A DNA stretch of 64,000 nucleotides from an uncultured delta proteobacterium (lineage in GTDB: Bacteria > Desulfobacterota > Desulfomonilia > Desulfomonilales > Desulfomonilaceae). Below, piece by piece: positions 1-64,000 of this stretch (positions are counted from its first letter, which is position 1; the number at the start of each line of letters is the position of its first letter). The notes under the pieces were generated by a model, which ran no database searches, was not told where the DNA came from, and saw nothing but the letters and a program-made list of their open reading frames with translations. The position numbers and the translations under genes were made by a program. The stretch covers positions 416,001 through 480,000 of the forward strand of contig CAWBKB010000001.1 of assembly GCA_963789265.1 (NCBI GenBank). The letters run 5' to 3'.

Positions 1-8
1 CGTTAGAT

Positions 9-732
9 ATGGAAACCGTAGGGTCTCTTGCAAGCGGCGAGATACCGGACAGTGAGGCGGATTTCGAAGACATTATGACCCTGGTGGACGCCATGATCGG
101 CCTGAAGGAGCCTCAAGAGACCGGGCGAGTCAATAGGATGGACGAAATTATCAATGCCGCCCAGAAAGTGTTTGCGGAGAAGGATTACCGCCGGGCCAGG
201 ATCTCAGAAATAGCCAAGCTGGTCGGCATCTCGGACGCTACTGTCTACGAGTACTTTCGGAACAAGGAAGACATACTGTTGTCCCTCGCGGAAAAGCGCT
301 TCGACACCTACTTGCTGGATGTTTCAAACGTATTCGAAATCAAGAACCCGGTCCGCAAGCTTCGCAGGTTGATCAAGTACCATTTCGGCATCTTCCTCAG
401 TCAACACGAATTCTTGAAGATCTTTCTGTTGCAGCTCCAGCTCAATAGATGCTTCTACGGGTCAAAAGCGTTCGACGCGTTCCGCTCGTACCTGCAGCGT
501 GATTGAGAATGTAATCCAAGAGGGAAAAGAAGCGGGTATTTTCTCATCAGCGGTCAACAAACGGGTCTTCAGAAACATGTTTCTGGGTGCATTCAGCCAC
601 TTGGCGCTGCGTTGGCTCATCGTGCGCGAATCCACCGACACTGACAGGATGGAGGAGATAAATGAGGTAACTGACCTGCTCGCGTCGGCTGTGACAGTGC
701 AGCCGGTTCGAGACCAGCCGGCACAGGATTGA
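9..732 (+). CDS. TetR/AcrR-family regulator (likely 5'-truncated by the window; apparent +1 frameshift near 491)
   Basis: HTH segment IINAAQKVFAEKDYRRARISEIAKLVGISDATVYEYF; C-terminal part continues in ORF 499-732; removing one C at GTACC restores RSYCSVIENV. Confidence 0.85.
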
Positions 733-778
733 CTCGACTGAATTCGAAGATAGGGCTTCAGAAATTCCGGGTACAAGG

Positions 779-1328
779 AATTCCGGGTACACCATACTCA
801 ATTCCCTTTTGAAGTTCCTTTTGGTACGGGTTTCCGCATGACGAAAATAGGCCGTAATTCTGCGATTGCCTCGCTGTATGACGTGATGAGGCATTCTCGG
901 AGCCACCCCTCGTGCTGCCTGACCGAAAGGCGTGCCTCATACCAACTCCCATAGCTAGAAAGCTACAACGAAGCATGAAAACGTCAGTAGGACCGGCATC
1001 TTGCCGGTCGGTAACAGGACGTTTTCATAGGATTTGCTTTCGCACAAGTGGCACCGTGTTTCCGGTAGGGGCGGGTTTCAAACCCGCCCTTACATATCGT
1101 CATGCCCGCATAGGCGGGCATTTGTAGGGGCGAATGGCATTCGCCCTGGGCGACCGCCGGTCGCCCCTACAGTCCCCGGATCGAAGTCCGGAGTGATCTC
1201 GCGGAACGCGGGATAGGCAGGACGCCTGCCCCACCATATCCTCGCAGGGTTATCACTTGTTTGATGGCGCACTGGTATTAGAGAATAAGATTCGTTTGTC
1301 AACAATCAAGTATGGTGTACCCGGAAGT
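779..1328. mobile_element. Non-autonomous element with ~25-bp TIRs, carrying the 5' end of a RAYT/Y1 transposase and internal GTAG-REP hairpins
   Basis: Ends AATTCCGGGTACACCATACTCAATT and AATCAAGTATGGTGTACCCGGAAGT; minus-strand remnant APRMPHHVIQRGNRR; homologous to 1924-2130. Confidence 0.7.
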
Positions 1329-1359
1329 ATCAGACGCTCATTTCTTTCGTCCAGGATGC

Positions 1360-1815
1360 TTACGGCTCCTTTCCTATTATCGCCCTGGCGGCCAAAGCGG
1401 TGATTATCCCGTAGGGCAGATTTATCAGCAGCAGGTAGACTGTGAACACCGGCCCCCCAAACTGAAGCCCGAAATACCCTGCGCCCCTCATCGGCAGGAA
1501 GATCAAAAACAACGCCAGCACCGGTGCGAGGAAGTATAGAAGACCGAACAGGTAGAGTCGCTTCCAGGCGGTCTTGATAAGGAGCCCGAACGGGATGCCC
1601 CACAGCCCGCCCCAGAAGAGCGGCCTGTATACATCCGGCGCTTTCAAGGAGATCGGGCCCTTTACCCCGAATATTGCGCTAACCCCGAACCCAAACAGGA
1701 TGTGGCTGAAAAGGACCACGGCCAGTCCGCCTACAACCCCCGCCGTGAAGCAGATTGCCACCCGTTGTATCAGGGTTAAACCTTTTCCCATCACGTTCAA
1801 ACCTTTTTCGTCCAT
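1360..1815 (-). CDS. Hypothetical integral membrane protein (~4 TM)
   Basis: Hydrophobic ORF with YRPLFWGGLWG motif; RBS AAGGGGG before ATG 1815. Confidence 0.75.
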   Translation of the reverse strand: MDEKGLNVMGKGLTLIQRVAICFTAGVVGGLAVVLFSHILFGFGVSAIFGVKGPISLKAPDVYRPLFWGGLWGIPFGLLIKTAWKRLYLFGLLYFLAPVLALFLIFLPMRGAGYFGLQFGGPVFTVYLLLINLPYGIITALAARAIIGKEP

Positions 1816-1923
1816 GTTCAAACCCCCTTTATTGGTGCGCCACAAGAAGGCCTTGCAGAAGGTTGCCAGCCCATATACCATGCTCATACGGTAAACTGCG
1901 AAAACCTCTTAATTATCTATAGG

Positions 1924-2130
1924 AATTCCGGGTACACCATGCTCAATTCCCTTTGGAAGTTCCTTTCGGTCCGGGTTTCCTCATGACGAAAAAAGGTCGG
2001 CAGTCTGCGATTGCCGCGCCGTATGACGTGATGAGGCATTCTCGGAGCCACCGCTCGTGCTACTTGACCCAAAGGCATATCAGAGAATAAGACTGGTTTG
2101 TCAACAATTAAATGTGGTGTACCCGGAACT
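1924..2130. mobile_element. 207-bp RAYT-derived MITE
   Basis: TIRs AATTCCGGGTACACCATGCTCAATT / AATTAAATGTGGTGTACCCGGAACT; internal remnant QVARAVAPRMPHHVIRRGNRRLPTFF. Confidence 0.75.
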
Positions 2131-2142
2131 CCCATTTTCTTC

Positions 2143-2186
2143 TTGACACTCGGCCGGCAAAGTTTTACACTTCGTAATATGTCGAA
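2143..2186 (+). promoter_or_regulatory. Sigma70 promoter and probable ArsR operator
   Basis: TTGACA(2143)-17 bp-TACACT(2166); inverted repeat TTCG-TAATATGT-CGAA (2171-2186) over ATG 2179. Confidence 0.6.
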
Positions 2187-2556
2187 TAATAGAACCGTAA
2201 ACCTGCAGCGATGCGCCGACATGTTCAAAGCGCTGGGCAATTCCCATCGACTGGCCATCTTTCTCAGGCTCATCTCCTGTTGCCCTCCGGGCACCCAGTG
2301 GGTGGAAGGGCCTGAATCGCGGCGGGTCGTGGGTCAACTGGGTGAAGAACTGGACATTGCCCCGTCGACGCTTTCTCACCACATCAAAGAACTTCGCACA
2401 GCCGGACTCATCCGTGCAGAAAGGCGAGGCAAACAAATCGAATGCTCGGTCGATGCGAAGGCGCTGGACACCTTGATTGATCTTTTGGCAGGTCAAAGAT
2501 CGGATGATTCACCTGCGGGTCAGAACCGTTGCCGTACGTGCGAAGAGGCGGACTGA
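2179..2556 (+). CDS. arsR: ArsR/SmtB transcriptional repressor
   Basis: FKALGNSHRLAI...APSTLSHHIKELRTAGLI; CC pair and C-terminal CRTC; upstream of arsM. Confidence 0.88.
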   Translation: MSNNRTVNLQRCADMFKALGNSHRLAIFLRLISCCPPGTQWVEGPESRRVVGQLGEELDIAPSTLSHHIKELRTAGLIRAERRGKQIECSVDAKALDTLIDLLAGQRSDDSPAGQNRCRTCEEAD

Positions 2557-2717
2557 AGCTCCGATCATCAGGTCACTTCACTCCTCAAAATTCCTGAACA
2601 TAGGTAGCACAGGTTTCTGTCCGGCCTACTCACGTGGATACGTTGGTCCGCTTGAAGGGTCGTGTCAGCGCAGAGGAGTTCTTTATCTTTATCACCCGGA
2701 AAGGGGGACGATCACAA

Positions 2718-3245
2718 ATGCTTTCAACAAGTGCAGTATCAAAGGACCTGGGCCGCATGATGGAACTGGCTCAACTGGGATTCCATTGCAGCGACATACT
2801 TGTCTTCATGGGCCTGGAGGCTCAGGGGAAGGTCAATCCCGATGCCGTTCGACTTGCGTCTGCTCTCGCCGGCGGTGTCGGCTCGTCCGGAGATATCTGT
2901 GGGGCATTCACAGGAGGTGCTTGTCTTCTCGGACTCTATGCCGGCAGGGGCGTATCCGACGAAGAAGAGGACCCCAGGCTCCGCATGATGATCTCAGAGC
3001 TATTGGACTGGTTCTCGGCTGAGCAGGAAAAGCGATACGGCGGGATTCATTGCAGCGAAATCACCGAGGATGATCCTCAAAACATGCCTATGAGATGCCC
3101 TCAGATTGTCGCGGCTGTTTACCGCAGAGTAAGGGCAATCCTTGACCAAAATGGCTTCGACTGGAAAGTTGGACCAAAGCCGGTGAGACGAAGGGAAACA
3201 GCGTCCTCTTGTAGCGCTGCCTGCCCGGTTGCAGCGAGGCTGTGA
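2718..3245 (+). CDS. C-GCAxxG-C-C family putative redox protein
   Basis: FHCS...ICGAFTGG...IHCSEI...RCPQIV pattern. Confidence 0.85.
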   Translation: MLSTSAVSKDLGRMMELAQLGFHCSDILVFMGLEAQGKVNPDAVRLASALAGGVGSSGDICGAFTGGACLLGLYAGRGVSDEEEDPRLRMMISELLDWFSAEQEKRYGGIHCSEITEDDPQNMPMRCPQIVAAVYRRVRAILDQNGFDWKVGPKPVRRRETASSCSAACPVAARL

Positions 3246-3274
3246 CCAAAGCGCTCATTTGATAGGAGTACCAG

Positions 3275-4079
3275 ATGAAAGATACAGAACCGGTTGAAAT
3301 TAGGGAGTCCGTGAGGAAAAAATACGGTAAAATAGCGCATCAGAGGCCCTCATGCGGGTGCGGGCCCCCAAGCTGCTGCGGAGGCCCTGCATCCGGACCT
3401 GACGGTTCGTCCGCAATCCGGGTGGGATATTCGCGGGAAGATTTAGAAACCGCGCCATTGGGGTCCGAATTGGGGCTTGGGTGCGGCAATCCGCAGGCCG
3501 TGGCCCATTTGCAGCCCGGAGAAATCGTTTCTGGATCTCGGTAGCGGAGCCGGATTTGACAGTTTTCTGGCGGCCAAAAAAGTAGGACCAACCGGACATG
3601 TCATCGGCGTGGACATGACCCCGGAAATGCTGGACAAAGCGCGGGACTTCGCGAAAAACGATTCGTACCCGAATGTGGAATTCCGACTGGGAGAGATCGA
3701 AAACCTCCCGTTGGCGGATGCCAGTGTGGACGTGATCATTTCCAATTGTGTGATAAATCTTTCCATAGACAAACTGCGTGTCTTCCGCGAGGCATTCCGC
3801 GTTTTGAAGCCGGGAGGCCGACTGGCCATTTCCGACATAGTCGCTATTGGAGAATTGCCCGATAATATCCGTAGGGATCTCGATCTGTATGCAAGTTGTA
3901 TTTCAGGAGCCATCAGCCTTGCCGAAATTGAAGGGATGCTTCAACAATCGGGGTTCCAGGACATACGTATTCGATGCAAAGACCGGAGCGGCGAGTACAT
4001 TAGTCACTGGGCCAAAGCAGACAATATCAAGGATCTGATTGCCTCGGCGTCTATTGAAGCGGTGAAGCCAACGCAGTAA
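3275..4079 (+). CDS. arsM: Arsenite S-adenosylmethionine methyltransferase (apparent +1 frameshift near 3529)
   Basis: LGLGCGNP, LDLGSGAGFD, SNCVINLS, ASCISGA motifs split across ORFs 3275-3544 and 3477-4079. Confidence 0.9.
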
Positions 4080-4253
4080 CCGGAGAGACTTCCAAACAAA
4101 AAGATACGGTGCAGGAGCGGAACGCGTGGCACGGTATGTAAAAGCACCTTTTACAGCCAGGCCGTAAGCCCGCTCCTGCTCGGCCAGCCGAAAAGCAGGG
4201 AACAGTCTCAGGGAAAATGGGCGGCGACAGTTGAAAAGATGGCCCTGGAAGCC

Positions 4254-4301
4254 GGCAGTCCCAAGGGGTTTAGAACCCCTGTCTCCGCCGTGAGAGGGCG
4301 G
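4254..4301 (-). repeat. Copy of the 3' part of tRNA-Glu (att-like), 1 mismatch
   Basis: GGCAGTCCCAAGGGGTTTAGAACCCCTGTCTCCGCCGTGAGAGGGCGG matches 15904-15951; IHF consensus TATCAATCACTTG at 4317-4329. Confidence 0.92.
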
Positions 4302-4387
4302 GCCAACAAATAATAATATCAATCACTTGACCAATTTGCTCGAATTCCGGCGCTCTCAACATCCGTCATAGTAACCTGAAATCCATC

Positions 4388-4610
4388 TTACAAGTCACGC
4401 AAGAGCAGCTCATACTCTGCATGAGAACCGACCCAGAACTACACTATAGCATCATCATCCTTCAGGCCCAAAGCTCTCCAACCGATACCGACACGAATGG
4501 GATAAACGGGCATGCGCTTGCCGACGAGCTTAAACTTTACGTTGGGATGGTTAGGATTTTCTTTCCATAACTTGTAGTTTTTGCGGCCAAGATGACGATG
4601 CACCTCAAAA
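4388..4610 (-). pseudogene. RelE/ParE-like toxin remnant with internal TAG and no N-terminus
   Basis: RKNYKLWKENPNHPNVKFK...IRVGIGWRALG...AIV*FWVGSHAEYELLLRDL; the stop sits where Trp is usual (WFWIGSH). Confidence 0.7.
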
Positions 4611-4616
4611 TTGGAA

Positions 4617-5102
4617 TTATCGAGTTCCCCATTGTGTGTCGAGATGCGGATCGTATTCTTGATCGTCGTCCGGTCGAAACCCTTTCTCATATTCAAAAAG
4701 ATCAACCACGTGCCCCTGCATATATGGACGGCCAGTCCTAGGGCAACGGTGAAATTCCCAAGTGTGTTCAAGATATGCCTTGATAAGTTTACTCCTAGGG
4801 CTACGCTCAGGCCGGTAACTGTACGTCAAATTCATTTTTGTCTTGGCAATCGTTTTCTCCTCCCCCTCATGCACCCGAATATCGAAGTAATGGTGTTGCT
4901 CGTCAAAAAACTTGCGCTTCGTAATCTGATGATCCTCGAAATCCGCATATCCCTCCCATCGCTTCGTTCCGAATTCCATGTAAAAACCTTCTTCGGCAAT
5001 GATAGGAAGAAAAGCTGAGAGGCCCGCCTGTAGATCGTGGAGCCGAGCCCATTCCAGAATTATCTCTCTCGCCTCTTTTTCCGTAACAGGAGCCTGTGTC
5101 AT
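4617..5102 (-). CDS. NTF2/SnoaL-like fold protein
   Basis: 161-aa ORF; GGAGGG RBS; WEGYADF...HTWEF pattern typical of NTF2-like proteins. Confidence 0.6.
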   Translation of the reverse strand: MTQAPVTEKEAREIILEWARLHDLQAGLSAFLPIIAEEGFYMEFGTKRWEGYADFEDHQITKRKFFDEQHHYFDIRVHEGEEKTIAKTKMNLTYSYRPERSPRSKLIKAYLEHTWEFHRCPRTGRPYMQGHVVDLFEYEKGFRPDDDQEYDPHLDTQWGTR

Positions 5103-5441
5103 GAGAATTCCCTCCACAGGCTGATAATACACCAGGAGTCGGAGCAGACGCAAGTTTGCCGCCAGCAGACAGTCCGGAGTTGTCACAGGATACTTGGACT
5201 GGAATCATGCGGTGGACCTGCCCCCTTATTCGATAAGTCCAATTGCGCTGTTGACTAGCGCTGTGCAAATGCCGAAGTTTTGTTAATAGGGTTTCGTCGG
5301 CTTCGCGCCAAACCGAGGATATGTGCCTTGGATGGCAATTGCGGGAGCGCTTCGCTCTGCCGACGATCTCACTGCGAAGGATCTTGAACAAGGCACCGAT
5401 AGCACGGCGTCCGGCAAATAATACAGAGAAAGGAGTTAACA

Positions 5442-5852
5442 ATGGCCGCCATAGATAACAGGACATTGGTTCGTTCACGCATCGAAAAGGGATGCAACCA
5501 GCACGATCTGGATGCTGCTTACGAGTTGGTCAATGAAGACTACATACTGCACGACCCAGCGATGCCGGACTCTCAAGGCCGCGAGGCTCATAAAGAAATG
5601 TGCAAGGGTTTTGCTGATGCAATGCGGGACTCCCATTGCACCATAGAAGACCAAGTCGCGGAGGGAGATAAAGTGGTGACACGCTGGACATTCTCGGCCT
5701 GTCAGACCAAAGACCTGCCAGAATTGCCGTCCAAGGGCAAGTGCTTCAAGGTGGACGGGATCACCATCAGCCGAATCGCTGACGGAAAGGTTGCGGAAGA
5801 ATGGGTGAACATGGACGCTTTGGGCATGCGGCAACAACTCGGGAGCGCCTAA
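5442..5852 (+). CDS. SnoaL-like ester cyclase
   Basis: TIEDQVAEGDKVVTRWT...GITISRIADGKVAEEW; AGGAG RBS. Confidence 0.88.
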   Translation: MAAIDNRTLVRSRIEKGCNQHDLDAAYELVNEDYILHDPAMPDSQGREAHKEMCKGFADAMRDSHCTIEDQVAEGDKVVTRWTFSACQTKDLPELPSKGKCFKVDGITISRIADGKVAEEWVNMDALGMRQQLGSA

Positions 5853-5880
5853 ACAACCCGGTCACTGAACCTTCCCTGTA

Positions 5881-6045
5881 AGTTTCGGGGACACCGCACT
5901 TAATTTGGGTTACGATCCGCTAATTAAGGAAGGTGTCCCCAAATCTCTCAGATCTCATTTTTGTGCAGCCATCATTGTACAAGAATTCCGGGTACACCAT
6001 ACTCAATTCCCTTTGGGGGTTCCTTTCGGTTCAGGTTTCCGCCTA
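5881..6045. repeat. Mini and partial copies of the RAYT-derived TIR element
   Basis: TTCGGGGACACC...GGTGTCCCCAAA mini element, then AATTCCGGGTACACCATACTCAATTCCC at 5984. Confidence 0.6.
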
Positions 6046-6154
6046 TGGAATACTCTGGCAAGCTCGTTTTCCTGTCTAGTTATGAAATCATCACGCCCGC
6101 GGGGCCTGCCGGTTCGTTCGTGGAGACGCAAGCTCTGATGTCGAGGTGATATGC

Positions 6155-6203
6155 TGGCAGTCCCAAGGGGTTTCGAACCCCTGTCTCCGCCGTGAGAGGG
6201 CGG
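6155..6203 (-). repeat. Exact copy of the 3' 49 nt of tRNA-Glu (att-like)
   Basis: Identical to 15903-15951; IHF-like TATCAGTCAGTTA at 6220-6232. Confidence 0.95.
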
Positions 6204-6697
6204 GCCAACATAGGTATAATATCAGTCAGTTAACTGATTTTCCCAAATTTGAGCACCCTCAACATCTCTGAATGTAACCCGAAATTACTCGACATTCAAG
6301 TAAAACGGGGGAAAGCGGGGGTTGACCATGAGGGACAGTGACGTTGACACGGAGGAGGACCTTGAGATAGGCTTAAACGACTGCATGAAGAGGGTCCTTG
6401 CGAGGAAAAGAGACGGCGGCTACTCAATTCGCGTGTGTCGATAACGCCAGAAACCGCAGCGTGAAAGTCCGAAATATTGAGGAGCAGCTACCAAGATCTA
6501 TAAAACAGGCCCGAAAATTATTGTATGTCATTCGCGACCGTACTGAACGCTAAACGGATTCTTCCGAGGATGAGTAATCTCCGTGACTCATGGAATTGCT
6601 ATGGATGGACTGGTGAGCAGATGCTCCGGCACAATGTTGAATTCTCGTTGGTCCCCGTCACGTACAGATTTGGACGGACGGGCCATGGGGCCGAATA

Positions 6698-8473
6698 ATG
6701 ACAGACGAGGAGAAATCGAAATCTGGGCTCATTGAGGAACTGAAGTCTCTGCGACGAAGACTCGAAGCAGCCGAGGCCGAAACCGTAGACTGCCAAAGTT
6801 TGGAAGAGCGTCTCAAGGAACAAATTGATTTCGATCATCTTCTGCTCGATGCTTCACCATCCTTCTTCATCGCTGTAGACCCTCAGGGCAAGATACTCTC
6901 GGCCAATAGGGCGTTCCTGGCAATGACCGGATACGAGTTGGATGAAGTCAAAGGAGCTGATTACCTGTCTACATTTATTCCAGAGGACGAACGGGGGGAT
7001 CTGATCAAGCTGATGAGATCTATGGTACAGAGTGGGGCGCCTACAATTAACCGCAACCGTATATTGAAGAAAGATGGCACGAAATTCAGTGTCGAGTGGC
7101 ACGGCCGTCCGGTGATCAAAGCGAATGGAGAAACCGATTACTTCTTTGCCATCGGCAGTGACGTCTCTCAGCGTGATAAGTCCGAGCATGAAATCCGACA
7201 GGCTCAAGAACAGCTTGAAATCAAAGTAGAACAGCGTACAGCGGAACTCCTCATCCTCAACGAGCAACTGGAACGACAGATCTTCGAGGTGAAACGAACG
7301 GAAGAGCAGCTCAAAGAAAGTGAACGACGGTATCGCGTGCTTACGGATAGCTCGTTAACCGGGATATACATTCACCAGAATGGGCGCTTCACCTTTGTCA
7401 ATGAACGACTTGCCCAAATGCTCGGCTACTTGCCGGAGGAAATGCTCGGCGAGAGCATCTGGAAGTTCGTATACCCGGATGACAAAGAGCGCATAATGCA
7501 GACTGTCAGTGAACGAGGACAGCAGACTGCGGACGATCCACCATACGAATTCCGAGTCAGATGCAAAGATGGAAGCCTCAAATGGGTCGAGGCCCTTCCC
7601 ACTGAAATCGCGTTTCGCGGCGCAAGCGCACACATGGGAAACGTTGCGGACATTTCGGAACGGAAGCGTGTAGAGCAGGCACTAGAGGAAAAGATAAGAA
7701 CGATCGACGAGCTGTACCAGCACATTATTCAGTCCCGGCAAGTACAAGCGATCGAGGAGCATACAGCGAACGTGGCGCACGAGTTAAGACAGCCTTTGAC
7801 CATCATTGGCGGATTTGCCCGCAGGCTCAAAGCAGTTTGTGTTCCCTGCCCCAAATGCGAGAACTTTGCAAAGTCACCCGGAGACGAACTCTTTCAAATT
7901 GTGATCGATGAAGTGAAGCGCTTGGAGCGCATACTGGGGGGGCTCATCGACTTCACGAAACGGGACAAACTCGTCATTCAACCGGCCGATCCGAATTCAC
8001 TTATCGCGTACGTGCTCAGGATCAACAGAAACAGGATAGATGAGAAGAATCTACGCTTGGCGCTGAACATCGCACAGGACGTGAAAAGCGTTCCACTGGA
8101 TCAGACCCGATTTCAGCACGTACTCAGAAATCTGATCGCCAACGCGATTGAAGCGTCTCCGCCGAGTGAGACCATTCATGTGGAATCAACTATTTCCGAA
8201 CCCAGCGAAGAGGCTCGCCGCACGGGGAAACTCCAATCGAGAATCTATTACACGCTCAGGGTTCGAAACCGTGGAACACCAATTTCCAAGGACGAACTTG
8301 AGAAGATATTCAATCCCTTCTTCACCACGAAGGACTACGGAACCGGTCTCGGACTGACATTGTCGAGAAAGATCGTGGAAGATCATAATGGGTCGATTTC
8401 CGCAACATCCGACAAGGAAGGAACCGTTTTCACCGTGATGATCCCCATGCCGGAGACCGACTTTTCCACATAA
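6698..8473 (+). CDS. Cytoplasmic PAS-PAS sensor histidine kinase
   Basis: Two PAS domains, H-box VAHELRQPL, NLIANA, FNPFFTTK, GTGLGL. Confidence 0.93.
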   Translation: MTDEEKSKSGLIEELKSLRRRLEAAEAETVDCQSLEERLKEQIDFDHLLLDASPSFFIAVDPQGKILSANRAFLAMTGYELDEVKGADYLSTFIPEDERGDLIKLMRSMVQSGAPTINRNRILKKDGTKFSVEWHGRPVIKANGETDYFFAIGSDVSQRDKSEHEIRQAQEQLEIKVEQRTAELLILNEQLERQIFEVKRTEEQLKESERRYRVLTDSSLTGIYIHQNGRFTFVNERLAQMLGYLPEEMLGESIWKFVYPDDKERIMQTVSERGQQTADDPPYEFRVRCKDGSLKWVEALPTEIAFRGASAHMGNVADISERKRVEQALEEKIRTIDELYQHIIQSRQVQAIEEHTANVAHELRQPLTIIGGFARRLKAVCVPCPKCENFAKSPGDELFQIVIDEVKRLERILGGLIDFTKRDKLVIQPADPNSLIAYVLRINRNRIDEKNLRLALNIAQDVKSVPLDQTRFQHVLRNLIANAIEASPPSETIHVESTISEPSEEARRTGKLQSRIYYTLRVRNRGTPISKDELEKIFNPFFTTKDYGTGLGLTLSRKIVEDHNGSISATSDKEGTVFTVMIPMPETDFST

Positions 8474-8486
8474 GTGGAGGTTAATT

Positions 8487-8898
8487 GTGAAGAACCTCAT
8501 CGAATGGACCCCCGACCTGGCAGTCAATGTCCCTGTGATCGACGATCAGCACAAAGAGTTGTACAGCCGGATGAATGGCCTCTGTAACGCGATCATGGAA
8601 GGTAAAGGCAGGAATGAAGTGGGCTCTTTTGTACAGGTACCTCTCCGAATACACCACGTTCCACTTTGACGCCGAGGAAGCGCTCATGAGACAGCATGAG
8701 TATCCGGGTTACGACGCACAGCTAGCCGCTCATAGCCTTTTCAGAGAACGCGTTCTCAAAATGGCCGTACAAGCCGATTCCGACGTGATCGCCTCAGAAC
8801 TCGTTGTGACGGTGGTAAATGAAATGAAGAACTGGTTCTCCAATCATATACGCACCATGGACAAAAAGATCGGAGATTTCCTCGCAGCATCAGGATAG
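8487..8898 (+). CDS. Bacteriohemerythrin (apparent +1 frameshift near 8633)
   Basis: IEWTPDLAVNVPVIDDQHKEL, HFDAEEALM, H...WFSNHIRTMD. Confidence 0.88.
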
Positions 8899-8932
8899 CT
8901 CTTCGGTCACGTATGTTTCGCGATCATCGTGT

Positions 8933-10489
8933 CTATTTCAGGAGACGTTTTTGCGACCCTAGCAGCTCTTTAGCAGATGGCGGGCCCCAACTTCCCGCTT
9001 GGTATGTCTCAACCGGCGCGACACACCCGGACGGAGATTCACACGCTTCCAGCACCGGGTCAAGGAAAGCCCAGCACGACTCCACCTGATCTTCTCGCCA
9101 GAAAAGCATGTGCTCGCCTTGCACGCAATCGAGGAGGGCCTTTTCGTACGCGCCCAGCCTCGGCCCGGAATGGTCTTCCTTGTAATCAAAATCCATGGTG
9201 ACGAGTTTGAGGTTCACTTCAGCTCCCGGCTGTTTCGTTTGGAAGGTAAGTTGGATCTTCTCTTCAGGTTGGATGCGAATGATGAGCCGGTTGGCGATGA
9301 TGACCTCGCCGATCGCTCCTCGGAACATCGAGTGCGCAACTCTCTTGAACTCGATAATGATCTCGGTAACTTTCCGTGGCAGGCGCTTGCCGGAGACAAG
9401 GTAGAACGGCACGCCATGCCAGCGTCCATTATCCACGAAGAGCTTCATCATAGCGTACGTAGGCGTCGTCGAACCGTTCCGGACTCCCGGCTCTTCTCGA
9501 TACCCGGGCACTCTGACCTCGTTTATTACTCCCGGACCATATTGACCCAACGCAAGGCTATCTCGCAACCGGCTCAAGTCCAGAGGCCGAATTGACTTAA
9601 ACACTTTTGATTTCTCTTCTCGCACGCACTCGGAGTCGAACCGTGCGGGTGATTCCATGGCCACCAGTGAGAGCAATTGCATCATATGGTTCTGAAACAT
9701 GTCTCTCAGCACGCCCGAACCATCATAGTAAGCCGCACGACCCTCGACTCCCAGGCTCTCGGCCGCAGTTACGTGCACGTGATCGATATACAAACGGTTC
9801 CACAACGGCTCGAAGATGGCATTGGCAAACCGAAAGACCAACACGTTCTGAACCGTTTCTTTGGCGAGGTAGTGGTCGATACGAAAGATCTGCTCCTCCC
9901 GGAAGTTTGCGCGCAACGATTCATTGAGTCGGCGGGACGATTGAAGGTCCCTTCCAAAAGGTTTTTCTACCACGATCCTGGTCGAACCGTTGCCGGATTG
10001 ACCTTCCGATGAGAGGCCGACTTCACTCAAACCAGACGAGATTCTCTCGTACGCAGCGGGCGGGACCGCCAGATAGAATATGCGATTGCCTAGGGTGCCG
10101 CGTGCGCTGTCAAGGCTAGCGAGAGTATCGCGGAGCCCTCGGAATGATTCAGTGGAATCGTAATCGAGTTGGTGATAGAAGAGAGAAGCTGCAAAGTCGG
10201 ACCAGCCTGAGAGGTCGCTCTGACCCGAATCCGAAAGCTTTGCCCTAACCGCCTTCCGGAAATCATCACTGGTCATGGGGGACCGCCCAGATCCGATCAC
10301 CAGGAACGGTTGAGGCAAACGTTTCCGCTGATGCAAATTGAACAGAGCAGGCGCCAATTTTCTGAAGCTCAAATCACCGGTAGCCCCGAAAATTACCAGA
10401 GCGCACGGATCACCGGGAACACGTGATTGTGCAAGGATGTCACCGCCTATCGTATTGGAATTACTCGCGCTCATGTCTCGGGCTTCCAT
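8933..10489 (-). CDS. zwf: Glucose-6-phosphate 1-dehydrogenase
   Basis: GATGDL, EKPFG, RIDHYLAKE, RDMFQNH motifs. Confidence 0.96.
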   Translation of the reverse strand: MEARDMSASNSNTIGGDILAQSRVPGDPCALVIFGATGDLSFRKLAPALFNLHQRKRLPQPFLVIGSGRSPMTSDDFRKAVRAKLSDSGQSDLSGWSDFAASLFYHQLDYDSTESFRGLRDTLASLDSARGTLGNRIFYLAVPPAAYERISSGLSEVGLSSEGQSGNGSTRIVVEKPFGRDLQSSRRLNESLRANFREEQIFRIDHYLAKETVQNVLVFRFANAIFEPLWNRLYIDHVHVTAAESLGVEGRAAYYDGSGVLRDMFQNHMMQLLSLVAMESPARFDSECVREEKSKVFKSIRPLDLSRLRDSLALGQYGPGVINEVRVPGYREEPGVRNGSTTPTYAMMKLFVDNGRWHGVPFYLVSGKRLPRKVTEIIIEFKRVAHSMFRGAIGEVIIANRLIIRIQPEEKIQLTFQTKQPGAEVNLKLVTMDFDYKEDHSGPRLGAYEKALLDCVQGEHMLFWREDQVESCWAFLDPVLEACESPSGCVAPVETYQAGSWGPPSAKELLGSQKRLLK

Positions 10490-11067
10490 TTACTACTGTC
10501 AGATATAGTGCTCACCCTGGTCTGTTTAAACAAGAACTTGCCCTATGCTTTGCGGAGATACTTGGCAAAACCCTCTTGACCGATCAGCAAGGTTGGGCCA
10601 CGAGCATTCAGCGGATCTTGAGACACAAGAACGTCTCAACCACGGAGCGGGGCATTAAAAGAAATTAACCACGATACAGTATGATGGCCCATTCGGCATT
10701 GTGTAATTGCCGGTCGTCGAAGCTGCCCCTGAAGCCTTTTGAAGCGGCTCTCAAAAAGCGACAGAAAAAGCGGGGGAAAGGCAAAAAGGGTGGTGATAAG
10801 CCTGCTATGTTGATCCCATAAGAGCTACTCTTTTCTCTGTATTGGCCTGTAAATTGGATCCTCAAGGTGAAAAGCTGGTTTACAACCACACGATGAAGGC
10901 GACGACTACTGAGATCGCCAAAGGCAGGGCTCTACTCCTTTGGTAAGCTGTTGAAGAAAACAAATCCGCCTCCGAATATTACCTGTATGCCCAATCTAAC
11001 TGCGTCTTCAGTTTTTCATATCCCGTGACTGATCAAGGGAATGATATGGCATGGCTAGCTGCATCAC

Positions 11068-11785
11068 TCAGGCAACCATCGTGACCTTGCCGTCGCGTAG
11101 GCGGTAGACTGCACCTACGACCTTCACCTTGTCTTCGTTGACTCGCCCTGCCAATATCGGATCAAACCCTTTTAGCCGCTCAACCCCGATAGCAACATTG
11201 GCGCGGATCGCCCGCCGCGGCCTTGCTCTTGGCGACCGCCGGCTTGATGAGTCCCACCAGATCGTCGATCGCTCCAGGCAGCGCATCCTTGGCGTGAATA
11301 TGCTTTATGGCCGCCTTGACCGCACCGCAGTCACTGTGGCCAAGAACCATGATCAGCGGCACATTGAGTTCTGCGACAGCGTATTCGATGCTCCCTTTGA
11401 CAACAGGGCCCGCTCCGCCAACCACATTGCCGGCAACTCGCACCACGAAGAGATCGCCTAGCCCGACGTCGAAGAGGATCTCGGGTGCTACCCGAGAGTC
11501 CGCGCAGCCGACGATAACGGCAATGGGGAACTGCCCCTCCGTGAGCGTAGAAAAGTCCTTGGGCCTGCGCCGGGGATTCGAAGGCCGTCCTTTCACAAAG
11601 CGTTCATTGCCCGCAAGCAGCGCACGCAGCGCCTCGTCGGCGCCCATTGGTGGCAGAGCCTTGGGTGCCGCCCTTTTTTGCTCAGCTGCGACAAGCGCAC
11701 CGGAACTGGAAAGGCTCAGGCCCACGGTGGTGACGGCGACTGTCGCTAGTTTCACGAACTCACGGCGTGAAAACTTCCCGTTCAT
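11068..11785 (-). pseudogene. Tat-exported beta-class carbonic anhydrase with frameshifting deletion near 11207
   Basis: SRREFVK Tat signal; CADSRV, HSDCGAV; C-terminus (RANVAIGVERLK...VVGAVYRL) in another frame, with a few residues apparently missing. Confidence 0.8.
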
Positions 11786-12335
11786 GTTCTCGCGTCTCAT
11801 GCTCTTCTTCCTCCTCGTGTCTCGTAGTCTTTTTACCGGTCGCTCCTTCATGCTGCTGTGCGAGTGAACAAGTAACCCGGAATTATGCTGCGGTCTTGCC
11901 GTTTGGGGGTCTTCGGGACAACAACGGTGCGAGGGATTTTGCGTGGGAATCCGAAAAGTCTCGGTGTCTCATCCCACAAGACTCGACAAAGACAAAGCCG
12001 TCCTCACGTTGCCGAAAAAGACTCTTTTGCCCTGTTTCTGAGCGTACCTCACCCCAGGTGACTACGTCAAACATTCTTCACATCCATGCCCGTCACCCGA
12101 ACACAGCGCGGTAAAGAGCTGCCAAGGGAACGCCGATGCAACATGAACATATCATCCCTGACTTTGACGCGACGCCGTCGCTTTGACCTTGATCGGACGC
12201 TATGGTCTATGAAACCGGCCTCATGGCCATCAGGTCAACCACACGGCAGGGAGGCTAAATCGAAGTGGAAGAAAAAACGGGGGAAAAGTCTCGAGGAAAA
12301 TGGGCGGTGACAACCGGGAAACTGGCTCTGGAAGC

Positions 12336-12383
12336 TGGCAGTCCCAAGGGGTTTCGAACCCCTGTCTCCGCCGTGAGAGGGCG
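12336..12383 (-). repeat. Exact copy of the 3' 48 nt of tRNA-Glu (att-like)
   Basis: Identical to 15903-15950. Confidence 0.95.
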
Positions 12384-12638
12384 ACGAACAAGTCAATAAT
12401 TTCAAGATCTTTCCCAATAACCCCAACAATTTCAGTCCCTGACAATCCCCCCCGGTCTCTGGCAATCCCTGCCAGTTTCTCCTGGTGAGAGCAAAATGTG
12501 AGCATTCTCCAGAGGTCTCTTACCCGTTTTTGCCTTGCCCCCCCCACAATTCCATTCGACATCTCCTGTTAGACCATCACCCTCCCCGGAGTAACTGCCA
12601 TGTGAGTCCAACAACTGACATTCTGCGACAATATTAAT

Positions 12639-13400
12639 TCAAAATCTGCACGAGATCTTGGGGGACAGATCACGCCCAGGACGTCTCTTCCAAGGAATCC
12701 ACATGGGAACCTTGCTTTGGTAGTCGCTATACTTCTCGCCAAAGTCCGCCAGAAGGTCCGCTTCTTCAAAAGCGGCTCCTACACAGATCCACACGGTCCA
12801 GAGGACGTTAAAAAGCAGTCGATCCGCTGTCAGATCCGGGCACGACCACAGCATCAGGATCACCAGCAAATAAAGAGGATGGCGAACCCACAGGTATGGC
12901 CCGCACGCAACGAACTCTTGAGATCGAATTCGCTTGCCGCTCAACTCAGCTCTGATGGGATCAAGACCAAATGTGTCGAATGCCCGTAGCGAAAATATAG
13001 TCCAGAAACATCCTGCGAACGTGATAAACGAGAAGCCTCTCACAAACCAACGAGCAGCACCCTGAAGCTCATACAGCGAGATGGCAGACCCTTGCCAAAA
13101 CACTATCAGTCCTGTCAACACCAAACCCGATACAATCGTGTAAAGAGCTCCGTGGTAGAGCGGCGGGATGAAGTTGGACAAGCGGTTGCGGAAGCCCCTG
13201 CGTACCATGCCGCTATGCTGTGCAAAAAAGATGACCGACAGCAAGCCGTCCCAAACGAGCGCCTTCCCTTGTGTCAGTTCCATTTGAACAAGGAGGAGTG
13301 GCCCACGATACAGGAAAAGTATGAATATTAGTAAAGACCCTTGTCCAACGATGCTTGCCGATACTAGGAGCAATCTTAAGATTATCTGTGCCTTCAGCAA
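12639..13400 (-). CDS. Isoprenylcysteine carboxylmethyltransferase-family membrane protein (MddA/NnrU-like)
   Basis: FFAQHSGM, GPYLWVRHPLY, FEEADL...FGEKYSDYQSKVP. Confidence 0.82.
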   Translation of the reverse strand: MLKAQIILRLLLVSASIVGQGSLLIFILFLYRGPLLLVQMELTQGKALVWDGLLSVIFFAQHSGMVRRGFRNRLSNFIPPLYHGALYTIVSGLVLTGLIVFWQGSAISLYELQGAARWFVRGFSFITFAGCFWTIFSLRAFDTFGLDPIRAELSGKRIRSQEFVACGPYLWVRHPLYLLVILMLWSCPDLTADRLLFNVLWTVWICVGAAFEEADLLADFGEKYSDYQSKVPMWIPWKRRPGRDLSPKISCRF

Positions 13401-13837
13401 GATGACTTCTCCTTGCGAAATACCTGATGGCCCCTTTTACTAGAGACGCTATACGTTGATGCTTTCCGATTCGTCAAGTGCTTGACCACCACGAACAAAT
13501 GCTCTGTAGAATGGCGGCCGGATAGCAGACAGCTGTCTCTAAGAAGCCATTATGCCGAGGGAGACGCAGATCGCCCCCAAGAATCTGGCGGGGGGGGCAA
13601 GAAAATTGGTTATATTCCGATGATAACCCTCTACTCTCGGCCTTTAGACCGACATATAAATGTGGCATGGAGCTTTCCGAACGCCCTTTGACAGGGGAGG
13701 AGACGGGATGTTGAATATTAACCTTATGACCAATGCTCGAGTGTGGCAAACGGCAATGGGCAACAAGAATATGAATCCCTCTGGGGATTATTTTGATCTT
13801 AATGAAAAAGAAAAAGGGGTCAGAAAAGGGGTCATGA

Positions 13838-13931
13838 AAAAGGGGTCAAGTCTCTTCTTGACTCATATTGTGCGAGTCGCTCGCTGTGAGGCTGTTCGAA
13901 AGTGAGTCAAGAGTAGATCTGACCCCTTCCC
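13838..13931. repeat. 94-bp palindromic element, copy 1
   Basis: AAGGGGTCAAGTCTCTTCTTGACTCA...TGAGTCAAGAGTAGATCTGACCCCTT; 2 mismatches to 15506-15599. Confidence 0.9.
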
Positions 13932-13954
13932 TGGTCGGATTTCACGAATCGGGC

Positions 13955-14386
13955 ATGGCCAAACATTTGTGGAAGGCCATAAGAATACTAGATAGTGAAT
14001 TGGCGAAAACTGCCGAAACAATGAATCCGGAGTCACTCGTAGATGCTTCTGTCAAGACAGAAGACTTGATAGAAAAATGTCTCAGTGAGGCTCGTAGCGC
14101 TACATTCGCCTTTCGTCGCAAGCAAATCAATGAATATACTTCTCTAGCCCTAAGAATGGCGTCCATTGCATCACTCAGTCTAGCATTTTACAAAGCAGGT
14201 TTGTCGTTGCCGGCCAGCCTCCTTTCTGGCATGACCGCAACTAATTTTCTTGCCAATAACAGGCCCACCGAATCTCGGGTACGTGGGATCGAGAATAGGA
14301 TCACGGATTGGATCCAGTCTAACAAATTTAGATCCTTGTCAACACATCTGTGGTGGATTGAAAAATGGAAGAAAACTGGTCACTAA
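13955..14386 (+). CDS. Hypothetical protein, possibly a C-terminal fragment
   Basis: AT-rich ORF open back into the 94-bp repeat; no clear RBS. Confidence 0.45.
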   Translation: MAKHLWKAIRILDSELAKTAETMNPESLVDASVKTEDLIEKCLSEARSATFAFRRKQINEYTSLALRMASIASLSLAFYKAGLSLPASLLSGMTATNFLANNRPTESRVRGIENRITDWIQSNKFRSLSTHLWWIEKWKKTGH

Positions 14387-14736
14387 AATTCGAAATCAAT
14401 AAGTTGATAGAGTGAACAATAGTCACTGAAACGGACGTAATAGACTGTGAGGCAATCAGTGCGCATAAAACGTTTGTCGAAACAGGTAAACAGAAAGGCT
14501 GTGGACAAAGTTGTCCAGGACTCTGTCCACAGAAAATCCGCACCAAAACTGGACCAGACAACTTGGACACCATTTTAGGAAGTGACCAGGAGAAAAAAAT
14601 TATCCACACCAAAAAGCATTATCGGATGTGTAACGCCTTGTAACTTTCTTGAAGCATTCTGCCGGCCAACTAGGGTGTCCACTCTGTCTGCATTGACCGC
14701 AAAGCATCAGAATTCCTTCTAATAAAACTTACCTTT

Positions 14737-15447
14737 CTATTTTAGCGGGTTCAAAAATGTTGTCCTCAATTCTTCGGAAAAAATACCAGCTAAGTAGACC
14801 GAAATCATAGTTTCTTCTGCTTTTTTATTGTGATGTATCAGAAGCACTAATCCGATAATTAAGAAAACGATAAGAGCAAACCAAATTGTGATTGTGAGTT
14901 CCCGGTACGGATAATCCTGCCAAGATTCCCCCGTAATTACACATCCTAATATGAACCCTAATATTATGGCTATTATCCAGTTTTCGCCAACATACATATA
15001 GCGCCGTCTAGTCCTTCCCCATTCTCTTAAAGCCTGCCCAGGATCAGAATATTGAATCCATACAAAAAAAGGATCGAAGCGTCTCTTCTTCTGAGATTCT
15101 AATAGACTATCTTTTATTGCCTGAGGTGTATGGCCCAGTCTCAGCCTTATTTCCTTTGTTACGGTTTTCCGCATTTCGTCTTTGCCATGAAAATACTGAA
15201 AGACTATTATAGATATTACTCGAATAATCTGGCCTACAGAACTCAGTCCTACTCCTATGGCAGCGAGCCGGAGCATTGTTGCCGTGGGATCACAGCCAAG
15301 AATAATGATCGCATACCCATACTCAGCATATTCGATAGAGAGCTTTGAATTTAGAACGAACATGGTGCCTGCCGCAATCAACGCGAAGACAATTCCGCTT
15401 ACTGTGCTGTCGAATATGATATGTTTATCGTCCAACATTGCCCCCAC
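14737..15447 (-). CDS. Hypothetical low-GC membrane protein (~4 TM)
   Basis: 236-aa ORF with two pairs of hydrophobic helices; AT-rich. Confidence 0.65.
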   Translation of the reverse strand: MGAMLDDKHIIFDSTVSGIVFALIAAGTMFVLNSKLSIEYAEYGYAIIILGCDPTATMLRLAAIGVGLSSVGQIIRVISIIVFQYFHGKDEMRKTVTKEIRLRLGHTPQAIKDSLLESQKKRRFDPFFVWIQYSDPGQALREWGRTRRRYMYVGENWIIAIILGFILGCVITGESWQDYPYRELTITIWFALIVFLIIGLVLLIHHNKKAEETMISVYLAGIFSEELRTTFLNPLK

Positions 15448-15505
15448 TTATTGAAGTGACGGTTCGCCATCTACTGGCGCCCAGCATGGTAAACCCAAAG
15501 AAAAG

Positions 15506-15599
15506 AAAAGGGGTCAAGTCTCTTCTTGACTCATATTGAGCGAGTCGCTCGCTGTGAGGCTGTTCGAAAGTGAGTCAAGAGTAGATCTGCCCCCTTCCC
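15506..15599. repeat. 94-bp palindromic element, copy 2
   Basis: Direct repeat of 13838-13931. Confidence 0.9.
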
Positions 15600-15902
15600 A
15601 CTAACTATTTTCATCATGGAAACTCCTTCCCTCCCGTGCGGACCGCGTTTACAACTTCCCGGGGCCTTTGACCGCCACTTGAGATGTGTCGGCCCTTCAT
15701 TATTGGCTTCCAATAGCCTGCGCGTGACAAATGTGTCACGAAGGAATCGGAGGTTGTCCGCTGCTTTCCCACCCCACTGCCGTCCCAATCAATATTTGCA
15801 TAAAAATCTTTATGGTTGACAGGGTTTTGCCTCCAAGAAATTTCCCGCTAGTCAGAATATTGTATCGGTCCTACCCCCACTGTGTGACAAGGAAATAACT
15901 CT

Positions 15903-15978
15903 TGGCAGTCCCAAGGGGTTTCGAACCCCTGTCTCCGCCGTGAGAGGGCGGTGTCCTAGGCCTCTAGACGATGGGACC
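15903..15978 (-). tRNA. tRNA-Glu (anticodon CUC)
   Basis: GGTCCCATCGTCTAGAGGCCTAGGACACCGCCCTCTCACGGCGGAGACAGGGGTTCGAAACCCCTTGGGACTGCCA: cloverleaf, GTTCGA T-loop, CCA end. Confidence 0.97.
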
Positions 15979-15988
15979 TCACGATTAT

Positions 15989-16017
15989 TGCATACCAAGC
16001 GTACGCCCTGTTGTCAA
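15989..16017 (-). promoter_or_regulatory. Sigma70 promoter of tRNA-Glu
   Basis: TTGACA-17 bp-TATGCA on the minus strand, 10 nt upstream of the tRNA. Confidence 0.6.
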
Positions 16018-16170
16018 GCATATCTCCCGATTTCGCGCACCTGAGCGTCCTTCAGCCCACACGTTTCTCGGTCGTTGCAACTTTTTTTGCAGGGCTGCAT
16101 CCAAGAAAAGCAGACAGTAGTGTCGGGCCATGCGCATCAATTGCTGACTCGACCTGGGGTGGAGCTAATA

Positions 16171-16404
16171 ATGAATGACAAGACGAGGAGTTTTCTTGCC
16201 GATTTACGCAGGGGAATGAGTTCGGGGGAATTGATGAGTAAATACAATCTCTCCCCAAAAAGGCTGGAACAGATCCTGAGCAGGCTCAGACAGTCCGACC
16301 TGGCCGCGCTGAGGCAGCTCTGGGAACGAGATAAACTTACGGATACTCAATTTATGAGGGCTTTCTCTGAAGTAGAGACCGACCTGAATAGCGATGATTC
16401 GTAA
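16171..16404 (+). CDS. Small hypothetical HTH-like protein
   Basis: GGAG RBS; FLADLRRGMSSGELMSKYNLSPKRL resembles a domain I recall as expanded in Desulfomonile. Confidence 0.65.
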   Translation: MNDKTRSFLADLRRGMSSGELMSKYNLSPKRLEQILSRLRQSDLAALRQLWERDKLTDTQFMRAFSEVETDLNSDDS

Positions 16405-16482
16405 CATGCGCCGATCACACATCTTGCATAGCGCATATTCGGCGGTGAATGGTAATCACAACTGCTCGGCAGGAAATTAAGA

Positions 16483-16568
16483 TTCACCGCAGAGGGCGCC
16501 GAGATCGCAGAGACAAATGATGCAGACAAAAAAGAACTCTCCGCGGTCTCTGCGTGCTCTGCGGTAAA
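16483..16568. repeat. ACCGCAGAG...CTCTGCGGT palindromic repeat family (related copies near 40620-40785, 45840-45892, 59125-59153, 62657-62732)
   Basis: TTCACCGCAGAG...CTCTGCGGTAAA inverted ends recur in several intergenic regions. Confidence 0.7.
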
Positions 16569-16581
16569 TTGTTTTTTGTAA

Positions 16582-17232
16582 TCAATCAACTTTTACATTC
16601 CACACGTACTTTACCCATTGCGTTCCGTAACGGCCCTCGGCCACGAGGCGCAGCGGGAAACCATGTTTCACCGGAAGTTTCACGCCATTCACCTGATAGG
16701 CGAGAAACATCTTGTCAGACCGTGCTTCATTCAGCCGGAACCTCTCCACCTTTTCATAATTGCCTTGAGGTCCCTTTATTGTGACATAAGCTGCGTCATC
16801 TTTTACACCGGCCCTTTTTAGAAGCTCACGTATGTAAATCCCATTCCATGTTCCGTTGTTTGCAAATATGCCAGGGCACACCAAAAGAACCGTCTTTTCA
16901 ATTGAAGGCAGGTCCAGAATCTCCGAATACTTGAAGCTGAGAGGGTTTTCGACCTTGCCGTCCACGACCAGCCGCCACTTGTCCAGGTCCGCCTTGTAGT
17001 CCTCGAGGCCCATTGTTCTAAAGTCCGTGAGCGGCGTGACTTCGAGGTTGCTCGTATCCAGATCGGCAGGGTTTTTGTCAACAAGCTGTTCCCTTCTCGT
17101 CCCGCGAGGAACCACCGTTTTCTTGGCAATCGCCCAAATTCTGTGGACACCCAGGAAAGATGCCCCCAGAAATAGGGACAATAAAGACAAACTCTTGAGA
17201 GCAAAGGCTACGAAGGTTCTTCTTGTAAGCAT
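16582..17232 (-). CDS. Tat-exported molybdopterin-dependent oxidoreductase (sulfite oxidase/MsrP-like)
   Basis: TRRTFV signal; WRLVVDGKV, LVCPG, HGFPLRLV...WVKYV. Confidence 0.88.
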   Translation of the reverse strand: MLTRRTFVAFALKSLSLLSLFLGASFLGVHRIWAIAKKTVVPRGTRREQLVDKNPADLDTSNLEVTPLTDFRTMGLEDYKADLDKWRLVVDGKVENPLSFKYSEILDLPSIEKTVLLVCPGIFANNGTWNGIYIRELLKRAGVKDDAAYVTIKGPQGNYEKVERFRLNEARSDKMFLAYQVNGVKLPVKHGFPLRLVAEGRYGTQWVKYVWNVKVD

Positions 17233-17245
17233 CTTTGTTCCCCTC

Positions 17246-19538
17246 CTATCGGCTCCAGCCCAGCCAATATCCGAAAAGCTTTTTCACAAACGGGGTAAGA
17301 CGTGTCCGGCTGTAGGCGTCCGCTACGTGTTTGATGGCCTCGGCCTGGGTCGGATAGGGATGGATCACGCCCGAGACTGTTTTCAGACCCAGCTTCCCAA
17401 CCATAGCCAGGGTTATTTCGCTGATCATCTCTCCGGCGTGGGAGGCAACAATGGTTGCACCCAGGATTTTATCAGTCCCTTTCTCGGTGTGTATCTTTAC
17501 GAATCCTTCTTCTTCTCCATCGGCTATGGCTCGGTCCACATGGCTGAATGCGCGAAAATAGGTGTCTAAGGCTATCCCTTTCTTCTCGGCTTCCTTCTCG
17601 TAAATGCCGACGTGAGCAATCTCCGGGTCCGTGTACGTGCACCACGGAACTATCAGGCCGCTCAACTTCTTGGACCCCCTGAAAAGACTATTCTGAATGA
17701 CGATACGGGCCGCGGCGTCGGCCGCATGAGTAAACTTGAAGTTCATGCAGATATCTCCCGCGGCATAGATATGCGGATTCGTAGTCTGCAACCGATCGTT
17801 TACCACGACCCCTCGGCTTTCGCATCGGACTCCCGCGGCCTCCAGATTCAGGTTTTCAACGTTGGGCACACGCCCGGCACCAACAAGTATCTCATCTACA
17901 GCAATGGAACCGACCTGGGACTTGACCTCGTAGTGCAGGACCTTTTCACCGTTCTGAAGCTTCACTTCTTTGAGGTCGGAATCCAAGATCAGGTCAATGC
18001 CCTCATCTATGAACTTCCTTTGCACTATTTCTGCTGCATCTGCGTCTTCCCGGTCGAGTATATGTGGATTCTTGTGGAACAACACTACCTTACAGCCCAG
18101 ACGGCGGAAGGCTTGAGCCATTTCGCACCCAATAGGGCCGCCGCCGATTATTGCAAGGCGCCGCGGACGCTCCGTAAGCGAGAATATCGTCTCGTTGGTA
18201 AGGAATCCGGCTTCGGCCAAACCCGGGATGGACGGGTGCAATGCCCTGGCGCCGGTGGCAATGACAGCTTTACTGAAGTGAAGCGTCTTGCCGGCCACAA
18301 CAACGGAATTCGGACCGGCAAAGCGGGCGTGCCCGAGAAACACATCGACGCCCAGCTCCTTGAAGCGCTTGGCAGAATCATTGTAGCTGATGCGGGCCCT
18401 CAGGCGTCGCATTCGTTCCATAACTGTGGAAAAATCGGCTACCGAACCGGGCGGAACCCTGATGCCGAACCCATCTGCCATAAGAATCTCCCCGTAGACT
18501 CTTGACGAGCCTATCAGGCACTTCGAGGGCACGCACCCGACGTTTAAACAGTCGCCGCCGAGCAGGAATCGCTCCACGAGCGCAACCTTCGCACCCAAAC
18601 CGGCAGCACCCGCGGCCGTGACCGAGACCCGCGGTTCCTGCACCTATCACGACGAGGTTGTACCGTTCCGCGGGTTCGGGATTTGTCCAATCGGCAGGAT
18701 GAACGTTGGAGATGAGTTCTCTGTTATGTTCGTCATCGGGCGGCACTTGCACCGCGGCGCTCTCTACCGGGTCGGGTTCCTCCGTAAGATTCGATCCGGC
18801 GTTTCTCGATGTTTCCGCGACTTTGAGGCTCTTCCGGGCCAAACGAGTCACGAAGCCCGCAACGAGTATCGTAGCGGCCAAACCAATCCAAAAGAAGACT
18901 TGCCCAGCCACCCCGCTTTGGACCTTTCCCGCGGCCACATCGGCAATTGACCGCGCGGCCGATCCGAAATACACGTACATGAGGCCGCCCGGCAACATGC
19001 CGATCATGGAAGCCAAGGCGTAACTTTTAAAAGAGACCTTGGTCAGTCCGAGAGAATAGTTGAGAAGATTGAACGGGAATATGGGGCTCAGCCGCAGCAG
19101 AAGAACGATCTTGAACCCCTCTCTACCGACGGCCTCGTCAATCGCGCTAAATTTGGGATTGCCGGAGACTTTGCGCGCCACCCATTCACGTGCAAAGGTG
19201 CGACCGACCAGGAAAGCGGCACAGGCCCCCAGAACTGCGCCGGTCCAGGCAGTTGCAAGCCCCAGCGAAACTCCGAAAAGAAAACCGGCCCCCAAAGTTA
19301 GCACCGAGCCCGGCAGGAAAAACACGCAGGCCAACACATAAAATGCTGTGACGAATATAGGCCCCCACACGCCCAAGCTTTGCGTCCACTCCAACACCGC
19401 AATCATGTACTGCCTGACAGGCAACAGCCACAATGCTGCAATCAGGCAGCATAGAATTACTGCCAATGCGACTAGCCTGATGCCCCTCGTCACATTACGA
19501 GTCGGCGATTTTGCCCGCAGTTCGGCTGAATTGTTCAT
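17246..19538 (-). CDS. TVP38/VTT (DedA-like) membrane domain fused to a mercuric-reductase-like flavin disulfide reductase (apparent frameshift near 18622)
   Basis: LRLSPIFPFN; VIGAGTAGL|VTAAGAAG; GGDCLNVGCVPSK; HPYPT; no MerA C-terminal CC. Confidence 0.88.
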
Positions 19539-19823
19539 ACTGCCTCCTTGAGATAACCCTGTTAGTACTAATTTGCATCATCAAGAACAATTGGAGAGGC
19601 CGTCCCAAATTTACCGCGATGAATCATCACATTCCAAGTTTACAGCTTCTGTGTGCACATTCATAGAGATGGAGCCGCCGGTCACGCGTGAAAAAATCCT
19701 TTTCAAAAAAATCTGCGACGGGGTATTTTAGAGGGTCTTAGGGCAGGGGGCCTGCCCATTTGCCCCATCTATTGTCAACGTGTTTCCTACTGGGCGTATG
19801 TTCCTGAGAAAGGCAAGGCACGC

Positions 19824-21923
19824 GTGAGGCATCTATTTTGGCCGTCATCGGTAGTAGTTATAGGCGTATCAACCAGGCCGGAAAACCTCGGTAAGGAGAT
19901 CGCCAGGAATCTCTTTGAATTCAGATACACGGGCGTGATCCATCTTGTGGGCCCACATGGAGGCGTCCTCTTCGGCCGTAAAATTCACCCATCCCTCGAT
20001 GAAATTACAGAGCCAATAGACTTGGCCGTGATCCTCACTCCTGCCAAAACGGTTCCGGGCATCATGGAACAGTGCGGCCGGAAAGGTATACGCCGGGTCA
20101 TCATAGAAAGCGGCGGATTCGGGGAGTTCGACGATGAAGGCCGAGAGGCCGGTGCTCGATTGAAGGCAATCGCGCAAGAATACGATCTCCGTTTCATAGG
20201 CCCAAATTGTATCGGGATAATGAACTCCTCGAACGGATTGGCCACGCCGTTCACCACTATGCAAAACGTGTTTCCACGCGGCCGAGTGGGCATAATTGCA
20301 CAAAGCGGCGGAGTTGCACTGTCTTTTCTTAATATGTTTCACAGCGAACAGTTAGGTTACAGCAAGTTTGCCGCCATAGGTAACAAACTGAATATCGACG
20401 AAAATGACCTCCTGGAATATTACATCGAAGATCCCGAGACTCACGTGATTTGCCTTTACCTCGAATCGGTCCACGACGGAAAGAGGTTCATAGAAATTGC
20501 CCGCCGGTCGCCGAAGCCGATCGTGGTGCACAAAGCTAATATCGGGGCGCTCAGTAAGGTGATCGCTCAGTCGCACACGGAAGCGCTCGCGGATGACGAT
20601 AGTGTGGTGGATGCGGCTTTTCGACAGGCCGGAATTGTAAGATTCAGGGATATGCAGAATTATCTGGATTTTGTAAAAATACTTCAGTTGCCGGCAATGA
20701 AGGGAAGAAACCTCGCAATTGTGTCCCGGTCGGGCGGGCACGCGGTTATTGCCGCGGATGCCGCATTCCTTCACGGTTTTCATCTGCCGCCGTTCGGCAA
20801 CGAGTTTCTCACCGAAATCCGCCAACATCTCCGGGCTGACGTGATACGTCTCGCTAATCCTCTCGATTTGGGCGATCTATTCGATTTTGACGTGTACGTC
20901 CGCATCATCGAGCATACCCTCAGGCAAGAAAACGTGGATGGTATTGTCTTTCTTCACACCTATTTCGCCGCGATCGAAGGTGAGTCTTCGCGCAAGCTGC
21001 TTCAGTCCGCGGCCTCTCTATCAGAGAAGTACACAAAGCCTGTGGCTTTGTGCGTATCGACCGAGCAATCCGAGCTTTCCCGCCTGCACGAAGAATTTGA
21101 GTTTCCCATATTCCTCAGCCCGGAGCGAGCAATATTGGCTTTGGACACCTCTATCAAGAACCAAGAACGCAAACTTGCCATATCGACTCGCCGGGACGTT
21201 CAGCAATCAGACCTTGCTGCAAAGGATGAGATTATTGCGAAGATTATTCGCGACGTTGCTGGAGCAAAGGGTCAGCCTCTATTGCACGAGGCGCTGAACA
21301 TCGTTGAAGCTGCGGGGCTACCGGTGCCGGATTACCGGACAATCACGAATCTCGAGCAGACCGACGAGCAACTCTCGGGCCTAACGGGGCCGTACGCTGT
21401 CAAGGTCATTGCGGGAACGCTTTCTCACAAATCCGACCAGGGTGGCGTGGCGCTTGGACTATCCGGCGGACCGGTTGTCCGCGGTGCAGTTGCAAACATG
21501 CTGGAGCGCTTCGGCTCGCCAGGTACAGGATTATACGGTGTGCTCGTACAGCAAATGGCCTCACGGGTTCCAGGATCCTTTGAGCTGATTGTGGGTGGCA
21601 AAAGAGATCCTAATTTCGGGCCTGTGGTTCTGTTGGGACACGGGGGCGTATTCGTAGAGGCTTTCAGCAAGATGTCTCTACGGATAGCGCCTCTATCGTC
21701 CGAAGAGATCGAGGAAATGATCGACGATCTGCCGGGATCGGAGATCTTCAAAGGCTTGCGTGGCCGAGCGCCGATCGACAGAGCATCCCTTAAGGATGCA
21801 ATCCTTCGCGTGGCCTATCTCATGGTTCGTTTCCCGGAAATTGACTCAATAGACATCAATCCGCTCCTGGTTTCAGAATCAGGGGCTCAGGCCATCGACG
21901 CGCGTATCTTCCTGAAGATTTGA
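19824..21923 (+). CDS. Acyl-CoA synthetase (NDP-forming), alpha-beta fusion
   Basis: CoA-binding N-terminus, GPNCIG, SHT, NPLDL, HKSDQGGV ATP-grasp, DINP. Confidence 0.92.
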   Translation: MRHLFWPSSVVVIGVSTRPENLGKEIARNLFEFRYTGVIHLVGPHGGVLFGRKIHPSLDEITEPIDLAVILTPAKTVPGIMEQCGRKGIRRVIIESGGFGEFDDEGREAGARLKAIAQEYDLRFIGPNCIGIMNSSNGLATPFTTMQNVFPRGRVGIIAQSGGVALSFLNMFHSEQLGYSKFAAIGNKLNIDENDLLEYYIEDPETHVICLYLESVHDGKRFIEIARRSPKPIVVHKANIGALSKVIAQSHTEALADDDSVVDAAFRQAGIVRFRDMQNYLDFVKILQLPAMKGRNLAIVSRSGGHAVIAADAAFLHGFHLPPFGNEFLTEIRQHLRADVIRLANPLDLGDLFDFDVYVRIIEHTLRQENVDGIVFLHTYFAAIEGESSRKLLQSAASLSEKYTKPVALCVSTEQSELSRLHEEFEFPIFLSPERAILALDTSIKNQERKLAISTRRDVQQSDLAAKDEIIAKIIRDVAGAKGQPLLHEALNIVEAAGLPVPDYRTITNLEQTDEQLSGLTGPYAVKVIAGTLSHKSDQGGVALGLSGGPVVRGAVANMLERFGSPGTGLYGVLVQQMASRVPGSFELIVGGKRDPNFGPVVLLGHGGVFVEAFSKMSLRIAPLSSEEIEEMIDDLPGSEIFKGLRGRAPIDRASLKDAILRVAYLMVRFPEIDSIDINPLLVSESGAQAIDARIFLKI

Positions 21924-22036
21924 ATGATTCTTGGATTCCGCGGCCTAGTTGGGAAACCCATCCACCTCTCGCACATCCTCTCGCGGTCTGCCGGACATCA
22001 GGGAGCGGGATGTCCGCTCCCAATTACTTGACCCCA

Positions 22037-22339
22037 TCATCCGCCAATATCGCCCGGAGAGACGTCCTGCCAAACGTCTTGATATATTGGCTTGAAACCT
22101 TTGAACTTCTCATCAAACTCAAACTTTTCGAGCTCCGGAGCAGCAGCGCATGTCGCTTTTAGCCGCCCGATTCTGTCCTCGAATTCTTCCAGAATCATGT
22201 GCAGTTCGTTGATATGAGGATAAACTTTCGACTTGTCACCTGTGGACGTCTTGTCGAATTTCTTCACGACCTCGTCGAGTTTGGCACGCCAGCCGGCGAG
22301 TTCTGTTACGAAGTTCTCGCAATATTGTTCAAGTTCCAT
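22037..22339 (-). CDS. Small conserved hypothetical protein
   Basis: AAGGAG RBS; YCENFVTELAGWRAK helical protein. Confidence 0.75.
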   Translation of the reverse strand: MELEQYCENFVTELAGWRAKLDEVVKKFDKTSTGDKSKVYPHINELHMILEEFEDRIGRLKATCAAAPELEKFEFDEKFKGFKPIYQDVWQDVSPGDIGG

Positions 22340-22690
22340 TGTTCTCACTCCTTATCTCTCTAAATTCGTCTGCGCATACTTACCATGCATATTCGTGCAG
22401 GTGCCGGTCTCATAATATTTAGATGCTGAGGAGTCGTTTTTGATTGTTTATCTCTCATGGTTCTCCAAAATCGTAATCAAATTACCGTTGCCGACCGTAC
22501 CACTGTCGTCAAAAATCGGCTGTCTCCACGGCTTCTTGTGCTTTCGGCCTTTGTTAAAGACCTCCAGGTGACATTTCCAACTGTCGATTCGGGAAACCCC
22601 ATTGTTTTCAGGCGTAACCCAAAAGGATCTTCTGATCCAGACTTGACCTTTCCCCCAAAATCATTGATAAAAAGGGCGGAGGACGAACCG

Positions 22691-23062
22691 TTGCCGAGAG
22701 TGCGAGTCATATTCTACAAAGACGATGATGGAACGGTTCCGATGGTCGAGTGGATAGAAAATCTTCAGAAGAAGCCCCGAGAAAAGAGTTTTGAATGGAT
22801 TGAGCGACTGAGAGCCTTTGGATACGAGCTGCACCGCCCCTATGCAGATACACTCAGAAACGGCATTCATGAACTTCGGTTCAGATTTCAGAGGGTCAAC
22901 TACCGAATGCTCTACTTCTTTCATGGCAGTTCCGCCGTAATCCTTACGCATGGGTTGACCAAAGAGAAAAATATCTCGGACAGCGAAATCGACCGTGCTC
23001 TGGGTCTGAAAAAGAGGTTTGAAGCCGATCCTGGAGCACACACTTTCTATTGGGAGCAATGA
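22691..23062 (+). CDS. RelE/ParE (Gp49-like) toxin
   Basis: LHRPYADTLRNGIHELR...YRMLYFFHG...LTHGLTKE; GGAGG RBS, TTG start. Confidence 0.88.
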   Translation: MPRVRVIFYKDDDGTVPMVEWIENLQKKPREKSFEWIERLRAFGYELHRPYADTLRNGIHELRFRFQRVNYRMLYFFHGSSAVILTHGLTKEKNISDSEIDRALGLKKRFEADPGAHTFYWEQ

Positions 23063-23415
23063 GGATGGGACAAAAGAAACTCAGTTCAGATGCTCATCAG
23101 TGGATGTACAACCGATACGTCAAAGATGATCCGGAAGCCCAGGCCTTTTTGGCAGAAGTGAAGGTTCAGGCCGATCTTGCCGGACAAATTTATTCTATCC
23201 GCAATAAGCTCCACATGACGAGGGAAGACCTGACCGAATATTCCGGCCTGACTCCGGAGATCATTGAAGACCTTGAAGAATCCGACTACGACGGCGACTG
23301 GGATGTGGCAATCAATCAAATCAACAGAGCCTTTCATGCCTGGATGTCAGACGTGATTATCCCCGTTTCCCGGATGACCCCGGATGACTACTCGGTGAAG
23401 GTTGTGAATGCGTGA
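23059..23415 (+). CDS. XRE-HTH antitoxin
   Basis: ATGA overlap with toxin; IYSIRNKLHMTREDL...LEESDYDG. Confidence 0.8.
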   Translation: MRMGQKKLSSDAHQWMYNRYVKDDPEAQAFLAEVKVQADLAGQIYSIRNKLHMTREDLTEYSGLTPEIIEDLEESDYDGDWDVAINQINRAFHAWMSDVIIPVSRMTPDDYSVKVVNA

Positions 23416-23465
23416 GGGTATGCGTGGCATGATAATTGGCCATTGGGTCGCAAAAGCCAGGTACA

Positions 23466-23801
23466 TCAAGTTCGGGCGTTGTCCCCGGTTGCCCGTTTCG
23501 TCGATGGGCGGACTCCCCACTCTTTCCAGAACGCTTCTACTTTGTCGCGCTCCAAGCCAATCTTTATGAACGCGGCCTCCAGCCGCGCTGCCTCTTCTTC
23601 CGCCTCTCCCGCTTCGATCTGGTGAACTAGATCCGCGTCTCTGAGCAGCCCTTGTCCAATGTAATATTTGATAACCGATTGATAGCCGGACATCTCCTTG
23701 AGACGAGCGATCTTTTTCAGTTTCTCCAGGAGGTCAATGGGCATCCTCATGGAAATGCTGGTGCTAGGACGATCCTTAGTAAGAACCAATTTCTTCTTCA
23801 T
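23466..23801 (-). CDS. BrnA/CopG-like RHH antitoxin
   Basis: TSISMRMPIDLLEKLKKIA...GYQSVIKYYI; downstream of BrnT. Confidence 0.8.
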   Translation of the reverse strand: MKKKLVLTKDRPSTSISMRMPIDLLEKLKKIARLKEMSGYQSVIKYYIGQGLLRDADLVHQIEAGEAEEEAARLEAAFIKIGLERDKVEAFWKEWGVRPSTKRATGDNART

Positions 23802-24099
23802 AACGTCCCCTTTCTTCAGGAGTAGCCTTTCGAGCGGAAATTATGCGCCAGGCATCTTGGCCGGCATCGGCAACCACGACAAGAATCGGGGTCGCCAGGT
23901 GTTCCGCGAGGGCGAAGGAAATGATTCCGAACCTCTGCTCGCCTTCTTTGTAGAGTTCCTCCGTTACCTGCACATCGTTTGCTACCGCTTGGGAGGCAAC
24001 CTCAAAAGAAATTCCGAGGTCGCGCAGGTTTCTGTCAGCCTTGTCGGAGTCCCACGAAAACCTGAATCCGTGAAACTCATACCAGACGTCACGTCCCAC
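23776..24099 (-). CDS. BrnT-family toxin
   Basis: FSWDSDKADRN...ISFEVA...RIISARKATPEER. Confidence 0.88.
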   Translation of the reverse strand: MGRDVWYEFHGFRFSWDSDKADRNLRDLGISFEVASQAVANDVQVTEELYKEGEQRFGIISFALAEHLATPILVVVADAGQDAWRIISARKATPEERGRYEEEIGSY

Positions 24100-24319
24100 A
24101 GTCTATCCTCCTGCATATACATTGTCAACGCATTCCGGGAAAAGTTCCTTATGGCAAAATCTAGCTATAAGCCCAGCATCGGGTCGATTCGTGATAGACG
24201 TACCGAGCCAACGGATGCCAAGGCTCCATGATAGCACCTCCTACCATTGAGACCGTGCCCCGGGTTGGGTATAATCGGGTCGTTTTTTCGCGAATTTAGA
24301 ATTCCTCAAGGAATCCAAC

Positions 24320-27286
24320 ATGCCTCACAGAATAGAAGTATGTTTGAAGTCGTCTCTGCCTGACCCCACGGGCCGCAGAATATCCGCACGCATCGCCTCG
24401 GACCTCGGGTTTGCGGTCGAAAATCTGCGTGTGGCGGACGAATTCATTATAGACCGTAGCCTTAGCCGCGGAGACCTCGAAACGCTTGTCGAAGAAGTCT
24501 TTCAAGATCCTGTCATACAAGACGCGGTGATAGATGAGCCGCTGGCAATACCGTTTGACTGGCTCATTGAGGTCGGCTTTCGGCCGGGCGTCACCGACAA
24601 TGTGGCGCGAACGGCACGCGAGGCTGTGGAAAGAACTTTGGGTGTGCAATTTCAGAGCGGGGAAGGGCTTTACACGCGTAAGCTCTATTTTATAAAGGGC
24701 AACATAACAAAATTGCGGGCTGAAGCCATAGCCAAAGACCTCCTTGCAAACGATCTGATCCAGACTCACACCGTCTTTGGTCCGAGGGATAATCGAAGCG
24801 CAATCACGGTTCCCCGAGTTACTGCCCATTCCAGCGTAGCAATACGTAGGATAGACCTGAATGTAAATGATGAGGAACTCCTCCGCATAAGCAGGGAAGG
24901 GGTGCTTGCTCTCAGCCTGGAAGAGATGCAGGCAATACGTGATTATTACGCAGGTCCCGAATTCCTTGAAAAACGCAGAGCAGCAGGTCTAGGCCCTGAA
25001 ACCACCGATTGCGAACTCGAAGTGCTGGCTCAAACATGGTCGGAGCATTGCAAGCACAAGATCTTCAACGCGTTGATCCAGTATCACGAAGCCGGCAAAT
25101 CCAGAGAAATTGACAGCCTCTTCCGGACCTGCGTCCAGGGATCCACCGAGAAGATTCGTGCCGAACTCGGGAAAAACGACTTCTGCCTGTCCGTGTTCAA
25201 GGACAATGCGGGTGTAATCCGGTTTGACGACGAATGGAACCTGGTGGTCAAAGTGGAGACGCATAACTCACCGTCTGCCTTGGACCCTTATGGCGGCGCT
25301 CTCACCGGCATAGTCGGAGTGAACCGAGACCCGTTCGGTACGGGAATGGGCTCACGCTTGATCTTCAATACGGATGTGTTCTGCTTTGCACCGCCCGACT
25401 TTAAAGGGACCATTCCTCCCAGGCTGCTCCATCCACGGCGTGTTTTCGAAGGGGTGCGGGAAGGGGTCGAGCACGGAGGGAACAAAAGCGGTATACCCAC
25501 AGTCAATGGAGCGGTGGTATTCGACGATCGCTACCTTGGTAAGCCTCTTGTCTACTGCGGAACAGGCGGGATCATGCCCGCTGAGATCAACGGTCGGCCG
25601 GCCCACGTCAAACGCGCCCGGCCCGGCGACCGCATTGTTATGACAGGCGGCCGCATCGGCAAAGACGGCATCCACGGGGCGACCTTTTCGTCCGAGGAAC
25701 TCCACGAAGGTTCGCCGGTGAGCGCAGTCCAGATCGGTGATCCTATCACTCAAAAACGAATGACGGACTTTCTGCTCGTTGCTCGCGACCGCGGGTTTTA
25801 TTCCTCGATTACGGATAACGGGGCAGGGGGGCTGTCTTCGTCGGTGGGTGAAATGGCTCGCGAATCCGGTGGAGCCAGGCTGCACCTTGACCGGGCCCCA
25901 CTCAAGTATCCCGGACTTCAGCCCTGGGAGATACTGCTTTCCGAGGCGCAGGAACGCATGACCGTTGCTGTTCCGCCGGAGAAGCTGGACGAGTTCCTTT
26001 CACTCGCGAAAACCCTCGATGTGGAAGCCACGGATCTGGGTGAGTACACCGACGACGGGCTTTTCACGGTGCTGTGGGAGGAACGGCCCGCCGCGGTCCT
26101 GCCGCTGGATTTTCTGCACGACGGGCTTCCCCGAATGCGCCTGACCGCGCGGTGGGACCAGAAAACCTGCCCTGAGCCCTCCTTCGGCGATCCCTCGGAC
26201 CTGACACCGGCACTGACGGAATTGATGGGCCGCTGGAATATCTGTTCCAAAGAGCGGCTGATCCGTCAGTACGACCACGAAGTACAAGGAGGTACCATAA
26301 TCAAGCCCCTGGTCGGTGTTCAGAACGACGGGCCGGCGGACGCGGCCGTGCTTCGGCCGCTATTGGACAGGTTTCGCGGTGTAGCGGTCGGGTGTGGTAT
26401 AGCACCGCGTTATTCAGATCTCGACACTTACTGGATGATGGCCGCGTGCATAGATGAGGCAGTCCGCAACATTGTGGCCGTAGGAGCCGATCCCGATCAG
26501 ATGGCAGGGCTCGACAACTTCTGCTGGTGCGATCCGGTTCAGTCCGAGAAAACACCGGACGGGGAATACAAGCTTGCTCAATTGGTCCGCGCAAATGAGG
26601 CGCTCTACGACATCACCACGGCGTATCGAATTCCTTGTATTTCCGGCAAAGACAGCATGAAGAACGATTATCATATAGGAGACACCAAAATCTCTATCCC
26701 TCCAACTGTGCTATTTACCGCGGTCGGGATCGTTCCTGACGTGAGACTTGCGGTTACCCCCGACTTCAAGCGAGCAGGGGACTCGATCTACGTTCTTGGC
26801 GTCACTCGTGACCAGACCGGAGGTTCCGAGTATTTCGCTTCTCGCGGGTTTTTGGGAAACAGAGTTCCAAAGGTGGCTGACCGGGCACTGGCCATAAACA
26901 TGTATCGAGCTTTGCATAGGGGCATAATATCCGGCCTGTTGGCTTCCTGCCACGACCTTTCCGATGGCGGACTTGGAGTTGCCCTAGCAGAAAGCGCGTT
27001 CGCCGGAGGCTTGGGCGTCCGACTTGCCCTTGGAAATTTGGCATTGGAAGATGTGCAGCGCAACGATGTGGCCCTGTTTTCAGAGACCCCGTGCCGCTTT
27101 CTAGTCAGTGTCTCTCAAGAGAAACGGATTGCGTTCGAAAGGACCATGAACGGATTCCCCGTGGCTTGCGTAGGAGAAGTTACAGAGGAGCCTCGAGTGA
27201 TTGTAACCGGGCTCGATGGAAACGCGGTTGTGGACGCGGCCATTTTGCGGCTGAAAAAGGCTTGGCAGGAGCCACTTGGCGTTTAA
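24320..27286 (+). CDS. purL: Phosphoribosylformylglycinamidine synthase PurL (with N-terminal PurS-like region)
   Basis: WSEHCKHK, KVETHNSPS, DNGAGG, SEAQERM, HDLSDGG. Confidence 0.96.
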   Translation: MPHRIEVCLKSSLPDPTGRRISARIASDLGFAVENLRVADEFIIDRSLSRGDLETLVEEVFQDPVIQDAVIDEPLAIPFDWLIEVGFRPGVTDNVARTAREAVERTLGVQFQSGEGLYTRKLYFIKGNITKLRAEAIAKDLLANDLIQTHTVFGPRDNRSAITVPRVTAHSSVAIRRIDLNVNDEELLRISREGVLALSLEEMQAIRDYYAGPEFLEKRRAAGLGPETTDCELEVLAQTWSEHCKHKIFNALIQYHEAGKSREIDSLFRTCVQGSTEKIRAELGKNDFCLSVFKDNAGVIRFDDEWNLVVKVETHNSPSALDPYGGALTGIVGVNRDPFGTGMGSRLIFNTDVFCFAPPDFKGTIPPRLLHPRRVFEGVREGVEHGGNKSGIPTVNGAVVFDDRYLGKPLVYCGTGGIMPAEINGRPAHVKRARPGDRIVMTGGRIGKDGIHGATFSSEELHEGSPVSAVQIGDPITQKRMTDFLLVARDRGFYSSITDNGAGGLSSSVGEMARESGGARLHLDRAPLKYPGLQPWEILLSEAQERMTVAVPPEKLDEFLSLAKTLDVEATDLGEYTDDGLFTVLWEERPAAVLPLDFLHDGLPRMRLTARWDQKTCPEPSFGDPSDLTPALTELMGRWNICSKERLIRQYDHEVQGGTIIKPLVGVQNDGPADAAVLRPLLDRFRGVAVGCGIAPRYSDLDTYWMMAACIDEAVRNIVAVGADPDQMAGLDNFCWCDPVQSEKTPDGEYKLAQLVRANEALYDITTAYRIPCISGKDSMKNDYHIGDTKISIPPTVLFTAVGIVPDVRLAVTPDFKRAGDSIYVLGVTRDQTGGSEYFASRGFLGNRVPKVADRALAINMYRALHRGIISGLLASCHDLSDGGLGVALAESAFAGGLGVRLALGNLALEDVQRNDVALFSETPCRFLVSVSQEKRIAFERTMNGFPVACVGEVTEEPRVIVTGLDGNAVVDAAILRLKKAWQEPLGV

Positions 27287-27459
27287 AGACTTTCCGCGAT
27301 CCTCTTGCTCTCAAGAGCGGTTTGCGCTAAAGAGGGGTACATGGGCATAGGCGTTAGAATAAGAAGGCACTTCGATGCTACCTCCTTTAGTAAAGGGAGG
27401 AAGGAGGATTTTGAATGCGAATCGGTATTAGATCCTGGAACGCATTTCGGTAGGAGACG

Positions 27460-29277
27460 ATGAACATCCTAGGAATTTCCGCATTTTATCACGACAGCGC
27501 GGCGTGCCTCATCAAGGACGGCGTTATTTTCGCGGCGGCACAGGAAGAGCGCTTTTCTCGAGTTAAACACGATCACGCTTTTCCCCACGAGGCGATAAAT
27601 TACTGCCTCGAAGAAGGCGGCCTGACTGCGAAAGATCTTGATTACGTTGCATTTTATGACAAGCCGCTAATTAAATTCGAGAGACTGCTCGAAACGTACA
27701 TATCTTTCGCTCCCAGGGGCTGGGCCTCATTCTTGATGGCCATGCCGTTGTGGCTCAAGCAGAAGCTGCACATTCCCAAACTCATCGGCAAGAGCCTGGG
27801 GTACGAAGGCAAGATCGTTTTTCCCGAGCACCACGAATCTCACGCGGCCAGCGCTTTCTTCCCGTCTCCCTATCAAAGAGCAGCGTTCCTGACCATGGAC
27901 GGGGTAGGCGAATGGGCTACCGCTAGCTTCGGCGTAGGAGAGGGAAATAAGATCCGAATTGATTACGAGATCAAGTTTCCTCATTCACTCGGCCTACTTT
28001 ATTCGGCTTTTACCTATTTTACCGGATTCAAAGTCAATTCCGGCGAATACAAGGTGATGGGACTAGCCCCGTACGGCGAGCCAAAGTATGTAGACGTGAT
28101 CCTTAAGGAGCTGATCGACATCAAGGACGACGGCTCCTTCAAGTTGAACATGGATTACTTCACTTACCCCTACGGCCTCACCATGACAGGCAGGGCTTTT
28201 GAGAAACTCTTCGGAGGCCCGGCTCGAAAGCCGGAGAGCAAGCTCACGCAGAGAGAAATGGATTTGGCCAAGTCTGTCCAGGTTGTCACCGAGGAAGTGA
28301 TGATCCGAACGGCCCGGCATATCCATAAACTTACCGGCGAGAAGCGCCTTTGTCTGGCCGGTGGAGTTGCTTTGAACTGCGTCGGCAACGGGCGCATCCT
28401 TCGAGAGGGACCCTTTGAGGAAGTATGGATCCAGCCTGCCGCAGGAGATGCAGGAGGAGCACTGGGAGCCGCTCTGTTCGTGTGGCATCAGCTTTTGGAT
28501 AAGGAAAGGGTTGTTGATGAGGTACACGATTTGCAAGTGGGCTCGTACCTGGGACCTGCTTATCGAGAAACCGAAATCAGAGCATTCCTCGATTCCAACA
28601 GCTATCCTTACGAGTACCTGGCGGATGGGCTTCTGCCCGCGACCGTCGCGGACCTGATCGCGCAGGGAAAAGTAATAGGGTGGTTCCAGGGACGCATGGA
28701 GTTCGGCCCTCGCGCACTCGGATCAAGGTCCATCATTGGAGATCCACGCAATCCGCAGATGCAGTCTCAGATGAACCTGAAGATCAAATACCGGGAGAGT
28801 TTCAGGCCGTTTGCTCCTTCAGTTCTTGCTGAGGAGGTCGGGCACTATTTCCAGTTGGACAGGCCCTCGCCGTACATGCTCCTCGTAGCATACGTGGATG
28901 AAAAGATCAGGCGCCGGATGACCGATGAGGAGGACCGTCTCTGGGGAATTGACAAGCTAAATGTGGCCCGCTCTGAAATCCCTGCTATCACTCACGTGGA
29001 TTATTCCGCCCGCATCCAGACGGTTCACAAGGAGACTAATCCGCTGTATCATGACACAATCAGCGCTTTCCAAGAAAAGACGGGTTGTCCTGTGGTAGTG
29101 AACACATCGTTCAATGTCCGTGGCGAGCCCATTGTCATGAGCCCGGAGCACGCGTATCTCTGCTTCATGCGAACCGAGATGGATTATCTCGTGTTGGGCC
29201 CCTTTCTGCTGGACAAGAAGAAGCAACCGGCTTTAAAAGACGATAAGGACTGGAGAAAGGAATTCAGTCTCGATTGA
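27460..29277 (+). CDS. NodU/CmcH-family O-carbamoyltransferase
   Basis: YHDSAA, QEERF, EHHESHAASA, GGVALNC, EFGPRALG, NTSFN. Confidence 0.95.
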   Translation: MNILGISAFYHDSAACLIKDGVIFAAAQEERFSRVKHDHAFPHEAINYCLEEGGLTAKDLDYVAFYDKPLIKFERLLETYISFAPRGWASFLMAMPLWLKQKLHIPKLIGKSLGYEGKIVFPEHHESHAASAFFPSPYQRAAFLTMDGVGEWATASFGVGEGNKIRIDYEIKFPHSLGLLYSAFTYFTGFKVNSGEYKVMGLAPYGEPKYVDVILKELIDIKDDGSFKLNMDYFTYPYGLTMTGRAFEKLFGGPARKPESKLTQREMDLAKSVQVVTEEVMIRTARHIHKLTGEKRLCLAGGVALNCVGNGRILREGPFEEVWIQPAAGDAGGALGAALFVWHQLLDKERVVDEVHDLQVGSYLGPAYRETEIRAFLDSNSYPYEYLADGLLPATVADLIAQGKVIGWFQGRMEFGPRALGSRSIIGDPRNPQMQSQMNLKIKYRESFRPFAPSVLAEEVGHYFQLDRPSPYMLLVAYVDEKIRRRMTDEEDRLWGIDKLNVARSEIPAITHVDYSARIQTVHKETNPLYHDTISAFQEKTGCPVVVNTSFNVRGEPIVMSPEHAYLCFMRTEMDYLVLGPFLLDKKKQPALKDDKDWRKEFSLD

Positions 29278-29329
29278 TCCCGGCGGGTCTGCTGCGGCGA
29301 GGCTTAAATGAGAAAGTTGTGTGACCGTG

Positions 29330-29770
29330 ATGAGCGTTATAGAAGACATAAAGAGTGAAATCAGATCGGCACAGAAGGAGCGGTCGAGCCGCGACCTTAC
29401 AATACTGGCGCTACTGTTCCTTTTAATCGGTGTGGGGCTAGGGGGATTGCAGGTCTTCTGGAAAGGCAACTCCACCGGCTGGTTTTGGATAAGCGCCGGC
29501 GTCATCCTGAGCGCCCTCAGGTTGATCACGCCGCTATTCAAGAAAGTTTACCGCTTCTGGCTGGCACTTTCGGTGATTTTGGGCTATTTTGTATCCAGAA
29601 TTCTGTTGACGATCATTTTTTTCGTCGTAATAACCCCTGTCAGCTTGATCTTTAGGATCACAGGCAAAGACCCCATGGAAAGGAAACTGGATCCCCAGGC
29701 AGATTCCTATTGGATGCGAAAAGAACAGGAAACGGATACAAGCGTAGAAAGATACGAGAGGCAATTTTAA
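29330..29770 (+). CDS. SxtJ-family membrane protein
   Basis: W...LGYFVSRILLTIIFFVVITP...KDPM...SYW...RQF. Confidence 0.85.
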   Translation: MSVIEDIKSEIRSAQKERSSRDLTILALLFLLIGVGLGGLQVFWKGNSTGWFWISAGVILSALRLITPLFKKVYRFWLALSVILGYFVSRILLTIIFFVVITPVSLIFRITGKDPMERKLDPQADSYWMRKEQETDTSVERYERQF

Positions 29771-29807
29771 TTGATGAAATGAAATCGCCTACAGAGGAGG
29801 AACCGGC

Positions 29808-29960
29808 ATGTCGTTGGTGAAAGAATTCTGGGATTTCATGAAAGTTCGCAAGAAGTTTTGGCTTGCCCCTATTTTGATTGTACTGGTCATATTGTCGGCT
29901 TTTGTTATTTTAGCCGCCAGTTCGCCGGTCGCGGCGCCTTTCATCTACACCCTTTTCTAG
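29808..29960 (+). CDS. SxtK/DUF5989-like small membrane protein (not in ORF track)
   Basis: MSLVKEFWDFMKVRKKFWLAPILIVLVILSAFVILAASSPVAAPFIYTLF; GGAGG RBS. Confidence 0.9.
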   Translation: MSLVKEFWDFMKVRKKFWLAPILIVLVILSAFVILAASSPVAAPFIYTLF

Positions 29961-30234
29961 GGGCTGAGCAAAAGTGGGACCTGGAGTCGTGCGGGAGTCT
30001 TCTTTCCGGAAGTTTTTCGCCGACTCCCCTTTTTGATCCGCTTGGCAAACCTTCAGGCAATGCCGGTGGTTGATGACCGGTGAATTGTCCCTGCCGCACG
30101 CGGCCACGTCAAGTGGTCTCCTCAAGGTTGGCTCGTGAGACCGGGCTTCGGAATATCCCCCACAATCACTAGTCCGACGTCGCGAGGTGAAGCTGCCAGG
30201 GAGGCCACGTACAACTATATCTCGGGAGGAACGG

Positions 30235-32046
30235 ATGACTGAGTCTAGCCAATCCAAGGATTCGGCGTCCTTGGATGAAAACGTGGAACGCCCTTCAAGT
30301 CAGATGAAAAGAGCTACCGCCGTCGTGGGCCAAAGATCGCGGAGTTGGGTCGGCTCGATTGGGCGTTTCTTCTTCATCTGTCTTTACATTGGCTTTCTGG
30401 CCGCAGTGGTGGTCGGAATCCTTGGGGGACTCGAATATTACGCATATCTGAAGATACGAGTTTCTCCTTTAGGAGATGCGTACAAGAATCGAGATATGGA
30501 CCTGGCGCGCCGGAGTTCACAAGTAGTGGCCCCGGAGTTCGGGTACGAACCTACGCCCGGATTCGCCGCAGTACGGAACACGCGCCTCGGGAATTCGCAC
30601 GAGTACATCAACGATGAGAGTTTCAAGGACTTCGCCGACGTCCCCCTGGATAAGCCCGCCAACGAATATCGTGTATTCGTAACAGGAGGTTCCGTAATAT
30701 ACGGCCGAGGACCTGTGCCGCCCGCGGATGCGGTAACCGACTACTACGAAGTGACGTTCCGGTGGACCATTCCTCACCTCATGCAGGAGATTCTAAATGC
30801 AGATCCAAGGGTGCGCGAGAAGATCAATGGCAAGAAGATCCGTGTCATCAATGCCGGGGTGCCCGGCTATGTGATTCAAAACAGCTTGATGCGGTACCTG
30901 GCCAAGCTGCGTCTGTTTCACCCTGATTTAATAGTAGCGCTTGACGGGGCCAACGAGGTCCATACTGTGGCGCGGCCTCTGAAGGACTGGAATTACTTTA
31001 CTGAGGGGCAATATTATGAAGTAGTGAACGATGTCATGGACATGAGCAGCCGGGGCATAATGAATTACCTCACCCTCTGGTTGAAGAGGAACACTTACTT
31101 TTTCACCTGGTTGGCAATGAAGAAAGGGGAGGGGCCCGGCATATTGATGGAAGACCGCGGATTTGCCGCCTATCCTCAAGATGCTACCCCGGAGATGATA
31201 GCCTATCGCGATCGAAACATAGACCAGGTGGCGGATGTTGAAGCCATATTTCACAAGGTTTTGGAGACCGATCATGTTCCGCATGTGTTGGCTTTGCAGC
31301 CCATGTTCCGTAACTGCAAGAAGAAGCGGACGCCGATGGAAGAGAAGATAGAAAAGGTCACAGGCATGGAGAAGATAGGGTTCTACGACGCTAGACAGAC
31401 CTATGACGTTCTGGTGGACAAGATCAAAAAGCGGGCCCGGGAGGCCGGCTACGACGTGCTGGACCTGACAAAAATTTACGATAACGTGACGTCATGGGTT
31501 TTCACAGACTGGTGTCATCTCACCAATGGGGCCAATTACATCATGGCCAAGAAATTGGCCACGCAGGTGAAGAACCAAGTATTCGGCTTGACCCCGGAGA
31601 AAGACGATCTGCTGGCGACACCCAAGGACACATACTTTCGGGACTATTCAAAGAATGCCAAGGTCCTCGTCAATGATAAGCCCACCGACAGCGGCTTGCG
31701 CATCCTCAAGGGATATCCCGGACCGCAGCTTTTAGTAGAGTCGGCTCACCACAGCTCGGGACTCCCCAAAGTGGTACTCGATCTGGGTGCTGTTGTGCCG
31801 GTTTCCAGGCTAAGGATTGTCTGGGGCGATAAGAAATCCGTCCCCTCGAACTGGAAGGTGGAGCTGTCCACCGATGGCAAGACCTGGGAGCCGTGGCTTG
31901 CTGTGAACAAGACTCATACGGACAATTTCGACCAATGGCCGGGCTTCGAGTACTTGGCCTTTAGGGAGATGCCGGCCCGATATGTAAGGTACATGCCTTC
32001 CGATGAACAGCCAATTCGGCTGCGGCAGCTAAGCGTGTTCCGGTAG
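30235..32046 (+). CDS. Membrane-anchored SGNH/GDSL hydrolase-like protein with C-terminal F5/8 (discoidin)-like domain
   Basis: TM helix; VTGGSV, NAGVPG, DGANE, DWCH; LDLG...W.VELSTDG..W...ARYVR. Confidence 0.78.
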   Translation: MTESSQSKDSASLDENVERPSSQMKRATAVVGQRSRSWVGSIGRFFFICLYIGFLAAVVVGILGGLEYYAYLKIRVSPLGDAYKNRDMDLARRSSQVVAPEFGYEPTPGFAAVRNTRLGNSHEYINDESFKDFADVPLDKPANEYRVFVTGGSVIYGRGPVPPADAVTDYYEVTFRWTIPHLMQEILNADPRVREKINGKKIRVINAGVPGYVIQNSLMRYLAKLRLFHPDLIVALDGANEVHTVARPLKDWNYFTEGQYYEVVNDVMDMSSRGIMNYLTLWLKRNTYFFTWLAMKKGEGPGILMEDRGFAAYPQDATPEMIAYRDRNIDQVADVEAIFHKVLETDHVPHVLALQPMFRNCKKKRTPMEEKIEKVTGMEKIGFYDARQTYDVLVDKIKKRAREAGYDVLDLTKIYDNVTSWVFTDWCHLTNGANYIMAKKLATQVKNQVFGLTPEKDDLLATPKDTYFRDYSKNAKVLVNDKPTDSGLRILKGYPGPQLLVESAHHSSGLPKVVLDLGAVVPVSRLRIVWGDKKSVPSNWKVELSTDGKTWEPWLAVNKTHTDNFDQWPGFEYLAFREMPARYVRYMPSDEQPIRLRQLSVFR

Positions 32047-32084
32047 GCCGGATTGAAAATTTGTTCGCGTCGGACATAAAGTGT

Positions 32085-32113
32085 TTGTCTCCTTTTGAGG
32101 AATAGAGTATAAA
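32085..32113 (+). promoter_or_regulatory. Sigma70 promoter for rpmI
   Basis: TTGTCT-17 bp-TATAAA. Confidence 0.5.
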
Positions 32114-32181
32114 TTAAAGTTTAATGTAGCTATCCCGTGGCTTAGGGCCGTTCATGCGCCGCGGGACAGGGAGACTCGAAT

Positions 32182-32379
32182 ATGCCCAAATTGAAATCTT
32201 GCCGTGGCGCGGCCAAACGGTTCACCATTCTCAAGAGTGGGAAGATTAAGAGAAAGAAGGCCTACCACAGCCACATCCTTACGACCAAGACTACCAAGCA
32301 GAAGCGAAACCTCAGGAAGGAAGCCTTCATTGACCCGAAGGATGCGAAACAGATCAGACGATTACTGCCGTACGGATAA
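32182..32379 (+). CDS. rpmI: 50S ribosomal protein L35
   Basis: MPKLKS.RGAAKRF...[14 protein letters not shown]. Confidence 0.97.
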
Positions 32380-32563
32380 GAGCACCAAGCATCTGTTTGG
32401 GATCCTCACGCGACAAAGAAGCGACGCGTGGGGTCTATCATGAGTTCATAAAGAGCTGAGGCGCGACCACCATGTTGCAGGAAAGATTCTCTAAGCTGTC
32501 TCGCTCGAAAGAAAGGCTCTTGAAGAAGGATATCAGGCTGTCTGCCTGGTCAAGGAGTTAATG

Positions 32564-32925
32564 ATGCCCAGAGCACGAAGCGCACCGGCCAGCAGGGCCA
32601 GAAGAAACAAGATCATGAAGGCGGCCAAGGGATACGTTGGCGGCCGAAGCAGAACGCTGAAACAGGCGAAAGAGACCGTGGAAAGGGCTCTTTGCTATGC
32701 ATATCGAGATCGCAGGACTAGAAAGCGCGATTTTCGCCGTCTCTGGATTACGAGGATCAGCGCGGGAGCCCGCCAGCAACGGCCTCCCGTACAACCCGCT
32801 TCGTGGAGGGTCTGAAGAAAGCCGACGTGGCTCTGGACAGGAAGATCCTCGCTGATTTGGCCGTGACGGACGCAGCCGCATTCGCAACTGTAGTTCAAGA
32901 AGCAAAGTCCGCCCTGGGGTCTTGA
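32564..32925 (+). CDS. rplT: 50S ribosomal protein L20 (apparent +1 frameshift near 32796)
   Basis: AKGY.G.RS...[20 protein letters not shown]; continues [24 protein letters not shown] after removing one C. Confidence 0.95.
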
Positions 32926-33158
32926 GGCCCTTCTCACGGAGAAGGATAATATAGGACCGGCTGTTGAGAATTGCGTCTCAATGCTAACCGGAAATATCTG
33001 CCGTTCCTTTTTCCCTCCCTCCCCCGGAGAGGGCAGGTGTTTCCGTCCTTCGGAGCAGTGGTCAGGAAAAGATGGTTCGGACGCGAACCTCAACGGGCTT
33101 AATCAAAAAAGCGGTTGAAAGAAACCAGCTTTTGGAACGGCGCTCGGGCGAACTGACG

Positions 33159-33183
33159 GCGGTCTTTTAGGGCCGCTTTTTTT
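33159..33183 (+). terminator. Intrinsic terminator-like hairpin just upstream of pheS
   Basis: GCGGTCT-TTT-AGGGCCGC followed by T7. Confidence 0.6.
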
Positions 33184-33199
33184 GGTTTGTGAGGATACC

Positions 33200-34216
33200 A
33201 TGAAAGAGCAACTCGATAGACTTAGAGAACAAACCCTTGTGTCGATCGCCCGGCTTGAAGATGAAAAGTCTTTGGCGGATGCAAAGACTCGTGTACTCGG
33301 CCGGAAGGGCGAACTGACCACGCTCCTGAGAAGTCTGAGGGATCTGCCTCCTGACGAGCGCTCGAAGATCGGGCAACTGGCAAATACAATCAAGGCTGAA
33401 TTGGAAGAAAAGTTCGGCGAAAAAGAAGCCGCTCTGCGTTTACAAGCCGAGCAAGTAAAGCTCGCCGTAGAGTTCGTAGATGTCACTCTTCCCGGCAGAA
33501 GATCCATGCCCGGCCGCACGCATATTTTGAACAGAGTTACCGATGAATTGATCGAGGTGTTTAGAGGATTGGGCTTTCAGTTGGCCGAAGGTCCGGAAGT
33601 GGAGTTGGATTACTACAACTTTGAGGCTCTGAATATTCCTCGGGACCATCCTGCCAGAGACATGCAGGACACATTTTACTTCTCGGATAATGTGGTGTTG
33701 AGAACCCACACTTCACCCGTTCAGATCCGAACAATGGAAAAGCAGGAGCCCCCGATTCGGGTAATTTGCCCGGGCAAGGTGTACCGAAGAGATGCCGACA
33801 TTACTCATTCTCCGATGTTCATGCAGATTGAAGGGCTTTGGGTGGACAAAGGCATCTCGCTGGCCGATCTGAAAGGGGTACTTACGGCCTTCGTGCACGA
33901 ATATTTCGGAGAAAGGTATTCTCTGCGCTTTCGACCCAGTTTTTTTCCATTTACCGAGCCATCGGCCGAGGTGGATATACAGTGTGTGATCTGCGGCGGA
34001 ACCGGCTGCAGAACGTGCTCCAACACAGGTTGGTTGGAGATCCTGGGTTCGGGGATGGTGGACCCGGAGCTTTATCGGTTTGTAAACTACGACCCGGAGA
34101 TTTACACGGGGTTTGCTTTCGGCATGGGGGTCGAAAGGGTCGCTATGCTGAAGTACGGAATCCCGGATATCCGAACCTTTTACGAGAACGACGTACGCTT
34201 TTTGAATCAGTTCTGA
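33200..34216 (+). CDS. pheS: Phenylalanine-tRNA ligase alpha subunit
   Basis: HPARDMQDTF, LRTHTSPVQ, FPFTEPS, GFAFGMGVER. Confidence 0.98.
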   Translation: MKEQLDRLREQTLVSIARLEDEKSLADAKTRVLGRKGELTTLLRSLRDLPPDERSKIGQLANTIKAELEEKFGEKEAALRLQAEQVKLAVEFVDVTLPGRRSMPGRTHILNRVTDELIEVFRGLGFQLAEGPEVELDYYNFEALNIPRDHPARDMQDTFYFSDNVVLRTHTSPVQIRTMEKQEPPIRVICPGKVYRRDADITHSPMFMQIEGLWVDKGISLADLKGVLTAFVHEYFGERYSLRFRPSFFPFTEPSAEVDIQCVICGGTGCRTCSNTGWLEILGSGMVDPELYRFVNYDPEIYTGFAFGMGVERVAMLKYGIPDIRTFYENDVRFLNQF

Positions 34217-34341
34217 TGCCGAATGTGGCGGTTAATCTGTCGTGCCCTCATAGGGTCCTTGTGGCAAGCGTCTCTTGAAACGGCAGTGGGAGAAGCCGTT
34301 ATTGTGCGGCTTTTTCTCGATTTGATAAGGGGTGAACGGAA

Positions 34342-36754
34342 ATGCTCGTCAGCGTGAACTGGCTGAAGGACTTCGTGGAAATCGATCGATCCGCTGAGGA
34401 GATCGCCGATCTTCTTACCATGGGAGGTATCGAGGTGGAGAGCGTGTCCCACGTGGGGCACGAACTTGAAACAGTATTTATTGGCAAGGTGGAAGAAACA
34501 AGTGCTCATCCGAAGTCCGAAAAGCTCAGTCTGGCGCGCATCAGTCTGAACGAGCGGGAGGTTACGGTTGTTTGTGGTGCCCCCAATCTACGCGCAGGCC
34601 AATTAGTCCCATACGCGGCTCCCGGTACTGTTCTCATATCCGGGCAGAAGATAGAAGAGACGGAAATCAAGGGCGAGCCTTCCTCGGGAATGCTTTGCTC
34701 GGAAAAAGAGTTGGGTTTGGGAGACGACGCGTCGGGCATTCTCGTTCTGGATGAATCTTGCAAACCCGGAATGTCTCTTACAAAAGCTTTTCCGCTCGTA
34801 AAAGATGCGATCTTGGAGATATCGGTCACGCCCAACCGCGGGGATTGCCTTTCGGTCCTCGGCGTTGCCCGAGAACTGGCGGCTCTCACAGGAGCCTCAT
34901 GGAAAGTTCCGGAGGTGCCTGTTGCAAAAGGGCCGGCCAGTGTCAAGAAGAGGATAATCATAGAAGTCCCGGACCCGGACCTCTGTCCGCGTTATGTGGC
35001 GACCATGGTTGAAGGCGTCAAGATCGGACCGTCTCCTCTGGAGATCCGTCTCAAACTGATCAGGGCAGGAGTACGTCCGATCTGCAATGTTGTGGATGCC
35101 ACAAATCTTGTTCTCATGGAATGCGGGCAACCGCTCCACGCGTTTGACTACGACCTGCTGGAAGACCGGCGGATCGTGGTGCGCCGCTGCAACCCTGGTG
35201 AGAGGTTCGTGACTCTGGATGGGGTCGAGAGGCGGCTGCCCGAGAATGCTCTGATGATCCGGGACGGCAAACGATCTGTGGCTCTCGCTGGAATCATGGG
35301 CGGGATGAATTCGGAGATTACAGAAAACACTTCCTGCGTGCTAATCGAGAGCGCCTGTTTCGAGAGGTTCGGCATCAGGCGAACTGCCAAGGCTCTGGGA
35401 ATGAGTACCGAAGCCTCATACAGGTTTGAACGAGGAATAGACCCCGAGGGCACGATCTGGGCTGCTCACCGGGTCGCACATCTTATCTGTCAATTGGCGG
35501 GAGGGACGGTTCTATCCGGCCGCGTCGATGTTTATCCTGCTCCCATTGTGAGGCCTCCAGTTTCTGTCAGACCAAACAAAGTGAACAGCCTGTTGGGTTT
35601 GAGCTTGAAGGACGAAGAGATTTCTTCCTATCTGATGAGGCTTGGAAATACCGTCAAACAAGCCGCTGGGATGAACGGAGAGATAGTGAGTGTTCCTCCT
35701 TCCTGGCGCTGGGATTTGGATAGAGAGGAGGACATGGCAGAAGAGGTGGCCCGGCTCCACGGTTTTCAAAATATACCCGTATCCATGCCCTGCTACAGAT
35801 CCGCCCCGGATAGGAGCGGTGAGAACTTGAACCGCATTCGACGGGTGAATACGTTATTGAACGCCTCCGGTTTCTCCGAGGTGATTACAATGTCCTTCGT
35901 ATCCGTGGACGCGGCACGTGAGTTCAGCACTAAGTCGGGAGACCCGGGAGAATTGATCCTAATCAATCCTCTAACGGAGGATTATGTTGCGATGCGGACT
36001 TCACTTATCCCAGGGATTCTGGCCGTGACGAAGCGAAACATAAATTTTCGTTCCGAGAATTTAAGGCTTTATGAAGTGGGTAAGACTTTTTCGCCGGTGC
36101 CTGGAGACGAACTCCCCAGAGAAGACCTGAGATTGGCAGGGATAGCTACGGGAGCGCGATACCCGGAACTCTGGAACCTTCCGCGCGATCAGGAAGTCGA
36201 TTTCTACGACGTGAAGGGGGTGCTGGAAAGCCTTTTGGAAGGCTTGGGTGTCCAGGAAGTGGTCTTCGTGCCATCGAATGTCCCCTTCCTGCATCCGGGC
36301 AAATCCGCGGACATGATCCTCGAGGGCGAGAAACATTGGTTTTCTGGGAGAGGTGGCACCCGCGAAAACTCGGGAATACGATTTGCCTGGAAGAACTCTC
36401 ATGTTTGAGGTTCTCCTGGAGCCTCTGTTCGTTCGGATGCGCAAGGAGAGAGTTTTCACGCCTATTCCTCGCTACCCTTATATAGAGAGGGATTTATCAT
36501 TCATCGTTGAAGAAAAAGTTTCAGGTGATATGATTAAACACTTGATTTCACGTTTGGCACATGATATTATTGCGTCCGTGATCCTATTCGATTTGTATCG
36601 AGGAAAATCCATTCCGGAGGGCTGCCAAAGTATGGCCTTTCGGGTCCGATATCAGGCAGAGGACCGCACTCTGACTGATGAGGAAGTCCAGGAGGTCCAT
36701 TCTCGTGTGGCGGACGCCCTTGTAAGGGAATTGGGCGCCACAATGAGGGAATGA
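34342..36754 (+). CDS. pheT: Phenylalanine-tRNA ligase beta subunit (apparent frameshift near 36331)
   Basis: VCGAPN, TPNRGDCLS, RFERG, EEVARLHG; FDX-ACB domain in ORF 36353-36754. Confidence 0.96.
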
Positions 36755-36869
36755 GGACCGAAACAGCCGGCGCCTAGAAGTTACAGACCGGCCAGGCTCA
36801 ATCGGTGCCTTCTCGGTAAGACCTCTGGATCCTGTTGGATTGGATTCTCATGTGAGGGGTGGTCGCGCT

Positions 36870-37298
36870 ATGACTATCGCAATTCCGGAGAAGCAGTATT
36901 TCAAGATCGGTGAAGTAAGTGAAATTCTGGATGTTGAGCCGTATGTTCTCAGGTACTGGGAATCGGAATTCAAGATTCTCAAGCCGACCCGGACTCGAGC
37001 TCGACAGCGTCTTTATCACAAAAAGGACCTCGAACTCCTTCTTGAAATTAAGCATCTCCTGTACGATGAAAAATTTACCATCGCCGGAGCCAAGAAGCGC
37101 CTTCAGGAGATGAAGAAGCAGGTCTCCGCTGAGAAAAAGGCAAAAAGGCCGGCGAGAACGGCTAAATCCAGAGAGGAACTTGAGGTTCCCTCCATAAGAA
37201 TGGAGAATTTGACACATTCAGGTAATACGGATTACCGGGAAATTCTCCTGGAGATCAAGAAAGAGTTGAAGGAACTCAGGTCAATCCTGGAAGGGTAA
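36870..37298 (+). CDS. MerR-family regulator
   Basis: YFKIGEVSEILDVEPYVLRYWESEF...FTIAGAK; usual neighbour of pheT. Confidence 0.92.
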   Translation: MTIAIPEKQYFKIGEVSEILDVEPYVLRYWESEFKILKPTRTRARQRLYHKKDLELLLEIKHLLYDEKFTIAGAKKRLQEMKKQVSAEKKAKRPARTAKSREELEVPSIRMENLTHSGNTDYREILLEIKKELKELRSILEG

Positions 37299-37459
37299 CT
37301 TCCCGATATACCTTTTTGAGCCCTTTTTGCGTGCCGTGCCCCGATCGGTAACCTGGAATATGTGAGGATTGTGCATCGCTCAATCCTTTTTTGTTTTTGG
37401 AGGGCCCGCAAGCGGCAAACCGACGGGTCACCATTCGCTTACGGGTGGGCACGCCTTCC

Positions 37460-37668
37460 GGAACTGTCTCAAAACTAATGAACCGAACCGAATCGAAACA
37501 CGAAATCCCCTCACCCTAGCTCTCCCCCACAGAGGGAGAAGACCATAATAGCTGCTCTAGAACAGCTCCCTCTCCGTCTGTGAGAGAGCCGGGGTGGGGC
37601 AACGAAATACGCACCGGGATTCCATCGTGCCACGATTTGGGTCGCCCAAATATTTTTGAGACACTTTC
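37460..37668. mobile_element. MITE with IS1182-type ends
   Basis: GGAACTGTCTCAAAA...TTTTGAGACACTTTC match the TIRs of the IS at 48469-50144. Confidence 0.75.
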
Positions 37669-37828
37669 CGAAAACCTGCCCAACAGGTTTAATGACACTT
37701 TCCCGCGGAAAACTGCTGGCGGTTCGGTTTTTTGTTGCCTGAACAGGCTCTCTGAATTATAGTTTAATAAGAATTATCTGGTGAAAAGTGTTTTATAATT
37801 TTGAATGCCAAGATCATAGGAGCTAAAA

Positions 37829-38026
37829 ATGAGCACTCCCATGCATTGTCCCGGCTTGCAGGCTAACAAAAATTTGGCGTCTTTCACCTGCAAATGTCCC
37901 AACTGCGGCAAGGAGAAGGAAATTTTTTCCGACGAATTCGACAGGCCACACACTTGTGCAGCGTGCAATCAGCCCATCGATTTTAACCAATGTACCCTGG
38001 AATCCGGAAGCTTTCAGTTGAAGTAG
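37829..38026 (+). CDS. Small Cys-rich zinc-ribbon protein
   Basis: AGGAG RBS; HCPG...CKCPNCG..KEIFSDE...CAAC. Confidence 0.75.
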   Translation: MSTPMHCPGLQANKNLASFTCKCPNCGKEKEIFSDEFDRPHTCAACNQPIDFNQCTLESGSFQLK

Positions 38027-38386
38027 CTGTCGAAGCCAGATCAAGTGAGGCGTTTCGCCGCCGGCTACATGCCGGACGGTCGATCGAATGCGGCTACTGC
38101 CTACACAGGGTGGTGGACGCGATGTGTACAGCAATTGCTAAAAAATTTGGTACGAGTCGCCCCGAGTTCCGCGAAGTCACCCGGACCTCGATCCGGGGTA
38201 GGTCGGGCCATGCCCGATCCCGCTAAGAGCGGGACGACGGCCGCGGGCCGCCCTACGCTATGCCCGTGTACGCGGACATGACTGCGGCAGGATGCCCGTC
38301 CACCAGAAGCCCGGTGTCACCTGCTTGAAGGAGAATCGGTGTAAGGCGTGTGTCCGACGGAAGAATCGCTTCAATCACTCTGCAAA

Positions 38387-39904
38387 TCACGTGAGGCGGC
38401 TCGTCGCTCGGCTTCCTCTTTGGTCGCTCACGGGAAGGCAAATCGTGAAACAGGCCCCTTTTCCTGGTTCGCTTTCCACGTCAATAGTCCCACCGTGCTC
38501 CTTTATGAAGCCATAACATATACTTAGGCCTAGCCCCACGCCCTTTAAGACCTCTTTCTTGGTGGTAAAAAAAGCGTCAAAGACACGATCCAGGTTCTCT
38601 GGGGGTATTCCCACCCCTGTATCTTCTATCCTGATGGTTATATTATTGTTGGTGAAGTCCGCGCCGCTGGATACACGAAGTTGGCCTCCCGACTCCATAG
38701 CCGCATTGGCATTTATTATCATGTTGATAAGAACCTGCTTCAACTGGCTTTCAACAGCCATGATGTGGGGCAGATCAGGATTGAGATCCGTAAATACCTG
38801 TATGTTGAGGTTCATGAACTGCTTCTCGTAAAACAGTAAGGTCTCTTCGATGAGTCTGTTGACATCGGTGACAGCTCTTTTTTCATCGTCCGGTTTGAAA
38901 AACTTGAGCATCTTTATGAGAAGCACCGATGTCCGCTTACACTCGTCATAAGCCAGGTCCACAAACTTGCGCTTGTAATTGTCCCGGGGCACTGCATCTT
39001 TGATAAGTTCCAGGCAGTTCATGATGCCATAAATCGGATTATTCAATTCATGAGCCAATTGGGAAGCCATTTTACCCATCGCGGAAAGTCTCTCTGCCTG
39101 AATCAGTCGCTTCTGAAGACGGTTTCGCTCTGTGGTATCTCTCATGAGACCCTGATAACTCACGATCCGGTCGGAACTGTCCCGTCCAGCGTATCCGCTC
39201 ATGGAAACATCTCTTAATGTTCCGTCCTTACGTCTTATCCGTATTTCATAGTCCTTGACTACTCCCTGCTTGAGAAACTTTTTCCTGAAGTCCAACATCT
39301 CTTCCCGGCCCACGAACAGGTCTCGGTAGTAATTCATTGCCAGGAATTCCGCTTTCGTATAGCCGGTGATGTCGCACACGGCCTGGTTGCAGTTCGTTAC
39401 CGTCCCCGCTGCATCCGCTATAAACATTCCGTCCTGAATGTTTTCAAACAAGTCCCTGAACTTGATTTCGGTAGCGGCCAGTTGGTCGCTCATGAGTTTC
39501 TTTTCCGTGTGATCGACCACAAACCCGCGATATCCCTGAACCCGGCCCTGTTTGTCTTTCCATACATGGCTGGACAGGCTCACATACAAAGGACGTCCGT
39601 CCTTGCGTTTGAAAGTCGCTTCATAGTCCTGAACGTAGCCCTGCTCTTCAATTGTCTTCTGAAACCTGATCCGATCTTCGGGGTTCATCCAGAGATCTCT
39701 ATTGAGGTCCAGTGCCAGGCCCTCTTCCACCATGCTGTAGCCTAGCATCCCCACCAGGGCTTTGTTGCAATCCAAGAATCGCCCTTCGCGGGTGCTAATG
39801 TAAAAGCCGTCGCGGGCCTGCTGGAAGAAACCGATATAATTTCGCTGGATCTCCGTAATGCGGTCATCGATTTCGTCAGGGGTCATGTGGTAGACCGATT
39901 TCAT
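38387..39904 (-). CDS. PAS-PAS sensor histidine kinase
   Basis: Two PAS domains, LAHELNNP, NMIINA, DTGVG, GLGLS. Confidence 0.93.
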   Translation of the reverse strand: MKSVYHMTPDEIDDRITEIQRNYIGFFQQARDGFYISTREGRFLDCNKALVGMLGYSMVEEGLALDLNRDLWMNPEDRIRFQKTIEEQGYVQDYEATFKRKDGRPLYVSLSSHVWKDKQGRVQGYRGFVVDHTEKKLMSDQLAATEIKFRDLFENIQDGMFIADAAGTVTNCNQAVCDITGYTKAEFLAMNYYRDLFVGREEMLDFRKKFLKQGVVKDYEIRIRRKDGTLRDVSMSGYAGRDSSDRIVSYQGLMRDTTERNRLQKRLIQAERLSAMGKMASQLAHELNNPIYGIMNCLELIKDAVPRDNYKRKFVDLAYDECKRTSVLLIKMLKFFKPDDEKRAVTDVNRLIEETLLFYEKQFMNLNIQVFTDLNPDLPHIMAVESQLKQVLINMIINANAAMESGGQLRVSSGADFTNNNITIRIEDTGVGIPPENLDRVFDAFFTTKKEVLKGVGLGLSICYGFIKEHGGTIDVESEPGKGACFTICLPVSDQRGSRATSRLT

Positions 39905-39972
39905 AGAACCTCCGTGACCACAAGGCGTGCTTAAGGAAATTACCGAATTAGAGACGGGCCGACATCTGTTTC

Positions 39973-40542
39973 TCAGTCCGCGTGCAGCAGGCGAGACACT
40001 TCTCTTTTTAGCATTTCCAGGGGAAAAGGTTTGGCAAAGCAGACATCCGCGCCATTTTGTTTCATCTTTTGATAATTCTCCTCGTCCAAGTACACGGAGA
40101 GGACCATGACCTTGATGTGGCTTCTTGATGGGTCCTGCTTTATTCTGCGGCACACCTCGTGCCCATCCATATTGGGCATCATGATGTCGAGGATCAGCAA
40201 GTCCGGGTTGAAACGGCTTACCTGAAATCCCGCCTCAAATCCGTCGGACGCGGACACAATTTCGTAATCGTAAGGCTCTTCTTCAAGGGTTCGTACAATG
40301 GTCTCCACTATCAGGGCGTCGTCTTCCACCACAAGTATCTTATGGGAAGGTCCTTCCACTACGCTATCAATAACAGGCAAGCCCCGGCACCTTAGAAACT
40401 CTTCAAGATCTTCTCGCCTCACGCGGCGATGCATTCCGCCCACTCTGTGTGCGATCAACTGCCCCTCATCGATCCAGTTGGAGACTGTCTGAGGCGAAAC
40501 GCCACAGTACTTACTTGCTTGATAAAGGGTCAGAGTTTCCAT
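39973..40542 (-). CDS. Response regulator with N-terminal excisionase-type HTH
   Basis: LTLYQASKYCGVSPQTVSNWID...GGMHRRV; VEDD, LDIMMP, KPF. Confidence 0.9.
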   Translation of the reverse strand: METLTLYQASKYCGVSPQTVSNWIDEGQLIAHRVGGMHRRVRREDLEEFLRCRGLPVIDSVVEGPSHKILVVEDDALIVETIVRTLEEEPYDYEIVSASDGFEAGFQVSRFNPDLLILDIMMPNMDGHEVCRRIKQDPSRSHIKVMVLSVYLDEENYQKMKQNGADVCFAKPFPLEMLKREVSRLLHAD

Positions 40543-40811
40543 TGGGATAATGTTCCATGATGTGATGCCATGGTTCTTGTAGCAGTCGGAACTTGCACCG
40601 TTCAGCGGGCACCGTAGACTCACCGAGAATGCCGAGAAAGAGCAAGTTATCCAGCTTCACGTGCGCCGGCGCCACGTACAATCAGGCTGGTCTTGCCGTT
40701 TTGGCAGGCCGGAATTTGCTGCGCCCATCGTGCAGACATGGAAGAGAACAGAATTCTCCGCGGTCTCTGCGTTCTTCGCGGTGAGCGATTATTTCCATTT
40801 TTTAGGGTTTG

Positions 40812-42158
40812 TCAGTCCTTGTCAATGATTTTGCTTACTATACGGACGAACATCTCTCCCCGGTGGAATTCGTTCCGAAACATCCCGAACGATGCGCAGC
40901 CCGGAGAGAGTAGTCCCACGTCTCCTTGCTCGGCTTCTTCCACCAACCTTTTTACAGCACTTTCGAGATCGCCGAACCGCCCTACCACCTTATGCTCTCC
41001 ACCGGCATCAGCGATTTTTCCGTAAAGAGCCTCGGTAGCGTCCCCTTCGAGCAGCGCGATCTTATGTGTTTGCAAAGCCGCGGCACGCGCAAACGGTTGC
41101 AGATCGAGCATCTTGTCGGAACCCCCGGCTATGAGGAGAATGCGCTTGCCATCCACCGAGTCCAGGGCAGCGCAGCCGGACACAGGAGTGGTGCTGGTGG
41201 CATCGTTGATGAACCCCACCCCATTCTTCTCACCTAGCCACTGGAGGCGGTGCTCAACCCCTCTGAAAGCCTCCACCACCGCCCGAATGACCTCCACCGG
41301 AACCCCCATGTTTCGGGCAAGGGACGACGCGGCGGCGACATTCTCTCTATTATGCCTACCTGGAAGCTGTATATTCCAACTTCCCGGGATGTCCTCGATA
41401 TGAAAAAAGCTCTTCCCAGCAGGGGCTCCTTCAGCCAATTCCACGGTCAGAGCCTGATCGCCATTAAAAATACAGAAGTCCTTGTCCTGTTGGTAGAGGA
41501 AGATCGCCTTTTTATCGTAAATGTAATCGTCCATGTTCGCGTAACGATTCAGATGATCGGGATGAATGTTCGTGAACACCGCGGCCTTGGGCGAGAGTCT
41601 GGCGTCATGAAAACCCTGAAGCTGCCAGCTCGACAGCTCAAGAACTACTGTATCCGTCTTGCGGGCGCGTTCCAGCAGTGGAAGCGTCGCTTGCCCCATG
41701 ATGTTGCCGGCAAGAAACACCCTTGGCCTGGCAACAGAAAGTATTTTATGAATAAGGGTCGTTGTAGTCGTCTTGCCGCGCGTTCCGGTGATCCCAACGA
41801 CTTCGCCTTGGAAGTTTTTGCAAAAGAGGCTTTCATCCATCTCGACAGGCACGCCGCTGTCTGAGGCCATTTTAAGAAATTTGGAGGAACGTGGCACGTC
41901 GGCATTACGCAGAATCATATCTGCCGTGACAAAATCTGCTTCATCATGGCCCCCGAGATGAAACGTGATCGGGAGCCCTTCGAGTTTTTCCAACGAGGGG
42001 GCCAGTTGGTCTGCGGTCTTGAGGTCTGTTACCGTCACTCGCGCGCCGCTACGGACAAGGAAGAGGGTATCTCCCAAACCGCGGCCCAGCAGCCCTAGCC
42101 CCATTACGGTAATCTTCTTCCCGTTGAACATTGCAGCGGGATCGACCATAGATCTCAC
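40812..42158 (-). CDS. murD: UDP-N-acetylmuramoyl-L-alanine--D-glutamate ligase
   Basis: GITGTRGKTTT, ELSSWQL, NIHPDHLNRY, EHRL, SPGCASF. Confidence 0.92.
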   Translation of the reverse strand: MRSMVDPAAMFNGKKITVMGLGLLGRGLGDTLFLVRSGARVTVTDLKTADQLAPSLEKLEGLPITFHLGGHDEADFVTADMILRNADVPRSSKFLKMASDSGVPVEMDESLFCKNFQGEVVGITGTRGKTTTTTLIHKILSVARPRVFLAGNIMGQATLPLLERARKTDTVVLELSSWQLQGFHDARLSPKAAVFTNIHPDHLNRYANMDDYIYDKKAIFLYQQDKDFCIFNGDQALTVELAEGAPAGKSFFHIEDIPGSWNIQLPGRHNRENVAAASSLARNMGVPVEVIRAVVEAFRGVEHRLQWLGEKNGVGFINDATSTTPVSGCAALDSVDGKRILLIAGGSDKMLDLQPFARAAALQTHKIALLEGDATEALYGKIADAGGEHKVVGRFGDLESAVKRLVEEAEQGDVGLLSPGCASFGMFRNEFHRGEMFVRIVSKIIDKD

Positions 42159-42159
42159 C

Positions 42160-43608
42160 TTAACACGCGGTATCCGGCTCCGCCATCTCCACCGTTAGGG
42201 AAAGGGTGGACGGGATCGCTCCGCAGCGAGGGCAAACTTCTATGGGAGCGCCATTGTCGAAACCGCAAAGTGGGCACGCCGAAGGAAACGTGTGTGTCCC
42301 ACCTTTCCCTTCGGTCAATTCCATGATTTCGCCATCAAGAGACATGACAAGACTCGCCAAGTTTCGCACAACGATATGAAGCATCTTGAGTTGCAACAAA
42401 GGATCCAGTTCCTTGAAAAGTAAAGCATTTATCTGAAGCAACTTGCAATCCTCTTTGGCTATCACGCCGGCAGACCTTTTACGCCTGGCAAAAGCCCCAA
42501 TTTCTCCGAAACAAGCTCCCGGCAGGAAATCCGACAGCTTGCGAGCTCTCTTGACCACTTCCACGTTGCCCTCGAGTAGGACGAAGAAGTTCGAGTCACT
42601 TTCATTCTCGCTTATTATGTGCTCGCCGGCCCGGCATGTTATGAACTCACTCACTTTTATCAATTGCTGGATCTCTTCCTCAGAGAATAGAGAGAACATC
42701 TCGAACTTCTTTAGACTTTGGACTAATTCCTTGTCCGGAGAAATAGCTGTGCGTAATCCCGATCTAAGGCATTCCCCGAGCGCCGTCGCCAGATCGCCGG
42801 CGCGTGGGAAGCGCCTGACGGGTGACTTTTCCAGACAACGTCCCACAATCACGTCAACTTCCTGCGGAATCTCAGAGTTGATTCGCCCCGGGGGAGGAAG
42901 ACCTTCCGTACAGATTTTGGCCAACGTCTCTTCGGTGCTGGCTCCTCTGAAAGGCGCCTGCCCGGTTAACAGTTCAAATAGAACCAGCCCAAGTTGATAG
43001 ATGTCTACTCTATGATCTTGTTCACGACGCAGGACTTGTTCCGGGGCCATGAACCGCGCAGAGCCGATAAGAGGTAGGCGATGGCCTTTCAGGTGCTTCC
43101 TGAATCGAGCGATGCCGAAATCAGTGATCTTCGGGACACCTTGAGCCGATAGGATAATGTTCTCGGGTTTGATGTCGCGATGAATGACGCCCTTCTCGTG
43201 AGCATAATCCAACGCCAGAGCCAACTCATAAACAATCTCTATAGATTTCTTGATGCTGAACGGAGACGTCCGAATGTGCTCCAAGATGGTCTTGCCGTAA
43301 ATGAACTCCATAACCATGTAGAGCAAGTCACCTTTCTTGCCCACATCGTAAATGACCACAATATTAGGATGCAGGAGAGCCCCCGCGGTCTGAGTCTCCA
43401 AGAAAAAGTCCCTCATGACATTTTCTTTTGAGACCTCGATGCCCGGCAATGTCTCCAACGAAAAGGTCTTAATGGCAACGGGTCTTCGGATAATCTTGTC
43501 CATTGCCAGGTATACCTGCCCCATTCCCCCTCCGCCCACATAGCGGATGATGTCGTAGCGTTTGATTCTGTTCAGGGTTGCGTGCTCAATCTGATTCATC
43601 CGATTCAT
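42160..43608 (-). CDS. Hanks-type Ser/Thr kinase with cNMP-binding domain and C-terminal zinc ribbon
   Basis: GGGGMG, VAIK, HRDIKPEN, DFG, APE; FGEIG...RSA; CPLC...CPRC. Confidence 0.92.
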   Translation of the reverse strand: MNRMNQIEHATLNRIKRYDIIRYVGGGGMGQVYLAMDKIIRRPVAIKTFSLETLPGIEVSKENVMRDFFLETQTAGALLHPNIVVIYDVGKKGDLLYMVMEFIYGKTILEHIRTSPFSIKKSIEIVYELALALDYAHEKGVIHRDIKPENIILSAQGVPKITDFGIARFRKHLKGHRLPLIGSARFMAPEQVLRREQDHRVDIYQLGLVLFELLTGQAPFRGASTEETLAKICTEGLPPPGRINSEIPQEVDVIVGRCLEKSPVRRFPRAGDLATALGECLRSGLRTAISPDKELVQSLKKFEMFSLFSEEEIQQLIKVSEFITCRAGEHIISENESDSNFFVLLEGNVEVVKRARKLSDFLPGACFGEIGAFARRKRSAGVIAKEDCKLLQINALLFKELDPLLQLKMLHIVVRNLASLVMSLDGEIMELTEGKGGTHTFPSACPLCGFDNGAPIEVCPRCGAIPSTLSLTVEMAEPDTAC

Positions 43609-43679
43609 GAGACCTGTGCTTGCATTAAAATTGGCGCTTCATAGCGGACGGCCTCATACTCGTGTAAGGGCACGGCACG

Positions 43680-43890
43680 GAAACCATCTCAAGACTATTT
43701 TGATGCCTAGAATTGTGGCACGATAGGGCCTGATTCGTATAGTTGTTGCCCTCACCCCAACCCTCTCCCAGAGAGAGAGGGAGCTGTACCAAAGCAGCTA
43801 TCCGATTCCCTTCGTCCTTTGTGAGGAGGGACAGGGTAAGGCGATTTCGCGTTACGATCTCGTCGTGTTCAAGGGTTTTGAGACACTTTC
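43680..43890. mobile_element. MITE with IS1182-type ends and 4-bp TSD (CACG), inserted in a REP hairpin
   Basis: GAAACCATCTCAAGA...TTTTGAGACACTTTC flanked by GGGCACGG-CACG and CACG-CCGTGCTC. Confidence 0.75.
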
Positions 43891-43951
43891 CACGCCGTGC
43901 TCCTACCGGCCTCAGCGATAACAACGGTGGCGCCTATTCAGACAAGGCCGG

Positions 43952-44716
43952 TTATCGGATCTCAGAGAGAATCAGCGGTCCGTTGTCCGTGATTGCGATT
44001 GAGTGTTCAAAGTGAGCGGAGAGTTTGCCGTCTGCGGTCACCGCGGTCCACTCGTCATCGAGGAGTCTGATTTTCCATGTTCCTTCGTTCACCATCGGTT
44101 CCAGGGCCAGTGCCATCCCAACCTGCAAGCGCGGATTCCAGCCGGCCCCTTTGTAATTCGGAATCTGGGGAGGCTCGTGCATCCTTCTGCCTATGCCGTG
44201 ACCTACAAAATCACGCACAACTGAAAAGCCCTGTGATTCCACATGGCTCTGGATAGCACCGGAGATGTCTTGGAGCCGATTGCCAGCCACGGCTTTCTTT
44301 ATCCCTTCATAAAGAGATTCTCGCGTAATGTTCAACAGTTTGAGGGCTTCAGCGGATATTTCCCCCACAGGATATGTTTGCGCTGAATCTCCAACAAACC
44401 CCCTATAGACCACTCCCACGTCAACCCCGACAATGTCCCCTTCTTTGAGGACACGAGAGCCGGGAATCCCATGGACCACCTCCTCATTGACAGACGAGCA
44501 GATGGCCGCAGGATAAGGCTTGTTGTTGCGCATCCGATAACCCTTGAACGCGGCTTTTGCCTTGGCCTGGATAATCATTGCTTCGGCCACTTTGTTAAGT
44601 TCACCTGTTGTGGTGCCGGGTTGGATCATTTGCCCTAATCGTTCCAAGATTTCGGCCACAATTCGGTTCGCATCTCTCATGGTCTCGATTTCACGAGAGG
44701 TTTTTAACACGATCAT
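43952..44716 (-). CDS. map: Methionine aminopeptidase type I
   Basis: SVNEEVVHGIP, GHGIG...HE, EPM, SAHFEH. Confidence 0.97.
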   Translation of the reverse strand: MIVLKTSREIETMRDANRIVAEILERLGQMIQPGTTTGELNKVAEAMIIQAKAKAAFKGYRMRNNKPYPAAICSSVNEEVVHGIPGSRVLKEGDIVGVDVGVVYRGFVGDSAQTYPVGEISAEALKLLNITRESLYEGIKKAVAGNRLQDISGAIQSHVESQGFSVVRDFVGHGIGRRMHEPPQIPNYKGAGWNPRLQVGMALALEPMVNEGTWKIRLLDDEWTAVTADGKLSAHFEHSIAITDNGPLILSEIR

Positions 44717-44952
44717 CGGATTTTTCACAACCGTCGCCCCTGCTTCCTGAATCCTAGCCGCATTATACAACGCCAATCGTACCATACCAGAAATTTGAGG
44801 CGCATGGATGGAGAAATCTCGCGACGATGGTAATAGTTCACCGCGGAGAATTCCGTTTTCTTCACACGTCTACGCGATGATTCCTGTTCGCTCTCGTATA
44901 AGTGAAAATCGGCAAAAGGTTTTCTCTGAACAGTTACCATTCGGTACCGCCC

Positions 44953-45609
44953 TCACGGAGTATCGTTCGTAGGCAAAGCAGCATCGTCAACGAAAGGTCG
45001 AAATGGTCGCCTTATGACCCAGCGCTTCCCTCCCGCGGGCAGACGCCCTATCAAGTGACGTCCCAAATGTATTTGCAATTCCGAACCTCGCATGCTGCCA
45101 AACCGAACAATCCTTGTTGGCATAAGGGACAAAAGCCATGCACCCAATTTCTTCAGCAGACCCGACCCGGGAGTTGCAGGCCTGGCATATAATCTCCTGT
45201 CGATAAAGCTGCGCACGTTCATAATGCGGCCGATCGCCCGGCCCGCAAGGCCGCCGTATATTCTCCGCGACTCTTTCCCTCTGTGTGCTGATACTATTCG
45301 GCCTAAAATCCAACTTGGTTCCACGACGTACGGGTCGACAAGATTGTTGTTGTCTCCTCTGGTGAGTACTCCTTGAGCGTCGCTGGAAACCACCCGATGG
45401 ACTATCGCTTGCCCACCATCAGGATGAATGAACAAGATGACGTCTCCGCACCTAATCGTCCTGCCGTCATACGGGACTATATGGAGGATATCTGAAGCTC
45501 GGAATGTGGGATTCATGCTGGGACCGGCATAGAACATCCATTGCCCGGTTAGGAACCGAAGACAACTGACTTTGGCAGGCGCATGATCTGGCGAGCAATC
45601 CATATTCAA
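44953..45609 (-). CDS. S26 signal-peptidase-like protein of the RiPP cluster
   Basis: GPSMNP (Ser), IVHRV, TRGDNN; no obvious N-terminal membrane anchor. Confidence 0.8.
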   Translation of the reverse strand: MNMDCSPDHAPAKVSCLRFLTGQWMFYAGPSMNPTFRASDILHIVPYDGRTIRCGDVILFIHPDGGQAIVHRVVSSDAQGVLTRGDNNNLVDPYVVEPSWILGRIVSAHRGKESRRIYGGLAGRAIGRIMNVRSFIDRRLYARPATPGSGLLKKLGAWLLSLMPTRIVRFGSMRGSELQIHLGRHLIGRLPAGGKRWVIRRPFRPFVDDAALPTNDTP

Positions 45610-45661
45610 TCCATGTAACCGCAGAGTGCGCAGAGAAGCAAAAGTGTATTCAGTTCAGCGT

Positions 45662-45763
45662 GTAGGATGTGCTGAACCCGGCCAAGGCAGGGGAAGCGCA
45701 TCGGCCGCGTCCGCGCTCCGTCTTACACAATCGATGCGCTTCGCTTCGCTCAGCACATCCTAC
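45662..45763. repeat. ~100-bp GTAG-REP element (near-identical copy at 58875-58976)
   Basis: GTAGGATGTGCTGAAC...GCTCAGCACATCCTAC. Confidence 0.85.
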
Positions 45764-45892
45764 AAAATTACTAGATCGGAAGTGTCCTCGCTGTTACAGA
45801 CCGGAATTTATCATGTCTTATCGCGTGAAAGTTGAAAAAATCTCAGCGTGCACAGCGTTCTCTGCGGTGAATATCACGTTCTCCGCGGTGAA

Positions 45893-46813
45893 CTATTTCC
45901 GATCCAATGCCTTCTCTATTCCTTCCCAGAAGCGACCGGTGAGGCTCGCTCGCAAAGTGAAGGTCGGCACGGCTTTGGCGAGATCGCACGAATTCGCAAA
46001 TAGCTTCAAATTGTTGTCTCTTTGCACGTCGTTTTCCGGACGTCGCCACATTCGCCCGCACACCTGACCTGCCGACTGGTTGATCCTTGCCGCGGCTCGG
46101 GCCTGGCCGATGCGGGCGACATCGTCGCTCTCGCCCTGGTCCAAGAAGAAAATCGCAGAAAGTGGAGTCGGTCTCTGCACGTTCCAAGTCTTCTCGGCCC
46201 TCCGAAAAAGGTAATCACTCCATGTCGGGAACGGATGTGCATGGTAAGATCCGGATGCCGAACGCACTACGAGTGTCTCGTCATCACATAAAACCTTCCA
46301 AGATTGGGGAACGCGTCGGCAGCACGTGCTCTTGCCTCGGCCTCCACTGGCCGCAATCAGAATTCCCTTACCGTCATGCTCGACCAAAGCCGCGTGGAGT
46401 GGCGTACCTCCCTGGTCGATTGCAGCCCGATAGAAGGGGAAAACCGCCTGCTGCATGGCCAGGATTGCCGGATCGTGATGCCCTATATCCAACAGTTCAC
46501 AAACCATGTCAGGTACGTCGGGATTGGACCAGATACGCAGTGCTAAGAGATCGTGCATCTTCCAACCGCTGTGCGGAAGAGCGGATGGCTTGGGTAACAG
46601 AGGGAGGGGATTGGCAGTTTGACAACGGCCGATTCCTTCACCGCATTTAACGATGCTTATTTTTCGGAGCCCATCTGACTTTCCCGGCCTCAAAGTCATG
46701 ATTGAAGCCAGTTGGTTCAGCCAGGCCGATGTACCGTTGCTCGCAACGAGGCGCCATGCAAGGCCGTCATTCAGATGGAGGATATAGGAGTTGTCACCAC
46801 ATGTTTTCTGCAT
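45893..46813 (-). CDS. scmC: SynChlorMet cassette protein ScmC (HPr-kinase-like P-loop protein)
   Basis: LHAALVE..GKGILIAASGGRGKSTCCRR...LCDDE...HPFPTWS. Confidence 0.88.
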   Translation of the reverse strand: MQKTCGDNSYILHLNDGLAWRLVASNGTSAWLNQLASIMTLRPGKSDGLRKISIVKCGEGIGRCQTANPLPLLPKPSALPHSGWKMHDLLALRIWSNPDVPDMVCELLDIGHHDPAILAMQQAVFPFYRAAIDQGGTPLHAALVEHDGKGILIAASGGRGKSTCCRRVPQSWKVLCDDETLVVRSASGSYHAHPFPTWSDYLFRRAEKTWNVQRPTPLSAIFFLDQGESDDVARIGQARAAARINQSAGQVCGRMWRRPENDVQRDNNLKLFANSCDLAKAVPTFTLRASLTGRFWEGIEKALDRK

Positions 46814-46874
46814 CAGTTATCTCAGCATCAAGCTTCTGTCAGTCGCTTTACGAGCTTGCTGACGAACTGGTTGA

Positions 46875-47081
46875 TTAGCCTCCATAAAAACCTGAAGAGC
46901 AATTCCTTGCGCCCCCACCATTCGGCTTACAGAATCCGCCCCCAGGAAACACTCCGTAATTCTTGCAAACCCCGGCATCCCCGCTCCCCAACGGGTTGCA
47001 AGCCCCTGAGGCGTACAGGTCATCCCGGTCGTCCATGTCCACTATCACGGGTTGGGTGTACGGAGGTCGCGAATTTTCCAT
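46875..47081 (-). CDS. Putative RiPP precursor peptide (68 aa, Cys/Gly-repeat core)
   Basis: TGATG overlap with scmF stop; GGAAGG RBS; leader PPYTQPVIVDM; core with C28, C39, C51, C61. Confidence 0.8.
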   Translation of the reverse strand: MENSRPPYTQPVIVDMDDRDDLYASGACNPLGSGDAGVCKNYGVFPGGGFCKPNGGGARNCSSGFYGG

Positions 47082-48220
47082 CAGCCGCATCCTTCCATAT
47101 TCTCCGGGCGATTTTGTCCCGGTGCAAAAAGCCGTGTCGTAGGAAACAGATCTCTCTTTGCAGCTTCCTCGCAGTACCAGTGTGGCGCCCAGAGGCTCTT
47201 GGAACGATAGAAATTCTGGGCCACACAGTTTCCGAGGCAGACACCCTTCATCAGGCAGTCACCGCATATTCCTTGCAGACGCCTCGGCAGGCCATTTCTC
47301 AGGTTTTGAAGAATAGGATTGTTGTTCCAAAGATCTTCCAACCGATCACGACCTGCGTGGCCGAAGACAAGCTCCGGCACGGTTTCTCCGATGCCGCAAA
47401 GCGCGTACGAACCATTACCGAGCACTCCAAGTATGCCCAATATGCCACATTGCCCGCCCCCGTCTCCTTGCTCTCCGAACATCTTGTTCAATGGACGAAA
47501 GGCCATGGGATGGCTGTAAAACAGCCTGAGCCTTGTTTTGGCAGAAAGTTCAGTCTCGACCCAGCGGCCCAGTTCCACTAGTTCGTCCATGGAGAGCGTC
47601 TCACCGGCCTCGTGCAGGCGTTCGCCTCGTGCCGTGGGCTGAACCATGTTGAACTTCACCGAGCCAGCGCCGAGCGACTCGGCCAGCCGAACCACTTGTT
47701 CCATCTGATCTCTGTTTCGGCGGATCAGAGACATTATCACTTGCGGTCTGATGCCTACGGCGACAAGATTCTTGATCCCGCTGAGGGCGGCATCGAAGCA
47801 TCCCCTAACCCCTCTCATCCATTCATGGGTTTGGGCATCCGAACCGTCCAGGCTCACCGAAACGGACGGGCCTTCACAAGCCTTTATCTTTGCAGCTAAT
47901 TCCGCGCTTAAAGCCACCCCGTTGGTTTCAATGGTGAGACTCAACTCCTGACAGCGGAGATAATCGAGGATTTCGCCTATTCGGGGGTGGATCAATGGCT
48001 CGCCGCCGGTTAATTTGACTGCGGAAAGACCCAGCAGTATGGCCTGATCTATGATGTGGAGAAACAACTCGAAATCAAGTGCAGTGGCTGATGCGCCTTC
48101 GCTCTGGTAGGTGGGTGCTATCCAGCAGTGGCGGCAACGGAGATTGCACTTTTCAGTCAGATAGAAGTAGAGTTGATTTAGAGGAAATTCGCGTTTAGTT
48201 GTCATAGGTTGAGCAGACAT
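47081..48220 (-). CDS. scmF: Radical SAM/SPASM protein, ScmF type
   Basis: YFYLTEKCNLRCRHCWIAP; SPASM CGILG...ALCG...CGDCLMKGVCLGNC. Confidence 0.9.
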   Translation of the reverse strand: MSAQPMTTKREFPLNQLYFYLTEKCNLRCRHCWIAPTYQSEGASATALDFELFLHIIDQAILLGLSAVKLTGGEPLIHPRIGEILDYLRCQELSLTIETNGVALSAELAAKIKACEGPSVSVSLDGSDAQTHEWMRGVRGCFDAALSGIKNLVAVGIRPQVIMSLIRRNRDQMEQVVRLAESLGAGSVKFNMVQPTARGERLHEAGETLSMDELVELGRWVETELSAKTRLRLFYSHPMAFRPLNKMFGEQGDGGGQCGILGILGVLGNGSYALCGIGETVPELVFGHAGRDRLEDLWNNNPILQNLRNGLPRRLQGICGDCLMKGVCLGNCVAQNFYRSKSLWAPHWYCEEAAKRDLFPTTRLFAPGQNRPENMEGCG

Positions 48221-48468
48221 AAGTTGGTAGGACAGGCATCCTGCCTGTCATTCCCAATCGACAGGCAGGATGCCCCTAGGCGTTAAAATAAGCTTCAAGT
48301 CCTCTTCGTCCCGGAGGGACGTGCTGATAATAGCCCGGCGATTTATCGCCGGGAATGAACCGCCAAGAGACTTTTCTTCGTCCCCGAGGGGCGCCCGAAG
48401 GATGCATCCTTCGGGCGCCCCTCGGGGACGAAGATTGAATCATTGCTTATCGGTCACCCGGCAATGAA

Positions 48469-50144
48469 GAGAGTGTCTCAAAACGGTTGTAGTGGCACGA
48501 TGACGACTCTCGGGGTGGTAGGGTGCGGTTAATCTCGCACCTTGGCCTCCCTTGTCTCCGACGAGCCGGGGCCGGCTATGAGTATGCCTCAGGCAGCCAT
48601 GAGTCACTCTCCGTCCTGATGTCTTAGGCCGCGGTTAGCACCAGACGCCCCGTCAGCCAATGGCTGTAGAGCTTCTTGAGATTCAAGGTGGCGCACATCA
48701 AAGACCATTGAGCCTTCGCATTGGATAATCCGGACACGGTCCACCGTCTAAAGTCCAAGTGGCTCTTTATCCATGCAAAGACCGGCTCAATGATCACCTT
48801 GCGGGCTCGGAGTAGCGTCTTGCTTTCCGGGACCTCCCGTTTCTTGCGGTGACGCTCAACTGCGTCACGATAGATGTTAATGTCTATGAGACGGCCATTC
48901 TTGCTCTTGCTGCACTTCCACCGTTCAGGACACGTCAAGTAGTCCCGGCATCGATACCGCCGGATCTCGTTTCCGTTTTTTCCTGTGACTTTCTTCTGAA
49001 GAAAGTTCAGCGATGCGCCTTGCGGACAAATACAGACGTCTCGCTCTTGGTCGTAGACGAACTGGGAAGCGTGATAAGGGTCCCATTGAGCGCCTTTTTC
49101 CGCAGCGGACTCTCCCGACGACTTGGCGACCAAGACCTCGTACTCCTTCTCTTCGGCCAACGCGATTTGAGCCGATGCGAAGTATCCTGCGTCCGCCACG
49201 GTTTCCTCTGCGGTTGCGCCCAAATTTTCCTGAACTCGATCCAGCATGGGAACAAGCTGCCCATTGTCATTGCCTTCGTCGACCACTTCCTCAGCCACAA
49301 TCATGCCGCTTTGTTGGTCTGCCACCGCTTGAGCATTGTAAGAGGGCTCAGTAGACCGCCGGTTCTTCATGTACCGGGCATCCGGCTCGCAGGGATGGAC
49401 GACCTTCTTGTCAGTCTTATCCAATTCCTGCAAGGCCTTCTGTATCCGCTCCTTGCGTTTCAACTCGTCCTGCAGGGCTTCGGGAAGACGCCATTCGCCA
49501 CCCTCCTCTTGCTCGCACCTCTCTGTCTCCGTCATGACGTCGGCAACGCACTTGTCCAAATTCTCAAGCATCCGCTCCAACTGATCTTGGTTCTTGAACT
49601 TCTCCCGAGATGATCCGACAGGGATCTTGGTTCCATCCAATGCATGAACCGCCATACCTATCAACTCGGCTTTGACTGCCACTTGAACCGATTGTTTGAA
49701 TATTCCCTTGAAAACCTTCTTGTTGTCCCTCCAGAATCGCCACAGGGTATTATGATCCGCTGCATTCATACCCGTCAGCCAAATCAATCCCATGTTCTCC
49801 ATGCATGCCTTCTCAAGCTTGCGCGATGACCTGATTCTGCTGAAATAGCCGTAGAGCCATGCCTTCAACAAAAGATCGGTACTATAGGGAGGACGGCCCG
49901 TTTCGCCATTCGGAACTCGAAAACCCAGCACCTCCAAATCCAAGGAATCCACAAAGTCTCCTATGAAGCGCGCTGGATGATCAGGCCCTATCCAGTCATC
50001 TATAGCGGGCGGAAGCAGAAACACCTGCTTGTAGTCGGCTCTGATTTGCGGCATAATCCTTTCCCTCTCCGATTCTCTTTTCACATCTCATTAGTAGAAT
50101 CGGTTGAGAATCGCGAGCCCAAAATCGACTTTTGAGACAGTTTC
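48469..50144 (-). mobile_element. IS1182-family insertion sequence, 4-bp TSD TGAA
   Basis: TIRs GAGAGTGTCTCAAAA / TTTTGAGACAGTTTC; TGAA at 48465-48468 and 50145-50148. Confidence 0.92.
48624..50054 (-). CDS. IS1182-family transposase
   Basis: GRPPY...SSRKLE, ALDGTKI, YNAQ, ADAGY, IEPVFAWIK. Confidence 0.95.
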   Translation of the reverse strand: MPQIRADYKQVFLLPPAIDDWIGPDHPARFIGDFVDSLDLEVLGFRVPNGETGRPPYSTDLLLKAWLYGYFSRIRSSRKLEKACMENMGLIWLTGMNAADHNTLWRFWRDNKKVFKGIFKQSVQVAVKAELIGMAVHALDGTKIPVGSSREKFKNQDQLERMLENLDKCVADVMTETERCEQEEGGEWRLPEALQDELKRKERIQKALQELDKTDKKVVHPCEPDARYMKNRRSTEPSYNAQAVADQQSGMIVAEEVVDEGNDNGQLVPMLDRVQENLGATAEETVADAGYFASAQIALAEEKEYEVLVAKSSGESAAEKGAQWDPYHASQFVYDQERDVCICPQGASLNFLQKKVTGKNGNEIRRYRCRDYLTCPERWKCSKSKNGRLIDINIYRDAVERHRKKREVPESKTLLRARKVIIEPVFAWIKSHLDFRRWTVSGLSNAKAQWSLMCATLNLKKLYSHWLTGRLVLTAA

Positions 50145-50212
50145 TGAATTGCCGGGCTACTATCATTGAGCCCCTACAGGGCTCACAGAGGGCAGGCTCG
50201 TTATTTTAACGC

Positions 50213-51392
50213 CTATGGGCAGGACGCCTGTCCCACCGTCAGGTTTCGTTCTCGCTGCCCGCATGTGTCATGGCTTAGCGATGTGGTGACCGGATCCTCA
50301 TTCGGGAGAACGCCACCGGCCTCCAGGAAACGTTTATAGCAGGAATCAGGGCTCGGATGATAGGCATGACCTGTCATAGAATCCGCCATTGCGGGACAAC
50401 CGCCTCTGCAAAAGGCCACATACTCGCACCCACGACAAAAATCAAAATCTGCAAGGTGGATGGATGATCGATCCCGAAAACGATTAAGTTCCTCGCTGTT
50501 CAGCCACACTTCAGCCACCGAGTCAACGTTGATTCGGCCTAGTTCAATGTTTGACAGTTGCACGCAAGGGACTATGACCCCATCCGCCCTCACCGCCAAT
50601 TTGGTCATCGGGCCGCCGCAGCTCGTCAATTGTCCTCCACCGGGCAGCCTCTTCAACCCCTTTTCCCGCGCGTGTTCTATGTCGAGCCATGCCTGCGCTT
50701 CAGCCAGCGGTCCAGCCGTGGCGCTGATGCGGTCACCATATTTCTGTGTGAGCTTCAAGAGGGAGTCCATAGCCAGACATCGCTCTTCAACGGTAAGCTG
50801 GACCTCATCGGTGTTTTTCCGGCACAATCCTAAATAACCGGCCGAGTTTGTTGAAAACCCGGGAAGGCCAACTACTTCCAGGAGCAACTTAGAGACTTTC
50901 TCCAGGTCCTTGACGTTTCGTCTGTGAATTGTAACTCGGACGGACGCGGGGAGTCGATGTTCAAGAAGCAGCCTGAGGCCCTCCACCGCGCGCCGAAAAC
51001 TTCCATCGCCTCTGAAGCTGTCATGGGTAATCGGCATCGAGCCGTCAACAGAGACCTGAATGAAATTGCATCGGCCTGTGGAAGCTAGAAAGGCCGCGAG
51101 TTCACGTGTGATCAGAGTGCCGTTGGTGAGGAGGGAGAACCGCATCCGATTCCGTACGATCCCGTTCACGATTTCCCTGAAATCTTCACGAATGAAAGCC
51201 TCGCCCCCTTGCAGGCAAACCTCCATCACAGAGCAATCACGCAATTCTTCGAAAAACTTTAGCCATTCTCCGGTCGGCAGGTCTTCTTTAACGTCGCTTC
51301 CGCTCGTGAAATGGCTGCAGGTACTTGCAGCGCAGATTGCACTTGCCGGTGATCTCGATATCGACAGATCGCGGCGTCCTCATAAGAGTCAT
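50213..51392 (-). CDS. scmE: Radical SAM/SPASM protein, ScmE type (apparent +1 frameshift near 51320)
   Basis: MRTPRSVDIEITGKCNLRCKY|CSHFTS; SPASM CGG...PC...CRGCEYVAFCRGGC...PSPDSC. Confidence 0.88.
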
Positions 51393-51399
51393 GTCAGTA

Positions 51400-51687
51400 T
51401 CAATTGGCTTCGACCTCGTAACCAACAAAGCCTCGTGCTGCGAGGCCCTGAACAAATTCTTTCAGATGCGCGCCGGCTTCTTCCGGAACGTTTTCGAATT
51501 GATCCTGTAACTCGAGAAGAATCTCGCCTTCGGTGTGATTTCCATCAAGGCGTTTCCAGATGAACACACTTACAGGGTTCAACCCGAGCACCTTGCCCGA
51601 ATCCGGGTCGAAGAGCAAGGCCCACTCGTCAAATTCCTCACGCAACACAGTCAAGGGATTGGCTATCGGCCTGTCCGCTTTCGACAT
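51400..51687 (-). CDS. scmD: PqqD-family RRE protein ScmD
   Basis: LREEFDEWALLFDPD...LNPVSVFIWKRLDG. Confidence 0.9.
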   Translation of the reverse strand: MSKADRPIANPLTVLREEFDEWALLFDPDSGKVLGLNPVSVFIWKRLDGNHTEGEILLELQDQFENVPEEAGAHLKEFVQGLAARGFVGYEVEAN

Positions 51688-52067
51688 GGAGTCAGTTGCC
51701 TCCACCGCGCAACGAGGATACCCGCGAAAGAGAGGGATTAACCAAATGATAACATTAGAAATCTTTTAAATCAAGCCGGGCTTGCCGCAGGCAGTAACGA
51801 ATCAGCACACCAGTAACATCTTCCCGAATACATTGGCTGGAAAAAAGTAGGGGCAGACCCATGCGTCTGCCCCGCGCGGCCACGCGGGGCCACCCTGGAT
51901 GTCATCTATACCCATTGCCAAAAGTTTTCTCGTTCCCGGGCTCCGCCCGGGAATGCCTGTCAACGAGGCTCTGCCTCGACCACAATCGTGAAATAAGGGC
52001 AGTTTGCGGGCAGAGCCCGCGCTAGGTATGGATTCCCAGGCGGTCCCGCGAGACGTGGGATTTCACT

Positions 52068-52120
52068 GTAGGGGCAGACCCATGTGTCTGGCCCGGGCGG
52101 ACACGGCGGTCCGCCCCTAC
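52068..52120. repeat. GTAG-REP doublet (inverted copy at 58617-58669; relatives at 1065-1170 and 51848)
   Basis: GTAGGGGCAGACCCATGTGTCTG...CCGCCCCTAC. Confidence 0.8.
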
Positions 52121-52347
52121 ACGCCCCAGATCAAGTCCGCGATACCGAATGACCGGCAATTCTACTTTCCGCACGGGACGATCCCGACAAAGAGATTGCT
52201 TCGCTACACTCGCAATGACAATCCCTTCCCGCGTCCAAGTGAACTTTTACGGAAAAAATGCCGGCCGACGATAAGGAGGATGATCTGCCGGCATCCATGG
52301 AAGATACTTTAATTTCAAGCCCCGGCCCGGGGCCCTTTCTAGAAGCC

Positions 52348-52933
52348 TCAAGCCCCGCTAGTACAAGCCTGCGGGGATGACCCCCAAGAGCTGTAACCCT
52401 GATAATAATTAGGAGTACCCCAGTACCCGTGTCCGGGCCTGATAGGGATTCGAGTAATAGCCAGTTTGAGGCCACTGGTTGTATCCTCGTCGGACAGCCG
52501 GCCGAGGCTGAGCCGCGTAGGCCGGCGGGTACTGCCTTGCGACGGGTCTTTGTTGCCACTGATTCGCCCTATGCACACGAGCACTCTTGACAGTCTTCCT
52601 TCTCAACTTTCTCTTGGAGGACGGCTTGATTTGCCGGTTTGCTGTGGAGTTCGGGAGGGTGGCCTGATAAGTCCCTCGCGGAGCGACCGTCTGTTGAGCA
52701 ACGAAGGGCTGTCGCGGAGCCACGGGCCTTACGGTGTAAGGCGTCGAGCCGCTATTTTGAACTTTCCCATTGTATTGCGGCGCACCCGAGTTCGTCGCAT
52801 TGTACGTGTACGTCTGAGTATACTGCGAGTTGTATCCCGGCTGAATGTCAAGCGCGGTTGCTTGCGGGTTGCACAGTGGAAACAGCAGCATCGTGGCGGA
52901 TGCAGCGATGAGCAATATCGTTTTTGATTTCAT
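52348..52933 (-). CDS. Secreted low-complexity Q/Y/P-rich protein (probable frameshift near 52430)
   Basis: Sec signal MKSKTILLIAASATMLLFPL; AGGAGG RBS; Y/G-rich tail continues in another frame to 52348. Confidence 0.65.
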
Positions 52934-53297
52934 GGGGATCCTCCTTCGAGCGACATATCATTCAATACTGAGGATATATGTATATCTGCATGTAAATATA
53001 ATGTCAAGCAGTATTGTTGATACGCTTGCCTCGGCTGATGCATACGGACAACTAAGGGCAGGTTTTCGCCGGCGCCGGAATGGATGATTCCAGATGAGAC
53101 TCGGAACGCGGAACTTTGTTGCCCATCAGCCGCCTGAGCCACATAATACCATTCTGAAATGTTTTTTGTGAATGGGGTGCAGCCTTTGCTCAAAGTACGG
53201 ACAATCGGTATTTCTTATGCGATAATCACGGAACCTCCGGGATCAAAAAGATGAGAGGACCTGGTTCTTCCGTCGCCTCTCTACCTATATTACGAGG

Positions 53298-53743
53298 ATG
53301 CAACACGTGGATACGCTTCAGAGAGCCCTGGAAAAGAGTCCCGTCCAATCACGGGAGCGCCTTTTTGAATGCAAGGTCTACTATGAGGACACGGACTGTA
53401 TGGGCGTGGTCTATCATGCCAATTACTTGAAATACCTTGAAAGGGCCCGCACTGAATACCTCGGAGACCGATTGACCGGTGTGGTGGATTACCACAGTCG
53501 CGGATACATGTTCATGGTTCACAAGATAGAGATGGTGTTCCATGGCCCGGCAAAGTTGGGTGATCTGCTCGTCGTGGATGTACCTGGATTGAAAGCACTA
53601 CCCGATTTCGAATAGTGGTGAAGCAGATAATCATCAAGAAAGGGGAGCCGAAGGACTACCTGGTTACAGGCACCATCACTCTGGTCGCAGTAGGACTGGA
53701 CGGCCAGTTGCTGCAAGTCCCCGCTGAGTTTCACGATTTGTGA
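53298..53743 (+). CDS. YbgC/FadM-family acyl-CoA thioesterase (apparent frameshift near 53580)
   Basis: VYYEDTDCMGVVYHANYLKYLERAR; tail TWIESTTRFRIVVKQ in another frame. Confidence 0.85.
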
Positions 53744-53938
53744 CCATAGGTGGGAGGAGCAGTGCGAGTTTCGGGCGGTTTCCCATCTGGTCACAGGTAA
53801 GATGTGGCGACAGGCTATGAGGTCGATCGACAATTTTCCCGGGGGTTGTATGCAAAGATCAAGGAGAAGGAGTCCAGGGTGACACTTAGTGAGAAACATC
53901 GGGTCTGCGGTTCGCATAGTGCTTGCCTGGTAGAATCC

Positions 53939-54928
53939 ATGTCTGCGCCGGCACAGGGAACGGAGCTTGGATCCGCTCCTGCATTCGGCGTGCGCGATGG
54001 TCTGCTGAAGGGCCATTCTCAGTATGCGGTGTCATACATCATAGTGGTTCTCCTTTTAATAGCAGTATGGCCCATCAAATCCAGCGCACAAGACGAGCAG
54101 GCTGATCTTCTCATCGACAAAGCCCTGAAAATGTCCGGAACAACCGGACAACTTGAGAGGCTTGGAGGAGCTATTCTTTCGGCAATCCCTGCCGATGCGT
54201 TTCCCCGCAGTAGGATGAGAACTGAAGTAGCCGCGTTCATCCAAAAAGAAGCCGGAAAAGAGCAATTGCTGTCCCCAGTCCGTGCGGCGCTGAAGGAAGA
54301 ATTCAACAAAGAGAATATTGAAAACGTGATCGCCTTTTACGATTCCAAGGTCGGCAGGAGAATCGGGCGTCTCCAGGGAAATTCTCTCGCCCCTTCGCTG
54401 CTCAAAAGCGTTCGGGAGGGGCGAAAAACGGCCATGTCCTTGGAAGAGGGGAGGCTGAACATTTTTCGAAGAATTATAAAGGCTGAGCGTGTGCCGGAGC
54501 TTAACCGCGTCTTTTTGAAAAGCGTCATACAGGGATTGATCGACGCCTCTCCTGCTGAGGGATCGGCACATAAGGGACCCTCGGAACCTGCCCGGAAGAA
54601 GATAGGTATTATGGAAGACGCAATCCGCTCAGACCGGCATCGCACGGAAGAAATTGCGCTGGTTGCGTTTGCATACACGTTCCGTTCCGTAGACGACAAG
54701 GAACTCTCGGAGCTTGCCACGTATGACGCATCCCCTGCTGCCGCCTGGTTTCGGAATGCGGTCCAAAAAGGATTCGCTCGTTCCGTTTACATAACTGCCA
54801 AGTCGTTAGGGTCAGCGATAATACAATGGCAGAGTCAGCCGCTACGAACCAGGTCGAAGCATGTGCAAAGTCGAAGCGATGGCTGGATCCACCGGACGGA
54901 GCGCCGCGCTGACGGCCACGATCGGTGA
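53939..54928 (+). CDS. Hypothetical exported helical protein (start uncertain)
   Basis: Long ORF with hydrophobic signal-like segment; two F/Y-x-S-x-x-G/A repeats reminiscent of DUF2059. Confidence 0.6.
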   Translation: MSAPAQGTELGSAPAFGVRDGLLKGHSQYAVSYIIVVLLLIAVWPIKSSAQDEQADLLIDKALKMSGTTGQLERLGGAILSAIPADAFPRSRMRTEVAAFIQKEAGKEQLLSPVRAALKEEFNKENIENVIAFYDSKVGRRIGRLQGNSLAPSLLKSVREGRKTAMSLEEGRLNIFRRIIKAERVPELNRVFLKSVIQGLIDASPAEGSAHKGPSEPARKKIGIMEDAIRSDRHRTEEIALVAFAYTFRSVDDKELSELATYDASPAAAWFRNAVQKGFARSVYITAKSLGSAIIQWQSQPLRTRSKHVQSRSDGWIHRTERRADGHDR

Positions 54929-54937
54929 ATCTTCCCC

Positions 54938-55498
54938 TTGAGAGGCTTTCAGCCCGTGGAAACGAGATCTTTGAGAATCCTCACGCTTGTTCTGCTCTGT
55001 ACAGCAGAAATGCTCACAGCGAACGTCTTTGCCGTGAATGGGAGCTTCACTCGGTACATCGACCCGGAGAAACGATTCGCTTTTGACTATCCGTCGACCA
55101 TGAATGCTCTGGTAGTCAGCCATGATGAGGTTAAAATTGCACATCCTCGGGCCACTTTGCGTATCACCGTTCTAGTCGAAATGCGCCGCCGTGCGGTCTC
55201 TGCAAGCGCCGAGGCACTGGTGGCTGCATTTAAGAAGACGCTGAAAGAAGAAATGAAAGGTTCAGCGGTTTTGGAGGAGGGCAAATTGCCCGGTCTTGAG
55301 GGCTCCCAGGGCTATATAGTGTGTTCCTTCAAGGATCTAAAAGGAATACAACTTGTCCAATTGATTCAGTATTATGTGACTGAGGATCGCGTCCTACAAA
55401 TGATCATCTCGGATCGGCCGGAGGGCTTCAAGAATCTTGAAGCAGTAATACGAAGGATTCACCACTCCCTCAGAATTTTGAACCCAAAGTTGAAATAG
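54938..55498 (+). CDS. Hypothetical exported protein (PsbP-like)
   Basis: Signal-like N-terminus; Y.DP..RF.FDYP motif. Confidence 0.6.
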   Translation: MRGFQPVETRSLRILTLVLLCTAEMLTANVFAVNGSFTRYIDPEKRFAFDYPSTMNALVVSHDEVKIAHPRATLRITVLVEMRRRAVSASAEALVAAFKKTLKEEMKGSAVLEEGKLPGLEGSQGYIVCSFKDLKGIQLVQLIQYYVTEDRVLQMIISDRPEGFKNLEAVIRRIHHSLRILNPKLK

Positions 55499-55549
55499 GC
55501 GTTGGCGCGCGGGAGCCGAAACCAACTGGGTGAAAAGAGGCACGGACGC

Positions 55550-57550
55550 ATGTCCGACTTTCGATTAATTTCCGATTTTTCTCCTCGAGGCGACCAGCCT
55601 GCTGCGATAGATGCGCTGGTTAAAGGAGTGCAAGCCGACGCGAAGCATCAGGTGCTTCTGGGGGTGACGGGCTCGGGAAAGACCTACACTATGGCCAACG
55701 TCATGGCACGCACAGGCAAGACAGCACTTGTCTTGGCCCCCAACAAGACCCTCGCCGCTCAGCTATTCAATGAGTTCAAAGCCTTGTTCCCCGAAAATGC
55801 GGTTGAGTACTTCGTCTCCTACTACGACTACTATCAGCCGGAGGCTTATATCCCCCAAAGTGATACGTACATAGAAAAGGATTCCAGCATCAACGAGACT
55901 ATCGACAAGATGCGACATTCGGCCACTCGCTCACTTTTGGAACGCCGCGATGTCATTATCGTCGCGTCTGTGTCTTGCATCTACGGACTGGGCTCGCCGG
56001 AGGCCTACCAGAACATGCTCGTGCATTTGATCCAAAAAGAAGAAAGTGGCAGAGATCAGGTGCTTAAGAAGCTCGTTGAAATCCAGTACGACCGTAACGA
56101 CATGGATTTCCACAGAGGAACGTTCAGGGTGAGGGGGGATGTCGTCGAGGTCTTTCCGGCATACGAGGAGGATCTCGCAATAAGGATTGAATTTTTTGGA
56201 GATACGGTCGAAGGCATTTACGAAATAGATCCGTTACGAGGAAAAATTCTCAGACCCCTCGATAAAGTAGCGATCTATCCGGCCAGCCACTATGTGACCG
56301 AGAGATCGAGGCTTCTGGAATCTGTTGAGCTTATCCTTGAAGAGATGAAAGATCGGGTAGAATACTTCAGGAAAGACAATCGCTTTATTGAAGCGCAGCG
56401 CATCGAAGAGCGAACTCGATTTGACATTGAGATGCTTAAAGAGATGGGGTACTGCAACGGCATCGAAAATTATTCCAGGTACCTGACCGGACGCAAGGCC
56501 GGCGAGCCTCCCCCCACTTTGCTGGAATATTTTCCGAGGGACTCACTCATTTTCATCGACGAGTCTCACGTGAGCGTCCCCCAGTTAGGCGGCATGTTCA
56601 GGGGCGACCGTTCCCGAAAACAGACTCTGGTGGATTACGGCTTTCGTCTGCCGAGCGCGCTCGACAACAGACCGCTCCAGTTCAAGGAGTTTGAATCCCA
56701 TGTGTCTCAGGCCATTTACGTCTCCGCGACGCCGGGCCCGTATGAACTGGAGAAGGCCGGAGATCAGATAGCGCAACAGGTGATCCGGCCCACCGGTCTG
56801 ATGGACCCGGTGATCGAGCTCCGGCCCGCGTCCAACCAGGTGGATGACCTCCTGGACGAGATACGGAAACGAGTTGATAGACAAGAAAGGGTACTGGTCA
56901 CGACGCTCACCAAGAAAATGTCCGAAGACCTTACTGAATACTATGGCACTCTTGGCGTACAAGTTAGATACCTGCATTCGGAGATCAGGACCATAGAAAG
57001 GATGGAAATTATCAGAGATCTGAGGCTCGGAGAATTCGATGTGCTGATCGGCATAAATCTTCTCAGAGAAGGGCTCGACATTCCCGAGGTAGCATTGGTG
57101 GCGATTTTGGATGCGGACAAAGAAGGTTTCCTTCGTTCGGAACGCTCGCTAATCCAGACGGCCGGTCGGGCGGCTCGAAACGTCGAGGGGACGGTGATTC
57201 TCTATGCCGATAAAATTACCGACTCCATCCGCAAGGCTCTGGATGAAACGAACCGGCGACGAAAGATTCAGATGGAATTTAACCGTGAGAACAACATAAC
57301 GCCCGAGTCGATTCGCAAGAGTATCGCGGATGTTCTCTCTTCTATGGCAGAACAGGATTATGTTACAGTCGAAGTGGAGCGAGAGGACCAATTCGCTGGG
57401 ATCCCCCTGGATGAAGTTCCCAAGATGATCGAAGATCTTACTCGTGAGATGTTCGAGGCCGCACGCGACCTTGAATTTGAAAAGGCCGCGGATCTGCGGG
57501 ATCGCATTCGCGAACTTGAAAACGTTCGCGTCCGGTACGGAGCGCTCTAG
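55550..57550 (+). CDS. uvrB: Excinuclease ABC subunit B
   Basis: [36 protein letters not shown] domain. Confidence 0.98.
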
Positions 57551-57701
57551 AATGGCGGCGTTCTCTGAACACAAGTTTCCAAGCTTTTTGAAAAAAGAAA
57601 GCCTAGAGCACCATTTTCGATCTCCTTGTGGAAGGCTATCCCAGGCTATATCGTAAGCGATCATGAATTTTCACATCCAAGCGAGCTAGGAGGAGTTTGG
57701 T

Positions 57702-58526
57702 ATGCCCTTTGCCAACATAAACGGGATCAACCTCTATTATGAAATTCAGGGTTATGGCACCCCTCTTCTGCTCCTGCACCACGGTTTCGGATGCAGCAAA
57801 ATGTGGGGAAAGTTAATAGCGCCATTAGTCGAGCAAGGATATAAGGTTATCTGTTACGATCGACGGGGGTACGGCCAGTCCGAACAACTCGCAGATTTTG
57901 ACGATTTTTACGTGAGTGAGCGATTCAGGCCCGAGAGCGTCAAGGAACTGGAAGCACTTCGTCACTGGCTCGGGATCGATTCATTGCATGTTGTGGGGCA
58001 GTGCGAAGGCGGCGTTGTGGCAACAGACTACGCCGTACAATATCCGGATCGTGTTAAGAGCATAGTGATATCGAGCACCTTATGTTACAGCACGGTTCAC
58101 ATGTCTGAATTCAATGCGTCAAAATTCACTAAGAGCTTCGCAGAATTGGATCCGGATCTGCAAGAGAAACTCGTAGGCTGGCACGGCAAAAGAGCTGAAA
58201 CATTTTTCAGTCAGTTCCGTCAATACGGCGGATCTTACGGAAAATCTTTCTTTGATTTGCGACCGACATTGGCCTCTGTCAATTGCCCAACTCTGGTTTT
58301 GTATCCGGACAGAAGCTTTCTTTTTGAAGTGGAGCAGGGAATAGCCTTTTATCGGCATCTTCCCAAGGGAGAGTTGGCCGTACTGCCAAATTGCGGACAC
58401 AACACGTACGATGAGCAACCAAAAGAATACGTTTATCACATCGTCAATTTCTTGGCCCGACATCGCTTTGGCGATGAAAGCCCGTTCGTTGCCGAGACTG
58501 TACGGCCGGTAACTTGTGCGGGATGA
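57702..58526 (+). CDS. Alpha/beta hydrolase
   Basis: LLHHGFG, YDRRGYGQS, GQCEGG elbow, CGH. Confidence 0.9.
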   Translation: MPFANINGINLYYEIQGYGTPLLLLHHGFGCSKMWGKLIAPLVEQGYKVICYDRRGYGQSEQLADFDDFYVSERFRPESVKELEALRHWLGIDSLHVVGQCEGGVVATDYAVQYPDRVKSIVISSTLCYSTVHMSEFNASKFTKSFAELDPDLQEKLVGWHGKRAETFFSQFRQYGGSYGKSFFDLRPTLASVNCPTLVLYPDRSFLFEVEQGIAFYRHLPKGELAVLPNCGHNTYDEQPKEYVYHIVNFLARHRFGDESPFVAETVRPVTCAG

Positions 58527-58723
58527 GACTGGCGCGGCAACGGATTATGTCCACAAGGTAAATCAGAGCCCTAGCGACTTTCGTGGCACGATCTCGACAG
58601 AGACACCGTGTTCCGGGTAGGGGCGGACCCGCGTGTCCGCCCAGGGCAGACACATGGGTCTGCCCCTACAATTGGTTCCCTCGTATGGGGGCATGACGGC
58701 ATGTACGGCGCGGGTTTCAAACC

Positions 58724-59089
58724 CAATGCTGTTGACTTAAGAGATCTCCGTCTACCAGCACCGTCACCCCGGCGAAGGCCGGGGTCCAGAGAAGATTAGG
58801 AAAACCTGGATTCCGGCCTCCGCCCATTTGCGTTAAGTTAAGCATGATGCGTAATAAAAACTGCTGTTCAGCATGTAGGATGTGCTGAACCCTGCCAAGG
58901 CAGGGAAAGCGCATCGGCCGCGTCAGCGCTCCGTCTTACACAATCGATGCGCTTTGCTTCGCTCAGCACATCCTACGAAATTGCTGCTTAACTTAACGCG
59001 AATTGGCCTTCGCCGGAATGACGAAGCCAGGGCCTCGTGGAAAGCAAGACTCCTGGGCAAGAGACATCCAGCTTAATTCAACAGCATTG
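58724..59089. mobile_element. IS4-like MITE with 11-bp TSD, containing nested repeats
   Basis: TIRs CAATGCTGTTGACTTAAG / CTTAATTCAACAGCATTG; GGTTTCAAACC at 58713-58723 and 59090-59100. Confidence 0.78.
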
Positions 59090-59167
59090 GGTTTCAAACC
59101 CGCGCCCTACCATCTGACGGTTTTCTCTGTGCGCTCCGTGTCTCTGTGGTGAATTCTTGTCTTCCCG

Positions 59168-62100
59168 TCAGTTCACCTCACCCACCAATATGAACGGTGC
59201 CCAATAAAAGGGATGGTCATAACCAGCCTTACGGATTTCTTGCCTGGCAAGTCGTAGCGCTTCCTGCTTATTCTTCCCTTCTTTCAAGTGCTTGAAGAAG
59301 CTCTCCACGAGATTAACAGAAGCTTTCTCAGATACGCTCCAGAGGCTCATCAGAACACTTTTCGCACCCGCGTACTGGAATGCCCTGCCCATTCCCATTG
59401 TGCCCTCGCCTGATATTTGCCTCCCCAGGCCGGTCTGGCACACGGTCAGCGCGGCTACGTCGCAGTTGAGCTTCAAGCCCAGGACTTCACTCAATCGCAA
59501 GAAACCGTCGTGACCCTTCTGTTGATCGAGCAGAGTCAGCACCAGCACCGGTTCCTGGATACCCGGCAATTCCTTGCCGAAATATCCGTGGGTGCCGAAC
59601 ACCACGGACCGATAAGGTGTGAGGTCTTTGTCGAGAAGAACAGATTTTTTGGCCTGCATTCCTTCATAGAGGTCGGTTTTCGGATCGTCCTTCTTTAAGG
59701 ATTCGCCGAGTTGCGCGGTTAAGGGCAGTCTCGGCCAGGTGAGCCCCTCCTGAATCTTCATGGACATAAGGATTTCTTTGGGAAGGTTGTTGAGGAGTTT
59801 CTCCTTCTCCTGGCGGGCAAGTTTGATAAAACGAGGATCATCCTGGGAAAAAACTGGATCGACCAGTGCAAGCGTCTTTTCCCCGGGGTTGCGCTGTTTT
59901 TCGAGAGTACGTGCCAGGGTAAGGGCCGTGATGGACTGGTAATAGGATATGGGATTGCGACCGCCGAAAAACTCAGCACCTGAAGTAACAGCCGTTTTAT
60001 CGCCCTTTACAATTGTTCCTTTGTCGTTGAGCACGAGCATCTCGAACGGGACTACTCCGAGCGAACCGTCAGGAATGATAATGAGGGGGGTATCCTTGGG
60101 CAGTGCCGGCAGGACATCCGCGAGAAGCATGTCGGAGAGTTTCTTACCGGCAGCAAAATCAAATGCTGCAAGTTTCTTTCTGAGAGAATCGTCGGGTCCC
60201 AGATCCAGAGGTTCCCGGAACTTCCTGACGAGACCGTCAACCTCTTTTCTCGCAACCGGCTTGAAAAGACATTTTACCAGGCTCTTTCCCTTCGTGAGAT
60301 AGATGATGATTCCCGGGTCCGTGACCTGGTACGCCAATACCCATTCGTTATCTTTCAGGGCAGATTGATCCAAACCCATTGGTTGAGGATACTTGGTCGC
60401 GGCAAAGAAAGGATACTGTTTGCGGAGCATCTCAATATGCGCGGCAAGTTTCTCTTTTGCCGTTTTAACCTGGGGCTCAAGCGCGGCTATGACCTCTTTG
60501 TTCTGCTTCTCGTACGCCTTCTGGAGGTTCTTGCTCAAAGCGGCGAGACTGTCATTAAGCTGCGAATCTTTTTCCAGTACATCCTGTGGAATGTGCGGAG
60601 CAGACCCTTCTGCTCGCTTTGAGATGCGTTCGGCAAACATACGGGCTCGGGTGTATTCGGATTCCTTTAATGCATCCAGAGGCTTGTTCAGCTTCACCAG
60701 GTACTCTGGCAAGTCCCTCGTACGGGGCGGTCCTGTAAAAGCCGCCGACTCTGACATTGTAGAACTCCGCCCTCTCGGAAGGGTTCAGGCCGGCACGCAG
60801 ATCTTCGGTACGATCAATGGCTTTGCGAAAATAGTCCGCGGCCCCAAGGTTGTCCCACATCTTCTCGTATGTCATTCCCAGGCCGGTATAGGATATGAAG
60901 AGATTCGCTGAATCCTGGTTCTTCTCAGCGCTTTGCCGAAGTTTCTCGTAATACTCTTTTGCCTTTTCGTAATCCGCTTTGAGCAGATTGAGCCTACCCA
61001 GGGAGCTGTTGTAGTTAGCTTCTTTTATGAATGGCTCGGCATTTGCGATCTCTCCCTTGTCCAGGTAGAGATTACCTATCTTATCCTTAGGTGAGCCTGT
61101 TGGAACTCCGATTTTGACGTAGATTGCAAGCCCCTTCTGAAAATTCGTCAGAGCTTTGTCGTACTCACCCCAGTATTGATATACGGTCCCCAGATTGTTC
61201 AGGGTGCGCCCTTCGATGTTCACGTCCCCAATCTTTCTGCTGATAGCCAGCGACTTCTCGTAGAATTCCACTGCCTTGGCATACTGACCCCAATCCTTAT
61301 ATAAGTTCCCCAGGTTGTTAAGTGTCCGTGCTTCACCCGGAATGTCCCCGAACTTTCTCTGAATGGCGAGAGATTCTTCGTAGAATCTCAAGGCCTTCTC
61401 GTACTGACCGCGTTGCTCAGAGACAGCTCCCAGATTGAGCAGCGAGCCTCCTTGCCCGCTGATGTCACCCAGCTTTCTCTCGAGTTCCAGGCATTTCTCA
61501 AAGTACTCGACTGCTTTCTCATATTGACCCTGTCCACGACAGACCTCTCCCAGGTTATTTAGGGAAATTCCCTCCCCTTTGAGGTCGCCAAACCGTCTCG
61601 CGATTGTCAGAGATTTTTTGTAATACTCCACCGCCTTCGCATTCTGATTCCAGGTGTTGTAGACTATCCCGAGGTTGTTCAAGGTGACGCCTTCGCCCTT
61701 AAGGTCTCCACGCCTTTTCTTGATTGCCAGAGATTGCTCGAAATGGTCAACGGCCTTCTTATACTTGCACAAATCCAGATAGGCATTGCCTAAAGCGTTG
61801 AGCACCGCCGACTCTCCCTTGGTGTCAGTAAGCTTTTTCTTGATGGCCAATGATTTCTCGTAGTATTCGATTGCCTTCTCACACTGACCCCACCGCTCGT
61901 ACATATGGCCAAGATCGTCCAACGTTTCCCCTTCCGCCTTGATATCACCAAGCTTTATCGCAATCGCCAATGACTGCTCGGAGCATTCCACGGCATCTTG
62001 ATATCGCCCCCAATGTCTGTATATCGCTCTCAGGTTGCGTAGGGCAGCCATTTCACCCTTCTGATTCTTGATTGTTCTGGCGATCTCTAACGATTTCTTC

Positions 62101-62633
62101 TCGTAGTGCGCAGCCTTCTCATACTTATGCCAGTCCCTGTAGAGAATCCCCAAGCAGTGGAGAGCCGCTACTTCTTTTTTAGGCCCCTGGTACTTCTGGG
62201 CTATTTCCAAAGACTTCTCGTAATACTCAACAGCCTTTTCATACTGATTCTGCTTAGCGTACACAAAGCCTAACCAGGCGACACTGCTTGATTCGATGTG
62301 TCGGTCGCCGATCTTCCGGGCAAGTTCAAACGATTTCAGGTAGTATTCTACTGCCTTCTGGTATTGCTTCTGGTCTCTATATATAGCCCCTAGACTGTTG
62401 CACGCCCGAGCGGCATTTTTCGAGTCGCCAACCTTCTGGTATATGGCCAGGGCCTCTTCGTATTTCTGTGCAGCCTTCTTCAAATCTTCGTTGGAGCGAG
62501 CCTTTTGTTGCAAGGCAAACGCTTCCTTGTGGAGACGTATTGCATCGCGCAAGGATTCGGCCATCAGCGGCGATGAAACAAGGATACAAAGCGCGGCTAC
62601 TATTGCCGGGACAAGAAAGATTCGCTTGAACAT
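59168..62633 (-). CDS. Secreted TPR-repeat + CHAT (caspase-like) domain protein (apparent +1 frameshift near 60700)
   Basis: Signal peptide; many TPRs (TLNNLG..Y...GQYEKA); CHAT motifs FGTHG, LTVCQTG, SLWSV, HPFYWAPF. Confidence 0.9.
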
Positions 62634-63076
62634 GGCAGCCTCCTAAAGAAATATCTCACCACAGAGACACAGAGCACGCAGAGAAAACCATCATATTTCT
62701 CTTCTCAGTGAACTCCGTGCCTCTGTGGTTAATTCTTCATTCGGAATGTTGTCCCCGCTTCCGTGGTTAAACCTCGGCCTCATGATATCTTTGTGGGAAG
62801 ACGGAATGAAATGTGACAGAAGAACGTTCTCATTTCTCCCCCAGCCAAAACAGGTGAGTCTGAGCACAACTCCCCGGATTTCCATTGTAGCGGCAAAGCC
62901 CGTCCCCCTAGCAAAGAAGCTGTCCGATGATGTCCGTGTGATAGGCTTGCAGTTTACCACCCCTTTTAACCCGAGGCCATTAAAAAGGGGAAAGGGGGGA
63001 AACCATCCCATAGGCGTTAAAATAAGGCAATTTCGTTCCTTTTCAAGAGGTGAATGCAGGCTGAGCGCGATCAAAG

Positions 63077-63160
63077 TCCCCCTTTTCTAAAGGGGGATTT
63101 AGGGGGATTTCAATAGGTTATCCCAAAATCCCCCCTAACCCCCCTTTAGGAAAGGGGGGA
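63077..63160. repeat. CCCCCTTT...AAAGGGGG palindromic repeat cluster
   Basis: Paired hairpins CCCCCTTTTCTAAAGGGGG and CCCCCTTTAGGAAAGGGGG. Confidence 0.65.
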
Positions 63161-63321
63161 ACCCACCGTCTCGCAATGACAAGCTTTGACCGCTTGTAAG
63201 TGAATGATACGTGCTTCGCGCTTTTTTGTGTGGAGAATAACCGCGGCTTTATGCGATAATAATATGTTCGGAGATCACTTGTTTCCGATTGCCACCTTCA
63301 ATATTCACGAGGTAGTTGATA

Positions 63322-64000
63322 ATGCATGTAGGCGTCATAGGAACCGGCTATGTGGGCTTGGTTACCGGAGTTTGTTTCGCCGAGATGGGAAACGATGTCA
63401 CGTTGATGGACATCGACGAGGCCAAGATCCAGGGCCTCATAGATGGGAGAATCCCGATCTACGAGCCCGGTCTTCAACCGATGATAGCCCGAAATATGGC
63501 CGAAAAGCGTTTGCACTTCACCACCGATCTGGAGGCGACGATAGACCGCTCCTTGATAAACTTTATAGCTGTCGGCACGCCACCCCACCAGGACGGAAAC
63601 GCGGACCTCAGCCAGGTTTTCAATGTTGCCGAGGCCGTCGGTCAAGCTATTAAGACTTACAAAATCATCATCACCAAGAGTACGGTTCCGGTGGGCACAA
63701 CGCACAAGATTCGCGACATTATTGCCGAAAGAAACCAACCACCCGTTTGATGTGGCGTCCAATCCCGAGTTCCTGAAAGAGGGCAACGCAATTGATGACT
63801 GCATGAAGCCGGACAGAATCGTGATTGGAGTGGACGACGTCCGTGTCGGTGAAATCCTCAAAGAGCTGTACGCGCCCTTCGTGCGGACAGGCAAGCCTAT
63901 TTTGGTCATGGATACCTTGTCCTCGGAAATGACCAAGTACACAGCCAACGGCCTTTTGGCCACCAAGATCTCCTTTGTCAACGAGCTTGCGAGGTTGTGC
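63322..64000 (+). CDS. ugd: UDP-glucose 6-dehydrogenase, partial (apparent frameshift near 63733)
   Basis: GTGYVG, PIYEPGL, AVGTP, KSTVPVG; then SNPEFLKEG...PDRIVIG in the next frame. Confidence 0.93.

Follow-up and report, generated by a model that had tools for sequence, protein, structure and literature searches.

What does the 68-codon open reading frame between scmF and scmC encode, and is its product the peptide on which the surrounding enzymes act? The locus lies on the minus strand of a contig from an uncultured delta proteobacterium, and the whole 64,000-nucleotide stretch that was analysed is referred to here as the window. The preliminary description of this DNA had taken the short peptide for the substrate of its gene cluster, and its position, its conservation and a family-wide comparison all support that view. 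In our assessment, the open reading frame is very probably the gene for a divergent ScmA-type precursor, that is, the ribosomal substrate of its own SCM cassette. This high confidence concerns the identity of the gene as a cassette-linked precursor and not the chemistry to which its product is subjected.

Conceptual translation of the reading frame, stop codon included (Table 1), reproduces exactly the peptide quoted earlier, MENSRPPYTQPVIVDMDDRDDLYASGACNPLGSGDAGVCKNYGVFPGGGFCKPNGGGARNCSSGFYGG. The Cys residues occupy positions 28, 39, 51 and 61 and have the claimed spacings of 11, 12 and 10, and the sequence reads with Gly at +4 after each of the first three and at +3 after the last, as had been described. 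The core can be divided into four Cys modules, C28NPLG, C39KNYG, C51KPNG and C61SSG, preceded by a leader of approximately residues 1–26/27 in which Y8-x-x-P11-V-I-V-D (the motif itself reads Y8-T-Q-P11-V-I) is followed by an acidic DMDDRDD stretch. The TGATG coupling to scmF is likewise present, at minus-strand positions 47083..47079, where the TGA stop of scmF and the ATG of the peptide gene have one base in common. This overlap is not a conserved trait of the locus; a 218-nt spacer takes its place in L001, the nearest relative. A longer version of the reading frame, 46875..47090, would start from an in-frame ATG three codons upstream (MRL-MENS...), but the start is likely the ATG at 47081, because all homologues begin with MENS and a GGAAGGA motif lies 8 nt before this codon. 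Two other open frames overlap the peptide gene, one on the plus strand (46712-47581) and one on the minus strand (46817-47023), and neither gave a family match in the family-model search.

Table 1. Features of the window considered in this work, with their positions and the evidence for each.
Feature	Position	Strand	Evidence and remarks
scmD, PqqD-family RRE-type peptide chaperone	51400..51705	-	TIGR04248 123.3 bits (cut-off 100); Pfam PqqD
scmE, radical SAM/SPASM enzyme	50213..51392	-	TIGR04250 482.5 bits (cut-off 400), profile 47-358 of 358 in one frame
Inserted mobile DNA, scmE/scmF junction	48226..50237	-	exact ends ambiguous
IS1182-family transposase ORF	48624-50084	-	NF033551 363.2 bits (cut-off 270)
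scmF, radical SAM/SPASM enzyme	47081..48220	-	TIGR04251 591.7 bits (cut-off 400), profile 1-353 of 353
Shine-Dalgarno-like GGAAGGA	47096..47090	-	8 nt before ATG 47081; within scmF 3' end; sequence reading
scmA-like precursor gene	46875..47081	-	68 aa plus stop; homologues, profile match
scmC, P-loop, HprK/PEPCK-like fold	45893..46813	-	TIGR04249 318.3 bits (cut-off 125); Walker A GGRGKST
S26/S24-type (archaeal/ER-type) signal-peptidase-like protein, candidate leader peptidase	44953..45609	-	TIGR02228 54.3 bits (cut-off 51.85)
Methionine aminopeptidase	43952-44785	-	TIGR00500 321.7 bits (cut-off 171.35)

ScmC, ScmD, ScmE and ScmF all score above the curated NCBIfam cut-offs, with scmE as assembled being frame-broken at its SAM-cluster motif. 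Judged by these profile matches, the gene set is the cassette that the database defines as SynChlorMet (SCM). The order in the window is ScmD, ScmE, (IS1182), ScmF, peptide, ScmC and the soluble S26 peptidase. Scanning for promoters and terminators yielded site numbers at the level of chance (5 vs 4.9 and 7 vs 7.4). One TG-extended promoter-like site was seen upstream of scmD, at 51774-51746.

Several lines of comparison suggest that the peptide reading frame is a gene in its own right. A search of 5.8 billion proteins returned four matches to the window peptide, with 99, 76, 64 and 66% identity; the homologues P0002 and P0004 carry the label 'hypothetical protein' given by JGI. In the alignment of the window peptide with its close homologues (A1), invariant positions number 22 among the first 30 and 9 among the last 38; such a conserved leader joined to a variable core is the usual RiPP pattern. 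The differences from L001 within the first 28 codons are distributed 0/5/10 over codon positions 1/2/3, the dN/dS of the whole gene against this relative is 0.31, and the gene is syntenic in L001 and in L002. A held-out profile, constructed without the L001 and L002 peptides, matched the window peptide with 30.0 bits (E 3.6e-07; 17,992 ORFs) and aligned its modules with one-residue insertions. When the genome was scanned in six frames (6.06 Mb, 120,075 ORFs), E values below 0.01 were obtained only for the window ORF and one other, and the best score among the reversed sequences was 15.8 bits. More distant small proteins of the same build (P0128, P0130, P0132 and P0134) were retrieved by a profile search of 1.84 billion representatives, which gave 11 matches at E <= 0.001. 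P0129 is a miscalled fusion of an ScmF C-terminus with such a peptide ORF and displays the same adjacency in another metagenome. Two further matches of that search, P0127 (589 aa) and P0133 (407 aa), were rejected as long, unrelated-looking repeat proteins. None of the 13 public runs listed is recorded as RNA, a result that speaks neither for nor against expression. On these comparisons, the window ORF is to be regarded as a real, conserved gene.

The preliminary description had suggested that small ORFs near homologous enzymes be searched for the same leader and Cys periodicity, and such peptides were indeed found. A 21-row ScmC alignment used as query against species-representative genomes gave 104 pattern matches, of which 89 were confirmed and the best 80 were used. 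By their record titles, these loci come from Desulfobacterota-type deltaproteobacteria, Chlorobium, Methanocella, Nitrospirae, Omnitrophota, Aminicenantes and others. Among the best 80 of the 89 loci, 39 contain all four genes according to tblastn with the window proteins, and 33 of these keep the order D-E-F-C. To build the peptide profile, 65 regex-picked peptides from the same loci were used, and the census counts, which include these training sequences, amount to 61 of the 80 ScmC loci from other genomes (best 80 of 89) with at least one ORF at >=20 bits and to 92 ORFs altogether; the reversed-sequence controls gave 0 ORFs. An initial regex census of candidate peptides (46 of 80 loci), which contained false positives (L071 and L076) and missed true peptides (e.g., L018 and L022), was replaced by this profile census. 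Where scmF and scmC are adjacent, a peptide ORF at >=20 bits to this profile lies between them in 41 of 50 loci, again among the best 80 of 89. The profile census found no peptide ORF in this slot in the remaining nine; in five of them (L007, L008, L009, L034 and L037) one is located at another place in the locus, and in four (L021, L036, L051 and L071) the census found none at all. Several cassette loci carry tandem peptide paralogues.

The family-wide comparison also shows that the window peptide has the leader and the Cys periodicity of its relatives. The YxxP leader pointed out earlier proved to be a particular form of a family-wide aromatic-x-x-P-x-(L/I/V) motif, and the family leader can be written K-(Y/W)-E-K-P-x-L-(I/V)-x-L. 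Pro was a requirement of the regex used to find this motif, but P11 is also invariant in a regex-free alignment of 27 rows (A4). In this alignment C28, C61 and G64 are invariant as well, while G26, G32, C39, G43 and C51 are kept in at least 90% of the peptides. Counted from the aromatic residue, the first Cys comes 17-20 residues later in 74 of 90 peptides and 20 residues later in the window peptide. Cys-Cys spacings of 9-12 account for 320 of 432 in the family, and the three spacings of the window peptide fall within this range. Gly, Ser, Thr and Ala are abundant in the cores, which have from 1 to 19 Cys per peptide. The 'CxxxG' units, by which the core had first been characterised, are present in the window peptide but are the less common variant of a C-x-x-G unit found throughout the family: for 517 family Cys residues, Gly follows at +3 in 403, at +4 in 65 and at neither position in 49. 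In the window peptide, only one of the four modules has Gly at +3, and three (C-N-P-L-G, C-K-N-Y-G and C-K-P-N-G) have it at +4; modules with this extra residue are also seen in its close relatives.

A precursor family for this cassette is already catalogued. The NCBIfam model TIGR04252, 'SCM_precur_ScmA' (an equivalog with a cut-off of 35 bits), is named as the precursor of the cassette. The window peptide gave no match to it at E <= 1, nor to any other NCBIfam model at that threshold, nor to Pfam at E <= 0.1. Of 48 cassette-linked peptides compared with TIGR04252, 19 matched at E <= 1, 12 of these with E <= 0.01, and the best score was 28.1 bits. Since none of the 48 reaches the 35-bit cut-off, the model is narrower than the peptide family of the cassette and too narrow to annotate most of its members, the window peptide included. 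Among the papers listed, literature searches found none on the SCM cassette, its families or its product. PMC13692751 deals with a different system, Crp of Methanococcus, and a term search of PMC10288494 for Scm, SynChlor, TIGR0425, HPr, Syntrophobacter and signal peptidase returned nothing. The precursor family is thus catalogued, defined by computation only and experimentally untouched, and the window peptide is a divergent member of it.

The resemblance to the ScmA family extends to the whole locus. All four enzyme and chaperone models that accompany TIGR04252 (TIGR04248 for ScmD, TIGR04249 for ScmC, also Pfam PF27840, TIGR04250 for ScmE and TIGR04251 for ScmF) are matched in the window, and the peptide agrees with the family in its scmF-scmC slot, its aromatic-x-x-P-x-L/I/V leader, the distance to the first Cys and a Cys periodicity of about 10–12. 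It differs in having Y-T-Q-P-V-I-V-D and the acidic DMDDRDD stretch instead of the common K-Y-E-K-P-x-L, and in three modules of the C-x-(P)-x-G form with Gly at +4. The sactipeptide and ranthipeptide systems (SkfB, AlbA, PapB, the SCIFF maturase) also combine a Cys core and a leader with a radical SAM/SPASM enzyme and an RRE/PqqD-type element. ScmE and ScmF have weak NCBIfam matches to StsB, AlbA and PapB, and SkfB is among the PDB matches of ScmF. However, the NCBIfam matches are far under the family cut-offs, there is no close homology with any characterised sacti- or ranthi-synthase, and the SCM cassette differs from those systems by its two maturases, the P-loop protein ScmC, the S26 peptidase and an RRE that is a separate protein. 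Lasso peptide leaders contain a Y-x-x-P-x-L motif recognised by the stand-alone PqqD-like B1 protein, and HprK-like kinases are associated with lasso systems. ScmC, likewise a neighbouring HprK-related P-loop protein, matches TIGR04352 at 2.4e-07, and one family member (L016) weakly matches the lasso leader model NF033521 (E 0.023, under the cut-off); the window peptide gave no match to this model at E <= 1. The SCM core, in contrast, is a Cys repeat and not a lasso core, and no lasso cyclase or B2 protease was found among the ORFs of the window cassette.

How such a precursor might be processed can be outlined from the families to which the cassette proteins belong. The leader, from M1 to about G26, would be bound by the PqqD-type ScmD, which would present the core to ScmE and ScmF. 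The modelling of this complex, put forward in the preliminary description as a check, gave a weakly supportive outcome: the predicted ScmD-leader complex scored 0.49 and the best of three controls 0.01, contact agreement between the runs was at least 91%, and the pLDDT of the partner was at least 55. Of 157 solved complexes, 116 attain the mark applied in such predictions, as do 2 of 215 mismatched pairs, but at a score of 0.60 or under, where the present one falls, only 18 of the 157 solved complexes attain it, along with both of the passing mismatches. RRE-leader complexes have already been solved, and the pass obtained for ScmD and the leader may reflect memorised structures. The prediction thus lends weak backing to leader binding.

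ScmE and ScmF would then modify the four Cys modules, and the products most likely to be expected are Cys-derived thioethers of the sactipeptide or ranthipeptide kind. We infer from the conserved Cys and Gly residues of the core and from the SPASM nature of the enzymes that there is an even chance of thioether cross-links, up to one on each module. The four rings of the preliminary description, perhaps shared between ScmE and ScmF, would be a conjectural form of such a product. Among PDB sequences, ScmF comes closest to BlsE (7.3e-15), PqqE (1.8e-11) and SkfB (1.1e-10), and the next-best NCBIfam matches of ScmE and ScmF are AhbD, NirJ, MftC, WgkB and ACGX-system enzymes, all far under cut-offs. 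The chemistry of the cassette is a guess, because comparison with PDB sequences and NCBIfam revealed no characterised close homologue of any cassette enzyme. ScmC, a P-loop protein, might add a nucleotide-dependent step such as phosphorylation. Its Walker A motif is invariant in the 21-row alignment; its AlphaFold model (pLDDT 83.7, pTM 0.84) finds PEPCK as the top Foldseek matches (E ~1e-8, TM ~0.5), and by sequence it has no PDB match at E <= 0.01. The PEPCK fold is common to the C-terminal domain of HprK.

Removal of the leader could be the task of the soluble S26-type peptidase, plausibly after a conserved small-x-small motif close to the first Cys, A24-S25-G26 | A27-C28. In 40 of the 71 loci with enough sequence (best 80 of 89 loci), an S26-like ORF is found no more than 600 nt downstream of scmC, and the GxS31MxP and H71-R72 boxes of the peptidase are kept by 90% or more of 58 cassette-linked homologues. 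In 52 of 90 peptides, positions -4 and -2 relative to the first Cys are both taken by small residues; for -3 and -1 the figure is 12 of 90. The -4/-2 pattern fits a putative cut after small-x-small that would leave one residue ahead of the first Cys. A bolder extension, which we consider doubtful, is that ScmA proteins give rise to a structurally new class of RiPPs, in which each C-x-x-G module of about ten residues would be worked by two radical SAM/SPASM enzymes together with ScmC, e.g., by a cross-link plus a phosphorylation-dependent step. In the C-x-P-x-G subfamily of the window, each ring would then exceed the usual size in the family by one residue.

The state of the cassette in this particular genome calls for separate consideration, as the mobile DNA and the frame break in scmE may impair it here. 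The stop codon of scmE and the start codon of scmF overlap in L001, and the window has at this point about 2 kb of DNA with an IS1182 transposase gene, into which the reading frame of scmE continues. Inverted repeats of the mobile DNA are found at 48457-48483/50130-50156, and outer repeats at 48226-48291/50201-50237. Contigs from public runs confirmed the junction, one from run X1 bridging 50146-50381 with no differences, so that the insertion is borne out by an independent data set. The depth of these contigs is 52 over the IS core and 3-5 in the flanks; since the core depth is far above that of the flanks, the element is multi-copy or common to other organisms.

The second defect is one extra base at about 51320/51321, inside the CxxxCxxC motif of scmE, which as assembled reads TGC AAG TAC C TGC AGC. 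Up to codon 24 (M...CNLRCKY; C-N-L-R-C-K-Y) the gene is in one frame, which reaches a stop ten codons later (34 codons), and the rest of it, including the third Cys of the motif, is in another frame. L001 carries a break of this kind at exactly the same position; in L002 it lies three bases further upstream. CxxxCxxC is in frame in 42 of 47 ScmE matches, with two broken and three cut by contig ends. In a set of 30 loci taken from genomes of the family, the motif is in frame in 21 and broken in four, and five gave no pattern. The broken ones are the window, L109, which has lost one base at the same spot, and once more the genomes of L001 and L002. The motif is intact in the same-genus genome L100 and, with a pattern that allows either form, in 14 of 14 metagenome stretches, five of which are 78-79% identical to the window at the nucleotide level and approximately as close to it as L002. 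The dN/dS of the scmE body is 0.105 against L001 and 0.133 against L002, as low as that of scmF. Because of this low dN/dS, the intact motif of L100 and the 14 intact metagenome stretches, the break is neither the mark of an old pseudogene nor ancestral. Across the genome, frame junctions showed no enrichment at CTGCAG (7/1,596, or 0.44%, vs 0.39-1.11% for nine other 6-mers), in a test of low power that needs 150 open codons on each side. Contigs of the four public runs list no indel at 51320/51321, with coverage of the site itself not established and a mean depth of 2.34 in the bin 51281-51506 of run X1. A recurrent assembly error is, in our judgement, the most likely explanation. The record titles of L001 and L002 belong to one isolate-name series, and another maturase gene of the genome of the window, encoding a CbpB-like radical SAM protein (L111), is also split into two ORFs. 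Some room is left for a real lineage-specific change or for recoding; no slippery sequence was seen at the break.

These defects underlie an explanation compatible with the identity of the gene, namely that it encodes a genuine ScmA-type precursor in a cassette that is decaying here and yields little or no mature product, with scmE frame-broken and the mobile DNA uncoupling scmF-scmA-scmC from the operon start. Its arguments are the extra base after which the first frame of scmE stops at 34 codons, the transposase gene and inverted repeats lying exactly at the scmE/scmF overlap point of L001, the contig of run X1 that bridges the junction without differences and the split CbpB-like maturase gene. 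They are countered by the strong purifying selection seen in the scmE body, by the intact motif in L100 and in the five metagenome contigs about as distant from the window as L002, which speaks against an ancestral break, and by the occurrence of breaks of differing form within the same few bases of three assemblies, more like an assembly artefact. Moreover, scmF, scmA, scmC and the peptidase gene are all intact ORFs. We regard decay as improbable, though it is the most credible of the alternatives considered.

The other alternatives dispute the nature of the peptide itself. That one or more Cys-Gly modules are converted into a small redox cofactor-like molecule, in the manner of PqqA or MftA acted on by PqqE/MftC-type enzymes, is suggested by PqqE, MftC and AhbD/NirJ being the next-best NCBIfam families of ScmE and ScmF, by PqqE being among the few PDB sequence matches and by the homology of ScmD with PqqD. 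Cofactor precursors have a fixed reactive pair, and variable numbers of modules, variable residues and paralogues are traits of RiPP precursors. The number of modules in the present family varies with the 1 to 19 Cys per peptide, the residues between Cys and Gly are variable and tandem paralogues occur at several loci, so that conversion into a cofactor seems quite unlikely to us. Even less credit is given to a small Cys/Gly-rich protein left unmodified by the cassette, e.g., a metal-binding peptide or an accessory factor. Such a role would suit a core rich in Cys and Gly and the outcome of the literature searches, in which no report of modification was found for any member, but it sits badly with a conserved leader that bears the RRE-type aromatic-x-x-P-x-L motif next to a variable core, with a fixed slot between two maturase-cassette genes (the 41 of 50 loci among the best 80 of 89) and with the presence of a PqqD-type protein and a candidate leader peptidase. 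Finally, a chance, untranslated frame in a G+C-rich spacer or gene overlap could be imagined for an ORF of only 68 codons that has no Pfam or NCBIfam family match and is overlapped by the two other open frames mentioned above. This reading fails because the ORF is conserved: homologues of 64-76% identity keep the leader invariant, the held-out profile finds the peptide at the E value given above, substitutions favour third codon positions and synteny is retained in L001 and L002, while the overlapping frames are themselves devoid of family matches. It is extremely improbable, and a cassette-linked precursor remains by far the preferred reading of the gene.

The SCM cassette is widespread in uncultured anaerobes, and literature searches found no report of its product. 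What the window gene adds is not a new principle but a correct annotation and a testable construct for an unstudied pathway. Pinning down the substrate gene of the cassette, including divergent forms that the curated model misses, makes heterologous reconstitution of the pathway possible.

The reading frame of scmE is broken by a single base in the window, and the same gene is affected in related loci. A break of the same form lies at about position 3400 of L001, one of two ScmC loci of close relatives; in the other, L002, an extra base is found at about 3480, 3 nt upstream of the window's position, and L109, a further locus from genomes of the same family, has lost one base within the same few bases as the other three. 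Purifying selection acts on the body of scmE, with dN/dS of 0.105 against L001 and 0.133 against L002, and the gene is intact in relatives roughly as distant from the window as L002. The break may stem from an assembly artefact that recurs, from genuine changes that arose in parallel, or from recoding.

Positions of the cassette and genome features discussed
Feature	Position	Remarks
Nested mobile DNA	window 48226-50237	precisely where scmE meets scmF
IS1182-family element	transposase 48624-50084; inverted repeats 48457-48483/50130-50156	inner element
Shorter repeat-bounded element	repeats 48226-48291/50201-50237	outer; encloses the IS1182-family element
scmE one-base frame break	window 51320-51321	minus strand; within the CxxxCxxC motif
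CbpB-type peptide-modifying radical SAM gene (TIGR04163)	L111:2880-4302, contig C3 of the window's genome (G000)	two overlapping ORFs
Second ScmA-like ORF of G000	C3:365858-366064 (L111:8859-9065)	minus strand; 48.2 bits to the peptide profile

Contigs aligned from public sequencing runs differ over the mobile DNA. Those of run X4 have a depth of 49–61 over the outer element with a shallow IS core, the core is deep (52) in run X1, and one contig of run X2 passes from 48465 to 50152 by way of 18 other letters. Only in the window do scmF and its neighbouring peptide gene overlap as TGATG (47081); a spacer of 218 nt is present in L001 (5488-5706), and 60 nt at 47081-47142 are missing from one X4 contig, which comes from a relative.

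In some cassettes the precursor gene has paralogues in tandem (L003:4737-5906, with four copies; L048, with eight profile matches and at least three ScmC copies; L054; L064; L075:4615-5863), and the core length ranges widely, with up to 19 Cys. P0129, a called protein of 209 aa from another metagenome in which the ScmF C-terminus continues directly as a ScmA-like peptide, is a gene-calling or frame artefact masking a precursor.

The CbpB-type gene is split at TIGR04163 profile position 152/153 and is a second broken maturase gene of the G000 assembly. Counted over both strands of the complete G000 genome, CAGCTG occurs just 90 times, versus 1,234–6,700 times for nine other 6-mers; this marked rarity possibly reflects avoidance of a restriction site. 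The second ScmA-like ORF scores 26.1 bits (E 7.1e-06) against TIGR04252, the ScmA precursor model, under its cut-off of 35 bits. Because the 15 neighbouring ORFs scanned include no SCM enzyme genes, this ORF is predicted to be an orphan precursor.
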